Positions 1 through 64,000 of a stretch of 64,000 bases of DNA are shown piece after piece; the stretch's first letter is position 1; each line of letters starts with the position of its first letter. Under the pieces are notes generated by a model that worked only from the letters and a program-made list of their open reading frames with translations, was not told where the DNA came from and made no database searches. Location of the stretch: the NCBI GenBank assembly GCA_029838195.1, contig JALGVJ010000036.1:1-64000 (forward strand). Reading direction: 5' to 3'. Origin of the DNA: Promethearchaeota archaeon (GTDB lineage Archaea > Asgardarchaeota > Lokiarchaeia > Sigyniarchaeales > SOKP01). Both the position numbers and the translations under genes were made by a program.

Positions 1-346
1 ATTATTTATTTCATGCATCAATACCATGGCGTGATATCGCACCTTTTGTTTAGCATGTTTTTCTTTTTTGTATAAACGGACTAATTCCTCGTAATTAGGA
101 GAAAAACGGGTGATGGAGAGAGGTTTCATGTAAAAAAAAGGGGGAAAAGGGCTAATAGAACCTTGTAATATGTAGGTGATATAAGAGAAAAGATTTTAAG
201 AAAGCGAAGTTAATTTATGCATTATAAATATTTATTTCAAAAGCATGGGAAAAAATATATACAATCATGGATTTAATACAACTAATTTTAAACCGGCAAA
301 TTTTATAAGAGAAATTTCAATATCAAATCAGTTTTCTTTATTTCCT

Positions 347-871
347 ATGGAAAGCAGGATTGTTTTATTAGGCATGGACATGCCGGTCCCAGATCCTAAT
401 AGTTCCGCCCCCTCGGTTGCAATAATCACGGGAAATTTTTCTTATATCGTGGATTGTGGACCAGGTATCGTGAGAGATGCCGTCCACACAAGCAAGAAAT
501 TTGGATTGAAAGGCCTGCTCCCTAAAAATTTAAGAACACAAATTCTTACTCATCTCTATGGTGATCACACCGTTGGAAATTCTGATCTCATTTTAACGCC
601 TTGGGTGGTAAGGAGAAACAAGTCATTAAAAGTAATAGGCCCTAAAGGAACTCTCGATATGACAAAACAACTTCTTGAAGCTTATAAAGAAGATATTAAG
701 GAGAGGATTAATGGATTAGAACATTGTATTGATCGGGGATGCCACGTGAAAGCAAAAGAAATCACGCCGGGAATCGTCTTCGAGGATAATCGTCTCAAGG
801 TCGAAGCTTTCGAAGTAAATCACGGCTCTTGGCCATCCTTTGGCTTAATATTAGAAGTAGATTATAATTAA
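347..871 (+). pseudogene. MBL-fold metallo-hydrolase (RNase Z/AtsA-like), degenerate and C-terminally truncated
   Basis: RIVLLGMDMPVPDP..VDCGPG..THLYGDHT..V.GPKG..VNHGSW match the family. The HxHxDH motif reads HLYGDH, LGTG reads LGMD, and the ORF stops before the expected SGDT motif. Likely start is ATG 347. Confidence 0.7.
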
Positions 872-936
872 ATTTACCCTTAGTTTTCAATTAATTTAAA
901 GGAAAAGGATAGCAAGAAAAATAGATAAAAAAAGAA

Positions 937-1551
937 TTAGGTTCCTTCTATTGCCTTACCAGAAAGCCTTTTATAATGATTCAATACAGCTTGTCGAGTT
1001 GCATACACAAATGCTCGCTTCACGTTAACGCCCGTTATGGCAATCGTTTCGTAGATCAACGTGTGGTTTAACTTTGCCGTGTCCAATACCTTTCTAATTT
1101 TCGAAATTTCCACGATATCATCCAAATCTCGTTTGTTTGCCAATACAACCATGGGAACATCAGGAGGCTCCGTAATGCTCGGAGGAATTAATCTATCACC
1201 ATAAAATTTCAAGAGCTCTTTTAAAGACCAGATATTCTCTTCCCATTGATCGATGAGCGAATCCCAGACGAAAACCACGGCATCCGTGCCTTTTAACACG
1301 GTTTGCCTCTGATATTTATGGCGTCGTTGCCCGGCCACGGTATATACTTGAAATACAACATTAGAGACTCTTGCGACTACCCGGTCGAAGAATAAAGTGC
1401 GTCCAGTCGGGTCTTGTATGGATTGCATCTCACCGCTTGCTAAACCTTCTTTATGGTAAATCCATTCAAGTGCAGTGGTTTTACCGCCCAAACTGGGACC
1501 GTAGAAACATACTTTAAAAACGAGCGTTCCATCGCCTCTCCGACTTGGCAT
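937..1551 (-). CDS. MglA-like small GTPase
   Basis: G1 GPSLGGKTT, MglA signature RTLFFD, G3 TVAGQ (MglA has TVPGQ), G4 NKRD. Confidence 0.9.
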   Translation of the reverse strand: MPSRRGDGTLVFKVCFYGPSLGGKTTALEWIYHKEGLASGEMQSIQDPTGRTLFFDRVVARVSNVVFQVYTVAGQRRHKYQRQTVLKGTDAVVFVWDSLIDQWEENIWSLKELLKFYGDRLIPPSITEPPDVPMVVLANKRDLDDIVEISKIRKVLDTAKLNHTLIYETIAITGVNVKRAFVYATRQAVLNHYKRLSGKAIEGT

Positions 1552-1811
1552 CTAGCACAAACCTCCAGAGAATTTAGTTTTATCATTCATGAATGAAAAC
1601 CTTACAAATGCATGAAGTTAAGAGTTAGAAATAAAATGATTCTATAAACTTTCAAATATAATAAATTTATAAAAGTTCACTAATTTAAATATGATGGATT
1701 AGTAAACGAGGAATGTGGTCTAAATTTTTGTCCGATTTTCATATTTTCGAAAGACTTTTCATGGATTTAAAATTCCCGCATTTAGGTACGCTAATAATGG
1801 TTGAAGATTAC

Positions 1812-2726
1812 ATGACAAATAATCTAAAAAAAATAGCGGTTATTGGGATGAGACATGATTTAGGTCAAAATCGCAGGGGCGTGGATATGGGACCGAGTGC
1901 CATACGTTTTGCGAATTTGAACCCACAATTAAAGGAACTGGGTTTTGAAATTCAAGATCATGGTGATATTAATTGTTGCACGTTTGAAACGGGTATCATG
2001 GGAGATCCCAAAGCCCGCTTTCTTCATGATATCGTTAAACATTGTAGTGAATTAAGAGATCACGTGAGAGAAGTAGTTAGTGAAAATTTTTTTCCTCTAA
2101 TTTTAGGAGGAGATCATTCAATTACCATGGGGGTGATAGCAGGAGTGGTTTCGCATTTTCGAGACATTGGGTTGATTTACATGGATGCGCATGGGGATTT
2201 TAACACTCCTGAGACGAGCCCCACGGGAAATATTCATGGCATGAGCTTGGCGGCCATTACGGGAAGAGGCCATTCTTTATTAACGAATCTTGCTGGAAAA
2301 GTGCCCATGATAGAAGATAATCGCGTGGTCCTTTTAGGAGTTCGAAAATTAGATTCGGAAGAAAAACGGAATTTAAGAGAAAGTGATATTACGGTATTTA
2401 CCATTAAGGATATTGATGAGCGAGGAATTTCGGAGGTAATGAAAGAAGCTATAACAATAGTATCACGTAATTCACCGGTAAAGAAATTTCATTTTAGCTT
2501 GGACGTGGATAGTATCGAGCCTTCCGTAGCACCAGGAACGGGTACCACGGTTTCAGGGGGTCTTACTTATAGAGAAGCGCACTTAGCATGTGAATTAATT
2601 GCTGAAAGTAAAAAAATGATTTCGATGGATGTCGTGGAAGTAAATCCTATTTTAGATTTAGCCAACCAGACGGGAAAGCTTGCGGTAGAATTAATTTTGA
2701 GTTCCTTGGGAAAACGGATTCTATGA
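1812..2726 (+). CDS. rocF: Arginase
   Basis: GVDMGPSAIR, GGDHS, DAHGDFNT, GNIHGM, SLDVDSIEP, EVNP. The ORF is open from 1713, but similarity begins near ATG 1812. Confidence 0.92.
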   Translation: MTNNLKKIAVIGMRHDLGQNRRGVDMGPSAIRFANLNPQLKELGFEIQDHGDINCCTFETGIMGDPKARFLHDIVKHCSELRDHVREVVSENFFPLILGGDHSITMGVIAGVVSHFRDIGLIYMDAHGDFNTPETSPTGNIHGMSLAAITGRGHSLLTNLAGKVPMIEDNRVVLLGVRKLDSEEKRNLRESDITVFTIKDIDERGISEVMKEAITIVSRNSPVKKFHFSLDVDSIEPSVAPGTGTTVSGGLTYREAHLACELIAESKKMISMDVVEVNPILDLANQTGKLAVELILSSLGKRIL

Positions 2727-2904
2727 CTCTGGTGGTTTGAAATTGCTTGTTATAAATTTTTTGATATAAGATTATTACTAATCAAAACCATTTTACATGA
2801 TTAAAAAATACATTTTAACCATGTTTTATTCTTTTTTTTTGATCAGATTTCATTTCACGTTTTTAAAAGGATAAAAATTATTACCATAAAAAACCAAGAT
2901 TAAT

Positions 2905-3321
2905 ATGATGAAACGTAAGGAACAATACGAAAGGAAATTGGATTTCATCTTGGAAAAAATAACACATTTACCTGAAAAACCAGAAGAGAATGAATTCTAT
3001 ATTGACGCTTTGTTTTATCGTTTTCAAATTTCAATTGAAGCCGCTATGGATATCATTGCGATGTTATGTAAGGATTTGGGGATAAGAGTAAAAGATGATT
3101 ACTCTAATATAGACGAGTTAGAGAAATTAAAAATATTTGATCCTCAACATTTAAAGGAATTACGCAAATTGAATGGATTGAGAAATGTGATCGTTCATAA
3201 ATATAATAAAATAAATGAACATTTAATTCTTGAAAATACTAAACAGATTTTAAAGACATTAGACAATTTTATTAAAAACGTAAAAAAAATTATAAATGAA
3301 AAAATCAAAATCTCTGAGTGA
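2905..3321 (+). CDS. HEPN (DUF86/HepT-like) RNase toxin
   Basis: RNVIVHKY fits RX4HXY; 138 aa; overlaps the MNT gene. Confidence 0.88.
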   Translation: MMKRKEQYERKLDFILEKITHLPEKPEENEFYIDALFYRFQISIEAAMDIIAMLCKDLGIRVKDDYSNIDELEKLKIFDPQHLKELRKLNGLRNVIVHKYNKINEHLILENTKQILKTLDNFIKNVKKIINEKIKISE

Positions 3322-3730
3322 AATAGAGAAAGATCTGGCATATTTAAAAAACTTTTGGACGGTTCTTTTTGGTAGTTATGTTAGCAAGGACTGGATTCCT
3401 GGAAGATCAGATATAGACGTGGCTATAATAACAAGAATTAAAGATCGTCAAAAAAATCTTGAAATTTGGTCAAGCTTGTTAGAAAAACAACATTATCATG
3501 ACTACGATTTGAAGATTTTTGAATTGATGCCATTATATTTACAAATTGAGATTATTAAGAACTATAAAGTGTTATTTGGAGATGCTCTTGAAATATCGGA
3601 ATATTTTTATCATTATAGGAAGCTCTGGAAGGACATGGAATATCGATATGAATCAAATCAATTTAAAAATCTTGAAGAAAAACTTAAATTGATGAAAAAT
3701 CGTAAAAATTTTATTTCTAACCTCAATTGA
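3296..3730 (+). CDS. Minimal nucleotidyltransferase (MntA-like antitoxin)
   Basis: LFGSY....GRSDIDVA fits the GS..DxD motif; 144 aa. Confidence 0.88.
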   Translation: MKKSKSLSEIEKDLAYLKNFWTVLFGSYVSKDWIPGRSDIDVAIITRIKDRQKNLEIWSSLLEKQHYHDYDLKIFELMPLYLQIEIIKNYKVLFGDALEISEYFYHYRKLWKDMEYRYESNQFKNLEEKLKLMKNRKNFISNLN

Positions 3731-3749
3731 GGAAATCTAATCCCCCCCA

Positions 3750-3981
3750 AGGCTTTTGCATGTCCAATACCAAAATCCCGGGTTTGAACAACTCAAACAA
3801 TGGGTTACCTAATTCCAAGACCAGTTTTAACGGTAGAATCGATTTGTTCTACCGTAGTCAAGCCCTTAGATATCATCTCCTATATCATCACGATCATTAC
3901 TTTCTGTAATCGAATTGCCATGAAGTAACTCATGAACTCTTTTAACACGACAGGTCTCTTGCCTAATTTTTCTAAAATGAT
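3750..3981 (-). pseudogene. 3-hydroxyacyl-CoA dehydrogenase C-terminal relic
   Basis: Manual minus-strand translation gives IILEKLGKRPVVLKEFMSYFMAIRLQKVMIVMI*EMISKGLTTVEQIDSTVKTGLGIR*PIV*VVQTRDFG. This resembles the 3HCDH C-domain (GK.PV....GF.ANRLQ...G.....ID..VK.GLG.R.P..G...T.DF) with three in-frame stops. Confidence 0.75.
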
Positions 3982-5133
3982 TCAATCAGGAACGTGTATG
4001 GGATACTTGCCATATTTATTTTTCACGCCAATGTAAGCCAGATATCTATCGAGGGTGACGGCGGGATTGATGGAATGTCCGGAAGAAAATATATAACCAC
4101 CTCCAGGAGCGAGTTCCCGAATCAATCTTTTAGAGTATTCTTCAATTTCCGAGATTTCGCCAGTTGCAAGCATGACAGGGGATACATTTCCCACAAAAGT
4201 AATATTATCTCCATATTTCTGGTTTAATTTGAAAATATCGTATTCAGGGTTTGCAGTCGTCGGTTCGATTGGGTTTAAAGCATCCACACCACAGGCAATA
4301 ATATCTTCAAAAATTTCGGTGAGATCTCCATCTGAGTGCAGCAATATCTTGCAATCCTTTTTATGTGCTGCCTCACAGATTCGTTTTAACCAAGGAAATA
4401 CGTAGGTTCGATAATTTCGAGGGCTCATGAAAAGGCCATTTTTAAAACCGTAATCATCCCATAATAAAATTAGTTTTGCCTCCAATTCACCTAATATTTT
4501 TACCACTTCCAGCGCGAATTTACCTCGTTCATCGAAAATTGCTTTTGCTTGCTTTGATTTAGCAATAACACGTGAAAAGGTTTCTATTCCAAAACATTCC
4601 CATGAAACCTCCATTAAAGCTGCGGTTGAGGGCACGGCAAAAATCTCATCATTCATTTTTTTTTGGACTTCCTTACCCGCTATAAATCCGTTTACTCTTC
4701 CTTCCCATTGGGGATCTGGGTGCTCCCAACTCTCGAAATCTTCAAAATTTTTGAAGTACCCTCCCACGTATCCATAAATAATCGTTCCATCTTTTTCATA
4801 AATTTCATTACGCATCATTCTTCCAAATTCATCCACGATAATCCCGCCACCGAGCACCTTACGGGGAAAAAGGGAGCTAATGGAAAGCACGATATCCATT
4901 CCCACGCGGCGGGCAAATTCGTACGTTTTTTTATATCCCGATTTTAAAATGCGCTTGCTCCCCGATAATTTTTTCAGCATTTTTTCGGGTAATTTTGGGA
5001 TGCTAGTTAGACTACCTGGTTCAACTCCAAAATGCTTCATTATAGTATTATTTGTAAATGCACTTTCGAAGTAAGGAACTTTATCAGGCTCTTCATGATT
5101 GATGGTTTTTATAACTCTTTCTTCCGCATTCAT
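3982..5133 (-). CDS. Uroporphyrinogen decarboxylase / MtaA-CmuA methyltransferase family protein
   Basis: N-terminal ERV....HEEPDKVP, then WDDYG....FMSP, LHSDG, LNPIEP, GNVS, GGGYIFSSGHSI. Confidence 0.85.
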   Translation of the reverse strand: MNAEERVIKTINHEEPDKVPYFESAFTNNTIMKHFGVEPGSLTSIPKLPEKMLKKLSGSKRILKSGYKKTYEFARRVGMDIVLSISSLFPRKVLGGGIIVDEFGRMMRNEIYEKDGTIIYGYVGGYFKNFEDFESWEHPDPQWEGRVNGFIAGKEVQKKMNDEIFAVPSTAALMEVSWECFGIETFSRVIAKSKQAKAIFDERGKFALEVVKILGELEAKLILLWDDYGFKNGLFMSPRNYRTYVFPWLKRICEAAHKKDCKILLHSDGDLTEIFEDIIACGVDALNPIEPTTANPEYDIFKLNQKYGDNITFVGNVSPVMLATGEISEIEEYSKRLIRELAPGGGYIFSSGHSINPAVTLDRYLAYIGVKNKYGKYPIHVPD

Positions 5134-5336
5134 GGTGTGATTTTACTTTCGGAATTATTTAAAAATTCTCAATTTTTTAGATGATATATTTTCATTAAAT
5201 ATAAAATATAAAATTAAGGAAAATGAAATTATATATTAAAAGAATTTAATTCTTTTTTAAAATTAATTCATGAAGTGAAAATTAAAAAAATCCACTGAAA
5301 AACTAATTTTTTGTAAAAAAAAACGTGATAAATTAA

Positions 5337-6473
5337 ATGGAAAAAACAGAATTATATGAACGGTTAAGAAAACTGCTCAGTACGGGAAAAAGTGTTATCG
5401 GCCTTCCAAAACATCCCATTACTCAAGTTTTATTAGAAAACATGTACATAGAAGATGAGGCTACTCTTATAGTTAGCGCATTTAAAAAATGCGGAGAGCC
5501 TCTTAGTTTACGAGCATTATCTAAAGCTTCCGGCATGCCTAAAGAGGATTTGAAGAAAAAATTGGAAGACATGTATTATAAGGGAAAATTAATGAAGGTA
5601 GGAACTCTTTACATGGTTTTGCCCTATCTTCCTGGTGGCTTTGAGGTGTATTTTACGCTTCACCGGGATGATCCAGAACGCATGAAAAAAGCAGCAGAAG
5701 CACATGCAAAATTGGGAAAGTTGGGGTTATCATTTGAGTTAAGTGCGAGTTCTTACCCCGTGTATAGAGTTATTCCCGCCATTCAGCCTACAGAGCGATT
5801 AATTGAAATTTCTGAAGGATCTGAAGTAAAATATCAGGTTTTACCTCATGAAATCTTAAGAGAATATCTTGCTAAAGCCAAACCTCCAATCTATTCTGTC
5901 GTGCCTTGTAGTTGCCGAACGGCAGCGAAATTAGCGGGACATCCTTGTAAGAGAACGGATGAAAACTTTTGCATCGCTACGGGCATGTTAGCTAAAACCA
6001 CGTTGGATCAAGGCGTTGGTAAAGAAGTTACTCTTGAAGAACTATTATCCATCATGGAAAAAGCTGAAAAAGAAGGATTAGTACATGAAACGTTTAATAT
6101 GCAGGATACCGCCATGTTCGTATGTAACTGCTGCTCTTGCTGTTGTGGATTCTTAAAATCGGTAAAAGAACACAAAAATTACGGATCTATTATTAAATCG
6201 AATTTTGAGCCCAGAATTCTTCAAGATGCATGCAATTTATGCGAAAGTTGCATCAGAATGTGCCCGATGGAAGCCATTTACCATCATTGGCCCCATGAAG
6301 CGGATTTATCGGATAACATGATAATTATCCGCAAGGAAGTCTGCATTGGATGCGGAATTTGTGCGTCAAATTGCCCTTCGAACGCCATCGTATTAGAAAA
6401 AGTTAGAAATTATATTCCCGTGATAAATCAAGCAGAATTAACGGAAAAAAGAGCCATGGAGAAATTTCATTAA
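5337..6473 (+). CDS. 4Fe-4S dicluster protein with N-terminal HTH-like region
   Basis: CSCR, CNCCSCCC, and two ferredoxin motifs (CNLCESCIRMCP, CIGCGICASNCP). Confidence 0.85.
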   Translation: MEKTELYERLRKLLSTGKSVIGLPKHPITQVLLENMYIEDEATLIVSAFKKCGEPLSLRALSKASGMPKEDLKKKLEDMYYKGKLMKVGTLYMVLPYLPGGFEVYFTLHRDDPERMKKAAEAHAKLGKLGLSFELSASSYPVYRVIPAIQPTERLIEISEGSEVKYQVLPHEILREYLAKAKPPIYSVVPCSCRTAAKLAGHPCKRTDENFCIATGMLAKTTLDQGVGKEVTLEELLSIMEKAEKEGLVHETFNMQDTAMFVCNCCSCCCGFLKSVKEHKNYGSIIKSNFEPRILQDACNLCESCIRMCPMEAIYHHWPHEADLSDNMIIIRKEVCIGCGICASNCPSNAIVLEKVRNYIPVINQAELTEKRAMEKFH

Positions 6474-6580
6474 TAAACCGATATTATTACATCCTTTTTT
6501 TTTAATTAATTTTCAAGCCAACGTTTCATTTTTCTTAAAAAAAAGTTATTTTATAAACTCGTGTTCAGTAGAAGTTCCCT

Positions 6581-7280
6581 TTAACTCGCATTGTTATCAT
6601 TATCGTTATCCTTGGAATGATTTAGTACTTCTAAATTTTCTTCTGATTTACCAGCTTCTTCTTCCTTACCCTTTAAATTTGATTTAGAATCAATGCTTTC
6701 TTTTCCTTCTTGTTCATGCACTTCTAACACTTCGGGTAAAATGCTTGCAATTAAATCATCATTATTTTTAAAAACAGACAATCTACCCCTCAATTCCGTG
6801 AGAAAAATAGGCAATTCTTGGGCGTATTTTTGTTCAAAGGCTTCAATGAACTGGCGTAATCTATCATATAAGTATACCGAAGGACTTTTATTTAGAATTA
6901 AAGTAGCGCGAATATAATTTCCATCAGCCAATAACAAGACTTTTTCTTTATATTTAATTTCATTCAATTCATCCTTGATCTTCAATTCTTGTCCAAAAGA
7001 AGAAATGGCCGTTAAGAAACCCGTGAGTAAATTGGGATCTATGATTTCAAGCTTGAAATCCTTTGAAAAAATGCAAAGCCCCGCTTCTTTATGGAGGTTG
7101 TCCTTCTTCCGTTGTGCCATCACTTGAGCCTCCTCCGCCTCCACCCCCGCTACTTCCTCCTCCACTGCTGGAGCATCCTCCATCTCTTACATTAGGATTA
7201 TATCCATAGTAGAATTCAATTTCCATGGTGGAATAATGATAAGAACCCGGATTTGGAGAACTATAAGCTATAAAACTAAA
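6581..7280 (-). pseudogene. Remnant of a surface/membrane protein with cytoplasmic longin-like domain
   Basis: ORF 6581-7183 carries HKEAGLCIF..DPNLLTGFLTAISSFGQEL..I.YKE..L...G.YI, a longin-like module. A second frame just upstream reads FSFIAYSSPNPGSYHYSTMEIEFYYGYNPNVRDGGCSSSGGGSSGGGGGGSS (ectodomain end plus GS linker). No TM helix lies between them. Confidence 0.55.
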
Positions 7281-7364
7281 TAATGATGGAATAAAAGAAA
7301 AAAAAAGGAAAAAAGTGCGGTAATTTATTTAGAGTTATAGGTTTTTATATAAAAAAAATTTGGT

Positions 7365-8099
7365 TTAAGTTTCTTTTAATAAGCGCTTCTTGATGAAATT
7401 GGGCAAGAAAAAGCTTAAATAGAATTCGACTGCACTTAGCATTAAGACCAAGCGAATAATGACAATAAGGGCGGTTCCGAGGGAAAACAGTCCGGCATCA
7501 AATATCCCTGCGATGAAAAATGAAATCCAAGCGATAATGATGAATTTTCCTTTCAATCTAATTTCTTGATCGGTTGATTTCAATGATTCTAATCCAAAAG
7601 AAATTCCTGCGAGGACGCCAATGATTAAAACGATTAAGACATATAGCAAAAACGGAAGGTTTAATTCATCGTTAAATAATCCCACTTTTGACCCGATAAC
7701 CGAAACGTCAGTAATAACATAATATATGAAAATAATTTCATATATAATTCCTTGAAGGATGATAATGAATGTAATGATTTTTTGTTTGCTAGGATATTTC
7801 AAATTGAGATATATTATTAACCAAAAGATTAATGCAATGGGAATCCAAAAATAGCTCAAGAAGAGGTATTGTGTTTCGGTAAGAGGAGTGCCCCTTAGTA
7901 AAACGGATATAAATTCTGTTCCGTTGCTCGTCCAAGGCGAACTAAGTGCTATCCATGCGATTCCCGCATAAATGAACGATTTCTGCTTGAATGCCCGGTA
8001 TTTGAGTAATAATTTGATTCCTATGATCCATGAAACTATGATAAACAATAGTGCTAAAAATCCATTTGTAAATTCTTGCCCACTCATTTGAATAGCCAT
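7365..8099 (-). CDS. Seven-TM integral membrane protein of unknown function
   Basis: About seven hydrophobic segments; AGGTGA SD upstream of the ATG. Confidence 0.75.
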   Translation of the reverse strand: MAIQMSGQEFTNGFLALLFIIVSWIIGIKLLLKYRAFKQKSFIYAGIAWIALSSPWTSNGTEFISVLLRGTPLTETQYLFLSYFWIPIALIFWLIIYLNLKYPSKQKIITFIIILQGIIYEIIFIYYVITDVSVIGSKVGLFNDELNLPFLLYVLIVLIIGVLAGISFGLESLKSTDQEIRLKGKFIIIAWISFFIAGIFDAGLFSLGTALIVIIRLVLMLSAVEFYLSFFLPNFIKKRLLKET

Positions 8100-8326
8100 A
8101 TAATCACCTTAAAGTTTTTAATTAATAGTAAATTTGAGATAAAATTTCTTGTTTTTATTATTATGCTTTACGATAATTATTTAAGTGATTAGCATGAGAA
8201 ATGTAAGGAATGAATTTTAATTCCAGATGATAAAAGCTTATATTGTGAGAAAAAATTCTAAAAAATAATTATTAAAAAATTGTAAAAAAATAAACAGAAT
8301 TATATAATAAGAAAGAATAAAAAAAG

Positions 8327-9790
8327 TTAGTTACTTGCCCTTTTCTTTAATAATTCAAACGGAATTTTAAAATCTTTTGGAAAGGGTGATATATATTTCT
8401 TATCTTTAAATGTTTCCTCAAATTCTCTTTTTGCCTTCTCCACGTAATCGGGTTTATTCATGAAATCTAAGGCTGTTAAAGCCATGATTTTTGCAGCGGC
8501 TAACATTCCTTTATGACCGATACTCATTCCTGATGTTGCCGCAGCTTGCCAAGAATGCCCAGGAGAGCCCATTGCATGACAGGCTGTTGAAAATTCTCCG
8601 AGAGGAGTAACCCAAGAAACGTCCGCAACATCCGTGGATCCCGGTAATACTTGTCCTTTACCTAAAGGGGGTAATAAAATCGGGCATAAGGGCTCTGAAA
8701 AGAGTTTCCGTGCCATTTCCTTCAGATTTTCCGGAATGAATTTCATGTAGCCTTCCATCGAATTTGGGGGGATCGTTTTATTAATTTCCTTGGCAAATTT
8801 TTGCTCTTCTTTATTAAAACGAGGAGGGCCAACAATTTTTATGTTTTCCTGTAATACGGAACTTATAAAATCATTATGGATGGGATTATAAGTGCCACTT
8901 AGGAAATTTACTTTAAGTTCTGTTTCTGTCATCAAAGCAGCGCCTTCGGCGATTTTTAGCAGCCATTGATAAATTTCTTCCACTTGATATCTTTCTGGAG
9001 CGCGTACAAAATAGTATACTTCAGCTTCCGCAGGTACCACGTTTGGTGCTTTTCCTCCATTGGTTATGATATAATGAAGGCGTGCATCAGGAATTACATG
9101 TTCTCGCATGTAATTTGCACCCACATTCATTAGTTCTACAGCATCTAAAGCGCTTCGCCCATTAAATGGATCTCCGGCAGCATGAGCAGTTCTTCCATAA
9201 AAACTAAAGATAACAGAGTTCATTGCCAATGCGGACATTGTTCCAACAGCGTTAAAATTAGCAGGGTGCCATGTTATGGCGATATCAACATCTTTAAAGG
9301 CGCCACCCGGTTCTACCATGTAGCCCTTTGCGTTATAGATCTCTTCAGCCGGACAGCCATAATATCGAATGGTACCTTTAGCCTCACCATTATCGATTGC
9401 CTCTTTGATTGCGAGAACGGCTCCCAAGCTTCCAGTTCCCAGGAGATTATGCCCACAGCCGTGTCCTGGAGCCCCCTCTTTTAAAGGTTCCTTATAGGGC
9501 ACAGCTTTTTGGCTTAGACCTGGTAAGGCATCATATTCGCCTAAAATTGCAATTACGGGTTTTTCTTCGCCATAGGAAGCAACAAAAGCCGTGGGGATAT
9601 CTGCAATTTCCTTTTCTATTTTAAATCCGGCATTTTTTAAAGTATTAGATAACAACTCGGCAGATTTATATTCTTCAAAGCCTAATTCAGCATATTCCCA
9701 GATCTTATCGGATATTTCAATAAGTTTTTCACGATTATTTTTAATCCATCGGGCATATTTTTTTTTAATATTTTTTAATTCAGTCGTCAT
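8327..9790 (-). CDS. abgB: M20 amidohydrolase, aminobenzoyl-glutamate utilisation protein B family
   Basis: EYDALPGL, GHGCGHNLLG, GCPAEE, WHP, GRSALDAVELM, GSTDVADVSW. Confidence 0.88.
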   Translation of the reverse strand: MTTELKNIKKKYARWIKNNREKLIEISDKIWEYAELGFEEYKSAELLSNTLKNAGFKIEKEIADIPTAFVASYGEEKPVIAILGEYDALPGLSQKAVPYKEPLKEGAPGHGCGHNLLGTGSLGAVLAIKEAIDNGEAKGTIRYYGCPAEEIYNAKGYMVEPGGAFKDVDIAITWHPANFNAVGTMSALAMNSVIFSFYGRTAHAAGDPFNGRSALDAVELMNVGANYMREHVIPDARLHYIITNGGKAPNVVPAEAEVYYFVRAPERYQVEEIYQWLLKIAEGAALMTETELKVNFLSGTYNPIHNDFISSVLQENIKIVGPPRFNKEEQKFAKEINKTIPPNSMEGYMKFIPENLKEMARKLFSEPLCPILLPPLGKGQVLPGSTDVADVSWVTPLGEFSTACHAMGSPGHSWQAAATSGMSIGHKGMLAAAKIMALTALDFMNKPDYVEKAKREFEETFKDKKYISPFPKDFKIPFELLKKRASN

Positions 9791-9965
9791 GGTTTAAATT
9801 CATTTATTTTATCTTATTTAAGTTGATAAAAAGGATATTAATACTCAATTAATGAATAACCCGTGTTAAAGTAATGCATTTTCGCGAAAAAAAGAAAGAA
9901 AAAGGAACATCAATTCTTACTTAAAAGAATGGAGCGATTGTTTCGTGTATCGAAATAATTGGAAT

Positions 9966-11126
9966 TTAATAAAAGGGAAAATGGTATTCTGAGTTTTTAG
10001 TCTCTTCAAGAGAGCGTAGTTCTAGTTCTTTATCAATAAACCCTTCAATGTTACATATAAATCGATATTCTTTTTCTAAACAAAGAGTTATTGCTATTCC
10101 TTTTTTGTTCATGCGAGAAGTTCGTCCAATTCGATGAACATAATTTTCAGGATATTGGGGGATGTCATAATTTATTACATGAGATACGTTTTTTATATCC
10201 AATCCCCTGGCAGCGACATCGGTTGCTATGAGTAAATTTATCTGCTTTTTTCGAAAAGCTTTAAGTATTTGTTCGCGTTGATATTGAGAGAGATCTCCCG
10301 AGATAAGACCGACTTTATACTTTAAGTTTCTACGATAGTTTAATTTACGAGATAACCAAGAGGCGGTTTTTTTAGTGTTTACAAAAACTAGCGCATGTCG
10401 TGGCTGTTCTTTATTTAAGATTTGTAGAAATGCGAGATATTTTTGTTCGAATCGTTCTATCATGTAGTAATATTGTTTAGTGTTTCTAACTGTTAATTCA
10501 TCTCTACTCAGATTTATGAATAAGAATGAATTTTTCGTGAATTTTTTCACCAAATTTCTCATGTCTTGATCGAGTGTTGCCGAAAAGAGCATGAGTTGAT
10601 TCTTTTTCGAAACTTCTTTAATTGATGTTAGAATATACTTGATATCCGGTGAAAAACCCATATCCCATAAACGATCTGCCTCATCTAAAACAATAAATTT
10701 AATATTTTTAAATTGTAAATGTCCTCTTTTGTATAAATCAATAATTCTTCCGGGAGTTCCAATAATAACATGTACTCCACGATGTAACCTTTCAATTTGC
10801 TTGTTAATTGAAACACCCCCATAAATAACGGCAGATCTTGCATGATGGGGTCGGATTTTTTCAAATACCTCATGAATTTGTTTTGCTAATTCCCGGGTGG
10901 GTACCAAAATGAGACATTCATTATGAACCGAATTTAGTTTTTCTAAAATGGGAAGTAAAAAAGCAAGCGTTTTACCTGAACCCGTTTTTGCTTGTACCAT
11001 TATGTTCTTGTTTTCTAAAATCATGGGTATGGTTTTTGCTTGAACGGGCGTTGGAGTCGAAATATTAAAGACGGCCTTTAATTTATTTGCTATTTGCGGT
11101 TTAATTCCAAGATTAATGAAATTCAA
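9966..11126 (-). CDS. DEAD-box RNA helicase
   Basis: Q motif PTPVQ, AKTGSGKT, PTRELA, TPGR, DEAD, SAT, ARGLD, HRIGRTSR. Confidence 0.95.
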   Translation of the reverse strand: MNFINLGIKPQIANKLKAVFNISTPTPVQAKTIPMILENKNIMVQAKTGSGKTLAFLLPILEKLNSVHNECLILVPTRELAKQIHEVFEKIRPHHARSAVIYGGVSINKQIERLHRGVHVIIGTPGRIIDLYKRGHLQFKNIKFIVLDEADRLWDMGFSPDIKYILTSIKEVSKKNQLMLFSATLDQDMRNLVKKFTKNSFLFINLSRDELTVRNTKQYYYMIERFEQKYLAFLQILNKEQPRHALVFVNTKKTASWLSRKLNYRRNLKYKVGLISGDLSQYQREQILKAFRKKQINLLIATDVAARGLDIKNVSHVINYDIPQYPENYVHRIGRTSRMNKKGIAITLCLEKEYRFICNIEGFIDKELELRSLEETKNSEYHFPFY

Positions 11127-11400
11127 TTAAATACACTTGATTGTCTTAACTTATAATAATATTTTCAAAGAAGTAAATATTTAAAATGTAATAAATTTTA
11201 TGAGAAAAATTCAAAAATCCACGATTTTTTTAACCGTAATTTAATTTTCTTATACAAATCCCCGAGGAAGAATAATTTAGATAAAAAATCCGGTTTTCTC
11301 TGAGAATCGAGAATTAAAGAGCCATTAGAATTTTGTGCTAAGTTATAAGTGTATTTTTGGTTGTAATAATGGGAAGAACAATGGGATGGAGCCCTTAATT

Positions 11401-12753
11401 TCAGAAATTAGGCAATCTTTTAATTTTAGTCCACTCTTTGTCCATTAAAAAATCAAGATCGTTTAAAGAAGATTTGGAAATATGAATTAAATCAATGATT
11501 AGTGTAGATAAAGTGAAATTTTCGATACCAAACCCTCTATTTTTCTTATAATGATAAGCTTCTCGGAATCCACTAGTTCTTACCATGTTTAGCGTTTTTT
11601 GCACTAATTCTAAGGCAACATTGATAAAACCATGATTAAAAAGCCCTTTAATGATTAACCAATTAATTACGATTCTTGGCATGCTAATCCTCCAATAATT
11701 TTCATTAAAATATTGCTGGTTTTCATCAATTGCAATAAGAGGGACGGGATTCTTCGTCCAAAATTCATTTTCATTTAGGAGATGATCTTCTACTAATGTT
11801 GCAGCAATAGGTATGGGCAAATCATCAATTATCAAGGGAATAAATGAAGTAGCTGATTTTATTGGAGCACCAAATATATTTTCCTCAAGTGCGTTATTGA
11901 ATAAGCCTATATCCGGTTTCCAATAATATTTAATTAGAGAATTAGTTAATTCACTTGCGATTTTAAGCAATTTCCTTTTTTCTCCATTCTGTTTCAATTC
12001 GCCATGAAGAAAAGCCAAATCTTTACAATCTTGAATGAAAAGGCTGTTAAAGATTATATCTTCATGAAAAAGCCGGTCATCCTTTTTATTAAAAAAGAGT
12101 TCATGGTTAGATTTTTTATTAAAAATAGGCTTTTTAATCATTTGAACTCTATTCTTTTCTTCAGAATTGCCCCGTGTTTCAGTATTTTTCAAGAAAACCT
12201 CATTAACGGGCAATTTCTCAATTAACCATTCCCAAGGATGATAAATTTTAAGTACAAATGGATTTCGTGTTTGATTAATGCGTGCTTTTAATAAATAATC
12301 ATGAAACTTCTTAGATCTTGATAAAAATTCGGTTAGAAATTCCATATTTCGCTCTTTATCATGAATGGCCTTTAAGGCATGCGCAACAAGCGGATTAATC
12401 GTAAGGGAATGACGATCTTGTTTTTCAAGAGCCTCAAGGAGAAGAGGAGAGAATTCTTTTTGATTCAAATTCCAAATATTTATTCTCTTAAAATTTCCAT
12501 TTTCACTTTGGTTAAAAAATAAGCCGATAAATTCTTTTTTAGCTCTTTCAAGATTTACATGACTATTAACAATGATGTGAAAACATGAATATTCTAAATG
12601 CTGATAAGGAAAAAAATCTTTATGGGGGCACGTGTATGAGATGGTTTGAGAAGTATTTTCCGGATGATTTATGATTTTAAAATTCAGTTCTAGAATATCT
12701 CTTGCTTTTTGTTCTAAAAAGTTAGTATCTAATGGGTTTTCAGATGCTTTCAA
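11401..12753 (-). CDS. GH63/MGH1-like (alpha/alpha)6 glycoside hydrolase homologue, motifs degenerate
   Basis: PYQHLEYSCFH (family P.QW.WDS.FH), HPWEW (HPWESG.DNSP), YWRISM..INWL (YWRGP.W...NW), GFREAY. Confidence 0.65.
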   Translation of the reverse strand: MKASENPLDTNFLEQKARDILELNFKIINHPENTSQTISYTCPHKDFFPYQHLEYSCFHIIVNSHVNLERAKKEFIGLFFNQSENGNFKRINIWNLNQKEFSPLLLEALEKQDRHSLTINPLVAHALKAIHDKERNMEFLTEFLSRSKKFHDYLLKARINQTRNPFVLKIYHPWEWLIEKLPVNEVFLKNTETRGNSEEKNRVQMIKKPIFNKKSNHELFFNKKDDRLFHEDIIFNSLFIQDCKDLAFLHGELKQNGEKRKLLKIASELTNSLIKYYWKPDIGLFNNALEENIFGAPIKSATSFIPLIIDDLPIPIAATLVEDHLLNENEFWTKNPVPLIAIDENQQYFNENYWRISMPRIVINWLIIKGLFNHGFINVALELVQKTLNMVRTSGFREAYHYKKNRGFGIENFTLSTLIIDLIHISKSSLNDLDFLMDKEWTKIKRLPNF

Positions 12754-12860
12754 TTTTATTAAAATGCGCCGGGTAATTGAATATTTAATAAGATGTAAAA
12801 AATTAAAAACTCGAAGTTAGAATCATCGAAGTGTTCAATATTAAAAAAGAAAATTTTTAT

Positions 12861-13412
12861 TCATTTTCTCATGAAGCTGGGAAGCATTAGATTAAAAATA
12901 TCTGCGATTTTTTTAAGTTTATCTTGAACCTTTACCTTAGTGACGATAAGCACGCTTCTTTCCAACTCATCTCGATCTAACGATCCTCCCGCATAAAGGG
13001 CTTCTTTTTCATTAAAAACCAAGAGAAATCTCACGTTGGGATTCGTGATGATAGAAATGTTTTTTGTATTTTTTAATTTATCATAATTTTGTTGATAATT
13101 AGGAGGGACCCCACTTCTTTCATTCATGATAATCGTGATGGAGACTCCCTTTTTAGCGATATTGATTAATTCATTAGTATAAAAATTATCGATTTTTGGA
13201 GTTGCAACATTTAAATATGAGGAAGAGGCCATGATTAATTCCATGAGTTTTTGATTTATATAGTTTTCATATCCTTCTCCTCCACTCCTTTCAATTTCTA
13301 CCATGCCAACGAGATTGAGGATCTTGTTTTCTAAATTTTCTACTTCTTTTTTTAACCTTTGATTGGCAATTTTTAATTCAATAAGGCGGTCAGACGACAA
13401 TGATAATCTCAC
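12861..13412 (-). CDS. Coiled-coil plus PLD/Nuc-like fold protein lacking the HKD motif
   Basis: N-terminal heptads, then YLNVATPKID...KGVSITII...NPNVRFLLVFNEKEALYAGGSLD. This follows PLD-like spacing, with HxKxxxxD and GSAN replaced. Confidence 0.55.
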   Translation of the reverse strand: MRLSLSSDRLIELKIANQRLKKEVENLENKILNLVGMVEIERSGGEGYENYINQKLMELIMASSSYLNVATPKIDNFYTNELINIAKKGVSITIIMNERSGVPPNYQQNYDKLKNTKNISIITNPNVRFLLVFNEKEALYAGGSLDRDELERSVLIVTKVKVQDKLKKIADIFNLMLPSFMRK

Positions 13413-13476
13413 TTTTCTTGAATTTATTTTATAACAAATTTAATAGAATATATGATAATATTTATTTTATTCAATT

Positions 13477-16071
13477 TTAACTTAACCTATTCCAAGGTAA
13501 CCCAAATATCAAGAAATAAGGGAAAATTTTTAAGATCTCTTGAGAAGGAGCATTTTGCGCCATTTTTCTAATTAAAAGTAACTTGCGTTCAATTGCATTT
13601 ATCATATCCTCAGAAATGAATTGCTTACGAGCATTTAACATGGCAGTGCCTATATCCTGCCCATTCAATAAATTATCATAAAAGGAGAAGGTAATTTTAT
13701 CCGATATTTCATCATCAGTTGAATTAGTTCTAAAAACAATACCGGTCAGGTTGTTCAATTGCAAGGAAGAAATTATGTTACTAATAATGGGAATCGGATT
13801 TAAAATCCTTTCCTTGTGTTCATTAAAAAATTGGAGATCGAAAAAAATCAAGGGTTGCGCTGTGAGGTCATGATCCTTAGAAATAAGGCTAAAAATTTCT
13901 TTTAATTTAAGAGTTTCATTCTCACTTGTTATTAAATAGCTTTCAAGAGGAATTGATGGAAAGTAAATTAAATTTCCAATAATATGGATGATGTTAAAAT
14001 TTTTTTCCTTCAATAACTTTAAGATATTTTCATGGGTGGCACTTTCTCTTACCAGAAGTTCTTTCGAGGTCAAGGTTGTTGAGGAGGTGAAAAATTGACG
14101 TAATTTTTCCATCCTTTCGAGACCATGAGGGAAAGGATAGAGGGTTTCTTTCTTGTTCAAATCATCATTCCATTTAAATGGTCCTTTAGAATTAGTTAAT
14201 TCAACAACTAAAGCCTTTATATTTTTTTCAGACGTGCCTCCAACCGCTTTTTGAAAGGAATCATCAGTGGGAAAATTAATTCCATTTAAATTTAAGTTAG
14301 GAGAGTAATGAGTAATGGAACAATTTAACATTAAGAATTGCTTGTCATAAATCAAAGTAAAGGGAATTGATAACTCATCTGTTAAAAAAACTAATTGGGG
14401 GGTAAAATTTAATGTTGAAATTTCAAATTGAGAGAAGTATTCTCTGATAAATCTCGGTAAGGAAAGATAAAGCAAGGTTCCCGTATCCTTAAGAGTAAGA
14501 TTCTCTTTTACTACTTCTTTTGATTCAAAAAGATGACCGGAGATTGCGTTTAGCTTAGTAGGGTTCCAAAATTCATTCTCGAGTGTAATAATTTTAATTT
14601 CATTGTTTTGAGAACCCATTTTACATGTTATTGATTGCGAAGGAGACAGTTGAATTATGAGTTTTTGAAGGATAAAATTCGGATCATAAAAAGAATTTTC
14701 ACTGGGAAAGGCATCTTCAAAAACATAAATCTTGGTTTTAAATAATTCTCCTTTAGCAGATAATTTGTTTAAATCTTTGAGTAGGGGATGGATCTCAGGA
14801 TCTAAAAAAGGAATTATTTTTTGAGCAAATGAGATGTTTTTTTCTTCAAATAGGGCTCGGTAAAAGATCATGTTCCAAAATTCTCTCTCTTCCCCAGATA
14901 AAAATGCAGATTTTAAACGCCACAAGTAATTATGAGTATAGAAATAATGGTATAATTCTTCTTCAGTTTGAGGTATTTTAAGATGATAAATTAACTTTTC
15001 GAAAGATTGGAAGAGAAACTTTTTTTCTTTCATTGTGAGAAAATTTGTAGCTGCTTCTGCCCACAATTCTATTAAACTTTTATCGTAGCTTACATTTGAT
15101 TGGAATGAGTAAACTTCTTCAAGGAAATTATAGACGTCATAGACGATTTCAAATTGATTTCTTTTCATGAAGAATTTAATGAATTTATTTAAATAATTAA
15201 TTGCCTCCATAAATGTCTGATATTTATAAATTTTATTATAAAGATTTTTTAAAATGGAAGTGATCCAGAAGTTCTCACCGATATCGCTTAAATAAATAAT
15301 TAACTCTTCTAAATCGGGAAGTAGAGTAGGAAAAGTACGCTCATTAATGACGATTCTTGGTAAATTTCCAAATATGCTTTTCAATTCATGGGGAATTCGA
15401 GTTAACAAGATGGTGCTAATTTCTTTAATGAACTCAGCATCTTTTGAAAGTCCATATTTAATATCAATATTTTCCAGAAGGACGTGAAGAAATACTGCCC
15501 GCTTACTAGGTTCAATTTTTTTCATAATTTTATTTAATTCTTTCATACTCGTGGTAAACAATTCTGTAGGGACAAAAGTTTTCCTTAAGAATATTAACAA
15601 AATTTGCAATTCCAATAATTTTAAGAAATCTCCTTTTTGTCTTACAAAATAAGAAAAAGAATCAATGAACTTTGATATGGCTTCTTCCGGAATTACCTCA
15701 ATTTTTAAAATTTCTTTTAATAAATCGGTAAAATGGGAATATAAGAGATAAAAATCATCTAATTTAATTAAAAATGAAAAATAACGTTTTATAGCATCAA
15801 TATAAAGGATAGTAGCATTCGGTTCAATGGATAGATCTTTTCTATATTTGAGACTTTTAATGTATGTCAACCAAGAATTCGATATTAGCATGATCAACTT
15901 GAATTGCTTTTGAGCATCTATCTGTTCATTCTTCATAATCTCAGCATATAAATCATTTAAAACTTTATCCGCCCAATGATGATTGGCATTTTTTAAAAGA
16001 TTGCGAGCTAAAGCTATTTTATTTTGAAATTGAATTAAAAATTCTTTAAATTGTTCTGCGCGTGCGGACAT
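13477..16071 (-). CDS. Large alpha-helical protein with C-terminal CHAT (caspase/separase-like) domain, catalytic dyad absent
   Basis: About 450 aa helical region, then GTLLY..LP..IR, IPFTLIYD, ATHENIL, NIIHIIGN (CHAT IIHFAGHG), LIFFDLQ (LVFLNAC), FSFYDNLLNGQDIGTAMLNARK, LIFGLP. Confidence 0.65.
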   Translation of the reverse strand: MSARAEQFKEFLIQFQNKIALARNLLKNANHHWADKVLNDLYAEIMKNEQIDAQKQFKLIMLISNSWLTYIKSLKYRKDLSIEPNATILYIDAIKRYFSFLIKLDDFYLLYSHFTDLLKEILKIEVIPEEAISKFIDSFSYFVRQKGDFLKLLELQILLIFLRKTFVPTELFTTSMKELNKIMKKIEPSKRAVFLHVLLENIDIKYGLSKDAEFIKEISTILLTRIPHELKSIFGNLPRIVINERTFPTLLPDLEELIIYLSDIGENFWITSILKNLYNKIYKYQTFMEAINYLNKFIKFFMKRNQFEIVYDVYNFLEEVYSFQSNVSYDKSLIELWAEAATNFLTMKEKKFLFQSFEKLIYHLKIPQTEEELYHYFYTHNYLWRLKSAFLSGEEREFWNMIFYRALFEEKNISFAQKIIPFLDPEIHPLLKDLNKLSAKGELFKTKIYVFEDAFPSENSFYDPNFILQKLIIQLSPSQSITCKMGSQNNEIKIITLENEFWNPTKLNAISGHLFESKEVVKENLTLKDTGTLLYLSLPRFIREYFSQFEISTLNFTPQLVFLTDELSIPFTLIYDKQFLMLNCSITHYSPNLNLNGINFPTDDSFQKAVGGTSEKNIKALVVELTNSKGPFKWNDDLNKKETLYPFPHGLERMEKLRQFFTSSTTLTSKELLVRESATHENILKLLKEKNFNIIHIIGNLIYFPSIPLESYLITSENETLKLKEIFSLISKDHDLTAQPLIFFDLQFFNEHKERILNPIPIISNIISSLQLNNLTGIVFRTNSTDDEISDKITFSFYDNLLNGQDIGTAMLNARKQFISEDMINAIERKLLLIRKMAQNAPSQEILKIFPYFLIFGLPWNRLS

Positions 16072-16131
16072 GATGTTTACAGAAATGATTTGTTTTTTTT
16101 TTAAATGGACTTTATTGCGATTAAATTTATA

Positions 16132-17304
16132 TCATACATCTCGGGGGTGTGTTTGACCAAAATTTTCTGTTTCTATATTGGGGTTTGTTAACCATCCTTT
16201 TTTTAAGAGTTTCCTTGTATATAAGAGGGAGGCCCCCACCCAACTCATGTTTTCTCGACCTGATACAGCAAAGATTCGAATTTTTTCCCTTATTTTTTCT
16301 GGAAAAAATCGCTTGAGTTGATTTTTAAGCCGCTCTTTCAAGCCAGGAATTAAGCTTCCTCCCCCCGTAAGAATGATATGAGATACTAAATCTTCCCAAT
16401 TCTCTCTCTCCCATATTTTAATTATTTTTGCAATGGTTTCATCTAGCCCGGGATGATTCACGTGCATGATATTTGGATAAAAAATCGGTTCTGATATTAA
16501 GATTCTTTCTAAATTTAATGTCAGGCGGGTTCCATCCGGTAAATTCACGATCTGGTTGTATCTGTCTATATTTTCTTTAATTTTGGGAAATTCTACTTCA
16601 AAATTTTCCACGCATAGAGACGTTTTCTCCTTAATTTCCCTTGCTAACCATTTTGTAAAATACATGTTTTGATTCGTGCTTTTTAAGATTAAACTCAAAA
16701 AATACTCCGTGAGATCTTTTCCTGCGATGGGAAATAAATCGCGAGCGAGTTCATTAGTAAACCCGTGTACTGCGGAAGAAATGCTAGTAAATGATTCTCC
16801 AAGGTTAACGATCACTCCCGTGTTTTTCTGTACTGCAGAAAAAATGGCTTGTTCTTCTGGTAAAAACAAGAGATAAGGAAATTGGAATACATTAAAAAAT
16901 ATATCTTGTAATCTTGTTTTTTCTTGCTCCGTTATATAAAAGGGTGTTAAAATAATGAGCGGTTGCTTAAATCGAAATTCAGGAATGATATTAAGCAAGT
17001 TATAATGAAAGAGAAAATAGTTAGAAAAAAGGTCTAAATTATTTTCTTTTTTAAATTCATGTAATTTTAAGACTTGTTGATATTTTAAAGCTTCATTACC
17101 GAAAAGATATTGGTTCTCTTCCTTTTCAGAAGGGAAGTAAATATCTTCGAGTCCTTCTATCACGCTTGAGGTAAAAAGAAAATCTTTCTTATCCGCATGG
17201 ACAGTAGGAGCAATAATTTTTGGAAAATCATCCCCAGCCCAACCAAATCTAAAGGTGGCTGAACCTAAATCCAAGATTAATGGACGTAATTCTAACCGGG
17301 ACAT
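16132..17304 (-). CDS. Divergent Asgard actin-related protein
   Basis: PLILDLGSATFRFGWAGDDFP (phosphate 1), TGVIVNLGES (phosphate 2), AGKDLTEY, AREIKEK, LPDG, ILTGGGSLIPGLKERL, SWVGASLL. Confidence 0.92.
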   Translation of the reverse strand: MSRLELRPLILDLGSATFRFGWAGDDFPKIIAPTVHADKKDFLFTSSVIEGLEDIYFPSEKEENQYLFGNEALKYQQVLKLHEFKKENNLDLFSNYFLFHYNLLNIIPEFRFKQPLIILTPFYITEQEKTRLQDIFFNVFQFPYLLFLPEEQAIFSAVQKNTGVIVNLGESFTSISSAVHGFTNELARDLFPIAGKDLTEYFLSLILKSTNQNMYFTKWLAREIKEKTSLCVENFEVEFPKIKENIDRYNQIVNLPDGTRLTLNLERILISEPIFYPNIMHVNHPGLDETIAKIIKIWERENWEDLVSHIILTGGGSLIPGLKERLKNQLKRFFPEKIREKIRIFAVSGRENMSWVGASLLYTRKLLKKGWLTNPNIETENFGQTHPRDV

Positions 17305-17347
17305 GAGCTTGTATACTCTTATTTATTTTAGGATCTCAGTACTGACA

Positions 17348-18244
17348 TTACACGGCATAGAATTGGATTTCATGAATGTATTCATCTACATCTTTCTTTA
17401 ATTGATATTCCTTTACTTGCAATTCTAATAATCCCAAGACTTTTTTGAATTCCTCAGCCATATTTTCAATGTCCACGTTAGCCATTTTCTGTACTGCATC
17501 TCTCTTTATTTTAAAATACTCTAGTCCTTCTATTATCCGTTCATAAGATTGATTAATGCGATTAACTAATTCTAATGCATTTCTCTCGGTGACTTTTCTC
17601 ATTTTCCTTAGGATAGATAAAATACTTGAAATTTGAGTCTCCCATAACTCATATTTCAAGGAATAATCTTCAAATAATTGCTTAATGAATTCTGCCAATT
17701 CAGTATAAAAGTTTTCCTCTTCAATTTTTTCCGTTTTTACCGGCGGTTCAGTCAATTTTACCGGTTTTACGGGATCTCCTGCTACTATCGGTGGTTTAAC
17801 TTTTTCGGATTCTATTTCATCTTTACTTATTTCTTTTTCTTCTGCCCTGATCACTGAAGCGGTTTTCTCATCCAGGGGTGTTTCTTCTTCCTTGGTTTTT
17901 TCCATCGATATTAAAGGAACTCTTTTTCTTTCTCCGGGTTTTACTCTTTGAGGGAGGGGGACATCTTCCATGAGATATTCTTCAATAATCTTCTTTTTTT
18001 CAGCGGTTTCATTACCTTTTCCAATTTTGATCATTTCTTCAGAACTTTTAGATTCCACATGCTCCCCTGTCTTTTTCTCCTTCTCATCTTCCGTAAGTGC
18101 GCTTAATAAGTTTTGAAGCGAACTTTCCGATTTTTTAGTTGATTTTAATGCCATATCTAAGGAAGGTGTTTTTAACTTTTCCTTTCCTTTTGAATCTTTT
18201 TTTCTCTTTTTTTTTGTAAGCGGCATGTGAAATTTCCTCCTCAA
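17348..18244 (-). CDS. Hypothetical protein: long charged/Pro-rich disordered N-terminus plus helical C-terminal domain
   Basis: K/E/P-rich first ~175 aa followed by amphipathic helices. First gene of the actin run; the start may be the ATG at 18226. Confidence 0.7.
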   Translation of the reverse strand: MRRKFHMPLTKKKRKKDSKGKEKLKTPSLDMALKSTKKSESSLQNLLSALTEDEKEKKTGEHVESKSSEEMIKIGKGNETAEKKKIIEEYLMEDVPLPQRVKPGERKRVPLISMEKTKEEETPLDEKTASVIRAEEKEISKDEIESEKVKPPIVAGDPVKPVKLTEPPVKTEKIEEENFYTELAEFIKQLFEDYSLKYELWETQISSILSILRKMRKVTERNALELVNRINQSYERIIEGLEYFKIKRDAVQKMANVDIENMAEEFKKVLGLLELQVKEYQLKKDVDEYIHEIQFYAV

Positions 18245-18329
18245 GTTGAGCGTCTAGATACTTAATAAAATATTTCCTTTATAAATTTAATTTTATCAAA
18301 GGATCAAATGGTTAACATGATAATACTTA

Positions 18330-18545
18330 TCATATCTGATCAAAAAATCTATTATAAAAAATGGCCTAAAGGAGTACCTAAGGAAATTGAAATTCCTAAA
18401 AAAACTCTAATTGATTTCCTCGAAGATTCCGTTAAAACCTATCCTCAAACTTATTTCATGGGATTTGAACTCACCTACGCTCAATTATTAGACATCGTAT
18501 ATCGTACTGCTACCAAATTACATGAATTAGGATTAAAAAAATTGC
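18330..18545 (+). pseudogene. N-terminal relic of long-chain fatty acid-CoA ligase
   Basis: SDQKIYYKKWPKGVPKEIEIP..TLIDFLEDS..YFMGFELTYAQL...ATKLHELGLKK is the typical FadD N-terminus. Similarity ends before GDRV and the AMP-binding motif. Confidence 0.75.
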
Positions 18546-18650
18546 TTAAATACATTAAAACAAATGTATTTATGATAAACAAAAAATTTCTTCCCTCCAT
18601 AAATTTTTTATTCCTTCCTTACGACGATATAAAACACGTAAAAAATTTCC

Positions 18651-20567
18651 ATGTCCAAACAGCACCCTTCCGCCCGAAAAGAATTCACCATCAAGGACAA
18701 GCGGGGCAAGGAGGTCCTTACCGTCAAGCTCATCAATGGCGAGTCCCGCATCTTCATCGATGATGAGGAATTAATGGTATGCAAGTTCGTGCCCCTTGCC
18801 ATTCCCGTAAAAGAGATGCCAAAATTCAAAGACATCGAATCTATTAATGACATCATCGACCATTTAGACCATTCAATAGAATATTACGGTTCGGAAGCTT
18901 GGGAGGAATTGAGCAAGGAAGAGAGAGAGGAATTGGATTTTTTCGTGAACTGCTCGAACCTCCAAGCGTGGGTGGAGCACGATTACAATACGAGATTGCT
19001 CGATTATGCCCTATCCTTTCCGATCTTGAAAAAATTAGCCGAAAAAGGAGATGAGTACGCTCGGATGCGGTTCAAGGAAGAGCTCATCGAGTGGTTTAAA
19101 CGCGGGAGCAAGGAAGTACAAGAATTTATAGTGGACTCCTACGATCTTCTCGAAGAGCTCGGTGAAGATTTTTATAGCATGTACGAGCCGAACACGGCAG
19201 AAGTCCTTAAAGCCGTGGATAAAAATAAGCATTATTATGCCAGAGAAGATGAAGATTTTAACATTACCTACCTTAAACTTGAAATGGAAAGCCGGGACGA
19301 AATAACTCTCCTGCCTACCGTCTCAAAGCTTCCTAAATTAGAAAAATTAAAATTAAAGCTCCCGCCTCATTCGAAAAAGGACGTGGAATGCTTGAAAAAC
19401 CTCCAAATCCTCGAATCCTTGGAAATAATAAAATGCGATGCCGGACCGCTTCTCGAAATAGCCACCTCCCTGAAAAACTTGAAAAAGCTCGATATTTATA
19501 CTCATAATCAGTTCTATTTTCCGAAACATGCGGGCAGCCTGGCCAACCTCACGAAGCTCAACATTGGAGGACATTTCAAGGAATTTCCCAAAAATATAAG
19601 CACGATGAGATCACTGAAAGAACTTAGACTTGGAGGGTCTAAATATGAAGCCATCTCCGAAGAAGTCGGCCGGCTAACCAACCTCGAAGAATTAATTATC
19701 GAATATTTCAATCCGAAAGAAGGGACCACGGGAATCCCCGACTCCATCGCCAACCTCACCAATGTTAAAAAGATTTACATCATGAGATGCCGCTCCCTTA
19801 CACGCCTTCCCGAAGCCTTCGGCAACCTTCCATCACTAGAATACCTCTACATAAAAGATTGTCCGTCGCTCGAGGGACTTCCCGAGTCCTTCGGCAAGCT
19901 CCCATCGCTAAAAAAACTTGAGATAAAAAAATGCCCCTTGCTAAAGCGCCTTCCCGAATCGTTCGGCTACCTGCCGTCCCTGGAGGAGCTCCTCATCGAG
20001 GACACACCTATTGAAGATTTTCCCGCCAGCTCGGAAAAGTTAACCTCGCTCAAGAAAATTGAGATCCGCAAGCACCCGCTCGAGTACCTGCCCGCCCGTA
20101 TCGGCGAGCTGAAAGCCATTGAAACTATCCGAGTAGAAGAGAGTCCAAAAATAAAAGACGTGCCTACCAGTTGGACACGCCTCACCTCACTCAATAGCCT
20201 CGGAATGACCAAATGCGGGCTTACGGAATTTCCTAAAAAGGCGTGCGACATTCAAAGTTTGGAAGTTCTTGACTTGGATTACAATGAACTCGAGAGCATT
20301 CCCGATGACATTCTCAAGCTCAAGAACCTAGAAATTCTAAGAATGCTTTCTAACAAGCTCAAGGAATTGAACCCGCACTTGGCTGACTTGCCCTCCATCA
20401 TAAAGATGTATTTAAGCGACAACCGTATTAAAAAAGTACCGAAAGAATTCTTGAAACTACTACAAACCCCATTCAAGACGCTGGATCTGTTGGGAAATCC
20501 CGTGGAATACATTCCTTATGAATTAAAAAAATCTAAAATCATGGAGCTTAGTGGATACTATTATTAG
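18651..20567 (+). CDS. Leucine-rich repeat protein with Loki-type N-terminal domain
   Basis: N-domain CSNLQAWVEHDYNTRLL..FPILKKL...GD..A...FKEE, followed by many LRRs including 24-aa LPESFG.LPSL..L.I..C units. Visibly more GC/C-rich than neighbouring genes. Confidence 0.9.
   Translation: MSKQHPSARKEFTIKDKRGKEVLTVKLINGESRIFIDDEELMVCKFVPLAIPVKEMPKFKDIESINDIIDHLDHSIEYYGSEAWEELSKEEREELDFFVNCSNLQAWVEHDYNTRLLDYALSFPILKKLAEKGDEYARMRFKEELIEWFKRGSKEVQEFIVDSYDLLEELGEDFYSMYEPNTAEVLKAVDKNKHYYAREDEDFNITYLKLEMESRDEITLLPTVSKLPKLEKLKLKLPPHSKKDVECLKNLQILESLEIIKCDAGPLLEIATSLKNLKKLDIYTHNQFYFPKHAGSLANLTKLNIGGHFKEFPKNISTMRSLKELRLGGSKYEAISEEVGRLTNLEELIIEYFNPKEGTTGIPDSIANLTNVKKIYIMRCRSLTRLPEAFGNLPSLEYLYIKDCPSLEGLPESFGKLPSLKKLEIKKCPLLKRLPESFGYLPSLEELLIEDTPIEDFPASSEKLTSLKKIEIRKHPLEYLPARIGELKAIETIRVEESPKIKDVPTSWTRLTSLNSLGMTKCGLTEFPKKACDIQSLEVLDLDYNELESIPDDILKLKNLEILRMLSNKLKELNPHLADLPSIIKMYLSDNRIKKVPKEFLKLLQTPFKTLDLLGNPVEYIPYELKKSKIMELSGYYY
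19800..20010 (+). repeat. Three ~72-bp tandem coding repeats (LRR units)
   Basis: cttcccga..c.ttcggc.a.ct.cc.tc.ct recurs with a 72-bp period. Confidence 0.75.
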
Positions 20568-20591
20568 ATAAACTAATTAATCTCGGCAATT

Positions 20592-21533
20592 CTACTCTTT
20601 CGTTAAATCTATAAAAGTGGCCATGGACTCGATGTCATCCACTGTCACTTGTTTATTATTTTCATATTTTTTACCATAATATTTGAGCAAGATTTCCGGA
20701 AACACGTTATTTTGGAAATGAAGCCACGCTTGCCCTTTATGATCATCGTCCATAATTCCCGAACACACGTGATAGTTTCCGGCCTCATCCTCGAACGAGC
20801 AGAGCGCAAAATTCCAAATGTCGGTAAAATCATACAATCCCGGCTTGACCCATCTTGCTTTTGCTATAACTTCTTCTCCAAAAAAAGTTATTTTAGTCTC
20901 TAAAATGCCGCCCAACACGTTCCACGCCTCCTCATAACCCTTTCTAAGCTGCCGCTGAATGAACTCGTTTCTAAGATCGTCTGAAAGGTCTGTCGGTTCA
21001 ATATCCTCAGCCAATTTGTGCTCTATCAAGAAGGTCTTGAAATCATCGGCATGTGCCTCATAAAAACCATTAGAATACATTTTATATAACTCATCATTTT
21101 CCATTAAATCCTTCGAATGAAATCGATTTTTTTTAGTATAGCTGCTACAGAGAATATAGCTGTTAGGAAGCAAACCCTTATTACTATAGGCAAAATAAAC
21201 TTCATAAGATTTTCCTTTCTCAGGTTCAATTAATACTTTTGCAACGGCATCGGGATGCGCTTTCACGTACAACGCAATCGTATTAGCAACTTTTTGTAGC
21301 TCGTCCATGTTCGTTATCTTTCCATCTCCATCCCGCTCTATGCGGAATGTAAATTCATTTCTTTTAATGCCTAAATAATCGCTCAAAGTAGAGTCCCTTT
21401 TAAATCCACCTCCATTTTCTGGAGAAAATTGAACCGAAATAGTTTTAGAATCAGGCAACACTTCGAGCAAATTTGTTAATCCATCAATTTCCTTATACAA
21501 TTTTTTTTCTAAAGATTTGATAAGACGTTCCAT
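20592..21533 (-). CDS. Hypothetical protein (possibly a 3' fragment of a larger gene)
   Basis: 313-aa ORF with no recognised family; its 5' end abuts the PCNA-like relic. Confidence 0.6.
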   Translation of the reverse strand: MERLIKSLEKKLYKEIDGLTNLLEVLPDSKTISVQFSPENGGGFKRDSTLSDYLGIKRNEFTFRIERDGDGKITNMDELQKVANTIALYVKAHPDAVAKVLIEPEKGKSYEVYFAYSNKGLLPNSYILCSSYTKKNRFHSKDLMENDELYKMYSNGFYEAHADDFKTFLIEHKLAEDIEPTDLSDDLRNEFIQRQLRKGYEEAWNVLGGILETKITFFGEEVIAKARWVKPGLYDFTDIWNFALCSFEDEAGNYHVCSGIMDDDHKGQAWLHFQNNVFPEILLKYYGKKYENNKQVTVDDIESMATFIDLTKE

Positions 21534-22146
21534 GTCTTATCAATCAACTACAGAAATCATTTTTGGAGAGGATGCTGTATTCATTACAATCAAATCACGG
21601 AAGTATGGGACGATCATTGAAAGAAAAGTGGAGAATCTAAATTTAAACCTTCCCGAGATTTCTCATGACACTATTTCAAGGCTACAACATGGTGCTTGCT
21701 TCACGGTTTAAAAAATGAGGTTACAATACATTTTTAAGAATCTTCTTTTAGATGATCTTGTAAAAATTATAGTTTTACAAAAACGGGTCATTTGGGAAGA
21801 GTTTAACGAAGATTCCAAAAATGAAATCATTTTAAGGGGAAAAAATGTTGTTATCAAGATCGATGAGGATCAGTTGGACGAGGAGGAAAATAAGGAATCT
21901 TGTTGTCAGAACACGTTTAGCAAGCAGTACTTACTGCTATTTAATAAAATGCTTCCTCCTTTAGAAAAACAAGATGAAATAATTTTCCATATTAAGAAAA
22001 ACATTCCATTAAAGGCTATCATAGAATTTAAGAAATTAGGCAATTGTCAGCTGACATTTTTCATTGCTCCTAAGGGAGAAGAAGACACTGATTTTGAGGA
22101 AGAGAAGGAAGAAAACGAGGAAGAGGAGGAAGATGGATACGGGTAA
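21532..22146 (+). pseudogene. Divergent PCNA (sliding clamp)-like relic
   Basis: ORFs 21517-21711 and 21715-22146 share a frame and are split by one TAA. The C-terminus FSKQYLLLFNKM....DEIIFHIKKNIPLKAIIEF..LG..QLTFFIAPK plus acidic tail matches the PCNA C-terminal pattern. The N-terminal third is missing. Confidence 0.72.
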
Positions 22147-22195
22147 GATTAAGTGTAATCCATTTTCTCTTTTTTCTTATTAATCTAAATATAAA

Positions 22196-22249
22196 TTTTT
22201 TTTGATTATTTCTTTTCTGGAAACTTTTTTTTGATTATTTATTTTCTGG
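22196..22249. repeat. Imperfect ~29-bp tandem duplication in T-rich intergenic region
   Basis: tttttttgattatttcttttctgg followed by tttttttgattatttattttctgg. Confidence 0.6.
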
Positions 22250-22269
22250 TACTCTCTTCCCTAACTATT

Positions 22270-22296
22270 AAAAAAAAAAATTTTAAAAAAATAAAA
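22270..22296 (-). terminator. Oligo-T terminator after rRNA 3' trailer
   Basis: Minus strand TTTTATTTTTTTAAAATTTTTTTTTTT directly follows the G-rich trailer. Confidence 0.45.
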
Positions 22297-22404
22297 TGCC
22301 ACCACGCTCAGCTGAACTCCTCCCCCCTAAACCCCTCACACCCCCATCCTCTTACACCTCTCACCCTCAAATTCTAAGCCCGAACCTATAAGCCCATTTC
22401 AACA

Positions 22405-22619
22405 CCAAACACTCGTGCTATTGAGAGCGGCAGGCTGAATTGGTCGCCCGAAAGCTCCCGACGTACACCCCCGCCTCACCTACCCCGTCTTTTACGGGTG
22501 CACTCGTCTCGTTTCAACGGTGTGCGTCACCACACCCCGCCTAGGTTCCTCCCACGAAACCTAACGAAACGAGAATAGGCGACTATTTTCGTCTCGTACT
22601 GACTCACGACGGTCTAAAC
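22405..22619 (-). rRNA. 23S rRNA 3'-terminal fragment (domain VI end with enlarged ES39), internally deleted
   Basis: Minus strand reads GTTTAGACCGTCGTGAG (PTC region), AGTACGAGA (sarcin-ricin loop), CGAAAATAG, a branched H98/ES39, then ACGAG.GC.CCCGTA.AAGACGGGGT.G.TG.GGCGGGGGTGTA..TTCAGCCTGCCGCTC.CAAT, matching the archaeal 23S 3' end. It is a GC-rich island in AT-rich DNA. Confidence 0.85.
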
Positions 22620-23016
22620 TCTCCATTTCAATTTCTAAAGCGCCCCCTTTTTCAAATAACGCTTTTTTTAATTCTTCCAAATTAACTCCTTGCTTGTATT
22701 CAAAAATAACCGTCAAGATCGCTGTTTTATTCTTCTCTACAATAACTGCATCACAATACATCATAGATAAGCCTTTATTGCCAAAAACCGTGGCAATTTT
22801 TCCTAACGCACCGGGCGTGTCTTCCATGGTTATCCTACATCGTATGGGCTTAGAGTCCTCTGAAAATCCTATTGGAAAAATTTTTATTTCCCTTGACTCT
22901 GAATCAGCAATCATCATCAATTGAGCATTTTCCATTATCCCTAAACTTTTTCTAACAATATTAGGAATCACTATCCGTCCCCGCTTGTCGATGGTAATGA
23001 TTCTGGCATCCCTCAT
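22561..23016 (-). CDS. AbrB/SpoVT-type DNA-binding domain plus ACT domain regulator
   Basis: IDKRGRIVIP..VRKSLGI (AbrB) and MEDTPGALGKIATVF (ACT). The last ~17 codons run into the rRNA-derived sequence. Confidence 0.85.
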   Translation of the reverse strand: MRDARIITIDKRGRIVIPNIVRKSLGIMENAQLMMIADSESREIKIFPIGFSEDSKPIRCRITMEDTPGALGKIATVFGNKGLSMMYCDAVIVEKNKTAILTVIFEYKQGVNLEELKKALFEKGGALEIEMESLDRRESVRDENSRLFSFR

Positions 23017-23156
23017 TTTCGCTTTTTAAAAATTCGTGATTTTAGTAATTATTTAACTTTTCTAAACTCGGTACAAGTATGGGTAGGTCACGTTCTCATT
23101 TAAAGTTTAATTGTTCCCATTGAAAAATAATAAAATTAAAATCACGTGAAAAATAG

Positions 23157-23558
23157 TTAGGATGCTTCCTCGAGATCAGGATATCTTTTTCCGATTTCCT
23201 TTGCATAAAATCTAAACACAGAAACCACTTTCGCCAAATCTTTTAACTGACGACAAGCTCCCATTACAAAAAACCTACCTGCTGAAGAAAGAATAACGAA
23301 AGCATCTTTTCCGCGAAGTACTACTTCCAAAAGGTTATTATATCCCAAATTCTTAACTGCTTCATGGCTATTTTTTATAACAATTGCATTTAAACTCGAA
23401 AATACATCGGGATCTACGTTATAATCGGGAATGCAAGAAAAAGCTAACCGCACGCCCTCTTTTGTTATGAGTGCCAATGCCTCTAATTCCGTGTGCTCAG
23501 TAATGCTTCCTAAAAATCTTGCCAAGCTTTCTGCTTCTTTAGGTGTTAATTCGACCAT
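23157..23558 (-). CDS. Roadblock/LC7 (MglB-like) domain protein
   Basis: ALALITKEGVRLA..DPDVFSSL.A......LG...L.EVVLRG; 133 aa. Confidence 0.8.
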   Translation of the reverse strand: MVELTPKEAESLARFLGSITEHTELEALALITKEGVRLAFSCIPDYNVDPDVFSSLNAIVIKNSHEAVKNLGYNNLLEVVLRGKDAFVILSSAGRFFVMGACRQLKDLAKVVSVFRFYAKEIGKRYPDLEEAS

Positions 23559-23717
23559 TTTCCCATTTTTTAGTTGTATTTATTCTAAATATAAAATAAG
23601 AATTTAAAAATTTAAGTCATCTCTTTTCCTTCCATATTTACACGATAAAAAACAAGGAGAGAAAAATAAATAAACGAACCACGAATACCGATCTAATTTA
23701 AAGGAAAAGGAAGGAGG

Positions 23718-24548
23718 CTATTTCCCTAATAATTGTTTTGAAATTTGACTCTTTAAAACATCCCGCTTGCTCGCTTGAGAACGACCGGAAGGACCAGCTC
23801 CAACCCGCTTTAAAAATTCAATTGCAATAATCTTTCCCCCTTCCGTCAAGAGTCTGGGAGTATAATTTTCTGCAAAAAAAATGCCTTCAGGAATGGACCC
23901 AACACGCTCTATGACTTTTTCTACCTTTTTTTCCCCTAAAAAGGTTTGGACCTTCTCCACAACAGCGTAAGCGTGATTCCCGATGATAATTAGTTCCCGT
24001 TCATATCCTTGAGGAATTTCGATTTCCTCCAATTTTTTTAAAACGTGTTCCACGTTTACTTGAATCTCTTCTTGAACAAAGGTACTCATCGATTCTTTTC
24101 CTCTATATAAAGGACCCTCATTTCTCACGGTTGGTGTGGGTGGGCTACTCGGAATAGTACGGCTTTGTCTTGGTGCCTCTTGGTTGGATGGTGTTGAAGG
24201 AACAGAACCTGCTGCTTGTTCATGTTTAATTTCTTGTGCTGTTGCTCCCGCTGTTTTACCCCCGATGATAGCTAAAAATTCAGGATCCTCTTCACCTTCA
24301 TCCAAAGGAACAACTGAGAAGTGCATGCCGACTTGTCCTCGAATATCTTGGCTCCTTTTTGCTCCAATAAATTTGGATCGAACACTACTCCGTGCTCCTT
24401 TCCATAGGAAGACTTTCCTCAGCTCATCTGATACTAACACGTAAGATTCATCTGATTTTAATACATCCTTTATTGGCCCTTGGGTCTTGATTTCTGTAGT
24501 TGTTCCATCAGGATTTACCTTGAACAATTGAAGAATTGGCCGGCTCAT
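23718..24548 (-). CDS. Asgard gelsolin-domain protein (one gelsolin domain, linker, second domain)
   Basis: LKSDESYVL......VFLWKGARSSVRSKFIGA..S..IR......V...EGEED.EFL is the gelsolin repeat pattern, followed by a P/S/T linker and a C-terminal domain. Confidence 0.85.
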   Translation of the reverse strand: MSRPILQLFKVNPDGTTTEIKTQGPIKDVLKSDESYVLVSDELRKVFLWKGARSSVRSKFIGAKRSQDIRGQVGMHFSVVPLDEGEEDPEFLAIIGGKTAGATAQEIKHEQAAGSVPSTPSNQEAPRQSRTIPSSPPTPTVRNEGPLYRGKESMSTFVQEEIQVNVEHVLKKLEEIEIPQGYERELIIIGNHAYAVVEKVQTFLGEKKVEKVIERVGSIPEGIFFAENYTPRLLTEGGKIIAIEFLKRVGAGPSGRSQASKRDVLKSQISKQLLGK

Positions 24549-24870
24549 TTTTCGTATACCTCAATATCTAATTCATGACCAAGTACTTGATTATGTTTTA
24601 TTTTTATATTTTATATGGGTTTAACGTTTTTAAAAGTTTTCAACAGCATTTCTCTCTTAAAAAAATCTATAAGAAAATAATTTAATATCCTCTTATTTAC
24701 CCTTTGATAAATAATGAGTTTTCTCATATGTGATAAACTATTTCAATAAGAAAAATCTTTCTAAAAAAAATTGGTTTCTTAAAAAAAAATGTTTATTTTT
24801 TTTAATGAGGGTTTTTCAGTTAAAATTACCTGAGTGAAAATTTTTCTCGTCTCATAAACATGTTTTAGTT

Positions 24871-26478
24871 CTAAAGCTTTAATTTTAAAGCAGATTGCGA
24901 GGATATCAATTCTTGAAATGCCAAGGGAATGTTTATTATCATATCCATGGCAGTAAACCGTCCGTTCTTTTGCTTTTTAGTATATTCCCCTAAAAAGCCA
25001 TTAAAAAATGCGGCAGAACAAGCCGAAGAGAAAGTATCATTGCCCGTGGCAAGAAAGCAGGCACATAATCCGGCTAATACATCTCCCGTGCCCCCTATGG
25101 ACATTTCTGGACATCCCGTTCGATTAATTTTAATCCGTATTCCATCGCTAATGATATCATGGACGCCCTTGACCAAGAATGTAATATTGTATTTTTTAGC
25201 TATATCTTTTACGAGCGTACTTCTTTCTTCTGTTTTCTTGTAGGGAGGCAATTCCAATCCCGTCATAATTTTTAATTCACCCGCATGAGGAGTAACAATG
25301 ACCTTTTGACCATTTAGCATGTTTAGATGGTTTTTCACCAGTTTCAAGGCATCCGCATCGAGAACAAGGGATTTATTCTCATCCCGCAGTTTTTTCAAGA
25401 GCTCAACTAATAATATTTCCGTCTCTTTTTTCACTCCCATGCCGGGGCCAATCAAAATGGTATTTGCCCATTCCATTAGCGGATTTATTTCTTTTAAAGC
25501 ATCAAGATTTAGCCAAGCCCCTGGATGAGTTCTTACGATTAAATTGGGAGAATAACTTCTTATCACGTTTCCGACTATTTCAGGAGTGAATGTAATGACC
25601 AAATCTATTCCAAATTGGAGTGATGTCAAGGAAGAATATGCCGGAGCACCCGAATAATTTTTCGATCCACCGATTATTAAAATCCTACCGAATTCTCCCT
25701 TATGAGCATCCACCTTCCTGCGTTTTACAGTTGGAAGAAAATCTCCTTTTCCCACGTATAAGAAGGCCTCGCGCGGAATACCTATCGGTTTGACTATTAT
25801 CTCTTTCCAATATGCTGAATTCCCCACCAATCCTTTTTTCAGAGCATGAAATGTAATTACTAAATCGGCTTTTACTGCTTTATCCAGAACATCGCCCCTA
25901 TCCGGATGAACGCCCGAAGGAATGTCAATTGAAACAATTGAAACCTTATCCGGATCTTTTTCCTTAACCGCATTGATTAAATCAATGGCAGTTGAGATGG
26001 GCTCTCTTATTTTCCCTTCAATGCCCGTGCCTAAAAGTCCATCCACAATGATATCACGATACCCCTCTTCCTCAAGCATCATGCCAATTTTCCCCAATTC
26101 GGTAGAGTCTCGTATTATTTCAATTTTAATTAACGAGGTGAGAGATTGAGAAATGATATCCCAATTTAGTCTTGCTTCATTCGTTCTAATATTCGCAGGT
26201 TGTCCTACCAATACAACTACTACTTCAATGCCCCAAGAACTCAAATGACGGGCAAGGACAAAACCATCGCCACCGTTGTTTCCCGTTCCACAAAAGATTG
26301 CTACTTTTTTACCATTAGTAGCATTTTCAGGAAAAAAGCATTTTTGAAGTTCTAACGCTACCGCATATCCTGCACATTCCATTAGGTGGCTCTTGGGAAT
26401 ACCCAACCACTCGGAATTATTATCTAAAATGGCCATCTCGGCTGAAGTAATCCCTTCTGGATTCGTTGACCATTTCAT
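24871..26478 (-). CDS. nnr: Bifunctional NAD(P)H-hydrate epimerase/dehydratase
   Basis: LMECAG, GTGNNGGDG, DIPSG, HKGEFG, IGPGMG, DADAL, TPHAGE, GGTGDVLAG. Confidence 0.93.
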   Translation of the reverse strand: MKWSTNPEGITSAEMAILDNNSEWLGIPKSHLMECAGYAVALELQKCFFPENATNGKKVAIFCGTGNNGGDGFVLARHLSSWGIEVVVVLVGQPANIRTNEARLNWDIISQSLTSLIKIEIIRDSTELGKIGMMLEEEGYRDIIVDGLLGTGIEGKIREPISTAIDLINAVKEKDPDKVSIVSIDIPSGVHPDRGDVLDKAVKADLVITFHALKKGLVGNSAYWKEIIVKPIGIPREAFLYVGKGDFLPTVKRRKVDAHKGEFGRILIIGGSKNYSGAPAYSSLTSLQFGIDLVITFTPEIVGNVIRSYSPNLIVRTHPGAWLNLDALKEINPLMEWANTILIGPGMGVKKETEILLVELLKKLRDENKSLVLDADALKLVKNHLNMLNGQKVIVTPHAGELKIMTGLELPPYKKTEERSTLVKDIAKKYNITFLVKGVHDIISDGIRIKINRTGCPEMSIGGTGDVLAGLCACFLATGNDTFSSACSAAFFNGFLGEYTKKQKNGRFTAMDMIINIPLAFQELISSQSALKLKL

Positions 26479-26701
26479 TATTAATCTCCTTTTTTTTTAA
26501 CTTGATTGGTGGTGCCGCTCGTTTGTTCTTTCTATTATCATGATAAAGTTGTTATTGATATATATACCTTGTTCTTTTTAGCTTTATTAACTCATTATTG
26601 GCATGGCATGTGATGGGTACTTGAATTTACCGAAGGGAATCTGGAAGAAAGCCAATTAGATAAAGGTTTTCTAAGAGTTCGGCGCCACGCAGAAATCTTA
26701 A

Positions 26702-26860
26702 TTATTTAAGATTTTTCATTACTACATTAAACTTGTCAATATTTATGACCTTATCCCAAGTTGCTACGAAATCACGGACAAATTTTTCTTTTGCATCAAC
26801 ACTTCCATAAACCCCCGCTATTTGACCCTCTCTAAAAACTTCGATTCCTTTTCCAGTTTC
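26702..26860 (-). pseudogene. Catalase-peroxidase (KatG) extreme C-terminal relic
   Basis: [31 protein letters not shown] resembles the KatG end (AEVYA.DDAKEKFV.DFVAAW.KVMNLDRF). Confidence 0.8.
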
Positions 26861-26863
26861 GCT

Positions 26864-27030
26864 CCTGATTTCCTCGTTAGTTTTTACTCCCAAATCACAA
26901 CGCTCCTCCCCGGAGATATCATCTCTACACGCACGCCCAGAGCAGAACTCCTTGCCTATGGAGATGTCATTTAATGTTAAATTAATGGATTCCTCCCTTT
27001 AAAAAACCCCGTGGTTGATCTAAAAATTAA
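26864..27030 (+). pseudogene. Fumarylacetoacetate hydrolase family C-terminal relic
   Basis: Manual translation [52 protein letters not shown]; family motif [13 protein letters not shown], with two stops. Confidence 0.78.
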
Positions 27031-27272
27031 TCCGACACGAAATTTAATTGGAAAATAACCCGAATGTAAGGAAAATTTACACGAAAAAAACACTTGAAGG
27101 AAAACGATCATGCCTTCCTCAATACTTACTGTAAAAACTTAAACCTTTCTTTCATGTAATAATCAAATCTTATTTTTTTATTTCATTTCATCGAATGAGG
27201 ATGAGCAAGCGTTTCTCCAATCTTATTTGAATTAAATTTTTTATAGAAAACATTAGAATTAAAGAAAATAGG

Positions 27273-27423
27273 TGCCGGTGGCGGGATTTGAGCCCGCGAC
27301 CTCCAGATCTCCCAACAATGGAAGATCTCGTTGATTTTGGATTATGAGTCCAGAGCGTGACGTCTGACCCCTATCTCAGACACTCGCATGTCTGGCGCTA
27401 TAACCATGCTAAGCTACACCGGC
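27273..27423 (-). tRNA. tRNA-Met(CAT), probably elongator, with two introns
   Basis: Exons give GCCGGTG/CACCGGC acceptor, CCAGA-CTCATAA-TCTGG anticodon arm and GCGGG-CTCAAAT-CCCGC T arm. Introns are ~27348-27389 (42 nt) and 27309-27342 (34 nt, position 37/38). Mature length 75 nt. Confidence 0.88.
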
Positions 27424-27445
27424 GAAGATCTACTCGATTTTCTCA

Positions 27446-27569
27446 AGCCCCTGGGGGGATTTTCGTATCATGGAAGGCTTCCAATCAAATTCGAACCCCC
27501 GACCTTTGCCTTTTTAGAGCAAATTAATGGCATACCAAGGCAACGCTCTACCGGCTAAGCAACAGAGGC
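27446..27569 (-). tRNA. tRNA-Thr(GGT) with two introns
   Basis: GCCTCTG/CAGGGGC acceptor, TTGCC-TTGGTAA-GGCAA anticodon arm, GGGGG-TTCGAAT-CCCCC T arm. Introns are 27512-27532 (21 nt, position 37/38) and ~27461-27490 (30 nt, in the T loop). Mature length 73 nt. Confidence 0.9.
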
Positions 27570-28012
27570 TTTAGAAAAGCGAGTGTAAAGATCAATGTAA
27601 ACATTCTTAGAATGGTAAACTAACTACTTAAATTATTACTAAATTAAAAATTTTACTTAAATTGAGGCAATTAATATGTTCCCTTTTTCCATTAGGGAGT
27701 AAGGCAGAAATAATAGGAATCGAAAACGATTTGGTAGCATGGAGGGATGAAACGCGTAGAAATAGCAAGAATAAAAAAGATGGTAAGGATTTGTTTTATT
27801 TTTTCTTTATTCAGGCTTTACCTTTCTCAAAAGATTTTTACTGAAATGAGAATGAAGACTTATCAATTTTAAAAGGTAAAAGGAATTCATTCAAGATAAA
27901 ATTGAAAACAATAAAATACTGAAAATGAACGAGTTTTTTCAAATGTGGGGAGTAGTCATTAGGAAATGATGGTGGTGTATTTCCGCGTTAATAGACTTAG
28001 AATATTTAAAAT

Positions 28013-28513
28013 TCATTCCCAAACTAAAGGGCTACCACATTTAGGACAAGGATCGGCACCAATAGGGATGGCTTCTCCGCAAAGTGGGCAAAAAACTGTT
28101 ACTTTTGGTTTGGGGGTTGGTATGGTATAGGAAGACGGGGTTGGGGGCGGAGTGCCGGAGATTAGAGGAGTTTTAGGCGTTTGAGTAGTTGAGAATTGTC
28201 GTTGTTGAAAGATGTGTTGCTTAAATTTTTTATCATTTTGTTTTATTTTTTTGGTTATTTGATTTGCATCAGTAGCTAAAAAGCAAATTACTATGCCTAA
28301 AGGAATGAAAGTATATTGATTCCATGGTAATAGATGAAAAAGGAGTCCAAAAACTATAAATAATACAATGATAGCTCCGAATACGACTCCACAATTTAAA
28401 ATTGACATGTTTTTTTGAAAGTTTTTATATTGTTGTGCTTCTGGTGTGGTTAATTCAAGTCCGTATTCTTCTCTAAATCTTTTTTTAATTTTGTCCGTGT
28501 AAGAATTACTCAT
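28013..28513 (-). CDS. Two-TM membrane protein with Pro/Thr linker and C-terminal zinc ribbon
   Basis: Two hydrophobic helices; CPLCG...CPKCG. Confidence 0.8.
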   Translation of the reverse strand: MSNSYTDKIKKRFREEYGLELTTPEAQQYKNFQKNMSILNCGVVFGAIIVLFIVFGLLFHLLPWNQYTFIPLGIVICFLATDANQITKKIKQNDKKFKQHIFQQRQFSTTQTPKTPLISGTPPPTPSSYTIPTPKPKVTVFCPLCGEAIPIGADPCPKCGSPLVWE

Positions 28514-28879
28514 TATCTCACGTTTAAGGAATATATTCTTGATACGATCTATAGTTAAAGATTAAAAATAAATTCGCAATGAAAAACTTTTGTGTTTAGA
28601 AAGAAAAAAATTTACGTATTTTCACCATATTCGTATTAATGTAGTTTTAATTACATTTTTATTTATTTTCTTGGGAGAAACATTCAAAAATGAGGTTTTT
28701 TTACTGGAAATCAAAAAAAATTACATGTAACCCTTTTTAGGATGAATTTCTTGGAGAAATGAAAGGGGAGAGGGTTTCTATTATAATCTCATATTAAATG
28801 AAGCGTGGTTACAATTAGAGAAGTTCAATTTTCTAACTTGAAAAAATTCACATAAGAGAGGTTAAAGAGCATAAAAATT

Positions 28880-29408
28880 AATAAGAATTTTCCATTTGCC
28901 GTGGGCTATTACGATCTTCATAAGCATGCGAATATTAATCATAAATTAAATCGGTTGATATCAAATGCGGGTGATTTAGCGGAGATCATTGCTCTATTGG
29001 AGAATCTTTTAGAAAAAAGAACGCTGGACATGTTTAACAAGATCATGAAAAAAGAATGAAACGAGATGTGCTGATAAATTGTAGTGTTAATCTTGACATA
29101 CACGTTTTTGGCGTGGATTCTCCATTTGAATAGATTGATAGGACAAGATGATTATTCAAGATATGTTATTATATTCAACAATGGAAATTTCCAAGCTTAT
29201 TACTCAAGGCGTGTTATTATTAGCAGCCACGAGAGAGCATTTCTTTCTGCTAAAAATGTCCTACAAGCAGATTGAGGTTCTAAAGAATGTAAGATTATTA
29301 ATAGCTTGTTCACTCACGTAGAAAAAGAATGTTTTTACTCAATATCAGATGGATAACATGAAATTGGCGATAGATGCCATTTTTAATTGGATTGAACAAA
29401 TAGATTAA
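28880..29408 (+). pseudogene. Alpha/beta hydrolase relic (N- and C-terminal pieces, middle deleted)
   Basis: Pieces FPFAVGYYDLHKHANINHKLNRL, HVFGVDSPFE and ISKLITQGVLLLAATREHFFLLKMSYKQIEVLKN...QMDNMKLAIDAIFNWIEQ resemble parts of one hydrolase family (DVLLLAG.EDHF.PL...HCQ.GN..LA...I..W), with stops and frameshifts. Confidence 0.55.
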
Positions 29409-29461
29409 AGAAATAATTTAAAGGAGAACGCCTTATTTTACTATATTTCTTTCCCAACCCA

Positions 29462-30082
29462 TTATAATCGAGCACCACAAAATTCACAGTAAAGTTGGTT
29501 TTTTTCCCGGACACGGGCGCCGCATTCGGGACAATACATTAATTTTGAAGAATCTTCATATTTTTTCTCTTCATATTTCATGTATTCTTTTTCAACATCT
29601 ATAGTTTCCTCCATTTCGGCAAGTTTTTCTTTTAGCCAGAGCATGAACAGATATTTTTCCGTTTCTTCTACCGTTTTAAAATTATCGTAAGATTTGATAG
29701 TCTTATCGGGTAAATTTATAAATCTTTTATTACCCGTATTTAAAAAAGTATTATAGAAAAATTTTCCATCGTAGATGAGATGTTTTATTTTTTGATTCTT
29801 TTCTACAAAATAAGCAAGCTCGAAACCCGTTGCCCCGGATTCAATCATGCGGAGCAAGGTTTTTAAAAACTTTCGATCATCGCTTAGGGTCTTGATTTTT
29901 TGTTTTGCTTCAATTTTTTTATGCTTAGTCAGTTCTAATTTCTCATCTGGAAATAAAAATTCTTTATCTTTATATTTTTTTTCCTTTTCAATTTTATCTT
30001 TTAACTTATTTGCGAAATCTGAAAAATGCATTATCGTTAAAGAGGATAGGTAATTTAATGATTCATTAAGAAGAAAGAACAC
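29462..30082 (-). CDS. Zinc-ribbon protein, paralogue 2
   Basis: IESGATGFELA domain plus CPECG..CEFCG. Confidence 0.8.
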   Translation of the reverse strand: MFFLLNESLNYLSSLTIMHFSDFANKLKDKIEKEKKYKDKEFLFPDEKLELTKHKKIEAKQKIKTLSDDRKFLKTLLRMIESGATGFELAYFVEKNQKIKHLIYDGKFFYNTFLNTGNKRFINLPDKTIKSYDNFKTVEETEKYLFMLWLKEKLAEMEETIDVEKEYMKYEEKKYEDSSKLMYCPECGARVREKNQLYCEFCGARL

Positions 30083-30095
30083 TTAATAAATAAAA

Positions 30096-30554
30096 TTATA
30101 GTAATTGTTTGCCGCACTGCTCGCAATATTTCTGGGTTATATCTGTTATTCGGGCGCCGCAATCGGGGCAAAATTTAATATTTTTAACCATTTCTTTCTT
30201 TTCCATCATTTTTTTAAATTGTAAATATTCTTTTTTGGGGTAGAGCTTAGCTCTTCTCTCTTCGATTTCCCTATGGAGCCATTTCATGAAAATGCTTTTT
30301 TCTGTTTCTTCTTTTACCTTAAAAGAGGTATAATCTTTTACAATTTCATCCGGACTTTCGATAAATACTTTCTCGCCAATTTTTTTGAAAGTTTCAATGA
30401 AATATATTCCATTGAAATACAGTTGGGGCAAGTTATTATTGTTTTCAGCTTCAAGGGCTAATTCAAATCCCGTTGCGCCCGATTCAATTTTAACCGCTAA
30501 ATCTTCCAATGCATACAATTCTTCTTCCAAAGATCTTTCAGTTTTCTCATCCAT
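30096..30554 (-). CDS. Zinc-ribbon protein, paralogue 1
   Basis: IESGATGFELA domain plus CPDCG..CEQCG. Confidence 0.8.
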   Translation of the reverse strand: MDEKTERSLEEELYALEDLAVKIESGATGFELALEAENNNNLPQLYFNGIYFIETFKKIGEKVFIESPDEIVKDYTSFKVKEETEKSIFMKWLHREIEERRAKLYPKKEYLQFKKMMEKKEMVKNIKFCPDCGARITDITQKYCEQCGKQLL

Positions 30555-30716
30555 TCAAGAAACCTCTATGAGCGAAAGAATTTTTAGTTTAAAAAGTAAA
30601 ATGAACTGAAATTCATGTAATAAATTTATTTAATAATTATAAATATCTTTTTAATTTAATTTATATTATTTTCAAAATAGAACCTTGAATGAACCCACGT
30701 TGTAAAGGGTGGATGA

Positions 30717-31790
30717 ATTATTAATTATTACAAATTTGATAGTCTTATCGAGCAGTTAAAAAATTCTACGAGATATTCCCTTCTAACTCACGAGGGGATT
30801 CCGAAAGCTGTAGTTTCAGAACATGGAGGACGCTTGCTTGGTATTTTTCCCAAAAAGAACGGTCATAGTCTCTCATGGATAAATCCAGATTTGAAGGAAA
30901 TAATACAAGCTAATGGAAATAATATTGGGGGAGACCGATATTGGATAAGCCCTGAACGAGCATTTTTTTATAAAGATCCGTGGAATTGGAACGAGTGGTT
31001 TTGCCCTTCCACCTTAGATCCAGCAAATTTTCAAATGCTTAGGATGAATGAAAGGTCATGTACAGTTCAGAGCAAAATTGCCCTTATTAATCAGTTTACA
31101 AAAGAAAAATATGAAGGAGAGATAACTCGCACGTTTAAAATTATCGAAGAACCAATTCCAACGGGCTTGGAAGCGTATTGTGGCATTGAAATCTCAGAAG
31201 AATGCTGGTTAAATAAAAAGGATTTGGAAATAAATGGATGGAGTTTAACTAATGTAATTAGTCTGGGTCCAAGAAATCCCGGTACCGTGATTATTCCCAC
31301 GCTGTCAAATCCTAAGCCACTCTCCTATTTTAGAACCATTCCAGGGGATAGACTACTAATTGGTAAAGATCACGTCAGTTTTAAAATTGACGTTTCAGAT
31401 ATTTATAAATTGGCCGTACGACCAGAGGACATTAATTACGACCTCCCGGCCAAAATTAGTTACATTACTCAATTGCCTAATTCAAAGGACTATGGGCTGT
31501 TAATTAAATTATCCAATGATATTCCAAAAAGTCAAGCTGAATGTCATGATGTTTCAAGAGACCATCCCGACATGGAAATTGGAGTCATTCAATCTTATAA
31601 TTCTGAATCCACCATTGAAAACAAGTTAAATTTTGGCGAAATTGAATTACAATTAAGTCCTTTTAAAACGGAGGGGGAGCTTTCTGCGGAGCATGCCACG
31701 CATCAGATAATCGGATATATCGGGTCAAGAGAAGAAATTTTCGAAACCCTTCAAAAATATTTGAATATAAAAGAACCAAACTTGTTTTAA
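30717..31790 (+). CDS. Conserved hypothetical protein (DUF6786/aldose-epimerase-like beta-sandwich)
   Basis: EHGGRLLG..SLSWINP..NIGGDRYWISPE. The frame is open back to ATT at 30717, upstream of the called TTG 30834. Confidence 0.6.
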   Translation: MINYYKFDSLIEQLKNSTRYSLLTHEGIPKAVVSEHGGRLLGIFPKKNGHSLSWINPDLKEIIQANGNNIGGDRYWISPERAFFYKDPWNWNEWFCPSTLDPANFQMLRMNERSCTVQSKIALINQFTKEKYEGEITRTFKIIEEPIPTGLEAYCGIEISEECWLNKKDLEINGWSLTNVISLGPRNPGTVIIPTLSNPKPLSYFRTIPGDRLLIGKDHVSFKIDVSDIYKLAVRPEDINYDLPAKISYITQLPNSKDYGLLIKLSNDIPKSQAECHDVSRDHPDMEIGVIQSYNSESTIENKLNFGEIELQLSPFKTEGELSAEHATHQIIGYIGSREEIFETLQKYLNIKEPNLF

Positions 31791-31885
31791 TCGTTTTTTT
31801 ATTTATCCTTGTCTTTAAATTTTATTTAATAAAATCTTCTTCCTCTCCTCCTTTAAAATCATTTTCATCGTCGCAATCCCATTTT

Positions 31886-32698
31886 TTAAAATGTTGCTTT
31901 AATAAAGCCGCCATCTACTTGAACCACGGTTCCTGTAATGTAACTCGCTTTTTCAGAAGCCAAAAATATCACTAAATTAGCTAATTCTTCTGGTCTTCCT
32001 AATCTCCCCATGGGTATTTGATCGGTCCAGGATTTTTCAATTTCCTCTCTTGATCTTCCCGTAGACTGTACTTTAGATTGAATTAATTCATTCATCCTGT
32101 CGGTCAGCGTTGGACCCGGACATACCACGTTTACCAATATTCCATGCTTGGCTTGTTCATTTGAAAGCGTTTTCGCAAACCCAACCACGCCCAACCGCAT
32201 GGTATTTGATAACACCAAATCCTCTAACGGCTGTTTTACGGAAACAGACGTGATCGCTATGATTCTTCCTTTCCCTTGCCTCTTCATGATTGGAATGACC
32301 AAATTGCACGCACGAATAAATGAACGCAAGTTTAAATTAATGGAACGCGTCCATTCCTCTTCACTCACGTTTTCAATGGGCTTGGATGGGGGTCCTCCCG
32401 CATTGTGAACCAGGATATCTATTCTGCCAAATCGATTCATCACCTCCCTTATTAAACGGTTGATGTCTTCCTCTCGCTCGAGATCCACCACAATGCTCAT
32501 GATTTCCTTTCCAGAAAATTTGGTTTCTACTTTTTTTATTTCCTCTTCTGCTCGCCTCAAATTACTTTCATTTCTACTACAAATCACCACGTGAGCACCC
32601 TCCTCATGAAATCCCTTAGCACAAGCTAAGCCCAAACCTTTACTCGATGCCAATACAACCGCTACTTTATCTTTTAACCCTAAATCCATTATTACCAA
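31886..32698 (-). CDS. SDR family oxidoreductase
   Basis: ASSKGLG, NAGGPP, SNTMRLGVVG, NVVCPG, ITGTVVQVDGG. Confidence 0.9.
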   Translation of the reverse strand: MVIMDLGLKDKVAVVLASSKGLGLACAKGFHEEGAHVVICSRNESNLRRAEEEIKKVETKFSGKEIMSIVVDLEREEDINRLIREVMNRFGRIDILVHNAGGPPSKPIENVSEEEWTRSINLNLRSFIRACNLVIPIMKRQGKGRIIAITSVSVKQPLEDLVLSNTMRLGVVGFAKTLSNEQAKHGILVNVVCPGPTLTDRMNELIQSKVQSTGRSREEIEKSWTDQIPMGRLGRPEELANLVIFLASEKASYITGTVVQVDGGFIKATF

Positions 32699-33125
32699 AT
32701 AAATTCTTTATTTCATAAAATTCACTAAGATTGAATAAAATCTGATTGCATGGAATTTAAAATTTATTTTATCCCATTAAAGCTTAGGTAAGAATCCTCA
32801 CCAAAATGAATTTCCTATTTACTGTTTTACTCGATAGGATGCCATATCTTTAAATAATTTAACAATTTCCCCTAAAATGATCTTTCGCTTAAATAACGCC
32901 TTACTAACTCATTTTACTAATGTTTTTGTCCTTATCACTATAAATATCTCCAAATTAAGAGAACAAATTTCATGGACCTTTACTCATTCAACCAAAATAA
33001 GAAAATGATGATATAATCCCTTTATAAAATAATCAAATTAGCTCTCCTTAAAATGTAAAGGTCTGTTGAACAAGGATTAACCCATTTTAATAATTAAATG
33101 GATCTCTCTCGAAAATAAAAAAATC

Positions 33126-33581
33126 CTAATCGGGACTCAACTCATCCAAGTCACTTAAATCTAATCCCGAATCCATTGTCTCTGGTATCTCTGCTAAAAA
33201 TTCATCCAAAATCTCCTTTAACTCTTCTCCCGATCTCTTTAATATCAATCGAATCAGTCCAATGTTAATATCAGGATCTGATATCAAGCAAAGAACGCCT
33301 TTAACCCCACAACTCGCCGCAAATATCTTTCCGCCCGTAAATTCAGATGTTACTATGTCTAAATCTCCTAATTCCAGGTTCTTCCCTTGTTCTTCGGACG
33401 CACAGAAAACCGCAGAAGCGATGGCGCCGATTCCGTCGACATCCGCCGGAAAATAGCTAAATTTTGAAACACTGGCAATTGTCAAACCCGTCCGATCTAC
33501 TAAAATTACCTTTTTAATACCACTTTCAGACTTAATTATTTTAGATAGAATTGAATCGAATGATTTAGTATCAATACTCAA
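33126..33581 (-). CDS. Roadblock/LC7 (MglB-like) domain protein with acidic tail
   Basis: VILVDRTGLTIAS..DVDGIGAIASAVF..EEQG..LELG.L.IVTSEF..GKIF..NIGLIRL. Confidence 0.9.
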   Translation of the reverse strand: MSIDTKSFDSILSKIIKSESGIKKVILVDRTGLTIASVSKFSYFPADVDGIGAIASAVFCASEEQGKNLELGDLDIVTSEFTGGKIFAASCGVKGVLCLISDPDINIGLIRLILKRSGEELKEILDEFLAEIPETMDSGLDLSDLDELSPD

Positions 33582-34027
33582 CTCGATTTTACACCTACAA
33601 ATAATATTAGATGATTATAATATTAATATAATTCAATCTTTTAAAATTATTATTATAAATAAAAAATATCATGTATATAAAAATTTGTTTTTACGAATAG
33701 GGCATGATTTTTCAAGAAAGGGACGAGAAAAAAGGGACATTTTTTTAATTAAGAAAGGAGTAGAAAAACCAGGAGAGATAAAAAAAATCATTTTTATTTT
33801 CATTCTCATTTCTTGTTATTCTCTATTATTGCATGATATTAATTAAAGCAATGAACTCCCATTTTAAACGTTAGATTTTGAATTAAAATACAGAACATTT
33901 AGAAGTACAAGTAAGAAATAAATCTAGGGATGTAATAAAGATATAATTGGATTTCTAAATATTATCAAGTAAAAAAAAAAACAAAAGCAAGAAACGAGAT
34001 ATTAATGATGTTTAGTTTGAGTTATTC

Positions 34028-35488
34028 TTAAGCAGGCGGTTTAGGTGTAATGCTTATAGTGTAAACCGGACTTTTAGCTAAATTTTTTGGTACTTCAATA
34101 TTTAAAGCATCTTCTTTCTGCTTCCAGTCTATCGGTACATCATATCCCAACCATCGAATTTTGGATTCCTTGGATACGACAAGTGACTCAATAGTTACAG
34201 TTGATTTTTTGGGGATATCTAATAGAAAGATATATAACGTCTCTGCTTTTTGAGTAAATCGCACTCTAATCCCGTTCGTGGTTTTTCCTTCGGCCCTAAT
34301 CCAAGGACGGGTTCCATATATTGCTTCTCCATTAATTTCAAGCCATTTTCCTAAACCCAACACGCGCGTTTTTTGAATTTCGGGGATTGTTCCATCAGCT
34401 TCCGGTCCTAAATTCAGAAGAAGATTTCCATTTTTGCTAACAATATCGACAAATAAGCGTACCAATTCTTCAACACTTAAATAATCTTCTGGTTTTTCGG
34501 CCCTATTTAATCCAAAAGAAGTTCCCAATCCCCTGGTAGCCTCCCATTTTTTCTCAACGATATGCGGACATGTTGAATATTCTTGAGTCGTAAAATCACA
34601 ATGAGGGGGGTTGGGTGTTTCCATCCCTTTCGTTAAAAATAACCTTTTGACATACCAGCATACTATTTTTCGACCAATTTTTGTATTCGCAAATTTACTC
34701 AAAAATTTTGGTACTTGCATCCATCGATCATTTATCACTCCATCTGGCATTTTGTTATAAAAATATGCAAATAATTTTGCGACATTTGCATCTCGTGGAT
34801 AAGCAATATCATTCCAGAGAATCGAGGGCTCATATTTATCAATCAATTCTTTCCAATGTGCTTCAATCATATCTATGTATTCTTCACTATTTGGAGTTTG
34901 GGTAAATTCATCCACGGGATCTTTGATATAGAGCTCAATAAATGTGTTATCCAGTCCACTTGAATAATATAGTCCCATTTTCATCCCTCTGCTTTTCACG
35001 GCTTTAGTCAATTCTCCTATTATATCTCGTTTCGAATGGTAATTTTCCCTTTTAGGATGAGGATATTCACTTGGCCATAATAAAAAGCCATCATGATGCT
35101 TGGTTACTAACACTACATACTTAGCACCCGCCTTTTTAAATAGCTCAGCCCATTTTTCGGGATTCCATTTTTCACTTGCTTTATTAAACATAGGTATAAA
35201 ATTGTCATAAGAGAAATCTTCTCCGAATGTTTCATTATGGTATTTTTGTGTCGGGCTATCAGGAATTTTCATCGTGTTTATGTACCATTCAGCATAAGGA
35301 TTATGAGCATAATATGCTTTCCATCCCTCTTTTGCTAATATTTTAAGATTTTCGCCTTTCCCTATAGGGGCAAAAGCTGGAACGCTAAAAAGGGCCCAAT
35401 GAATAAAAATCCCCAATTTTGCATCATTATACCAGTCCGGTAATTCATGTTCTCTTACAGATTTTAAAGTTGGTTGAAAATTTTTCAT
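34028..35488 (-). CDS. Alpha-L-fucosidase (GH29)
   Basis: AKLGIFIHW, YAEWY, KHHDGF, ILWND, KNGNLLLNLGP, GEAIYGTRPW. Confidence 0.93.
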   Translation of the reverse strand: MKNFQPTLKSVREHELPDWYNDAKLGIFIHWALFSVPAFAPIGKGENLKILAKEGWKAYYAHNPYAEWYINTMKIPDSPTQKYHNETFGEDFSYDNFIPMFNKASEKWNPEKWAELFKKAGAKYVVLVTKHHDGFLLWPSEYPHPKRENYHSKRDIIGELTKAVKSRGMKMGLYYSSGLDNTFIELYIKDPVDEFTQTPNSEEYIDMIEAHWKELIDKYEPSILWNDIAYPRDANVAKLFAYFYNKMPDGVINDRWMQVPKFLSKFANTKIGRKIVCWYVKRLFLTKGMETPNPPHCDFTTQEYSTCPHIVEKKWEATRGLGTSFGLNRAEKPEDYLSVEELVRLFVDIVSKNGNLLLNLGPEADGTIPEIQKTRVLGLGKWLEINGEAIYGTRPWIRAEGKTTNGIRVRFTQKAETLYIFLLDIPKKSTVTIESLVVSKESKIRWLGYDVPIDWKQKEDALNIEVPKNLAKSPVYTISITPKPPA

Positions 35489-36111
35489 TTTTACTATAAA
35501 CCTCGATCATTTTATTTATAACGCAGTAAATATTTTGGCATGGTCATGCTCACTTTATATTTTATATGACAAATCCTTTCTCTTTCACGGTAAGTTTTGC
35601 TTAATTATTTAGTGCGTCATATATAATTCTAAAGTTTGACAACTTAATGTATCTTAGAACCTTTATAAATCCTCGTACCTCTCTTTCGGCATGAGGGAGG
35701 TCCGCATGTAAAAAGCGTGACATGACACCATCATCTTACACGTTTTATAAGAAAGGAAGATCCCTTTATTTTAACTTTATTTTAATATGATACTCGCGGA
35801 AAAAAACCCACTTATCATGAATTTTGTTGAAGAACATAGCTTGCATTTATCGGTCAACGAGGAAAAAGCAATAAACGAGCGGCTTTTTATCGCATTAAAA
35901 GAATAATGTAGGGCGTGCAATTTAATTTTAAATATTAAAATGCCATTAAAGGATTGCAGAACAAATCGATCTTTAAGAATGATCTTATTTAAGATAGCAT
36001 GTAATATCCAGAAGATGTATTTATAACTTGATCAGAATCCTTTATTTTACTGAAGTCCTAGTAAAAATAGTGAGATACTTTGTATCAACTAAATTAAAAT
36101 AAAAAATCTAT

Positions 36112-37557
36112 TTGGTACGAAATATTATGGAAGAAACCGATTTAAAATCTTTGAAAAGGTTTGAAAGATATGATTTTAAAACGAAATTAGCGTTTAGCAT
36201 TGGAGAAATTACAGATACGGTGGCATATCAAGGTTTTCAACTACTCGTATTTGTTTTTTATTTCTCCGTAGTTAAATTACCCGTGATGTGGATAAGTATA
36301 GGATTTATTATATGGTCGGTGTGGAATGCGATTAATGACCCCCTTATTGGGATTCTTTCTGATAAAACTCATACACGTTGGGGAAGGCGCATTCCATGGA
36401 TGATATTGACTGCTGTTCCATTGAGCCTAATGTGCTTTCTTCTTTGGACACCTCCCATGACTTCAGATCAAATGAATTTCATCTACTACATGATAGTACT
36501 CTTTCTCTTTGATACTTTCTTTACAATGTACTCATTAAATCACGTTTCGTTATTCCCAGAAATGTTTATAGAAGAAGAAGAGCGGGCAGAAGTTAATGTA
36601 ATGAGAATGGTTATAGCGATTATTGCATTAATAATAGTTTTTCTCCTCCCTTCATTGATTATCGAAGATATGGCAAATCAATACGGGTATGATTATACAA
36701 TCATGCAATATCAAACGATAGGACTTATTTTTGCTATAACAGTTGGAGTGACTATTTTTATTACCATCAAATGGGGTTCAAAAGAACGTGTTCAATTCGC
36801 TACTGATTATGAAACGGCTCCATCATTCTTTAATTCCTTGAAATTTACATTTTCGAACAAGGCATTTATATTCTTTATTATTGCATGGTTATGCATGGCT
36901 ACCGTACAAAGTATATTGCCAACACTAGTTCCGCTTTATGCTACATATGTGCTTAAGGTTGCTGAGGAGAATTCAATAATGATTGGGGTATTACTTTTAG
37001 CGACGTTTCTTGTTGGAATATTCACTTTACCCTTATGGATGAAATTAAGAAAGAGATGGGGTTTATGGCAAATTTCATTAAGTATTTTCGCAGTTTTAGC
37101 GATTACATTAACTTTCTTTCTTTGGATAAAAGGTCTTTTAACGGCTTTTATTTCCATGGGGTTAGGTGGGATTGGAATTGGAGGTTCCATGTATATTCAA
37201 GATCAACTTTTAGCACAAATTATAGATGATGATGAGATACAACACGGAACGAGAAGAGAAGGTGGTTTTTATGGAATATGGGCATTTGTCACGCGATTTT
37301 CGGGAGTAATCACCATTCTACTTATAGGAATCGTTTTTACAGGGACTGGTTGGGGAGAGTTTACCCCTAAACCAGGAGCTGAAGTAATTTGGGGTTTACG
37401 ACTTTTAATGGGCTTAATTGCTCCGGTTATTCTTTTAATTGGATTCTTAGCATTGTTATTTTATCCTATTCATGGAAAAAAATTGCAGGAAAATTTAATA
37501 AATTTAACAGAAATCCATTCAAAGAAAGATGATTTAAAGAAAAAATCCAATTTTTAA
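36112..37557 (+). CDS. GPH/MelB-family MFS sugar transporter
   Basis: WNAINDPLIG.LSD.T.TRWGRRIPW, IDDDE...G.RREG.FYG, ~12 TMs. Confidence 0.9.
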   Translation: MVRNIMEETDLKSLKRFERYDFKTKLAFSIGEITDTVAYQGFQLLVFVFYFSVVKLPVMWISIGFIIWSVWNAINDPLIGILSDKTHTRWGRRIPWMILTAVPLSLMCFLLWTPPMTSDQMNFIYYMIVLFLFDTFFTMYSLNHVSLFPEMFIEEEERAEVNVMRMVIAIIALIIVFLLPSLIIEDMANQYGYDYTIMQYQTIGLIFAITVGVTIFITIKWGSKERVQFATDYETAPSFFNSLKFTFSNKAFIFFIIAWLCMATVQSILPTLVPLYATYVLKVAEENSIMIGVLLLATFLVGIFTLPLWMKLRKRWGLWQISLSIFAVLAITLTFFLWIKGLLTAFISMGLGGIGIGGSMYIQDQLLAQIIDDDEIQHGTRREGGFYGIWAFVTRFSGVITILLIGIVFTGTGWGEFTPKPGAEVIWGLRLLMGLIAPVILLIGFLALLFYPIHGKKLQENLINLTEIHSKKDDLKKKSNF

Positions 37558-37766
37558 ATCTTTTTTTTATCTAAAATTATTTTCTTTTTTCAAGCTCTTA
37601 CTCAGAGGATAGAGTCATTGAGTATTCCAAATTTAAATGAAAGAATTAATGCTATTTCGGTTCGTTTATTTCAATAAATAAAATCGTCAAAAAATTATGA
37701 GGGATATTAAAGAGAGAGAAATCGACCTTTAGTTAGCCTCTCATTCATTTTAAAAAAAATATTAAG

Positions 37767-38732
37767 ATGAATAAATATTTCTATAAATATTTCATGATTG
37801 AACGAAGAGGAGTTGTAATTCTTTTAAGAGAATTTTCTGATAGATGGCTACAATGGATGGAAAAAGCAGATTTAAATCTCTTAGGGCTTCATACTTTTGA
37901 TAAAAATGAGTTAATAAAATTCATTAATTCTGAGAAAGGGAAAAAATTATTCTCCGAAGCTAAGAACTTAGATATTGATATAGAATTTGAAGTTCATGCA
38001 TTATCTTGGCTGCTTCCAAAAGACAAGTTTAAAACAACCCCAACATTCTTTCGAGAAAATTATAAAAAATTTCGTACCCCCGATCATAATTGCTGTGTAT
38101 CTAATGAGAATGCTTTAGAGCTCATTCAAAAAAACGCGAAAAAATTATCAGAAATAATAATCCCAACCACCAATCGTTATTATTTCTGGCAAGATGATGG
38201 AAAGGATGTTTTTTGCCATTGTGATGAGTGTCGACATCTTTCAGCTTCGGATCAAGCATTAATTTTAATGAATACCATTATAGATGGTATAAAAGAAATA
38301 AATTCTGATGCAAAATTATCTTTTCTTGCCTATTTATCTACATTAGACACGCCTAAATTAATAAAGCCAAGAAAAGATATTTTTTTAGAATTTGCTCCAA
38401 TAAGAAGAAAATTCCATTGCGCCATTAATGATAACAGGAGCTTGAGAAATTATAAGCAAGTTCAAAAATTAAAATCATTAATCTCCTATTTTGGAATCAC
38501 TAATGCACAAATATTAGAATATTGGTTAGATTGTTCATTATTTTCCGGTTGGCGTGAAAATGTAAGGAAGAAAATTCCTTTTCAAGAAGAAATCTTACAA
38601 GCAGATGTAAATTTCTATAAATCATTGGGATTTAAATCCATGACAAGTTTTGCAGTATTTTTAGATGATTTATACATTAAAAAGTATGGATTTCCTCCTA
38701 TTACTCGATATGGCGAAATTTTGAAAAGTTAG
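37767..38732 (+). CDS. DUF4838-like protein (glycoside-hydrolase-like barrel)
   Basis: EVHALSWLLP, N.C.SN, WQDDG...CHCDEC, FLAY, LEYWLDCSLFS. Confidence 0.65.
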   Translation: MNKYFYKYFMIERRGVVILLREFSDRWLQWMEKADLNLLGLHTFDKNELIKFINSEKGKKLFSEAKNLDIDIEFEVHALSWLLPKDKFKTTPTFFRENYKKFRTPDHNCCVSNENALELIQKNAKKLSEIIIPTTNRYYFWQDDGKDVFCHCDECRHLSASDQALILMNTIIDGIKEINSDAKLSFLAYLSTLDTPKLIKPRKDIFLEFAPIRRKFHCAINDNRSLRNYKQVQKLKSLISYFGITNAQILEYWLDCSLFSGWRENVRKKIPFQEEILQADVNFYKSLGFKSMTSFAVFLDDLYIKKYGFPPITRYGEILKS

Positions 38733-38748
38733 CAAAAATTTTTTCTTA

Positions 38749-40149
38749 ATGTTAGCAAATTTGATATATATATTATTAGTTATCAAAAGAGCGGTGTCAA
38801 TAAAGGAATTAATTAAGAAGGAATTCAAGGTAAATGAATATCTCACGCTGAGATTAATCAAGGATAAAACATTTATTTTCATAAAGGGGGAATTATTTCA
38901 GCAATGTAAATATTTACTCATGGATATTCCGAAAGAGAGGTTAAATGAAATTCGAGATATTGAATCCATCGATGAGGCGAGTTCTATATTAGACCATTCA
39001 CTAGAGAAAGGCGAGGAGTCATTTACGATTTCGCCAGAGATGGAATTTTGGGGTCATTGTTCGAACTTGCAGGTTTGGGCAGAGAATAATTATGACACGC
39101 GTTTATTACATAGTAATATCGCATTTCCTCTCTTGAAAAAATTAACGGACGTGGGAGATCCGACTGCTAAAAAAGTATTCAAGGAAGAGATAGGATTAAG
39201 AATTTCTCATGGAAATGAAAAGGTAATTGAGTTTCTTGTTAGCCAAAACTATTTAGATTATCTTAATGAAGATGAGATTAGTGCCATAGGTCCGGAATTA
39301 AAGCAATTTGTATATCTAAAGCAAGAAAGAGCAATAGGTAATTATCTTGATAAGAATGAATTTGAATCGTTATTTGTCTTCATAGTACACAATACTGACT
39401 CTTTGAGATTTTTTGCTACTCATCCTTTCTCTAAGATGGATGAGTTAACAAGAGAGTCGAAACAAGCCGTTAAAGTTGAGAAGAAAAAGATCGTGGGGTT
39501 AAGCTTGAATTATTGTAGATTAAATGAACTTAGCCCTTTAATTGAAAATCTTAAAAATTTGAAAATCTTGTATTTAAATAATAATTTTTTTAAAAATTTT
39601 CCCGAAAGTATATTAAATTTGAAAAAGCTTGAAGAGATATCCTTAGCGGGCAATCAATTAAGAAAGATCCCTCCTTCAATTGATCAATTAAAAAATTTAA
39701 GAATTTTCAATTTAGATCATGGGGCAATCAACGTATTGCCCGATTCAATTACAGAACTTTCATTTTTGGAATCCCTATCCCTCTGGAACAATGCATTGAA
39801 AACACTCCCAAAAGATTTGGGGAAATTAAAACGTTTGAAAATATTAGGTTTAAGTAATAATCGGTTGCAAGAACTTCCTCCCTCCATTAAGGAATTAACT
39901 TCCTTGAAAACGATTGACTTGAGTACTAACTTGTTTTCAAAATTTCCAGAGGAATTAATAGAATTAAACGCTCTTGAGTCGCTTTGGATGAATCAAAATA
40001 AAATCAAGAGCCTACCTTCCTCAATTCTCAACATGGACTCCCTCAAGGAATTATTTTTAATTAATAATCCTTTAAACGTTCATTCGGATGTAAACCTAAA
40101 AATAGTAGTAGCTCAATTAAAAGCAAGGGGAGTTATTGTTCGCCTATAA
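38749..40149 (+). CDS. Leucine-rich repeat protein with Loki-type N-terminal domain
   Basis: EFWGHCSNLQVWAENNYDTRLLHSNIAFPLLKKL followed by ~9 LRRs of 23 aa. Exact start uncertain. Confidence 0.9.
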   Translation: MLANLIYILLVIKRAVSIKELIKKEFKVNEYLTLRLIKDKTFIFIKGELFQQCKYLLMDIPKERLNEIRDIESIDEASSILDHSLEKGEESFTISPEMEFWGHCSNLQVWAENNYDTRLLHSNIAFPLLKKLTDVGDPTAKKVFKEEIGLRISHGNEKVIEFLVSQNYLDYLNEDEISAIGPELKQFVYLKQERAIGNYLDKNEFESLFVFIVHNTDSLRFFATHPFSKMDELTRESKQAVKVEKKKIVGLSLNYCRLNELSPLIENLKNLKILYLNNNFFKNFPESILNLKKLEEISLAGNQLRKIPPSIDQLKNLRIFNLDHGAINVLPDSITELSFLESLSLWNNALKTLPKDLGKLKRLKILGLSNNRLQELPPSIKELTSLKTIDLSTNLFSKFPEELIELNALESLWMNQNKIKSLPSSILNMDSLKELFLINNPLNVHSDVNLKIVVAQLKARGVIVRL

Positions 40150-40279
40150 TAATTACATGTTTTTTTACCACTTTGGCATTACTAACTTTCACGAAAACAT
40201 TCCTAATATGAAGTTCCCTTTAGGCCATCAATTTGAAAGGAATATAAAAATCCCATTATACAGGAGATGTGGATCGGAG

Positions 40280-41584
40280 CTAAAGGAGCTTATTTTTTTT
40301 AATAATATCTTTATAATGATCTCGTTCTCTCCTCAAAACCTTTATCTCTTTCTTGAGCTCTATTAATTGTTCCTCCCTACCATCTCGCTCTTTCTCTTTT
40401 TCAGATATTTTATCTCTTAAAGCTTTAATCTCGATTTTCAGGGATGCTAGGGCGTCTAAATGAAGGTTATTTTCTTCTTTTAAAGTTTCCAAGGCATGAG
40501 TAAGATTACTTATTTGTCCGTTTAAATTCACCTTTTCCTCAATGAGTTCATTTATTTTTTGTTTAAGCGTTTCATTTTCACTGTTTAGAACTTCAATCTC
40601 AGCGAATTTTTCTTTCATTTGGTCTTTTTCTTTTAAATCCGCATTTAATTTTATAATTTCCTTTTCTTTATTGTTTATTTCTTTTGATAACTCCTCAATT
40701 TTTCTTGTTAAATTAGAGATGGTATCTTTTAATTTCTCATTTTCTCTTGCTACTTGAGTTTTTTCTTCAGTTAACTCTTGAATTGTCCCTCTTTGAAGAT
40801 CGATTTTTTTTTCCAACAGTGAAATCTTATCTTCCAAGTTCGTTTTTTCTGTTCTCACTTGAATGATATATTTTGAGAGGTCCTTAATTTTTTCTCCTTG
40901 TTCAGAGATTTTTTCCAGCAATTGTTCAATATTTGCTTTAATTTCTTGATTTTCAACGTGTTTCCACCACGTTTCTTGTTCTTCATCTGTAGGTTCGGGC
41001 GGAATGGGATTCGCAATTAAATCTACTTTTTTCTCTTGATCCATCTTGTCCACTTGCCCCTCTTGAAGGAACCCTTTGGTTTCCATGAGTTCCCCTTTAA
41101 TGGAGTCCTGAGCGGGTTCTTCAGATGCATTCTCCTCTTGTTGGACTGGTTGAAGTGAATCTCCTTGCCTGTATGGATTTAATTCTTCATTTTCAAGCAA
41201 TTCAAAATAATCTTTTAATATATGCTGAAAACTCGTTTCATTTAGCCGAGGTAATAAATCATGAGCAATCCGTCTTACCATGCCCTCGAATTCACCGGAG
41301 ATCGTGGTTGAAGCTGAAATTAGAACAACTATGCCATGATCAGGCAAGCCTATATAGGAGATTTCTGAATAACCCGTATATAATTCAAGTATATCGATAT
41401 CTTTATTAATGTTTATCTGCGTGAATTGAGGAGGAGCTTTTTTACTTGCCGTCTGCTCGAATAAAGTCGAGATTCTCCTTTCGGGGATTCTCAATTCATC
41501 CAAGCAGTTAGGAGGGTATTGTGCCAAAATTTCTGAACCCGTCTCATCATGATACTTTAAAACTAAAATGCCTTTTAATTTCAC
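40280..41584 (-). CDS. N-terminal longin/uDENN-like domain plus long coiled coil
   Basis: GILVLKYHDETGSEILAQYP opening resembles uDENN (F....GP.I...YP); then an acidic linker and ~220 aa of heptads. Confidence 0.6.
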   Translation of the reverse strand: MKLKGILVLKYHDETGSEILAQYPPNCLDELRIPERRISTLFEQTASKKAPPQFTQININKDIDILELYTGYSEISYIGLPDHGIVVLISASTTISGEFEGMVRRIAHDLLPRLNETSFQHILKDYFELLENEELNPYRQGDSLQPVQQEENASEEPAQDSIKGELMETKGFLQEGQVDKMDQEKKVDLIANPIPPEPTDEEQETWWKHVENQEIKANIEQLLEKISEQGEKIKDLSKYIIQVRTEKTNLEDKISLLEKKIDLQRGTIQELTEEKTQVARENEKLKDTISNLTRKIEELSKEINNKEKEIIKLNADLKEKDQMKEKFAEIEVLNSENETLKQKINELIEEKVNLNGQISNLTHALETLKEENNLHLDALASLKIEIKALRDKISEKEKERDGREEQLIELKKEIKVLRRERDHYKDIIKKNKLL

Positions 41585-41769
41585 GAGATCACCACGAGCT
41601 TTTTATTCCTCACTAAAAAAAGAATTTCTATAAGATTAAAGGAAATTAATCGTATATATAAATTTCCTTTAGAAGTAAATTGGCAGAAGAAATCTTTGTA
41701 TCCTAAGATTTGAGTAAAAAATATTCGTGTAGTAAAAAAAATATAAATAAAGGAGGATTGTTAAATGTT

Positions 41770-42564
41770 TTACGATAACACGCTTTCAATAGTTTCGATG
41801 GTTAAAGGTTTTAAATCCAATGCTCTCTTTAATTCTTCTCCTAATTTTCTTACCTTCAACTCATATATCAACATTAATGGCATGTAGAGTCCGATTAAAA
41901 ATAAAGGGTACACCAATATCACGATTCCGATAATATTTACCGAGACAACTTCTATTATGGTAATGGCATATAAAATGGGCGTTGTGATGCCCCCATAACC
42001 TTTTAGCAATTGATCTTGCGTTTTACCAAAATAGCTTAATTCGGGAGGGACTCGCGTTTTTTGTCTTCTCAAAAGTTTCACGATCCCCGCATCCTTGTAA
42101 ATCCAAATTGGCAAGAACGGAATGATTATAAGGGGCGTAAGTAATAAAGAGATATTGATAATTGGCGTTACAAAAGAACCAAATAATCCCGAATTAGAAG
42201 GATCATAGAGTGATAAGGAAATGGATATAACGACTAATACGGGAATTAATGCTCGTAGTATTAAATGCCGGGAAGCAATAGGCTTATTTCTTTGCTCGAT
42301 ATAATAAAGATCAAATTTGGATTGGAATTTTCTTAAAATTTTGAAATTTAGAACGGCTATTTTTTTAATGAACATCAAGGGCACGCATGTTAAAATGGGG
42401 ATTACAATAAATAAAATGATAACATCTATTTTAGCATCCCCTGGAATCGCCAGTACATAATCCCGAATTCCTTCTCTTAAGATGATGTAGGAAGCTTCCA
42501 GGAAATATCCAATCGTAGCGAGCAAATAAAAAATCGGAATGATAAAATTTTTACGAACGGTCAT
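41770..42564 (-). CDS. Multi-pass membrane protein of unknown function
   Basis: About six hydrophobic segments. Confidence 0.7.
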   Translation of the reverse strand: MTVRKNFIIPIFYLLATIGYFLEASYIILREGIRDYVLAIPGDAKIDVIILFIVIPILTCVPLMFIKKIAVLNFKILRKFQSKFDLYYIEQRNKPIASRHLILRALIPVLVVISISLSLYDPSNSGLFGSFVTPIINISLLLTPLIIIPFLPIWIYKDAGIVKLLRRQKTRVPPELSYFGKTQDQLLKGYGGITTPILYAITIIEVVSVNIIGIVILVYPLFLIGLYMPLMLIYELKVRKLGEELKRALDLKPLTIETIESVLS

Positions 42565-42609
42565 AAATAGTATATAAAAATTTCTCTTGAAAAATTTTTA
42601 GTTGCCATT

Positions 42610-43335
42610 TCAAGCACCTAAACGCCTTTTTCTCCTCATGTACTCCTTTAGATCTTCAATAAGTAACTCCTCAGAATAATCCGGCCAATATTCATTTCTA
42701 AACCGAAATTCAGCATATGAAGCATCCCATAAAAGGAAACCTGAAATGCGGGCTCCGTCATCCATGCCCGTTCGTATGATATAATCAACAGGAGGGAAGT
42801 CTTTCGTATATAAATGTTCCTTAATTTTCTCCGGTGTAATTTCCTCTGCACTCACGTTATTTTTAATGAGGGCCTTTACCGCATCGACGATTTCTTCTTG
42901 TCCATCATACATCACGCAGATATTAATGAATGCTTTATCATGATCCTTGGTATAATCAATTAATTCTTTAATTTTCTCCGTGACATGAGATGGAAGCGAT
43001 CTCCATCTCCCAATCACGTTCATTTTCACTTTCTCTTCCGTTATCATGGGATCTTCCTTAACTGCCTCAACGGCCATCTTGATGATTTCATAAATGTATT
43101 TTAATTCTTCCTTGCTCCGTTTTCTTGCATTTTCTAAAGACAGCGCATAGATCGTGAGATAACGGATTCCAGCATCAAAGAGACTGTATAAAATTGTTTT
43201 CATGATTTCATAACCTCGCAAGTGTCCAAAATTAATATCTAAGTTTCTTTCACGAGCCCATCGTCGATTACCATCGGGAATGATTCCCACGTGTTTAGGC
43301 AATTTCCCCTTTACACTTTTAATAAATTCTTCCAT
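42610..43335 (-). CDS. uppS: cis-prenyltransferase (polyprenyl diphosphate synthase)
   Basis: HVGIIPDGNRRWA, YALSLEN, IIRTG...RISGFLLW, C-terminal RRLG. Confidence 0.95.
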   Translation of the reverse strand: MEEFIKSVKGKLPKHVGIIPDGNRRWARERNLDINFGHLRGYEIMKTILYSLFDAGIRYLTIYALSLENARKRSKEELKYIYEIIKMAVEAVKEDPMITEEKVKMNVIGRWRSLPSHVTEKIKELIDYTKDHDKAFINICVMYDGQEEIVDAVKALIKNNVSAEEITPEKIKEHLYTKDFPPVDYIIRTGMDDGARISGFLLWDASYAEFRFRNEYWPDYSEELLIEDLKEYMRRKRRLGA

Positions 43336-43662
43336 GGTCTCAATAAGAATTAATAACGATAATAATATTATAATTCATGATTAAAGAAAAACATGTGTTA
43401 ATCAAAAGATCTACATGAAAACCAGATGAAAATAAAATTAATCCATTTCATTCAAGAGGCCGTGATAACTTGATTCTTGGAATGATAAGAGATTCTCCTA
43501 AATTTGATATTCTTAAATTTAATAAATCTTTACCAATCTTATAATACTGATAAGCTTTTTATTTCCACGCGAGCTCCCATTCTAAAACATAAAAAATTTA
43601 TTTAAATGATGATTTAATCAAATAATCACTTAGAATAATTTTTCAACATAAAGGTATTTTAC

Positions 43663-45300
43663 ATGATTTCCAATGAATATTTGTTCGGAAATGTTGGAAT
43701 CGACAGCATGGCTTTTTATGCACCTCGATTTTACGTGGATATAGAAGAATTCGCCGCAAAACGCCAGGTGGATCCTAATAAGTATACAAAAGGGCTTTTA
43801 TTAAAAGAGATGCGCATACCCGATGTGGGCCAAGACATAATTTCTCTTGGTTTAAAAGCAGCATATATTGCTTTAACGAGAGGTAAAATTTCTCCGAAAA
43901 AGATTGATGCTGTATTCTGCGGAACTGAAACCGAAACTTACGCTGTAAAATCAGTATCAAACATTTTTGCCGAATTACTCGGTGTCTCCGCGAATTGCAT
44001 GACTCAGGACATTTACAACGCATGTGCTGGTGGCACATTAGCTATTTTGAATGCATTGGCGTTAATTGAACAAGGGATTTTGAAAAGGGCCTTGGTGATT
44101 TGTGCGGATATTTCGTCTTATCAAATAGGAACTCCCAGTGAAGCGACACAAGGCTCCGGAGCAATTGCATTCATACTTTCAAGAAATCCACGAGTAGCCA
44201 CCTTTAGTCGGAATTTTGGCAAGGTTTCGGGGAATATAAACGATTTCTACCGGCCCGTTGGGGAAAAAAATGCACATGTTTTCGGGCAATATTCAGTTCA
44301 GACTTATTTAAATTTTCAATTGGCGGCATATGATGATTTAATTCGCAATATTGGAGATTTTCATGCTGATTTTTATACATTTCATGCTCCTTTTGCGAAA
44401 TTGCCAATAAAGACTATGCAGCAAATTATTTTAAAACGCTGGATTAATCACATTGCTAATTTAATAAAGCTCAAGCCAGGTGGTTTTCGGCAGTCAATAT
44501 TAAAAAAGCTTGATTATTTCCTACATGATGTTTCCGTGTTGCCGGAATACCTTTATTTGAAGTTAAAGGAGAGAGGATATAGGTCAGAAACATTAGAGTC
44601 CATGTCCCATTGGTTAATTTCTAATGTTAAGACTCGAGTGCTTCCTCAGCTGAGAGTTCCCTCGCATTTTGGGAATATGTATAATGCCAGCATTTGGGCG
44701 CAGATTATTTATATTCTCGAAAATTTTGCTCATCCGAATGATACGATCTATTGGGGGTCCTACGGTTCCGGCGCTACATGTATTTCAGGATTATTGAAAG
44801 TTCAAGAACGATTTAAAGTAATAACAAGAAGGGGCCCAAAAATAAACCATTTTATTAACCGCAAGGAGCGAAAAAATGTATTAGATTATGAATTAATTAA
44901 AACTGGGAATTACGCGCCTCCTATGGTTTTAGGACAAATTACTGAGCATGAGCTAAATAAAGGAAGGGGATTTACGCTTCATTTTTGCAATGAGGGATGC
45001 CTCATTCCAAGTTTTAAAGGTTTGGATTATTGTCCGAAGGGGCATGAGGGTTTTAATGAACGTTTCTTTCCATTATTTGCGGTGTTGAATTCAGATCCGC
45101 TCATTAAAAGGAATTATAATGAAGCCGATGTGAGTTATTTAAAAGAGGGATGGGTAAGAATATCGGGAAATGTCAAGAAAGGAAATTGCTTGGAATATGA
45201 AATTCGTCGAATTGAGAATAAAAATGAGCAAAACTATAATGCAGTCGGACTTTTGAATTGGATTCCCGTCTATATCGGCCCTATAGATATAATTTATTAA
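43663..45300 (+). CDS. HMG-CoA synthase with insertion and Cys-rich C-terminal extension
   Basis: GTET, NACAGG (catalytic Cys), EATQGSGA, FHAPF, GNMYNAS, SYGSG. Confidence 0.9.
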   Translation: MISNEYLFGNVGIDSMAFYAPRFYVDIEEFAAKRQVDPNKYTKGLLLKEMRIPDVGQDIISLGLKAAYIALTRGKISPKKIDAVFCGTETETYAVKSVSNIFAELLGVSANCMTQDIYNACAGGTLAILNALALIEQGILKRALVICADISSYQIGTPSEATQGSGAIAFILSRNPRVATFSRNFGKVSGNINDFYRPVGEKNAHVFGQYSVQTYLNFQLAAYDDLIRNIGDFHADFYTFHAPFAKLPIKTMQQIILKRWINHIANLIKLKPGGFRQSILKKLDYFLHDVSVLPEYLYLKLKERGYRSETLESMSHWLISNVKTRVLPQLRVPSHFGNMYNASIWAQIIYILENFAHPNDTIYWGSYGSGATCISGLLKVQERFKVITRRGPKINHFINRKERKNVLDYELIKTGNYAPPMVLGQITEHELNKGRGFTLHFCNEGCLIPSFKGLDYCPKGHEGFNERFFPLFAVLNSDPLIKRNYNEADVSYLKEGWVRISGNVKKGNCLEYEIRRIENKNEQNYNAVGLLNWIPVYIGPIDIIY

Positions 45301-45503
45301 TTTCTTGAATGATAATGGTGGAGGGGCATTTGAAGAGGTTAATTATCCATTGAAATTAATTTTTTTCCCGGGCAATAAAAAAGGATCACCCGACATTATA
45401 CACCAAGTAAAGGAATTTCAATCAAACTTTTTAGTTTTTTTAAAATAGCTTAAATAGGCATTTTAATTTTTTTTAGAATCAAATTAAATAGTGAATAACG
45501 CGC

Positions 45504-46775
45504 ATGAAAGAAATTAATTCTCATATTTCCGGTTTTTATAAACTTCCAATAGCGGAACGGCAACAGCTCATTTCAAAAATGGTTGAGTTAACAGCTAAAG
45601 AAGTTGAGATGTTAAGAAATTCGGGATATTTAACGGCTTTGCAGTTAGATATGATGATTGAAAATGTTATTGGAGGATATATTTTACCATTTGGGATTGC
45701 ATGTAATTTTAAAATAAACCAGAAAGATTATCTCATTCCGATGGTAATAGAAGAGCCGTCCGTGGTGGCGGCGGCTTCCAATGCGGCCAGAATGACACGG
45801 AAGCATGGTGGATTTCAATCAGATCCGGTAAAATCTATCATGATATCGCAAATTCAGCTAACCAACATCGAAAATATTGAAGAAGCTCGCAAGCAACTCG
45901 AACAAAACAAGGAGGAAATCTTGAAAATAGCAAACGAGCATGACCCTATTTTAAATAATTTAGGAGGCGGTGCTCTTGATGTAGAAGTGAGAGAAATTGA
46001 CACGAGAAGGGGTAAAATGCTAATCATCCACTTGTTAGTCGATGTTTTAGATGCGATGGGTGCGAATGTAGTGAACACCATGGCGGAAGCCGTGGCACCT
46101 TATATTGAGGAACTCTGTAGGGGAAAAATATATTTGCGAATCGTATCAAATCTAGCAACGCATCGTATTGCGAGGTCTACTGCTATTTTTGATAAAGAAA
46201 TGCTCGGAGGCGAGGAGGTCGTGGAGGGAATTCTTAATGCTTATGAGTTTGCATTAGCAGATCCTTATCGCGCGACCACGCACAATAAGGGGATAATGAA
46301 TGGAATCATTGCATTGACCCTAGCTACCGGAAATGATACCCGAGCAATTGAAGCGGGGGCACATGCGTATGCATCGCTGAACGGACATTATTCTCCTTTA
46401 ACGCGATTTGAAAAAGACGAAAATGGGAATTTAAAAGGAGAGATAGAATTACCATTAGCTTTAGGAATCATTGGAGGAATGACGAAAGTCCATCCCATGG
46501 CGCGATTGGCTCTTAAGATATTAAACGTGAAAAGTGCGGAAGAATTATCGCAAGTCGCCGCTGCTTTAGGATTAGCTCAAAACGTGGCTGCGTTGAGAGC
46601 ATTAGCTTCTGAAGGGATTCAAAAGGGCCACATGGCTCTTCATTCTCGTAATATCGCAAAATTAGCAGGAGTACCCGATCATTTAATTGAAAAGGTTGCT
46701 CGGATCATAGTAAAAGATAAAAAAATTCGAGTAGATCATGCAAAAGAAATATTACAACAGCTAAAAAATGAATAA
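45504..46775 (+). CDS. mvaA: HMG-CoA reductase, class II
   Basis: ENVIG, EEPSVVAAAS, DAMGAN, THNKGIMNG, GIQKGHMALH. Confidence 0.95.
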   Translation: MKEINSHISGFYKLPIAERQQLISKMVELTAKEVEMLRNSGYLTALQLDMMIENVIGGYILPFGIACNFKINQKDYLIPMVIEEPSVVAAASNAARMTRKHGGFQSDPVKSIMISQIQLTNIENIEEARKQLEQNKEEILKIANEHDPILNNLGGGALDVEVREIDTRRGKMLIIHLLVDVLDAMGANVVNTMAEAVAPYIEELCRGKIYLRIVSNLATHRIARSTAIFDKEMLGGEEVVEGILNAYEFALADPYRATTHNKGIMNGIIALTLATGNDTRAIEAGAHAYASLNGHYSPLTRFEKDENGNLKGEIELPLALGIIGGMTKVHPMARLALKILNVKSAEELSQVAAALGLAQNVAALRALASEGIQKGHMALHSRNIAKLAGVPDHLIEKVARIIVKDKKIRVDHAKEILQQLKNE

Positions 46776-47742
46776 AGTGATAGCATGCGCTCCTGGAAAG
46801 AGCATCTTATTTGGGGAGCATGCCGTGGTTCATGGTTATCCGGCCATTGCCTTGGCCATTTCACTTGTCTCTTCGTGTGAAATCGAACAGATCCCGGAAA
46901 AGCGTGTGGAATTATGCCTTAAGAATTCCAATAAGGTCTACAAGCACGATAACGTGGAAAAACTAATAGAGGAACTTCCGAAAAAATACGCACAGATTTC
47001 TACCTGCTTCAGATTATTTCAACAAAACCATGACCTATTATTTGAAAATACCAGAATCACGATTTCTTCCCAATTGTTTAAAAGTTCGGGGTTAGGATCT
47101 TCCGCTTCAATCGCCGTGGCGCTCGTAGAGTCGATAAATGCTTTTCACGATCTCAATTTAACCAAATCAGAAGTTTCAGATATGGCCTATGAGATGGAAA
47201 AAGTAGTTCATGGAACGCCCTCTGGCATTGATAATACCATCTGCACATTTGGAAACGTTATCCACTATCAAAATAAAGAATTTGAATTCATTCCTCTTTC
47301 GAAAGAGGTTAAATTGCTAATCGCGTTCACGAATGTCAGTCATGATACGAAAAGAGCCATCGAGAGAGTGAGGAAATTTAAAATGACTCATCCTGAAAAG
47401 TGTGAAGAAATTTTTGCCCAAATAAGTGAAACTGCTTTGGAAGGTAAGCAGCGTTTAATAGAGGGAGATCTAAAAGGTCTTGGAGCATTAATGAATGAAA
47501 ATCAAGAATTATTGGAGCAATTAGGCGTCTCAAACAAGATAATTTCGAAAATAAACGAAATTACGTTGAAAAATGGCGCATTTGGTTCAAAATTGACAGG
47601 TGCAGGGCTTGGAGGATGCGTGATATCAGTAGGCGAGGAGGATACCTTATATTATTTAGAAAAATTATTAAAAGGGAAAGGATTTCCTTGTTTTGTAGCG
47701 AATTCTGATAATGTTGGTGTGAGGAGTGCCAAGAAAGACTGA
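46768..47742 (+). CDS. mvk: Mevalonate kinase
   Basis: PGKSILFGEHAVVHG, GLGSSAS, HGTPSGIDN, KLTGAGLGGC. Confidence 0.95.
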   Translation: MNKVIACAPGKSILFGEHAVVHGYPAIALAISLVSSCEIEQIPEKRVELCLKNSNKVYKHDNVEKLIEELPKKYAQISTCFRLFQQNHDLLFENTRITISSQLFKSSGLGSSASIAVALVESINAFHDLNLTKSEVSDMAYEMEKVVHGTPSGIDNTICTFGNVIHYQNKEFEFIPLSKEVKLLIAFTNVSHDTKRAIERVRKFKMTHPEKCEEIFAQISETALEGKQRLIEGDLKGLGALMNENQELLEQLGVSNKIISKINEITLKNGAFGSKLTGAGLGGCVISVGEEDTLYYLEKLLKGKGFPCFVANSDNVGVRSAKKD

Positions 47743-49630
47743 AATATTTTTATTAAAATTGGGTGGAAGTTTATTAACGGAAAAAAACGTTCCTTTTTCA
47801 CTTAGAAAAGAAACCATTATCCACGTCATTCAACAAATTAAGCGAGCTAGATTAAATGGAAATTTAATTCTGGTTCATGGAGGAGGTTCTTTTGGGCATC
47901 CTTTAGCTAAAGAATACGGTATTGTGAAAGGCATGGACAAATCAATCAAAAATCAAATTCATGGCTTGAGCAAGACCCATCAAAAGATGAATGAACTGAA
48001 TTCTTATATCATTGAGAAATTCTTGGAAGAGAAAATGGCGGTTCTCTCGATTCAACCCTCTAGTATTTTTTTATTGGATAAAGGAACTATTATCGTTCAA
48101 GGAACCAAAACCATTGAATCTTGCTTGAAATTGGGCATCATTCCCGTTTTATATGGAGATATCATATTGGATCCTGAAGGATCCTTCTCAATTCTTTCAG
48201 GAGATCAAATTATTCTTCTCTTATGCGAATATTTAAAAGATCATCACGTAGGCAAAGTAATTTTTGCCACGGATGTAGATGGGGTGTACTTGGAAGAGGA
48301 AGGAGGGGGGAATCCTAAATTAGCTGAAATTTTATCTTCAGATCAATTAGAACACGTGCCATTGGCAACTTTTGGACAAAAAATTGATGTTACGGGAAGC
48401 ATGCGAGGAAAGCTCAACAAAATCAAGAAAATTTGTGAATTAGGTATTTCTGTTCGAATAATTAATGGTTTAAAAAATGATTATCTTTATAAAGCATTAA
48501 AATCCGAATCTTTTCCTTGTACTACCATCCATCCTGAATTTAATATCTCGACGTTTTCAGCAATTAGCAATAGAAAATTAGAACATCTTCGCATCCCTTT
48601 AAACCATGATGTGCAACATGCGAGAAATTATTTTGAGGATGTCATTTTGCTTCATCACGCCTTTCCTGAAATTGATTTTAATGAAGTTGACTTGGCTACT
48701 CATTTTTTTAATAAAAAAGTATCCGCCCCCATTTGCATTGCCGCTCTAACGGGAGGACATCCCCTCTCTTTAAAGATTAATAAGATATTAGCTCAAGCTG
48801 CTGAGAAAGAGAACATCATTTTAAGCGTGGGAAGTCAGCGAGCGGGATTAATTGATGCAGAACTTGAAAAATCTTTTAGTATAGTGCGAGATCATGCTCC
48901 AACCATTCCAATAATAGGAAACATTGGAATCGGTCAAGTTGCACATCCCGATTTTTCCCCAAGCGATTTTAATGCGTGCATTGAAATGATAAAAGCGGAT
49001 GTAATGGCAATTCATTTTAATCCCTTACAAGAACTTCTACAAGATAAAGGAGATATCTCTTACAAGCTATTTGAAGAAAATTTCAAAAAAATTCGACACC
49101 AAACAAAAATTCCCATAATTGCGAAAGAAGTGGGAAATGGATTTAATCCTAAAGTAGGTAAAAGATTGGAAAACATGGGCTTCGATGGATTTGATGTCGG
49201 AGGCGCTGGAGGAACGAGCTTCGCTGCTATAGAATCCCTTCGTAAAAAAAATTTTAATGAAAATTATACTAGAAATTTAGGAGAACAATTTAAAGAATGG
49301 GGAATTCCCACTCCCGCATGCATACGTACTATTAGAAACATTTCTCGGAAACCTATAATAGCAACAGGAGGTTTGCGAACAGGTATAGATATTGCTAAAT
49401 CCATAGCACTTGGTGCAAATATAGGAGGACTCGCTTATAATTTTCTTAAAACAGCATGGAATGATAAAAATACGGGTACGTGCATGAATACAATTAGAGA
49501 AATTCGAACATTGAAACGAGAATTAAAATCTTCACTATGGCTCATGAATATAAAAAATATCGCAGAATTATTCAATAATTTTGAAAAATATATCCTTTCA
49601 GGAGAATTATATTATTGGCTCCATCAATGA
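47726..49630 (+). CDS. fni: Fused isopentenyl phosphate kinase and type 2 IPP isomerase
   Basis: N-half: KLGGSLLT, HGGGSFGH, SGDQI, DVTGSM. C-half: RKLEHL, LTGG, GSQR, KEVG, GAGGTSF, WGIPT, GGLRTG. Confidence 0.93.
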   Translation: MPRKTEIFLLKLGGSLLTEKNVPFSLRKETIIHVIQQIKRARLNGNLILVHGGGSFGHPLAKEYGIVKGMDKSIKNQIHGLSKTHQKMNELNSYIIEKFLEEKMAVLSIQPSSIFLLDKGTIIVQGTKTIESCLKLGIIPVLYGDIILDPEGSFSILSGDQIILLLCEYLKDHHVGKVIFATDVDGVYLEEEGGGNPKLAEILSSDQLEHVPLATFGQKIDVTGSMRGKLNKIKKICELGISVRIINGLKNDYLYKALKSESFPCTTIHPEFNISTFSAISNRKLEHLRIPLNHDVQHARNYFEDVILLHHAFPEIDFNEVDLATHFFNKKVSAPICIAALTGGHPLSLKINKILAQAAEKENIILSVGSQRAGLIDAELEKSFSIVRDHAPTIPIIGNIGIGQVAHPDFSPSDFNACIEMIKADVMAIHFNPLQELLQDKGDISYKLFEENFKKIRHQTKIPIIAKEVGNGFNPKVGKRLENMGFDGFDVGGAGGTSFAAIESLRKKNFNENYTRNLGEQFKEWGIPTPACIRTIRNISRKPIIATGGLRTGIDIAKSIALGANIGGLAYNFLKTAWNDKNTGTCMNTIREIRTLKRELKSSLWLMNIKNIAELFNNFEKYILSGELYYWLHQ

Positions 49631-49771
49631 TTATTTTGTTTCCAAATTTATTTTCAAGGTTTAAAAATAAAAATTGTAAATTACAAGAAAGCGTAAATTA
49701 CGAGAATTTATATTTTAAAGCTTTGGAACATTAATTGAAAAAAAAAAAGATTTTATTTTTAAAATAGATGT

Positions 49772-51514
49772 TTATTGTGCATCCCATTTACCTTCAGCAC
49801 GAGCTTTTTCTATATCTCCCTGAATGCGTTCCTTTAATGCTACATAATCAGTTTTAGAAACGCGATTTAATGGAATTTCATCTACGAAAACAATTAAAGA
49901 AGGACGTTTATAAGAAGCTATTCCTTTGACATGTTTCATGACTTTTTCTTCCGTTAATGTCTTTCCCTCTTTAACCTTTATATATGCAACAATACCTTCA
50001 GTAAATATTTCATGTTTTGCACCAACAACCGCAACCGATTCAACTTCTGGGAGTTCTGCAATAAAAGCTTCTACTTCCGGTGGAAAAACTTGATATCCCT
50101 TAGGTTTAATAAGAAATTTTCTCCTTCCAGCTAAATGTAATCCATCCTCTGCGATATAGCCCATATCTCCCGTATATAAATATTGATCTTTTGAAACCGT
50201 GGCTTTAGTTGCTTCTTCATTGCCAAAATAACCCAAAAATGTTTGCGGTCCTTTAAAACATATTTCTCCTATTTCACCATTGGGTAATTCCTTACCAGCA
50301 GTTCCATCAGGATTCATGGGTTCCCGAATTGACATTGGGTAAATAGGAAAATCATGCCCTAAAGCAGTAACAAATTCTTCCCAATTTTCTTTTACTTGAA
50401 TATACGTGCAAAATCCAGAAGTCTCAGTTAAACCCAATCCCCCTCCAATCATAGGCGCCATTTTTCTTAGTTTTTCCAAAAACGGACGATCTACTGATTG
50501 GCCGGCGCTAATTACAAAACGAAGTGAGCTTAAATCAAATTTCGAATAATTTGGTAATCGCCATTCCATGGCATAAAGTGCTGGAATTTGACCTAAGACC
50601 GTGGCTTTATATTTTTGGACAGCATCTAATGTTTTTTCTGCATCAAAAATGTGTAATACAATGCACGTTCCTCCTCCGAAAATCGTAGTCATGAATTGTT
50701 CAGTATTTCCCCCAACGTGCGAAGGAGGTAAATTTACTATCATTTTATCTGATTGAACAAGACCAAAGCCTTTAGCTAAACACATGTTTTGACAGACAAT
50801 TCCTTCATTTTTTAGCATGGCAGGTTTGGGGAATCCAGTACTCCCTGTGGTAAATATTATCATGATTGGATCTTTTTCTCCTACTTTAGCACATTCATCT
50901 TGATAATCTTTCATGGTTGAGGGTTCTTCTAATGCTTTTTTATATTCTTGTTCTGCTTCCTCAAAAATTTGATATGCTGGAATAATTCCTTTTCGATATT
51001 TATCTTCTTTTGAACTAAATTGGACCACATATTTTAGCCATGGATTGTTTTTCATAACAGCTGCCCCAATCATTCCAAAATTCGCAGCGGATGTCTTTCC
51101 AAGATGACAATACATTTTTGCTTTTTCTTTTAAAAGGGTCAAATTACGCATGATTTCAGGAGGGCGCAATCTTAGATCTAGTGGCGTCCACATTACTCCA
51201 AGTTTAGCACAGGCATAGCCTATGATGATATGCTCAGCTATAAAAGGGAGTGAAGTTACTAAAATATCTCCTTTTCTAAAACCCATGTTATACAATTTGA
51301 AGGCCATGACATCAATTTTTCTTTGAAATTCCTTATAGGTGTATTTTTCCCCCGTATCATAAATAATAAAAGCTTCTTTATCGGGCGTTTCTTTTGCCCA
51401 TTTATCAACGATTCCACATATAGTATGGGGATACGTTTTAAATTCTTCTAGAGACACTTTTATCCTCTCCTTTTTACATGATGAATAATTGTGACATAAA
51501 AAAGAAGATTTCAT
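49772..51514 (-). CDS. Acyl-CoA synthetase (class I adenylate-forming)
   Basis: FTTGSTGFPK, GLGLTE, GEIGEI, YTGDMG. Probable start is the GTG of MSLEEFK after a GGAGAGG SD. Confidence 0.9.
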   Translation of the reverse strand: MKSSFLCHNYSSCKKERIKVSLEEFKTYPHTICGIVDKWAKETPDKEAFIIYDTGEKYTYKEFQRKIDVMAFKLYNMGFRKGDILVTSLPFIAEHIIIGYACAKLGVMWTPLDLRLRPPEIMRNLTLLKEKAKMYCHLGKTSAANFGMIGAAVMKNNPWLKYVVQFSSKEDKYRKGIIPAYQIFEEAEQEYKKALEEPSTMKDYQDECAKVGEKDPIMIIFTTGSTGFPKPAMLKNEGIVCQNMCLAKGFGLVQSDKMIVNLPPSHVGGNTEQFMTTIFGGGTCIVLHIFDAEKTLDAVQKYKATVLGQIPALYAMEWRLPNYSKFDLSSLRFVISAGQSVDRPFLEKLRKMAPMIGGGLGLTETSGFCTYIQVKENWEEFVTALGHDFPIYPMSIREPMNPDGTAGKELPNGEIGEICFKGPQTFLGYFGNEEATKATVSKDQYLYTGDMGYIAEDGLHLAGRRKFLIKPKGYQVFPPEVEAFIAELPEVESVAVVGAKHEIFTEGIVAYIKVKEGKTLTEEKVMKHVKGIASYKRPSLIVFVDEIPLNRVSKTDYVALKERIQGDIEKARAEGKWDAQ

Positions 51515-51550
51515 TAATTAAATTTCTTTCATTTTTAAAAAAGAATAATT

Positions 51551-53791
51551 TCAAGGAATTAATTCAAGGCGTCCCTCTAAATTTTCCTCAATTTCTTTTT
51601 TATAAAATAGCATTGGAATATATTTTCCTTTAAACCATAATTTAATGAGATCATTATAATGTTTATGAAAGGGCAATCCTGACTGTCCTCCCGGAATCAC
51701 CCATAATGACTTTCTCCAATCTGATAAATCGTGCAATTGCCGAAAAGAGGGCGCTACGGATACGGCATGGTCATTAAATGGATTGTAATATCCATTATTT
51801 ATTGTATTAGTATCTCCTCCCACCTTAAACGGTCCTATATTTAAGATTTTTGCTTGTTCATTACCACTAGAAAATGGATGAGCTAATGTTAATTGATGTA
51901 GCGTGCCCCACTTCCATTTTTCGTGATTAGGAGAAATTTTTTCTGAAAGAAAGGTAATGGTATCTTGAAGAGTTTTTAAGAGTAATTTCGATAATTCCTG
52001 GGGCTTTTCTTGGTATAGCTTGAAAAGACGATTCAGTTCAAAAGGACAATATCCAAAATATGGTTTGAGAAGCTCCTCTCCGATATAAGGCTTTAAGATT
52101 TCAATAATGGTTTTTTCCCACCACACTTTATAAATCGTACCTCCAATCGTGTCCTTGGTTAACTGGTAATCCCATTCTTCCAACAAGAAGAGAATTTTTT
52201 TTATATCATCGGGAAACTCGATTTTTTTCAAATATTTTAGCATTAAGGGAAGAAGTTCTTGAGCTTCTAACGTGTAATAATCAAATTGAAAGTTTTTAAA
52301 ATCCTCTAAGGTTAAACCATCTTTAGATGCCAAGAGGTCTCTAATTCGATATTGACGATAAGGTTCTGACATGTCCACGGCTAATAATACTCCATTTGGA
52401 GCAATATCCTCGTTAAAATTTGCAGTATAAACAAAACCCCTTTCAGGATTGTATATCGAAAGCAATTGATCAAATTTAGAAAGACCTTTCCAATTATAGT
52501 TTTCAGAAGTTCCCGGCGTGATACGGCATCCATTTCCGTGATTTCTAATGGGTACTTTACCTCCATGTTGTAAGCCTATATTTCCATGAACATCGCCATA
52601 AATGAAATTTTGGGGATTTATCGTTAATGTGCTTAATGCATCTCTAAATTCTTCCCAATTTCTTGCTCTATTTAATTTCATGAACGCTTCAATAGTATCT
52701 TCTAATCTTGCATCGTGACTCGACCATCGTAATGAATACACGTCGGGTAAATCAATCTCATATATCTCATTATCCCGTTCAAAATATTTTACGACGGGGC
52801 CGAATTTTGAAATTAAAATTTCTAAGATTTCTGGCTGAGGTGAATCTTTCACGACTATTTCTTCTTTGATGATTTCGAAATCTAGCCATTTATCATCACA
52901 TTTATATTGATATGGTTTATCTGGATTGATTTCAAGCTTGAAGAGATCAATTGTATCCGCATGTACATTTGTACAGCTCCAAGCAATATTTTCATTATGC
53001 CCCAAAATTACCATTGGGATGCCAACAAATGAAGAACCTATCACGTTGAACTCGGGACAACGTAAATGAATCAAAAACCAAATAGCAGGATTAGTTGCCG
53101 GTAAATGCGGGTCGCCTGCAAATAATACAGAACCCGATTTAGTTTTTTTAGGTCCCGCCACCCATCCATTACTTCCTCTGGAATTTTTCATGTAGACCCC
53201 TTTATTAAGGGGCATTAATTTATTTGCCGTTTCTTCCCCCAATTTTAAGACCAATTGTTCTCTTAAAACTTCAAAAGGGTAGTTCCAATTACTTAAGCCC
53301 CATTCAATCATGCTCAAAATCTTTAAGGAATCTTCCATGGTCCAATCCCTGATCTCAATATTTAACACGGCGAATTCAAGAGGAGGGTTTTTTCGTGCTT
53401 TAGAGATTCCATGATTCACGCCCCTCACGTAAGAATCTAATAATCCATGGAGGTTATCGTGCGCTCTTTCTTTAATTTCCTTGGCACATCTTCGTGCAAT
53501 TCGATGCAATCCAATCATTCTATAATGCCTATCACTAGGGAGCGCACTTTCTCCGATGATTTCTGCTAATTCGCCCGAAATTAATCTTCGAAAAGTTTCC
53601 ATTTGCCAGAGGCGGTGTTGAGCATGAATATATCCTTGAGCAAAAAAGGCATCTTCCGCCATGTTTGCATGAACGTGCGGAATTCCCCACTTATCCCACA
53701 AGATTTCTACTTTATCTTTTAACCCGCTAATTTTTTCAGTACCTTGAACGGGAGGAAATGCGTTTTTTGCTATTTTAAGTAATTCTTCCAT
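51551..53791 (-). CDS. Penicillin acylase family (Ntn hydrolase)
   Basis: DKWGIPHV, AQGYIHAQHRLWQME, GSNGW nucleophile, DPHL, PGGQSG. Confidence 0.92.
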   Translation of the reverse strand: MEELLKIAKNAFPPVQGTEKISGLKDKVEILWDKWGIPHVHANMAEDAFFAQGYIHAQHRLWQMETFRRLISGELAEIIGESALPSDRHYRMIGLHRIARRCAKEIKERAHDNLHGLLDSYVRGVNHGISKARKNPPLEFAVLNIEIRDWTMEDSLKILSMIEWGLSNWNYPFEVLREQLVLKLGEETANKLMPLNKGVYMKNSRGSNGWVAGPKKTKSGSVLFAGDPHLPATNPAIWFLIHLRCPEFNVIGSSFVGIPMVILGHNENIAWSCTNVHADTIDLFKLEINPDKPYQYKCDDKWLDFEIIKEEIVVKDSPQPEILEILISKFGPVVKYFERDNEIYEIDLPDVYSLRWSSHDARLEDTIEAFMKLNRARNWEEFRDALSTLTINPQNFIYGDVHGNIGLQHGGKVPIRNHGNGCRITPGTSENYNWKGLSKFDQLLSIYNPERGFVYTANFNEDIAPNGVLLAVDMSEPYRQYRIRDLLASKDGLTLEDFKNFQFDYYTLEAQELLPLMLKYLKKIEFPDDIKKILFLLEEWDYQLTKDTIGGTIYKVWWEKTIIEILKPYIGEELLKPYFGYCPFELNRLFKLYQEKPQELSKLLLKTLQDTITFLSEKISPNHEKWKWGTLHQLTLAHPFSSGNEQAKILNIGPFKVGGDTNTINNGYYNPFNDHAVSVAPSFRQLHDLSDWRKSLWVIPGGQSGLPFHKHYNDLIKLWFKGKYIPMLFYKKEIEENLEGRLELIP

Positions 53792-53878
53792 ATATATTAA
53801 TTGTCTAAAGAAAAATTTAAACTTTTAATTTCATTAGAACAATTTTTTTAATTGTTTTGGTTTTATATGCATTAACAC

Positions 53879-55327
53879 ATGGCAGATGATGTTTATAGGT
53901 TAATTATCACGGTATTGAAATCGCGAAACCTCCCCCAAATTAAGAAATTATTTGAAGGTTTAAAGAGAAAGGATTATTTCTCTACCAAATATCAAGAACT
54001 TTCGGAAAATAAAAAAAAACAAATTGAAGATATTTTTTATTTCACGCTTAAAAGATATTTAGCAGCTAAAAAGTTTAAACATTTTAGAGATTTAACTAAA
54101 CTTGCTTCGGAATTGCGGATTTTTCTTGACCCCAGGAAAATCCCCAATAGATTTGAAATTCTTACAAATCTACATTTATTAAGCCTTCAATCAGGTCAAA
54201 TAGGAGAAATCATCGAAATTCTACGATTTTTCAATGAATTTAATTTATTGGAGCGAGAAATAAGCGACACTGATTTAAAAGAACTTGAATCTTTAAAAAG
54301 AGATCCCCTACTTATTGCAAATTTAAAGGATTTATTTCGCGACGTGAATGATTATTTACTTTATCACGTGTATAAAATAATTCCTTGGGATTTATTTCAA
54401 TTTTTTCTGGATTTTTTAAGTTCCCCTTACATGATGGATGAAAATCTCATTTATGGGGGGGAATACAATGTTAACTTTATTTTGAATTATTTAAACAATT
54501 ATATCGTTTACGGTCTCCGGGTTGAAAAGATTAGTGAGCTCTCCTTGTTTCTCAAGACATTCGATAGCATTCTTGCAACGTTCAAGCAAAGAAGGGATGA
54601 GACTAGCATGAAACAGCTTCCGGATTATATCAAAATGCGATATAGAAATAAATTGCATCTTATATCCCCCTATAACATTAAAAAAATAAGAGAGAAAGCC
54701 TCAGATCAGCATAATTATAATTTTTATAACATTTCAATGGTCTTGATAGGAGGACTAGGGCCCCAGGGTCATGGATTTACCTATAGCACGCCTAGGGGAG
54801 AGCTAGTGGAGATCTGTTCAGATCGCCGAGAACACGAAGCTATCATTATAAAGTACAAGCAATTCCTAAAAAGCCAATTTTTGTTGAAATTAGAAAAAGA
54901 ACTGAGCAGTTTAATGATTTCTCGTGATATGATAAAAAAAATCATGAATTATCTTACTGAGATATTAGAGAATGATGATGTTATTAATTATTATAAAAGC
55001 GGAGAAATCATGAAAAACGTAAGGGCTTTTCTTTATCGAAATGAAATTCCCGGAGAAGAACAAGAAAAAAAAATCAATGAATTGATGAATAAAATTTCTG
55101 ATGCTTTAAGCCTCATACTGCGGGAGATTAAATTAGAGGATCAATTCAAAACGCGAATGGATCTCGTTTTGGAAGATAAAATTAAGTCGGAAGATGTGGC
55201 AAAATTGACGAGCCTAAAGGGAAAATCCCATCATGACGTATTAAGAGAGCGCTTTTTTTTCCAATATATCGTGAAATGGTTTCATGCGATCTATTTACGA
55301 GAAATTCATAAACTTAAAGATTTTTAA
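53879..55327 (+). CDS. Hypothetical protein
   Basis: 482-aa ORF, helical, with a compact GGLGPQGHGFTYSTPRGE..EICSD block. Confidence 0.75.
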   Translation: MADDVYRLIITVLKSRNLPQIKKLFEGLKRKDYFSTKYQELSENKKKQIEDIFYFTLKRYLAAKKFKHFRDLTKLASELRIFLDPRKIPNRFEILTNLHLLSLQSGQIGEIIEILRFFNEFNLLEREISDTDLKELESLKRDPLLIANLKDLFRDVNDYLLYHVYKIIPWDLFQFFLDFLSSPYMMDENLIYGGEYNVNFILNYLNNYIVYGLRVEKISELSLFLKTFDSILATFKQRRDETSMKQLPDYIKMRYRNKLHLISPYNIKKIREKASDQHNYNFYNISMVLIGGLGPQGHGFTYSTPRGELVEICSDRREHEAIIIKYKQFLKSQFLLKLEKELSSLMISRDMIKKIMNYLTEILENDDVINYYKSGEIMKNVRAFLYRNEIPGEEQEKKINELMNKISDALSLILREIKLEDQFKTRMDLVLEDKIKSEDVAKLTSLKGKSHHDVLRERFFFQYIVKWFHAIYLREIHKLKDF

Positions 55328-55607
55328 TAATAGAAATTTATTTTTTTTTTATAAGGTAGCAAATTAATCTTAGTTACTACGCTCCAGCTCTAAGATTGGC
55401 GACAAAACCACCAAAAAGTTGAAAAATCATGACGATCCATTATATATTAATGAATCGAAAAATTGTGAACGGGACGAGCTGGCATCGGATATAATCTTCC
55501 AATATTCTGAAGAAGTAATAAGACAGCTAAGAAACCAATTAAAAAAAAGACGAGGGCGCAATTTAGTCGGAGGTGAGATTAATTTGCTACCCCATATTTT
55601 TTTTTGG

Positions 55608-56039
55608 TTAGAAGAACGAGATCACCCGTAATTCTTCTTCTGAATGAGCATTTCCGATAATGATGCAATTGTTAAGGGTTATATTACTTAATTCCAGCTT
55701 ACTATGAGGAGCTATTAAACAACGATTTAATTTGAAGTTGGTTCCCAATTTCACATTGTCAAGAATGATTGAATTTGTAAGCTCATCGTGATCGCCTATT
55801 TCTGTATTTTCACCAATGAATACATTAGGGCCAATGAGGACATCATCTCCAATTTTCACGTTTTCTGATATATATACGGGTTCAATAAAAGTAGGATAAT
55901 CTCCTTCATAGTTTTCGAAATGAGATTTTTTTAAATGGTTTTTTAAAAAAGAATTAAATAATATTTGAATTTCCGGTATAGTCTCTTCTTTAGTTTCAGA
56001 TAAGAGGTCTTTTATTTTTTTTAATTCATTTTCTATCAT
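55608..56039 (-). CDS. Stand-alone left-handed beta-helix (hexapeptide repeat) protein, GlmU/GMPP C-domain-like
   Basis: IEPVYISENVKIGDDVLIGPNVFIGENTEIG..NSIILDNVKLG. Confidence 0.8.
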   Translation of the reverse strand: MIENELKKIKDLLSETKEETIPEIQILFNSFLKNHLKKSHFENYEGDYPTFIEPVYISENVKIGDDVLIGPNVFIGENTEIGDHDELTNSIILDNVKLGTNFKLNRCLIAPHSKLELSNITLNNCIIIGNAHSEEELRVISFF

Positions 56040-56085
56040 GTAGTTTTACTCCCTCAAGGTAATGGATGAATTGATTAAATATTTT

Positions 56086-56802
56086 TCATAAACCTAAAGC
56101 TTTAATTAGAATTTCAAGGTTTTCTCTTGTTTTAGCGCTCGTGGGAATGACTTGAATATCAGGATTTAATTTTTTGGCATCTTGAATCATTTTTTCCAAG
56201 TTAGTTCCTAACCTACCGGTTAAATCAATTTTGTTTATAACGGCGATATCAGACATTTTAAAAAGCATGGGATGTTTTTCTATGACCCATTCTCCTTCGG
56301 TAACTGAAACAATGGTGATCCTTTTATCCGTACCTAAAATGAAATCGGAGGGACAGATTAGATTACCCACGTTTTCGATAAAAATTACATCATAATCCTT
56401 TAATTCTTTATTAGAAATGATTTGATATACATGATATGCATTTAACGCACATTCCCTGCCCGTGTTAATTTGAATTGTTTCTGCGCCATGCTCTTCAATT
56501 CTATTCGCATCCACGCGAGTGGTGATGTCTCCGCAAATTACTAAGATCTTGTAGCGTGAGGATATTTCCTCGCAGACGCGCTCTAATAAGGCCGTTTTCC
56601 CAGCCCCTATTGCTCCAACAATGTCAAACGATTTAATGCCGTGTTTTTTCAGCGTTTCATGATTTTTTTTAGCCAAAAGTTCATTATCGTGTTGAATTTT
56701 TAATTTAGTTTCGATAACTTCATCTCTAATTTCATCTCTAGCGAGATTAGTACTTTCTAATTCTTGAATTCGCTTTACATTATCTTCTTGTTGCTTGGCC
56801 AA
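56086..56802 (-). CDS. hypB: Hydrogenase nickel incorporation GTPase HypB
   Basis: GAIGAGKT, GDI....DA.RI, ENVGNLICP, SVTEG, KHP, NKID, TSAKT. Confidence 0.9.
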   Translation of the reverse strand: MAKQQEDNVKRIQELESTNLARDEIRDEVIETKLKIQHDNELLAKKNHETLKKHGIKSFDIVGAIGAGKTALLERVCEEISSRYKILVICGDITTRVDANRIEEHGAETIQINTGRECALNAYHVYQIISNKELKDYDVIFIENVGNLICPSDFILGTDKRITIVSVTEGEWVIEKHPMLFKMSDIAVINKIDLTGRLGTNLEKMIQDAKKLNPDIQVIPTSAKTRENLEILIKALGL

Positions 56803-56976
56803 TCTATTCGTACTCCTTTTTTTATAACAAGATTAAGAACATTTCCATGATTTATTAATTTTTAAAATATTCAAACTTTAATTATTTTTTGGGTAATAAA
56901 TTTTTTCATGCTTTAAATTTCAAGAACTTAAATGCTATTTAAAATGGGCAAAAATAGCCCACATGCTTCATTATTT

Positions 56977-57363
56977 TCAGAACTCAATCAATCCATCGGT
57001 GGCATTCAGGAAGATTTCTACGTTAGGAGGAATTTTGGAAATATCTACTTCATGGATTAAAGGAATATTCGAGATGATGGCACCTACTGCCACGATGGCT
57101 TCTACTTTACTATTTATCATGGCACGGGGAGCTTTTCCATTCTTATATAATTGAAAAATAATATACGATCCGACTGTCGAGCCTTTTCCGCAAGGAAACA
57201 CGAAAATCTTATCTGAAATGAATTCTCCTTGTAAGGGATGTGATTTTGCGACTATTTGTCCTGTCTGCGGATCGATATCTCCCAAAAAGGAAATGGGTTC
57301 CTTTGAAACAATCGTAGTTCCTTTTACTATCCCCGGAACCACGCATTGACCTTTAATTAGCAT
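56977..57363 (-). CDS. Aconitase X small subunit (DUF126); phosphomevalonate dehydratase small subunit
   Basis: ISFLGDIDPQTG, GKGSTVGSY; adjacent to the DUF521 gene. Confidence 0.9.
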   Translation of the reverse strand: MLIKGQCVVPGIVKGTTIVSKEPISFLGDIDPQTGQIVAKSHPLQGEFISDKIFVFPCGKGSTVGSYIIFQLYKNGKAPRAMINSKVEAIVAVGAIISNIPLIHEVDISKIPPNVEIFLNATDGLIEF

Positions 57364-58495
57364 TTAATAACTCCTCCTTTGATCTTAAAACTATTTGGAT
57401 TTTAGACAAATTTTGTGAATAATGAGCACATTTGGCAGAATCTGTTCCAATACAATTGATTCCCATTTCCTTGATGGGGCTTACCACCATGCACGTGTCT
57501 GAAAAAATTTTAATATTTGGCGGAATGTTTTTTATTTTTTCCTTGTTTTCTTTGGTCGTGAAAATCCAAATTTCTTTATTTGGATTATTAAGTGTAATAA
57601 TTTCTTTAATTTCTTCTAGAGAACAGTGAGGACAGCCAAAAGCCAACGTAGAACACGCACTCGTAGAAGATAATTTAGCTTGAACATTAAGGAGATCTTC
57701 CTGCTCTACAGGAATGATTTCAGCTTTAGACCTCACGCGGTTTTCCGGTGTAATTCCGGGAATCATAATCATGGAAACACCACCACTGGCAGCGGCTCCT
57801 GCTCCCAAGGACTTTAACTGATCCCAACTTGCTCGTTTTATTCCACGAATTAAAGGAATTTTCTCCCTTGAAATTTCCCCGATAAAATACCCCAATAATG
57901 AGAAATTTAAATTTGGCCAATCCGTGCTAACTTCAAAGACTACATCAGCGATCCTATTCTCTTCGAGGTGTAGCCCATAATTTGGAGTCTTTCCTATGAG
58001 TGCTGCAGAAAGTGCGCTAGGTCCTCCTTCACGATTGGTTCGAGCTCCTAAAACGGAATTAGCAAAAACTACAGCGGAAGATTCGGACCATGCCACGTGC
58101 TCTCCGGCATTTGGAATTATTCCCGCCAAATATGGCGTACAAGTACACGTTGGTGATACTCCCATGGAACGAAGAGCCTTAATGATTTTCATTTGCTTTT
58201 GGGCAAATTGCTCTGAAACCCCCATTTTTTTCCATTCATGAAGATCCATGCCTGAGGGATTCATGTAGCTTGGAACTACTACTTTTACACCATGGCGAGC
58301 CCATTCTTCCAAGAATTCTAATCCGGCATCCCCAATGGTCTTGTAAGAAATGCCGGCGATCTGAGTGGAAGTTATGGGAATTAATTTATCCGCATGAAAG
58401 ATATCGCCTAAGGTTTTAAGAATTCTTAATGCCTTGGCTTTTATCTCTCCTTGTTCACCGTCTAAAATTTTCTCTTCTTCTTTAGTAAGATGCAT
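57353..58495 (-). CDS. Aconitase X large subunit (DUF521); phosphomevalonate dehydratase large subunit
   Basis: TCTCTPY, WSESSAV.FANSVLGARTNREG, GCPHCS, DTCMVVSP. Confidence 0.92.
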   Translation of the reverse strand: MHLTKEEEKILDGEQGEIKAKALRILKTLGDIFHADKLIPITSTQIAGISYKTIGDAGLEFLEEWARHGVKVVVPSYMNPSGMDLHEWKKMGVSEQFAQKQMKIIKALRSMGVSPTCTCTPYLAGIIPNAGEHVAWSESSAVVFANSVLGARTNREGGPSALSAALIGKTPNYGLHLEENRIADVVFEVSTDWPNLNFSLLGYFIGEISREKIPLIRGIKRASWDQLKSLGAGAAASGGVSMIMIPGITPENRVRSKAEIIPVEQEDLLNVQAKLSSTSACSTLAFGCPHCSLEEIKEIITLNNPNKEIWIFTTKENKEKIKNIPPNIKIFSDTCMVVSPIKEMGINCIGTDSAKCAHYSQNLSKIQIVLRSKEELLNAN

Positions 58496-59766
58496 TAAAA
58501 TCTCACTTTAAGATACCCTTCATTATCCTTTAGGGGTTTTGTCGCATCAATTCCCCATTTACTCGTAATGCTGTATTTAGCAGAAGGATCCAAGGACGAT
58601 CCTTTAACATTTGGAATTATTAGAAGATCTTTATCTGGTTGCACGCGGGTTGCGACCGCCCATTCCACTTCTTCCAAATTAGTTATATCAATATCCTCAT
58701 CCACGATGATGACCCGTTTTAAACTGGGATGAGCTGCCAAGGCAGCCAAAATGGCATTTTTACCATCGCCTTCCGTTCTTTTTTTAATCTGTACTACAGC
58801 ATGTAACCAACAATTACCACCAGGAGTTAAAACTACATTTCGAACAGTAGGAATGGTATTCGAAACCATTTTATAAATCCGAGGCTCTTGTGGAATGCCC
58901 ATGAGCATTTTATGTTCATTTCCTCCGGGAAGAATTATACGAAAAAGGGGATCCTCGCGATAATAAAGGATTTCTGCTTGAAAAACGGGTTGTTGTCTAA
59001 CCTGATCTAACGTGCCTGTTAAATCAATGAAAGGACCTTCTTCTGCAGTTTCACGGGTTATTTTTCCTAATAGGACGAATTCCGCCTCCGAGGGAACGCT
59101 AATACCATTTGAAAAAGTAAATAAAGATAAATTTCTAAGAAAAGCAGAAGCTAATTGTAATTCATCCAAGCGGGGAGCAGAAAAAGCAGCTGCCAATTCA
59201 ATAGTAGGATGCACCCCAAACACAATGGCAACCTCTAAATCTTTTCCCTTTTGTAAAGCATCTTGATACGCATTATCTAAATGCCGTTGGGCAACAATTC
59301 TGATGGAAAATTTATTATCTCCTAAATACATCATTCTATGAAAAGAGGCATTCAACCGGTCTTCCCCTGGATACTTCACAATAACGATACTTGAAGTAGT
59401 GTATTTCTTATTGCCATAAAAATCAATTAGAGGTAAATAATTATCCACCTCTTGAGAGGCATTCAGTTTTATTTCGTGAGCTAAAAAAGGAGCATCTTGG
59501 GTAAAGGCATAAGATTTAATATTTTCGAGTTTATTCAAGATGAAGGGAATAATTTCATTTTTTTTAATATCAAGCGCTCGTGCAATCATTTCTCTTGAAT
59601 GAAGTAATCCATTAATGATTGGAACGTCATGGTCTTTGATCGTGAATAGTGAGGGTTTTTCTTTCAAGGAACATATCTTTCTTGGTAATTCTTTTAAATT
59701 TATGGGGTGCTCGTGTTTTTTATAATCAATCTTTTTCAAAAAACTTCGCATGGACAAGGGGATCAC
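58495..59766 (-). CDS. UbiD-family decarboxylase; probable trans-anhydromevalonate 5-phosphate decarboxylase
   Basis: NASFHR, EGPFIDLTG, EH..LMG.P.EP, VDEDID...VEWAVATR, GSSLDP, GIDAT; in an operon with AcnX and UbiX. Confidence 0.9.
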   Translation of the reverse strand: MIPLSMRSFLKKIDYKKHEHPINLKELPRKICSLKEKPSLFTIKDHDVPIINGLLHSREMIARALDIKKNEIIPFILNKLENIKSYAFTQDAPFLAHEIKLNASQEVDNYLPLIDFYGNKKYTTSSIVIVKYPGEDRLNASFHRMMYLGDNKFSIRIVAQRHLDNAYQDALQKGKDLEVAIVFGVHPTIELAAAFSAPRLDELQLASAFLRNLSLFTFSNGISVPSEAEFVLLGKITRETAEEGPFIDLTGTLDQVRQQPVFQAEILYYREDPLFRIILPGGNEHKMLMGIPQEPRIYKMVSNTIPTVRNVVLTPGGNCWLHAVVQIKKRTEGDGKNAILAALAAHPSLKRVIIVDEDIDITNLEEVEWAVATRVQPDKDLLIIPNVKGSSLDPSAKYSITSKWGIDATKPLKDNEGYLKVRF

Positions 59767-59770
59767 GATT

Positions 59771-60337
59771 TTATTTTTTTAATTTTTCATGAATATCATC
59801 CCACCGCTTGATATTTGTTTCGATTCCTAACTGATCGAGCAATCTTCCAAGCACGTGATTAAATAATTCCTCAATAGTTTTGGGATGATGATAACAAGTT
59901 GGACTGGGAGGAAATATAATTACTCCTAATTTTGCCAACCGGAGCATGTTTTTTAAATGGATTGCGCTTAATGGACTCTCTCTTGGGACTATAATAAGTT
60001 TTCTTTTTTCTTTAATCATGACATCGGCAGCTCTCGTTATTAAATTATCGGAATATCCATGGGCTATAGCTGATAATGTTTTCATTGAGCAGGGAATGAT
60101 TACCATGGAATCAATCTTAGTTGACCCACTGGCAGGAGGGGCAGTAAGATCTCGGAATTGATAATTTCTTGTGGCTAATTTTTCAATTTCGGCAATATTT
60201 TCGTTGGTTTCAATCGCGATGATTTGTCGAGCAACATCAGAAATGATTAAATCCACGGGAATCTTTCTTTCATGCAATAATTTAAGAAAACGGATTCCTA
60301 ATTCAATACATGTTGCTCCGGAAAGTGCGACTAACAT
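59771..60337 (-). CDS. ubiX: Flavin prenyltransferase UbiX
   Basis: ALSGAT, PASGS, PCSMKTL, RAADV..KE.RKL..VPRESP. Confidence 0.93.
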   Translation of the reverse strand: MLVALSGATCIELGIRFLKLLHERKIPVDLIISDVARQIIAIETNENIAEIEKLATRNYQFRDLTAPPASGSTKIDSMVIIPCSMKTLSAIAHGYSDNLITRAADVMIKEKRKLIIVPRESPLSAIHLKNMLRLAKLGVIIFPPSPTCYHHPKTIEELFNHVLGRLLDQLGIETNIKRWDDIHEKLKK

Positions 60338-60487
60338 GAATGTAATAGTTTTTATTTAAATATGTCTTTTTCTGATAAACAAAAAATTTAAAATGGAATG
60401 GTAAATAATAACTAAAAATTATTAATAAATATTGATTATATTAATCTTAACTTTCAATTTAAAATATCTATTAAAAGGTGAATACAA

Positions 60488-61273
60488 ATTTCAATCGATT
60501 GGGCAAAAATAGAAGAAAAACCGGATTCAAAAATTAAAGTGGAAGGGAAACTTTTATTGGATCTCCGTTCAAAAAACAACGATTTAGAACAAGAAATAGC
60601 CTCCTTGAGGAATAAAGTTTCAAACTTTGAAAAAGAACTATCAGAAAAGAAAAATACAATCACGCAAATTACTAAAGAAAAAGAGAATTTAATTTCCAGT
60701 AAATCTGAGTTAGATAAAAAACTTTCAGAAGCGGACAATTCGATTAAAAATTTGGAAGAAAAATTAGCTGCTGCAAATAATGAAATCAATAATTTAAAAA
60801 CTCAGTTGGATAACACCTCAAAAGAACTAGAGAATCTAAAAAATTCTTTAACTGAGTGCAATGAAGCTAAAAAATCTTTAGAATCTCAATTATCTGAAAA
60901 GCAAAAAGAAATGAATACTCTTAAAGGACAATTAACGGAAAAAGAAAAGGAAATTAATACTCTTAAATCCGATTATGAAAAAGCCACATCAGATTATAAT
61001 GAAGAAACGGAGAAATTGAGAAATTCTCTGGATAAAATCACGTCAGAAAAAGATGCTGAAATTGAATCTCTTAAAAATGAGTTATATAGAAATGTCAATG
61101 AAACGAGTGAATTAAAAGAAAAAATTAAAGAATTAGAAGAAAAAGTCGCATCAACAGAAGAAAAACCCCAGTTAATGGATGTAATTAATGAAGCACGCAG
61201 CTTAATGGCGGTTAAGGGTTTTTTAACTGATAAAGAATTAGAGTCGATTTTAAAAGAAGCTGGAATTGAATAA
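60488..61273 (+). CDS. Coiled-coil protein
   Basis: Continuous heptads. The frame is open upstream of GTG 60539 to ATT 60488, 6 nt after AGGTGA. Confidence 0.75.
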   Translation: MSIDWAKIEEKPDSKIKVEGKLLLDLRSKNNDLEQEIASLRNKVSNFEKELSEKKNTITQITKEKENLISSKSELDKKLSEADNSIKNLEEKLAAANNEINNLKTQLDNTSKELENLKNSLTECNEAKKSLESQLSEKQKEMNTLKGQLTEKEKEINTLKSDYEKATSDYNEETEKLRNSLDKITSEKDAEIESLKNELYRNVNETSELKEKIKELEEKVASTEEKPQLMDVINEARSLMAVKGFLTDKELESILKEAGIE

Positions 61274-61494
61274 TTAATCTCTCATGATTAAAATAAGATA
61301 TTCTTTTTCTTAATTATTATCATTTCGTAAAATGAGAAAATTAAAACTTTATTCGCATCAATTATAAAATTTTTAAATCAACTGATATTTACCCTTCTTT
61401 TTATAAAATAACAAGTATAATTCAAAAAATAAGATTTACAAATAAAATGAAGGTAAATTTCTTTAAAATGAAATTTCATGGATGAAAAATGGAG

Positions 61495-62568
61495 TTAAAA
61501 CGCCCTATTTTTAACGAAATCCAAAAGGTCTTTAAAGAATTCTATTTCTGATGGATTCATATCTGCTTCTAAAGAAGTTAAATAATTTAAAGCAATTTCA
61601 TGGTAATGTTCAGCTTTAGTTTTACAAGCATCAATAACATTTGCCTCTTTAAAAAGCACCTTCACTTCTTCAATTTCATCAGCAGTAATTCCGGTCTTTC
61701 CTATTAAAGCGATCAATTTTTCTTTTTTGGGGCCTTCTAATTTCTCTAACGCAGAAATTAATAAGCATGTTTTTTTACCTTCTCGAATATCACCATCCGT
61801 GGGCTTTCCCGTTAATTTTACATCTCCAAAGGTTCCTAAAATGTCATCAATGATTTGAAAAATTATTCCTAAATTTAACGCAAATTTAGAAATACCGTCC
61901 TTTTGCTTTTTCCCCGCCTTCGCATAGGTGGCTCCAATTAGCGTTGAATATTTTAATAATGCTCCTGTTTTCAGAGAAATCATCGTAATGTATTCTTCAA
62001 TGGAATTGCATTCTCGATTTACCATGTCCATTTCAATGAGCACGCCATTACTCACATCGATAAATGCATTTTCATAATAATTAATTGCTTCAAGATTGAG
62101 TTCTTTTTCAAAATCATTGTTTAGAAAAGCTTCTAAACCCAAGAAAAAAGCAGAATCGCCGCCAATGATTCCAATGCAATTTCCAAAATCAATTTTATCC
62201 ATTTTTTTTATTTTATAGTTTTCGTGATACATCTTATATCTATAGTGGAACGCCGGTTGTCCTCTCCTAAAATCATCTTTATCAATGATATCATCATGAA
62301 TTAAAGAAGCATTATGTAGAAATTCTATGCCCACGCTTGGAATTATGATTCTATCTCCTTCCTCTTTTTTCTTGATAAAAGCATTGTAAGCTGCTATACA
62401 CAAGAGGGGTCTAATCCGCTTCCCTCCCGATAAAAAATAATCCTTTAATTCCGTGTAATAATGCTTTAGAAAGGGATGTTCTTCTCGATTTATTTTATCC
62501 GAGTATATTTTTTCGATGGCAGCATTAATCTTTGGGATGTATAATTGAATATATTTTCCTAATTTCAT
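61495..62568 (-). CDS. Trans-polyprenyl diphosphate synthase (IdsA/GGPPS family)
   Basis: GGKRIRP, FARM LIHDDIID..RRG, KTGAL, SARM FQIIDD, GK..DGDIREGKKT. Confidence 0.93.
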   Translation of the reverse strand: MKLGKYIQLYIPKINAAIEKIYSDKINREEHPFLKHYYTELKDYFLSGGKRIRPLLCIAAYNAFIKKKEEGDRIIIPSVGIEFLHNASLIHDDIIDKDDFRRGQPAFHYRYKMYHENYKIKKMDKIDFGNCIGIIGGDSAFFLGLEAFLNNDFEKELNLEAINYYENAFIDVSNGVLIEMDMVNRECNSIEEYITMISLKTGALLKYSTLIGATYAKAGKKQKDGISKFALNLGIIFQIIDDILGTFGDVKLTGKPTDGDIREGKKTCLLISALEKLEGPKKEKLIALIGKTGITADEIEEVKVLFKEANVIDACKTKAEHYHEIALNYLTSLEADMNPSEIEFFKDLLDFVKNRAF

Positions 62569-62903
62569 GACTTGCCTCTATTTTAACTGATTCTTTACTT
62601 TATTGTACAATTTTTTGTTGTAATTTTGAGCAAGTGTAAATAATAAAGACCAAAATAATGATTGAAATTTCTTTGATTAAATTAAATGAAATGGGACATC
62701 TTTAATCATGGATGTTAAAAAATCTTCAATAATTTAAAAGATCTCCAAATCTTTACAATTCGTAATTGTTACAAATAATAAATAATATCGGAACTCGTAT
62801 TTAATCGCTATATGAGTTAGAAATTTTGAAATTTTTTGTGGTACTTTAAATTACTTTAATTTATTTTGAAATTTAAAAAAAAAATTAAATAGAGTTTCCT
62901 AAA

Positions 62904-64000
62904 CTAATATTTAATTTTAATAGTGGCAATGACATGGGGTTGCAATTGTAGCCAGAGAGAATTCTCGTTAACCATTTTGCATTGAGCTTTTATCGAAGTT
63001 TTTGGAATTTCTTCTAAAAAATTCACCAATTCAGCTGATTTTAATTTCAAAAATTCATTAAAAACAACTTTACTCTCTTCTATTTTGTTAGAAAGATTAT
63101 AACACCTTAAAATTAACTCATTACTCCTCTCAGCTTTTTTTAGAGCACTTAGCTGTATCTTTTTGTTTTCAATTTTAAGAAAACTAAAGTTTTCCGGTAA
63201 ATAATGTTCTACATCTGATGGGCGAGGTTTCATGAAATAGGAGAGAATCCCCATTTGAGCAAAATAGATCTTATCTGCTAGGCGCATGGGTGTCTCAATC
63301 ATCATGGGACAAAGTATTTTTAAGGGATTATTGAATTCCTTTCCTCTACATGGAATCTCAGCATCTAACCAATTCCCCTTACCATTTTCAATTATTAAAG
63401 AAAGTTCAAATTCGTGAGTTCCTAAGCATTGAGCTCCCGGCGTTTTTAGATCAGGACCCGCATTGGATTTTCTTGTAGCCAGATCACCGCGAGATAACCA
63501 TTCAACACACCGTAAAAGAGTGATCGCCAGAGTGATGCTACCATCTTGATTTTTAATGGCTTCATATTCAGGTAATCCTTTATTCAAAACTGCCATGCAA
63601 CGAGATGAATCCTGAACGGCGATGAAATCTTTTTGATGATTCATGGGGAGGGGATCTTGGGCCCATTTACCTGCCTTTTGAATATCTATACTCCTCTCGA
63701 TCACGTAAAAATGTCCATCCGCATGGACCGTTGTCGCTTTAATATTCGAGGGAAATAAAATCCGAATTCTATGATCCTTACTTTTATTTTCGATTTTGAT
63801 TTTGAAATCAATTCGGTTAATCTCTTTGTATAACGAGATAAATACGTCGATCTTATTCTCTATTAATGTTTCAGAGCGTTTATTTCTATTTGGTGTAAGG
63901 GACACGGGAAGGTTTAATGCCATTTTAAGATGTAAAGTTTTTATTGAAGGTCCATCAATAAGAGGAGATATCTCTTTCATGATTAAATTCTGACTGGTGA
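62904..64000 (-). CDS. GH38 alpha-mannosidase family, C-terminal part (5' end outside window)
   Basis: DHRIRILFP, NKGLPEYE, ITLLRCVEWLSRGDL, TPGAQCLG, SALKKAE, LILRCYN. Confidence 0.85.
   Translation of the reverse strand, partial: TSQNLIMKEISPLIDGPSIKTLHLKMALNLPVSLTPNRNKRSETLIENKIDVFISLYKEINRIDFKIKIENKSKDHRIRILFPSNIKATTVHADGHFYVIERSIDIQKAGKWAQDPLPMNHQKDFIAVQDSSRCMAVLNKGLPEYEAIKNQDGSITLAITLLRCVEWLSRGDLATRKSNAGPDLKTPGAQCLGTHEFELSLIIENGKGNWLDAEIPCRGKEFNNPLKILCPMMIETPMRLADKIYFAQMGILSYFMKPRPSDVEHYLPENFSFLKIENKKIQLSALKKAERSNELILRCYNLSNKIEESKVVFNEFLKLKSAELVNFLEEIPKTSIKAQCKMVNENSLWLQLQPHVIATIKIKY

Follow-up and report, generated by a model that had tools for sequence, protein, structure and literature searches.

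A conserved four-gene cassette encoding a divergent actin-related protein and apparently non-enzymatic CHAT- and PLD-fold proteins in one order of Loki-type Asgard archaea

Introduction

With which genes is a divergent archaeal actin relative encoded, and what might their products do together? In Ca. Lokiarchaeum ossiferum, three non-Lokiactin actin homologues of unknown function were reported, and their transcripts were scarcer than that of Lokiactin in culture (PMC9834061). The gene partners of these homologues were not described there, whereas partners can be named for the actin-related protein (ARP) studied here. It is encoded in the window, by which we mean the whole stretch of 64,000 nucleotides of a Promethearchaeota archaeon (GCA_029838195.1 JALGVJ010000036.1:1-64000) that was analysed. 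A first-pass annotation had proposed that the ARP gene belongs to a five-gene operon for an ARP-containing complex built from three repurposed enzyme folds.

Gene content of the locus

The ORF listing of the window contained five minus-strand ORFs at 11401-18244, all co-oriented, with intergenic gaps of 43, 60, 64 and 107 bp in order (Table 1). The arrangement was as the first-pass annotation had given it, and its fold assignments (actin, solenoid with CHAT-like domain, coiled coil with PLD-like domain, and GH63-like) were borne out. Its reading that the catalytic motifs of the three enzyme-fold proteins are replaced was also correct for the window, where the CHAT dyad, the HKD motif and the GH63 residues were altered in the listed ORFs. 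The start codon of DIS is most likely the ATG at 18226 rather than the TTG at 18244, since the sequence GAGGAGG precedes that ATG.

Table 1. Features of the locus, in coordinates of the window
Feature	Position	Strand	Description
DIS	17348..18226	-	292 aa, orphan; opens the cassette; belongs to the order-wide core pair
DIS ORF as listed	17348-18244	-	298 aa, TTG start at 18244
ARP	16132..17304	-	390 aa, divergent actin-related protein
pseudoCHAT	13477..16071	-	864 aa; TPR-like helical solenoid, small beta domain and dyad-less caspase/CHAT fold
PLDlike	12861..13412	-	183 aa; N-terminal coiled-coil helix and HKD-less PLD fold; last gene of the cassette, core pair
GH63/MGH1-like protein	11401..12753	-	450 aa, degenerate active site; variable neighbour outside the cassette
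AbrB/MazE + ACT-domain gene	22612..23016	-	57% identical to L027:5512-5913

The gene at L027:5512-5913 carries MazE_antitoxin and ACT domains. In other genera, including genus g12 of the sister family (f2), the AbrB-ACT gene was found directly upstream of DIS; in the window about 4.3 kb of inserted DNA, including an LRR gene, lay between the two. An Eco57I-like N6-methylase gene was present downstream of the cassette in most genera.

The four cassette proteins

The ARP matched Pfam Actin (PF00022) over residues 5-374 (E 2e-43, 148.9 bits, cut-off 27) and belongs to the actin family. The best PDB relatives of its profile were actins (E 5e-53), and it scored higher against actins than against any solved ARP. 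The genome of the window contained four actin-family genes, one Lokiactin and three divergent paralogues, a repertoire like that of Lokiarchaeum ossiferum (PMC9834061), and the ARP was the most divergent among the four. It shared 26% identity with the Lokiactin of the same genome, its D-loop region was lengthened by an 11-residue insertion, and it showed the residue changes Q137 to Glu, D154 to Asn, D157 to Glu and G158 to Ser. The identification of the ARP as Lokiactin, or as a filament-forming actin proper, for which close identity to Lokiactin, a canonical D-loop and the hydrolysis residues Q137, D154 and H161 were the markers, was rejected on the identity, the D-loop insertion and the replacement of Q137, D154 and D157. 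No cassette-type neighbours were found at the other three actin genes of the genome.

The pseudoCHAT protein matched Pfam CHAT (PF12770) with 36.7 bits (cut-off 24), and at the sequence level it matched no PDB entry. Its AF2 model (pLDDT 75) contained a helical solenoid at residues 1-447 (22 helices over 2-447) and an alpha/beta domain at 605-864, which matched SAVED-CHAT 8tl0 with a Z of 15.8 and an rmsd of 3.2 over 189 residues, and caspases and metacaspases with a Z of 12-13. With the whole protein, Foldseek matched Csx29 (1e-8), DdvA (1e-7) and separase (5e-6), with low TM-scores (~0.2), the protein being multi-domain. The model and these matches gave a TPR-CHAT/separase-type architecture, in which the solenoid stands before the caspase-like domain.

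The CHAT fold was present in pseudoCHAT but the catalytic His-Cys dyad was not. In alignment with three CHAT proteins of its class that are intact, pseudoCHAT had 'GN' in place of 'AGH' and a four-residue gap in place of the 'NAC(E/D)S' segment. Asn700, in place of the catalytic His, was invariant across 19 orthologues, and the loss of the dyad (His to Asn, Cys segment deleted) was common to all orthologues. In one locus (L039) the pseudoCHAT frame was broken by two TAA stops. Csx29 (the TPR-CHAT protein of the type III-E CRISPR 'Craspase'), DdvA and eukaryotic separase have the same solenoid and caspase/CHAT architecture; pseudoCHAT differs from them in the absence of the dyad from all orthologues and in its partner gene, which is the ARP here and Cas7-11, a sigma factor and cohesin/securin, respectively, in the others.

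The AF2 model of PLDlike (pLDDT 81) consisted of a helix at residues 4-34 followed by a PLD fold. Foldseek matched it to NucT (6ehi; E 2e-7, TM 0.62-0.72) and Nuc (1byr; TM 0.64-0.75), as well as to TrmBL2, FAM83 and Zucchini, and an atlas search agreed; Pfam PLDc_2 reached 22.6 bits, below the cut-off of 27. The fold was present without the HxKxxxxD (HKD) motif, which was missing from every orthologue aligned: the HxK of NucT reads N-x-E (with Asn134 at the His position), the Lys is not conserved and the Asp is absent. The C-terminal LP(S/T)FMR tail was invariant, and was retained also in genomes without ARP and pseudoCHAT. Neither an HTH match nor the TrmB winged-helix domain (PF01978) was found in PLDlike.

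The layout of a coiled coil followed by an HKD-less PLD-like domain has an archaeal precedent in the non-catalytic TrmB/TrmBL2 module. The middle domain of TrmBL2/TrmB and the DUF1669 domain of FAM83 share with PLDlike the layout of a dimerisation-type helix ahead of a PLD fold that lacks HKD catalysis, and FAM83 is a precedent for a pseudo-PLD as scaffold. Unlike TrmBL2/TrmB, PLDlike is devoid of a winged-helix DNA-binding domain and has its own invariant tail.

The orthologue alignment of DIS contained a Lys-rich N-terminus, a variable disordered linker with short conserved motifs and, at the C-terminus, a helical domain of ~120 aa that is highly conserved. No family match was found in Pfam, NCBIfam or PDB, and no HTH family was matched. 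Over the W-E-N-S-I-S region, members of the DIS family repeatedly matched the winged-helix domain Forkhead, but weakly, with scores of 13-16 bits where the cut-off is 27. When DIS and PLDlike were compared by hhalign with the genome's own TrmB-like proteins, the probability was below 1% for both. Only 94 representatives of DIS, every one of at most 353 aa, were found among 1.84 billion proteins.

Conservation and selection

Among the 301 Asgard genomes searched, the DIS profile was found in 63 of the 68 genomes of family f1 and in all seven genomes of the sister family f2, and was absent outside the two families. pseudoCHAT was single-copy in 63 of the 68 f1 and two of the seven f2 genomes; elsewhere in the 301 genomes it was not found, the sole extra being one weak match to a different, intact CHAT protein. 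The genomes counted are related, and the counts are not independent.

The order DIS-ARP-pseudoCHAT-PLDlike was kept in every full-length fetched locus with all four genes, from 10 f1 genera, and the f2 locus L036 showed the same order and strand with different flanks. The first-fetched set comprised 16 complete f1 loci from nine genera at 34-56% identity, and was extended by two loci (L072 and L073) from the window's own genus and one more g6 genome. A second f2 locus (L037), at a contig end, contained only pseudoCHAT and then PLDlike. PLDlike stood directly after DIS in five f2 genomes, of which one is a closed contig of 4.36 Mb. Three of these (G213, G089 and G165) yielded neither pseudoCHAT nor a cassette-type ARP, and in the other two (G094 and G237) a single-protein query found no pseudoCHAT. 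In the genome G129, a recent deletion spanned the ARP gene together with residues 1-667 of pseudoCHAT, and DIS and PLDlike were intact.

The conserved unit is four genes rather than five, and from its distribution it appears to be composed of two nested pairs, with DIS and PLDlike outside and ARP and pseudoCHAT inside. DIS-PLDlike is the older pair, order-wide and able to stand alone; its persistence without ARP and pseudoCHAT implies a function of its own. ARP and pseudoCHAT seem to be present or absent jointly, by few events, namely in genera g11 and g12 (possibly one event) and in G129. The gap between ARP and pseudoCHAT had a median of 26.5 nt and contained no T5 run in any of the 18 loci. 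T5 runs were found in the DIS-ARP gap in 8 of the 18 loci and in the pseudoCHAT-PLDlike gap in six, so that more than one transcript is possible. After PLDlike a T5 run was present in 14/18 loci, and in the window a T-tract lay 3' of the PLDlike stop codon. The shortness of the gaps and the pattern of T-tracts are indirect signs of co-transcription.

Synteny was wider than the cassette. Also conserved were the AbrB-ACT gene on the upstream side and, downstream, the genes of the N6-methylase and the DEAD-box helicase, so that the gene order within f1 is partly general synteny.

The dN/dS values of the four cassette genes were 0.07-0.27 (0.08-0.17 for ARP and 0.10-0.25 for DIS), similar to that of the neighbouring DEAD-box helicase, and all four are under purifying selection. 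The loss of catalytic motifs from the CHAT and PLD folds is ancient and, being common to all orthologues, is not local decay.

The GH63-like neighbour

The GH63-like protein of the window matched Pfam PF22422 (MGH1-like_GH; E 1.5e-28, 100.8 bits) and, over its full length, the mannosylglycerate/glucosylglycerate hydrolases (GH63; TTHA0978, MhGgH). In MhGgH, Asp182 and Glu419 are catalytic, Asp43 is essential, and Trp40, Trp42 and Gly180 bind the substrate (PMC6608630). The window's protein was aligned to TTHA0978 and its residues were read in the MhGgH numbering of that study. It keeps Glu419 but differs from the family at Asp43 (Tyr), Trp40 (His), Trp42 (Glu), Gly180 (Leu) and the acid Asp182 (Glu), and the catalytic set (Asp182/Glu419 with the essential Asp43) was not retained overall.

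The gene was present in eight of the 100 family genomes and was not found in the other 92, which otherwise keep the cassette. It lay at the cassette locus in six of the eight, directly downstream of PLDlike in four and ~3 kb off in two. The two copies examined directly after PLDlike (window and L030) had degenerate active sites, whereas the catalytic motifs were intact in the orthologue of genus g9, ~3 kb from the cassette. Patchily distributed, the GH63-like gene neighbours the conserved unit without being part of it.

Discussion

No description of the cassette was found in the literature searched. The explanation we favour, with moderate confidence, is that the four genes form a cassette without enzymatic function, inherited vertically within one order of Loki-type Asgard archaea, made of two nested pairs and working as follows. 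The pseudoCHAT protein, a solenoid-pseudoprotease, would bind ARP one-to-one as a scaffold or cap and would cleave nothing. The DIS-PLDlike pair, probably joined via their helices, would link this sub-complex to a cellular site or signal. Given its altered D-loop and hydrolysis residues, the ARP probably serves as a nucleotide-dependent structural subunit rather than forming filaments in bulk. Physical binding among the cassette proteins, its stoichiometry and the role of the ARP are inferred here.

The first-pass annotation had expected the neighbourhood to be conserved across Asgard genomes, under selection despite lost catalysis, and its catalytic losses to be more than local decay. Selection was confirmed for the four cassette genes, and the other two expectations held for part of the locus: conservation for the four genes (10 f1 genera and the sister family) but not for the GH63-like gene, and non-local loss for the CHAT and PLD folds but not for GH63, of which the g9 orthologue keeps its motifs. 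The proposal of three repurposed enzyme folds was overstated, since the PLDlike layout is that of the TrmB/TrmBL2 module. The GH63-like gene lies outside the unit; its scarcity, the T-tract after PLDlike and the intact g9 orthologue speak against operon membership. An obligate multi-subunit ARP complex is also not supported, as DIS and PLDlike stand adjacent and intact in genomes without ARP or pseudoCHAT, so that the four proteins need not make one obligate complex.

The same persistence of DIS-PLDlike alone in five genomes would be expected if the locus held two unrelated two-gene units, with an ARP-pseudoCHAT pair that had come to lie between DIS and PLDlike by chance in an ancestral genome, was then carried by synteny, and belongs to no four-protein system. 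The loss of the inner pair in G129 without harm to its neighbours, the T5 runs in some of the outer gaps and the synteny around the locus agree with it. However, the nested order survives in two families at 24-29% identity with different flanks (L036), and selection for co-expression is suggested by an insertion into a tight two-gene unit that has since been retained in 12 genera on one strand; we consider chance neighbourhood possible but rather unlikely. A further reading, conceivable but improbable, pairs ARP with the separase-like pseudo-protease in a dedicated heterodimer, which would cap, nucleate or position filaments of Lokiactin or else serve as a nucleotide-gated switch, with the DIS-PLDlike pair as the adaptor that places it at cell sites.

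Quite doubtful is a TrmB-like ligand-sensing regulatory module formed by DIS, PLDlike and the upstream AbrB-ACT gene, its DNA-binding part split or lost, with ARP and pseudoCHAT as the controlled cargo. The helix-plus-PLD-like layout of TrmBL2 in PLDlike, the AbrB/MazE and ACT gene that immediately precedes DIS in f1 and in genus g12 of f2, and the recurrent Forkhead matches in the DIS family suggest it, but these matches are below the cut-off and recur only by homology of the members, and the hhalign and HTH searches were negative.

CHAT, PLD, TPR and methylase components are typical of defence islands. A system for anti-virus defence or conflict, with dead domains as sensors or decoys, would fit the TPR-CHAT and PLD folds common in defence systems, the Csx29 and SAVED-CHAT matches, the downstream Eco57I-like N6-methylase and the LRR gene inserted upstream in the window. 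It is nevertheless very improbable: PHROGs gave no match for any protein and PADLOC (2023 library, bacteria-centred) none at E <=0.01 for the five proteins, neither the nuclease nor the protease site is intact in any member, and the genes are single-copy at a fixed genomic position, inherited vertically across the order and under purifying selection like a housekeeping neighbour. Least credible of all is a five-gene operon with the degenerate GH63 as fifth scaffold subunit, for which the position of the gene at the cassette locus in six of eight carriers (directly after PLDlike in four) and the degeneracy of both copies examined there may be cited, against its absence from 92 of 100 genomes, the T-tracts and longest gap (107 bp) before it, and the catalytically intact g9 copy.

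Among known systems, the favoured four-gene cassette resembles, by analogy only, the eukaryotic ARP complexes (Arp2/3, the Arp1/Arp11 of dynactin and the Arp4/5/8 modules of chromatin remodellers), in which a divergent actin fold is a scaffold-held subunit; no homologue of their partner subunits was found here. In the crenactin 'arcade' cluster of Thermoproteales and in bacterial ParMRC-type cassettes, an actin-family gene likewise lies in a small cluster of co-oriented genes, whose other products are lineage-specific partners of helical, coiled-coil or disordered type. According to work cited in PMC12050087, crenactin clusters with arcadins, and arcadin-2 acts on crenactin. The partners in these clusters are unrelated to those of the window in sequence and fold and include no pseudo-protease or PLD-like member, and the window's ARP differs in belonging to the eukaryote-like actin family (PF00022). 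The cassette names testable candidate partners for this divergent actin relative.

Organization and conservation of the cassette

Comparative gene content points to a cassette of two nested pairs, with DIS (an orphan disordered/helical protein) and PLDlike (183 aa, a coiled-coil helix followed by an HKD-less PLD fold) placed around ARP (a divergent actin-related protein) and pseudoCHAT (864 aa, a solenoid with a dyad-less caspase/CHAT fold). This organization is the principal new finding. The genome was an Asgard assembly of 4.5 Mb in 94 contigs. The five co-oriented open reading frames of the first-pass annotation, with gaps of 43, 60, 64 and 107 bp, were recovered in the ORF listing; the fifth encodes GH, a GH63/MGH1-like protein of 450 aa. 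The start of DIS is most likely the ATG at 18226, preceded by GAGGAGG, rather than 18244. Close homologues of the cassette proteins were labeled as Promethearchaeota or Lokiarchaeia MAG proteins, mostly as "hypothetical". No published description of the cassette was found in a literature search. The G+C content was 0.30–0.31 at 10001–16000, the cassette region, compared with 0.33–0.40 in most of the window, and ARAGORN found no tRNA genes in 1–64000.

Features of the cassette and its flanks in the window
Feature	Position	Strand	Evidence or remark
GH	11401-12753	minus	ORF call; MGH1-like_GH
PLDlike	12861-13412	minus	ORF call; PLDc_2 below cut-off
pseudoCHAT	13477-16071	minus	ORF call; Pfam CHAT
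ARP	16132-17304	minus	ORF call; Pfam Actin
DIS	17348-18244	minus	ORF call
Inserted DNA, ~4.3 kb	18245-22560		between DIS and AbrB-ACT gene, adjacent in other genera
LRR protein	18651-20567	plus	within inserted DNA
313-aa ORF	20592-21533	minus	within inserted DNA
143-aa ORF	within 18245-22560		no family
23S rRNA fragment	22415-22507	minus	last ~90 nt of archaeal 23S rRNA, isolated match; Rfam RF02540, 56.9 bits
AbrB-ACT orthologue	22612-23016		

The pseudoCHAT gene was found as a single copy in 63 of the 68 sampled genomes of the window's family (f1) and in two of seven genomes of the sister family (f2). Among 301 Asgard genomes it was not found beyond these two families, except for a weak match to a different, intact CHAT protein. 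Within the phylum sample, the DIS profile gave matches in f2 (7/7 genomes) and f1 (63/68) alone. Among the 20 loci fetched first, the order DIS-ARP-pseudoCHAT-PLDlike and the strand were constant in 16 complete f1 loci (9 genera, 34–56% identity), and the f2 locus L036 contained the same order and strand at 24–39% identity with different flanks. The cassette genes on the short f2 contig L037 were limited to pseudoCHAT and the beginning of PLDlike, L038 was an unrelated CHAT protein, and in L039 two TAA stops broke the pseudoCHAT frame. Two further loci (L072 and L073), including one from the window's own genus, were intact. The dN/dS of close pairs ranged from 0.07 to 0.27 for the four genes and resembled that of the neighboring DEAD-box helicase; all four are under purifying selection. 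Five f1 genomes of genus g5 lacked pseudoCHAT and DIS. Loss of the whole cassette was rejected as the reason; PLDlike lies at the end of a contig in two of the five, and the absence is therefore attributed to assembly gaps.

Two nested gene pairs

PLDlike was found directly after DIS, with nothing between them, in five genomes of f2, which belong to genera g11 and g12 and include one closed contig of 4.36 Mb. In three of these (G213, G089, and G165), a profile search found no pseudoCHAT, and a cassette-type ARP was not found; the best actin matches were paralogues of 27–28% identity that are also present in cassette-bearing genomes. In the other two (G094 and G237), a search with a single protein found no pseudoCHAT. 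Genome G129, a congener of L025 and L026 at ~90% identity, contained, between an intact DIS and an intact PLDlike, a remnant of pseudoCHAT (residues 668–869; L058:7179–7784), ~90% identical to the congener sequence. A recent deletion took the ARP gene and residues 1–667, two-thirds of pseudoCHAT, which makes G129 a naturally occurring knock-out of ARP and pseudoCHAT together.

ARP and pseudoCHAT were thus jointly present or jointly absent. The gap between them had a median of 26.5 nt and contained T5 runs in 0/18 loci, and such runs were found in 8/18 of the DIS-ARP gaps, 6/18 of the pseudoCHAT-PLDlike gaps and 14/18 of the regions after PLDlike. Because DIS and PLDlike both survive without ARP and pseudoCHAT, they must serve some function independent of these two, which are best seen as an add-on module. 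A reading as two independent pairs that are neighbors by chance is favored by the occurrence of DIS and PLDlike on their own and opposed by the order and strand shared by f1 and L036; we consider it unlikely, at a level that still deserves attention.

DIS and PLDlike

No family was found for DIS with Pfam, NCBIfam or a PDB profile search, the last of which gave nothing significant against PDB sequences, and an ESM Atlas feature search with its C-terminal domain gave nothing usable. The family is tiny: at 50% identity, 1.84 billion proteins yielded 94 representatives, none longer than 353 aa and none a fused form. In f1 and f2 the disordered linker was variable and the C-terminal helical domain strongly conserved; f1 proteins also had short conserved motifs and an N-terminus rich in Lys. 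The sequence L..AL.S.KKTE near the N-terminus was considered as a WH2/thymosin-like ARP-binding motif and dropped, as it was confined to f1 and missing in f2 with or without ARP.

PLDlike scored 22.6 bits against PLDc_2. Its model (pLDDT 81) contained a long helix (residues 4–34) followed by the PLD fold, and structure matches were NucT (TM 0.62–0.72), Nuc, Zucchini, and the pseudo-PLD FAM83. The HKD motif was missing in all orthologues, in agreement with the replaced PLD motif reported earlier. Longer forms were not found in a weak search. The LP(S/T)FMR tail was invariant and fully retained in five genomes without pseudoCHAT; it is therefore not dependent on pseudoCHAT, and docking of the C-terminal LPSFMR in the dead CHAT S1 pocket, like a cleavage product, is disfavored.

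TrmBL2 matched PLDlike with the helix included in the structure search. Comparison by hhalign with the genome's own TrmB-like proteins found no link, and the resemblance is therefore architectural only. Forkhead and PBC matches recurred in DIS, none of them reaching the threshold, and give no more than a lead; with the negative hhalign result, a split TrmB, with its HTH part in DIS and the remainder in PLDlike, was not retained. An AbrB/MazE gene with an ACT domain lies directly upstream of DIS in most genera, and the window orthologue was shifted from DIS by the inserted DNA. We consider it improbable that the locus is a regulatory module of TrmB/AbrB type that controls cargo genes. The 23S rRNA fragment sits just downstream of the AbrB-ACT gene with no rRNA gene nearby.

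Dead site of pseudoCHAT

pseudoCHAT scored 36.7 bits against Pfam CHAT (cut-off 24); its profile matched nothing significant among PDB sequences. The AF2 model (pLDDT 75) starts with a helical solenoid (2–447) and ends with an alpha/beta domain (605–864), with a small beta unit between the two. The top Foldseek matches were Csx29 TPR-CHAT (1e-8), the anti-sigma factor DdvA (1e-7), and separase (5e-6), and VIA-align of residues 605–864 gave Z 15.8 to SAVED-CHAT and Z 12–13 to caspases and metacaspases. As the dyad reference we used three intact CHAT proteins from the same class, with E values of 1e-22 to 1e-30 against Pfam CHAT. In the cassette proteins, GN stands where these have AGH, and a gap of four residues faces the NAC(E/D)S segment. 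The Asn at the catalytic His position was invariant in 19 orthologues. The loss is common to orthologues and therefore ancient rather than local decay, which confirms the replaced CHAT motif. A defense system is very improbable: PADLOC and PHROGs gave no matches, the catalytic sites are lost, and the cassette is inherited vertically.

Genome G240, from the same class, encodes a fusion of a Ras-family small GTPase domain with a CHAT domain (L050:643–2307, plus strand; Pfam Ras E 6e-32, CHAT E 1e-30), and this CHAT domain looks catalytically intact.

The GH neighbor

GH matched MGH1-like_GH (E 1.5e-28) and could be aligned with TTHA0978 from end to end. In MhGgH, Asp182, Glu419, and Asp43 are the catalytic and essential residues (PMC6608630). 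In that numbering, the window copy contained Asp43 to Tyr, Trp40 to His, Trp42 to Glu, Gly180 to Leu, and Asp182 to Glu substitutions, with Glu419 retained. The motif is thus degenerate in the window, as annotated, and intact in the g9 copy. GH was found in only 8/100 f1 genomes, at the cassette locus in six of the eight and directly after PLDlike in four. The conserved neighborhood that had been suggested therefore covers four genes (f1 loci and L036) and excludes GH as a member, and the five-gene operon has hardly any probability left. In most genera and most f1 loci the position directly downstream of PLDlike was occupied by an Eco57I/MmeI-like N6-methyltransferase of ~730 aa (e.g., L021:6898–9078); the window has none, and GH sits in its place.

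ARP and the other actins

The genome contained four actin-family genes, of which the cassette ARP (Pfam Actin E 2e-43) was the most divergent. It was 26% identical to the genome's own Lokiactin. An insertion of 11 residues lies in its D-loop region, and it has Q137 to Glu, D154 to Asn, D157 to Glu, and G158 to Ser substitutions. The remaining paralogues were found among ordinary metabolic genes. One of 508 aa (L043:4952–6478, minus strand, contig C70) had ~120 residues inserted in the C-terminal portion of its actin fold, and this insertion includes four CxxC pairs that resemble zinc ribbons; several relatives have a 510-aa form. Asgard genomes encode several actin-related proteins besides Lokiactin, with functions and partners unknown (PMC9834061, PMC12050087), and four homologues were reported in Ca. 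L. ossiferum with partners not given (PMC9834061).

Proposed mechanism and significance

The cassette groups an actin-family gene with partners specific to the lineage and centers here on pseudo-enzymes. pseudoCHAT would act as a non-catalytic scaffold that binds ARP, DIS and PLDlike may form an adaptor pair joined by helices, and ARP would be a structural or switch subunit, not bulk polymer. In a complex prediction of DIS, PLDlike, and ARP, ARP scored 0.00, which gives no verdict and counts neither way. The predicted system pairs ARP with pseudoCHAT and DIS with PLDlike, the former pair being dispensable; close relatives that lack this pair, together with one recent deletion of it, serve as natural controls. 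The cassette is a concrete, conservation-defined partner set for an Asgard actin-related protein. If pseudoCHAT binds ARP, divergent actins as non-filament complex subunits would not be confined to eukaryotes, and the protein would be a clear case of a caspase/separase-type fold made into a scaffold.

Follow-up and report, generated by a model that had tools for sequence, protein, structure and literature searches.

An orphan, stitched 23S rRNA 3' end fused to an AbrB/ACT-like gene in a Lokiarchaeial genome

The DNA considered here, referred to as the window, is a stretch of 64,000 nucleotides from a metagenome-assembled genome (MAG) of the Promethearchaeota (Asgardarchaeota, Lokiarchaeia, Sigyniarchaeales; assembly GCA_029838195.1), namely, positions 1 to 64,000 of the 65.8-kb contig C41 (JALGVJ010000036.1). 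The genome as a whole (G000) amounts to 4.5 Mb in 94 contigs, with a completeness of 96.6% and an estimated contamination of 7.9%. On the minus strand of the window, a gene for a 151-aa protein with SpoVT/AbrB-like and ACT-like parts (22561-23016) runs directly into DNA that resembles the 3' end of a 23S rRNA gene (22619-22268), and beyond this lies a patchwork of lineage-specific genes and gene fragments. The Pfam matches of the protein fall below the curated cut-offs (ACT, E of 5.5e-4; MazE/AbrB-type, E of 3.2e-3). The sole Rfam match in the whole 64-kb window is the rRNA fragment: the model LSU_rRNA_archaea is hit at 22415-22507 on the minus strand with 56.9 bits (gathering score, 50; model positions 2883-2973 of 2987; cmscan). 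A low-threshold Rfam scan of 21800-23400 added nothing beyond chance-level matches.

The genome's own 23S gene sits on another contig. It is complete (C69:26381-29704; 2607.9 bits over model positions 1-2987), and it and the single fragment on C41, the orphan tail, make up the 23S content found in the genome. In the reference coordinates used below, designated L001, this resident 23S spans positions 1501-4824. Its domain VI aligns in full to the Rfam consensus structure, and relative to the Rfam model it carries a 153-nt insertion at H98, which corresponds to expansion segment ES39. The resident gene is framed by a very long C-rich leader and a G-rich trailer (L001 1330-1500 with 4825-4990) that are predicted to pair over ~170 nt, with a duplex energy of -121 kcal/mol and a co-fold energy of -146 kcal/mol when the flanking mature ends are included. 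Judged by this folding, the duplex would be the pre-23S processing stem.

How is the orphan built? A BLAST comparison with the resident 23S, whose Rfam consensus structure served to locate each piece, resolves 22619-22268 into a collinear patchwork of the 23S 3' region, all of it on the minus strand. Piece 1 (22603-22619) is identical to L001 4333-4349 at 17 of 17 positions and comprises the 5' strand of the H93-region hairpin, its loop, and one further base. Piece 2 (22592-22602; 11 of 11 to L001 4403-4413) corresponds to the 11 nt with which the sarcin-ricin loop begins, TCAGTACGAGA. Piece 3 (22561-22591; 27 of 31 to L001 4522-4552) holds the 3' strand of the helix that closes H94-H97 and the start of H98/ES39. 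A remnant of ES39 follows (22545-22560), in which 16 nt replace the 127 nt of L001 4553-4679, the closing helices being kept in the predicted fold. Read on the minus strand, the AbrB/ACT-like frame runs into GTTTAGACCGTCGTGAG, TCAGTACGAGA, and CGAAAATAG in succession. The pieces abut without any spacer, and the 23S sequence missing between them amounts to 53, 108, and ~112 nt.

From here on, the homology is uninterrupted from H99 to the terminator. The intact-looking tail (22402-22544) contains the distal hairpin of ES39, H99-H101, and the 3' strand of H1, and it extends to the equivalent of the mature 3' end at ~22401. It is followed by a G-rich 3' trailer (22297-22401), which corresponds to the 3' half of the pre-23S processing stem and matches L001 4825-4890, 4900-4938, and 4972-4990, and then by an oligo-T tract (22268-22296) homologous to the terminator behind the resident 23S. 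In the alignment, 22544-22334 corresponds to L001 4680-4890, with 87% identity over 213 nt and 90% over the first 182 nt; past 22334, collinear matches continue at L001 4900-4938 and 4972-5029, the T-tract included, and the orphan trailer is ~40 nt shorter than the resident one. The earlier note, made from the letters of the sequence, had described an orphan 23S 3' end composed of three non-adjacent conserved pieces with an apparently intact 3' end, a G-rich trailer, and a T-tract, and the model match and collinear BLAST pieces bear all of this out. It had placed the element at 22296-22619; the element is indeed there, but the homology reaches slightly further, to ~22268, and bases 22619-22612 probably belong to the native gene as well.

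The upstream snippets are structurally incomplete. In the consensus structure, piece 1 is without the 3' strand of the H93-region hairpin, piece 2 is without both stem strands and the remaining loop of the sarcin-ricin loop, and piece 3 is without its pairing strand, the 5' strand of the H94-H97 closing helix having fallen in the first gap. On this model, none of the three could form a native helix. A functional mini-domain made of the three snippets was also considered and rejected, the partner strands being absent. The stretch from the distal hairpin of ES39 through H99-H101 is complete and folds as expected, H99-H101 being the only whole helices. The joins between pieces 1 and 2 (J1; GTGAG/TCAGT, the slash marking the join) and between pieces 2 and 3 (J2; ACGAGA/CGAAAA) are blunt, with no microhomology at either. 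No logic relating the end points of the missing stretches to RNA structure was seen. Could such short pieces be matches by accident? The 17-mer alone gives a BLAST E value of 2e-4 against a 6.3-kb subject, and a chance match is excluded because an exact 17-mer and an exact 11-mer are collinear with, and adjoin, a 213-nt match.

The ES39 of the window (22508-22573) is shortened, having lost ~112 nt relative to the resident 23S and to 16 relatives. Between the H97 loop and H99, true 23S genes have 193 to 278 nt in other species of the same family (14 genes), 208 nt in the resident 23S itself, and 144 to 145 nt in the sister family. The orphan has ~96 nt there. With at least 144 nt in every true 23S surveyed, the short ES39 is a deletion rather than a natural variant, and a donor with a naturally short ES39 is unlikely for the same reason. 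Pattern scans of genome and metagenome contigs returned no exact match to the short-ES39 junction.

What happened to the protein gene at the join? A search of 25 relatives recovered orthologs from every one, each aligning over residues 1 to ~132-140 of the G000 protein and no further. Eleven of them terminate in PL(D/E) or a similar sequence directly before the stop, while the G000 protein reads ESLD and then continues with RRESVRDENSRLFSFR before its own stop. At the DNA level, the orthologs end in CCA TTA GAT TAA (G011 and G007), CCA TTA GAG TAA (G002), or AGT TTT GAA TAG (G015), and the G000 gene reads AGT TTA GAC followed by CGT CGT GAG, where the 23S reads GGGTTTAGACCGTCGTGAG. The codons AGT TTA GAC (S-L-D) are therefore probably the native end of the gene. 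The join itself (J0; 22612-22619) would lie within an 8-nt overlap, GTTTAGAC, that is common to the probable native end of the gene and to the 23S (L001 4333-4340). Since 22619-22612 are probably also the last native codons, unambiguously rRNA-derived DNA starts at 22611. Residues 1-136 are native, and the frame extends for 16 more codons into rRNA-derived DNA, up to a TAG at 22563-22561. The in-frame fusion noticed earlier is real, with its 16 extra codons, yet it arose as a by-product when the join took away the native stop codon.

None of the 11 relatives for which the orthologous locus was fetched carries rRNA-like DNA there. In the congener G001, which is among the 11, AT-rich DNA follows the stop codon of the ortholog. 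Synteny with G001 extends over window positions 14816-17709, breaks off, and sets in again at 22622, three bases away from the rRNA-like DNA. The orphan therefore stands at the edge of a lineage-specific island of ~4.4 kb that has no counterpart in the G001 synteny, and the part of this island downstream of the tail (18250-22267) is a patchwork. First comes the 5' part of an acyl-CoA-synthetase-like gene, cut short (18308-18560); 222 nt of it are 94% identical to C70:21543-21764 of the same genome, where a 504-aa ORF begins, and it would seem to have been copied within the genome not long ago. Next come a gene for a leucine-rich repeat (LRR) protein (18651-20567) that is 78% identical to one on C59 and a minus-strand gene for a 313-aa ORFan (20592-21533). 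The latter was not found in any of 153 other genomes of the order and has a single homologue (P0002; 61% identity), from a MAG labelled Promethearchaeota archaeon, among 5.8 billion proteins. Finally, a plus-strand ORF of 143 aa with an acidic tail (21715-22146) matches only the C-terminal parts of open frames of 269 to 423 aa in relatives and is also 61% identical to another fragment, a 90-aa open frame at G000:C1:156727-156957. It is probably a gene fragment too. The island is in short a mosaic of fragments copied from elsewhere, which makes the orphan one of several copied fragments at a rearrangement-prone spot. The island ORFs and those around them showed no recombinase domain, and neither the window nor the genome yielded a second copy of the tail. 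Lacking both recombinase and second repeat, the site does not have the marks of an att-site duplication left by an integrase-borne element.

The orphan differs from the resident 23S by ~13%. Has it decayed, then? The true 23S tails of 16 other species were used to class the alignment columns as invariant (71 columns) or variable (128 columns). Not one of the 71 invariant columns is changed in the orphan, and all 31 of its differences from the resident tail sit in the 128 variable columns. If 15 to 22 changes were placed at random, 5 to 8 would be expected in invariant columns (P of ~1e-3 to 6e-5 by our calculation). When the true tails of other species alone are made into a profile, the orphan scores 176.8 bits against it and the resident tail 171.2. 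In a three-way count, 16 changes are unique to the orphan, 9 to the resident tail, and 19 to the functional tail of G001. One covarying pair is C-G in the orphan versus U-A in the resident gene, both states being present in the family. With the invariant positions unchanged, the look of a drifted pseudogene is absent despite the 13% divergence.

Where might such a tail come from? A tree of 19 tails places the orphan inside the genus clade with G000 and G001 (support, 96/94), weakly as the sister of the resident 23S (91/67). By sequence, the tail part resembles the working 23S tail of a third, closely related lineage. The possibilities left are a recent copy (from foreign DNA or a lost paralog), selection in place, or a bin made of two organisms. 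That a mixed bin lies behind the 13% difference was discounted, since no near-duplicates of C41 or C69 are present in it. Neither the 134 other genomes of the family nor pattern scans of genome and metagenome contigs yielded a donor 23S with an orphan-like tail, and two motif scans of viral contigs for a virus-borne tail returned nothing.

With the orphan as the query, tail matches were found in 79 of the 134 other genomes of the family, and 25 of those 79 have at least two copies. In many relatives, co-oriented copies stand in series, a few kilobases apart, on the contig that carries the end of the true 23S. There are five such copies on G114:C84 (L052), four on G113:C160 (L053), and three each on G106:C98 (L054), G077:C145, and G069:C101. 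The closed genomes G086 and G085 have tail copies far from the 23S. In G024 (L023, C1:193000-205438), a direct repeat of ~195 nt at 4359-4552 and 10792-10990 consists of the 23S end and trailer (a 141-nt part at 95% identity and a 56-nt part at 84%) and flanks 6.2 kb directly behind the 23S. This segment holds a LAGLIDADG-like ORF of 191 aa, an RNase H-like ORF of 147 aa, and unknowns; no integrase was seen in it by eye. The spacers of G114 and G113 carry accessory genes, encoding metallo-beta-lactamase fold, CBM96, and TPR proteins, a Ras-like GTPase, NosD, a carboxylesterase, and an adenylyltransferase, with no recombinase domain detected by Pfam. No description of this tail-copy pattern was found in the literature searched.

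How well does the orphan fit this pattern? Its segment 22544-22268 matches L001 4680-5029 and so is of the kind that defines the repeat (the last ~50 to 190 nt of the 23S plus the 3' trailer), and the copies of G024, G114, G113, and G106 share its extent. It also borders lineage-specific accessory genes. It is, however, a single orphan on a contig other than that of the 23S, and it does not belong to a co-oriented series. The orphan would therefore be tied to the family-wide cassette phenomenon by resemblance only. Its stitched 5' part appears to be special to the G000 locus among the orphans compared: the others begin at or after H99, and no further domain-VI snippets were found in those of G002, G020, G021, G024, and G113, two pattern matches in G113 having proved spurious. 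The orphan tail of G002 (L026, G002:C95, 6260-6410) is cut ~12 nt before the mature 3' end. It is closer to the tail of G011, a member of a different genus, than to the 23S of G002 itself, which suggests a transfer between genera. Behind the 23S genes of G000 and G001, no tail remnants were found, and there is no array. A variable block lies in that position, 4.3 kb long in G000 (C69:29705-34000, L057 206-4500) and 2.4 kb long in G001 (C23, L027 3400-5750). Synteny resumes past these blocks, and there is no tail copy at their far border.

The anatomy of the orphan, the complete 23S gene elsewhere, the absence of rRNA-like DNA from the locus in relatives, and the intact look of the tail are direct observations, and the orphan cannot serve the ribosome. 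What process would produce such a structure? We consider it somewhat more probable than all other readings taken together that the orphan is a non-ribosomal copy of the tail of a functional, non-resident 23S, placed ectopically by non-homologous joining. The source would be a lost paralog or else the 23S of a close relative that arrived as part of foreign DNA. A first join to the 3' end of the AbrB/ACT-like gene would have taken place within the 8-nt microhomology GTTTAGAC. Templated stretches of 9 to 17, 11, and 31 nt may then have been laid down, each skipping forward on the same template, before a continuous copy of more than 270 nt took in the tail, trailer, and terminator. All of this could be the work of one template-switching event during repair or replication, with synthesis of low processivity. 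A single event of this kind fits better than slow pseudogene decay because several very short templated stretches precede one long stretch, and it avoids four independent deletions beside a tail that bears no damaging substitution. At J1 and J2, which have no microhomology, template switching is not specifically supported. Serial deletion is a less probable alternative. The weak sister placement to the resident 23S (91/67) would also suit an old in-genome duplicate and, like the failure to find a donor 23S in the genomes and contigs searched, counts against a non-resident source.

The earlier note had offered three origins: an rRNA gene copy collapsed by deletions, a separately transcribed fragment of a split 23S, and a misassembly at an rRNA repeat. 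The first comes closest, in that the orphan is a partial copy with three internal gaps, although ectopic copying and pasting is the better reading. In its full form, it holds that a second, diverged rRNA operon once stood downstream of the AbrB/ACT-like gene and was worn down by successive deletions, the tail surviving as a terminator. Between the operons of one genome, a difference of 13% is unusual. Decay through four deletions with zero substitutions at invariant positions is an odd pattern, and no rRNA-like DNA is present at the orthologous locus in any of the 11 relatives, the congener among them. On the other side, the pieces are collinear, the trailer and terminator are included in the homology, as expected of a DNA-level copy, and the substitution pattern of the tail is that of a functional 23S. 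Some relatives do have two operons, and G032 has two equal matches; "Ca. Harpocratesius repetitus" has two rRNA sets (PMC8813620). On balance, we regard a wrecked operon as unlikely. It is rather less likely again that the tail is a long-resident spare kept by selection, either as a joint of recombination-based gene capture or through pairing of its trailer in trans with the pre-23S leader. Such a role would account for 71 unchanged invariant columns at a divergence of between-species level, the trailer has stayed complementary to the single-copy leader (z of ~-4.8), and tail-bounded cassettes are widespread in the family. Against this, the copy is single and shares no contig with the 23S, so that exchange with the true tail would rearrange the chromosome; the congener G001 lacks it; and common descent alone explains the complementarity to the leader.

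What about RNA as the template? A reverse transcriptase could have copied a transcript from the terminator upward, jumping three times on a structured template, with capture of the cDNA at a break at the gene end. The homology does stop in the terminator T-tract, which would be the 3' end of a primary transcript, and the blunt, collinear joins could be template jumps. The end of homology in the T-tract is not sharp, the DNA beyond being AT-rich; the junctions do not lie at helix bases; neither a reverse transcriptase nor a target duplication was seen near the site; and with a 13% difference from the resident rRNA, the template would need to have been a foreign RNA. Such an origin seems very improbable. 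We hold out equally little prospect for a chimera of assembly or library at an rRNA repeat, the misassembly of the earlier note. A MAG of 94 contigs with 7.9% estimated contamination invites the suspicion, and no other assembly with the stitched junctions was found. A chimera with the bin's own 23S would be expected to show 100% identity, yet the identity is 87 to 90%; the copy is interior to C41, with both flanks syntenic with G001; the 11-nt piece between two joins would have to sit within single reads or k-mers, so short a piece being beyond what the joining of k-mers of usual length can produce; and neither C41 nor C69 has a near-duplicate in the bin. The split-23S proposal fails outright on the complete 23S on C69 and on the three short pieces, which are without their pairing strands.

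If the orphan is an ectopic tail copy as we favor, what does it do now? From its position, its role would be confined to the upstream gene, which it supplies with a stop codon, a C-terminal extension of 16 residues, a 3' untranslated region (UTR), and a terminator. The 3' UTR is structured (fold z of -2.5), and the oligo-T tract is likely the transcription stop of the AbrB/ACT-like gene, which presumably follows archaeal oligo-T termination in general. The orphan trailer pairs in silico with the single-copy 23S leader at -104.3 kcal/mol, versus -76.3 +/- 5.9 kcal/mol for 200 shuffles, and the resident trailer does so at -121.0 kcal/mol, versus -96.9 +/- 6.5 kcal/mol for shuffles. This complementarity is no evidence for a trans-acting role because common descent suffices to produce it. 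A broader proposal, which we rate as unlikely, is that the 23S tail is the working joint of an integrase-free system of gene capture and exchange in Loki-type Asgard archaea and that a donor tail and its cargo can, by microhomology, land ectopically. If so, accessory DNA would be introduced at sites away from the rRNA gene by ectopic tails that, like this one, keep their sequence intact, and new arrays might arise there too.

Taken alone, the locus is a relic. It cautions annotators that, where a short LSU match is joined to a protein-coding gene, neither a split rRNA nor a misassembly has to be the cause, and it is an example of a protein tail encoded by rRNA-derived DNA. It also adds a data point to a pattern in which the end of a single 23S and its processing trailer are repeatedly copied at the borders of accessory genes within one family. 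The substitution pattern of the orphan, that of a working 23S apparently from another lineage, points to DNA exchange among related Asgard archaea with the rRNA tail as a shared handle.

Several known systems invite comparison. Partial 3' ends of tRNA and tmRNA genes beside integrated islands and proviruses are att duplications, which may also build up by tandem accretion at a single target gene. The orphan is likewise a displaced 3' end of a stable RNA that borders accessory DNA, and the copies in relatives form co-oriented arrays. The target here differs, being a 23S tail with its trailer and terminator, with no integrase in the spacers examined, and the orphan is ectopic and single and has extra internal gaps. 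Serial template switching, as in fork stalling and template switching (FoSTeS) or microhomology-mediated break-induced replication (MMBIR), yields complex rearrangements. The orphan shares with their products the short, collinear templated stretches before a long processive copy and the microhomology at the first join; it departs from them in that two joins are blunt, and serial deletions give the same end product. We know of no demonstration of the FoSTeS/MMBIR mechanism in Asgard archaea.

Nearest to the present pattern in the literature searched is HeimM2 of "Ca. Heimdallarchaeum," described in one study as an 8-kb element, with an LRR protein and a homologue of homing endonucleases, situated between the 16S rRNA and tRNA genes (PMC8813620). 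As portrayed there, it too is a mobile or accessory block by an Asgard rRNA gene, with LRR cargo like that of the G000 island and a LAGLIDADG-type endonuclease like that of G024. Unlike the orphan, which is far from any rRNA gene, HeimM2 adjoins the 16S, and the portion of the study devoted to it reports no duplication of an rRNA tail (PMC8813620). Further counterparts are the 23S-tail cassette arrays of the Asgard relatives themselves. The orphan differs in belonging to no array, in its position away from any 23S, in its fusion to a conserved host gene, and in three additional domain-VI snippets, not shared by the other copies examined. Yet like the copies of these arrays, it has no recombinase in view and consists of the last 23S helices and their trailer in an intact-looking form.
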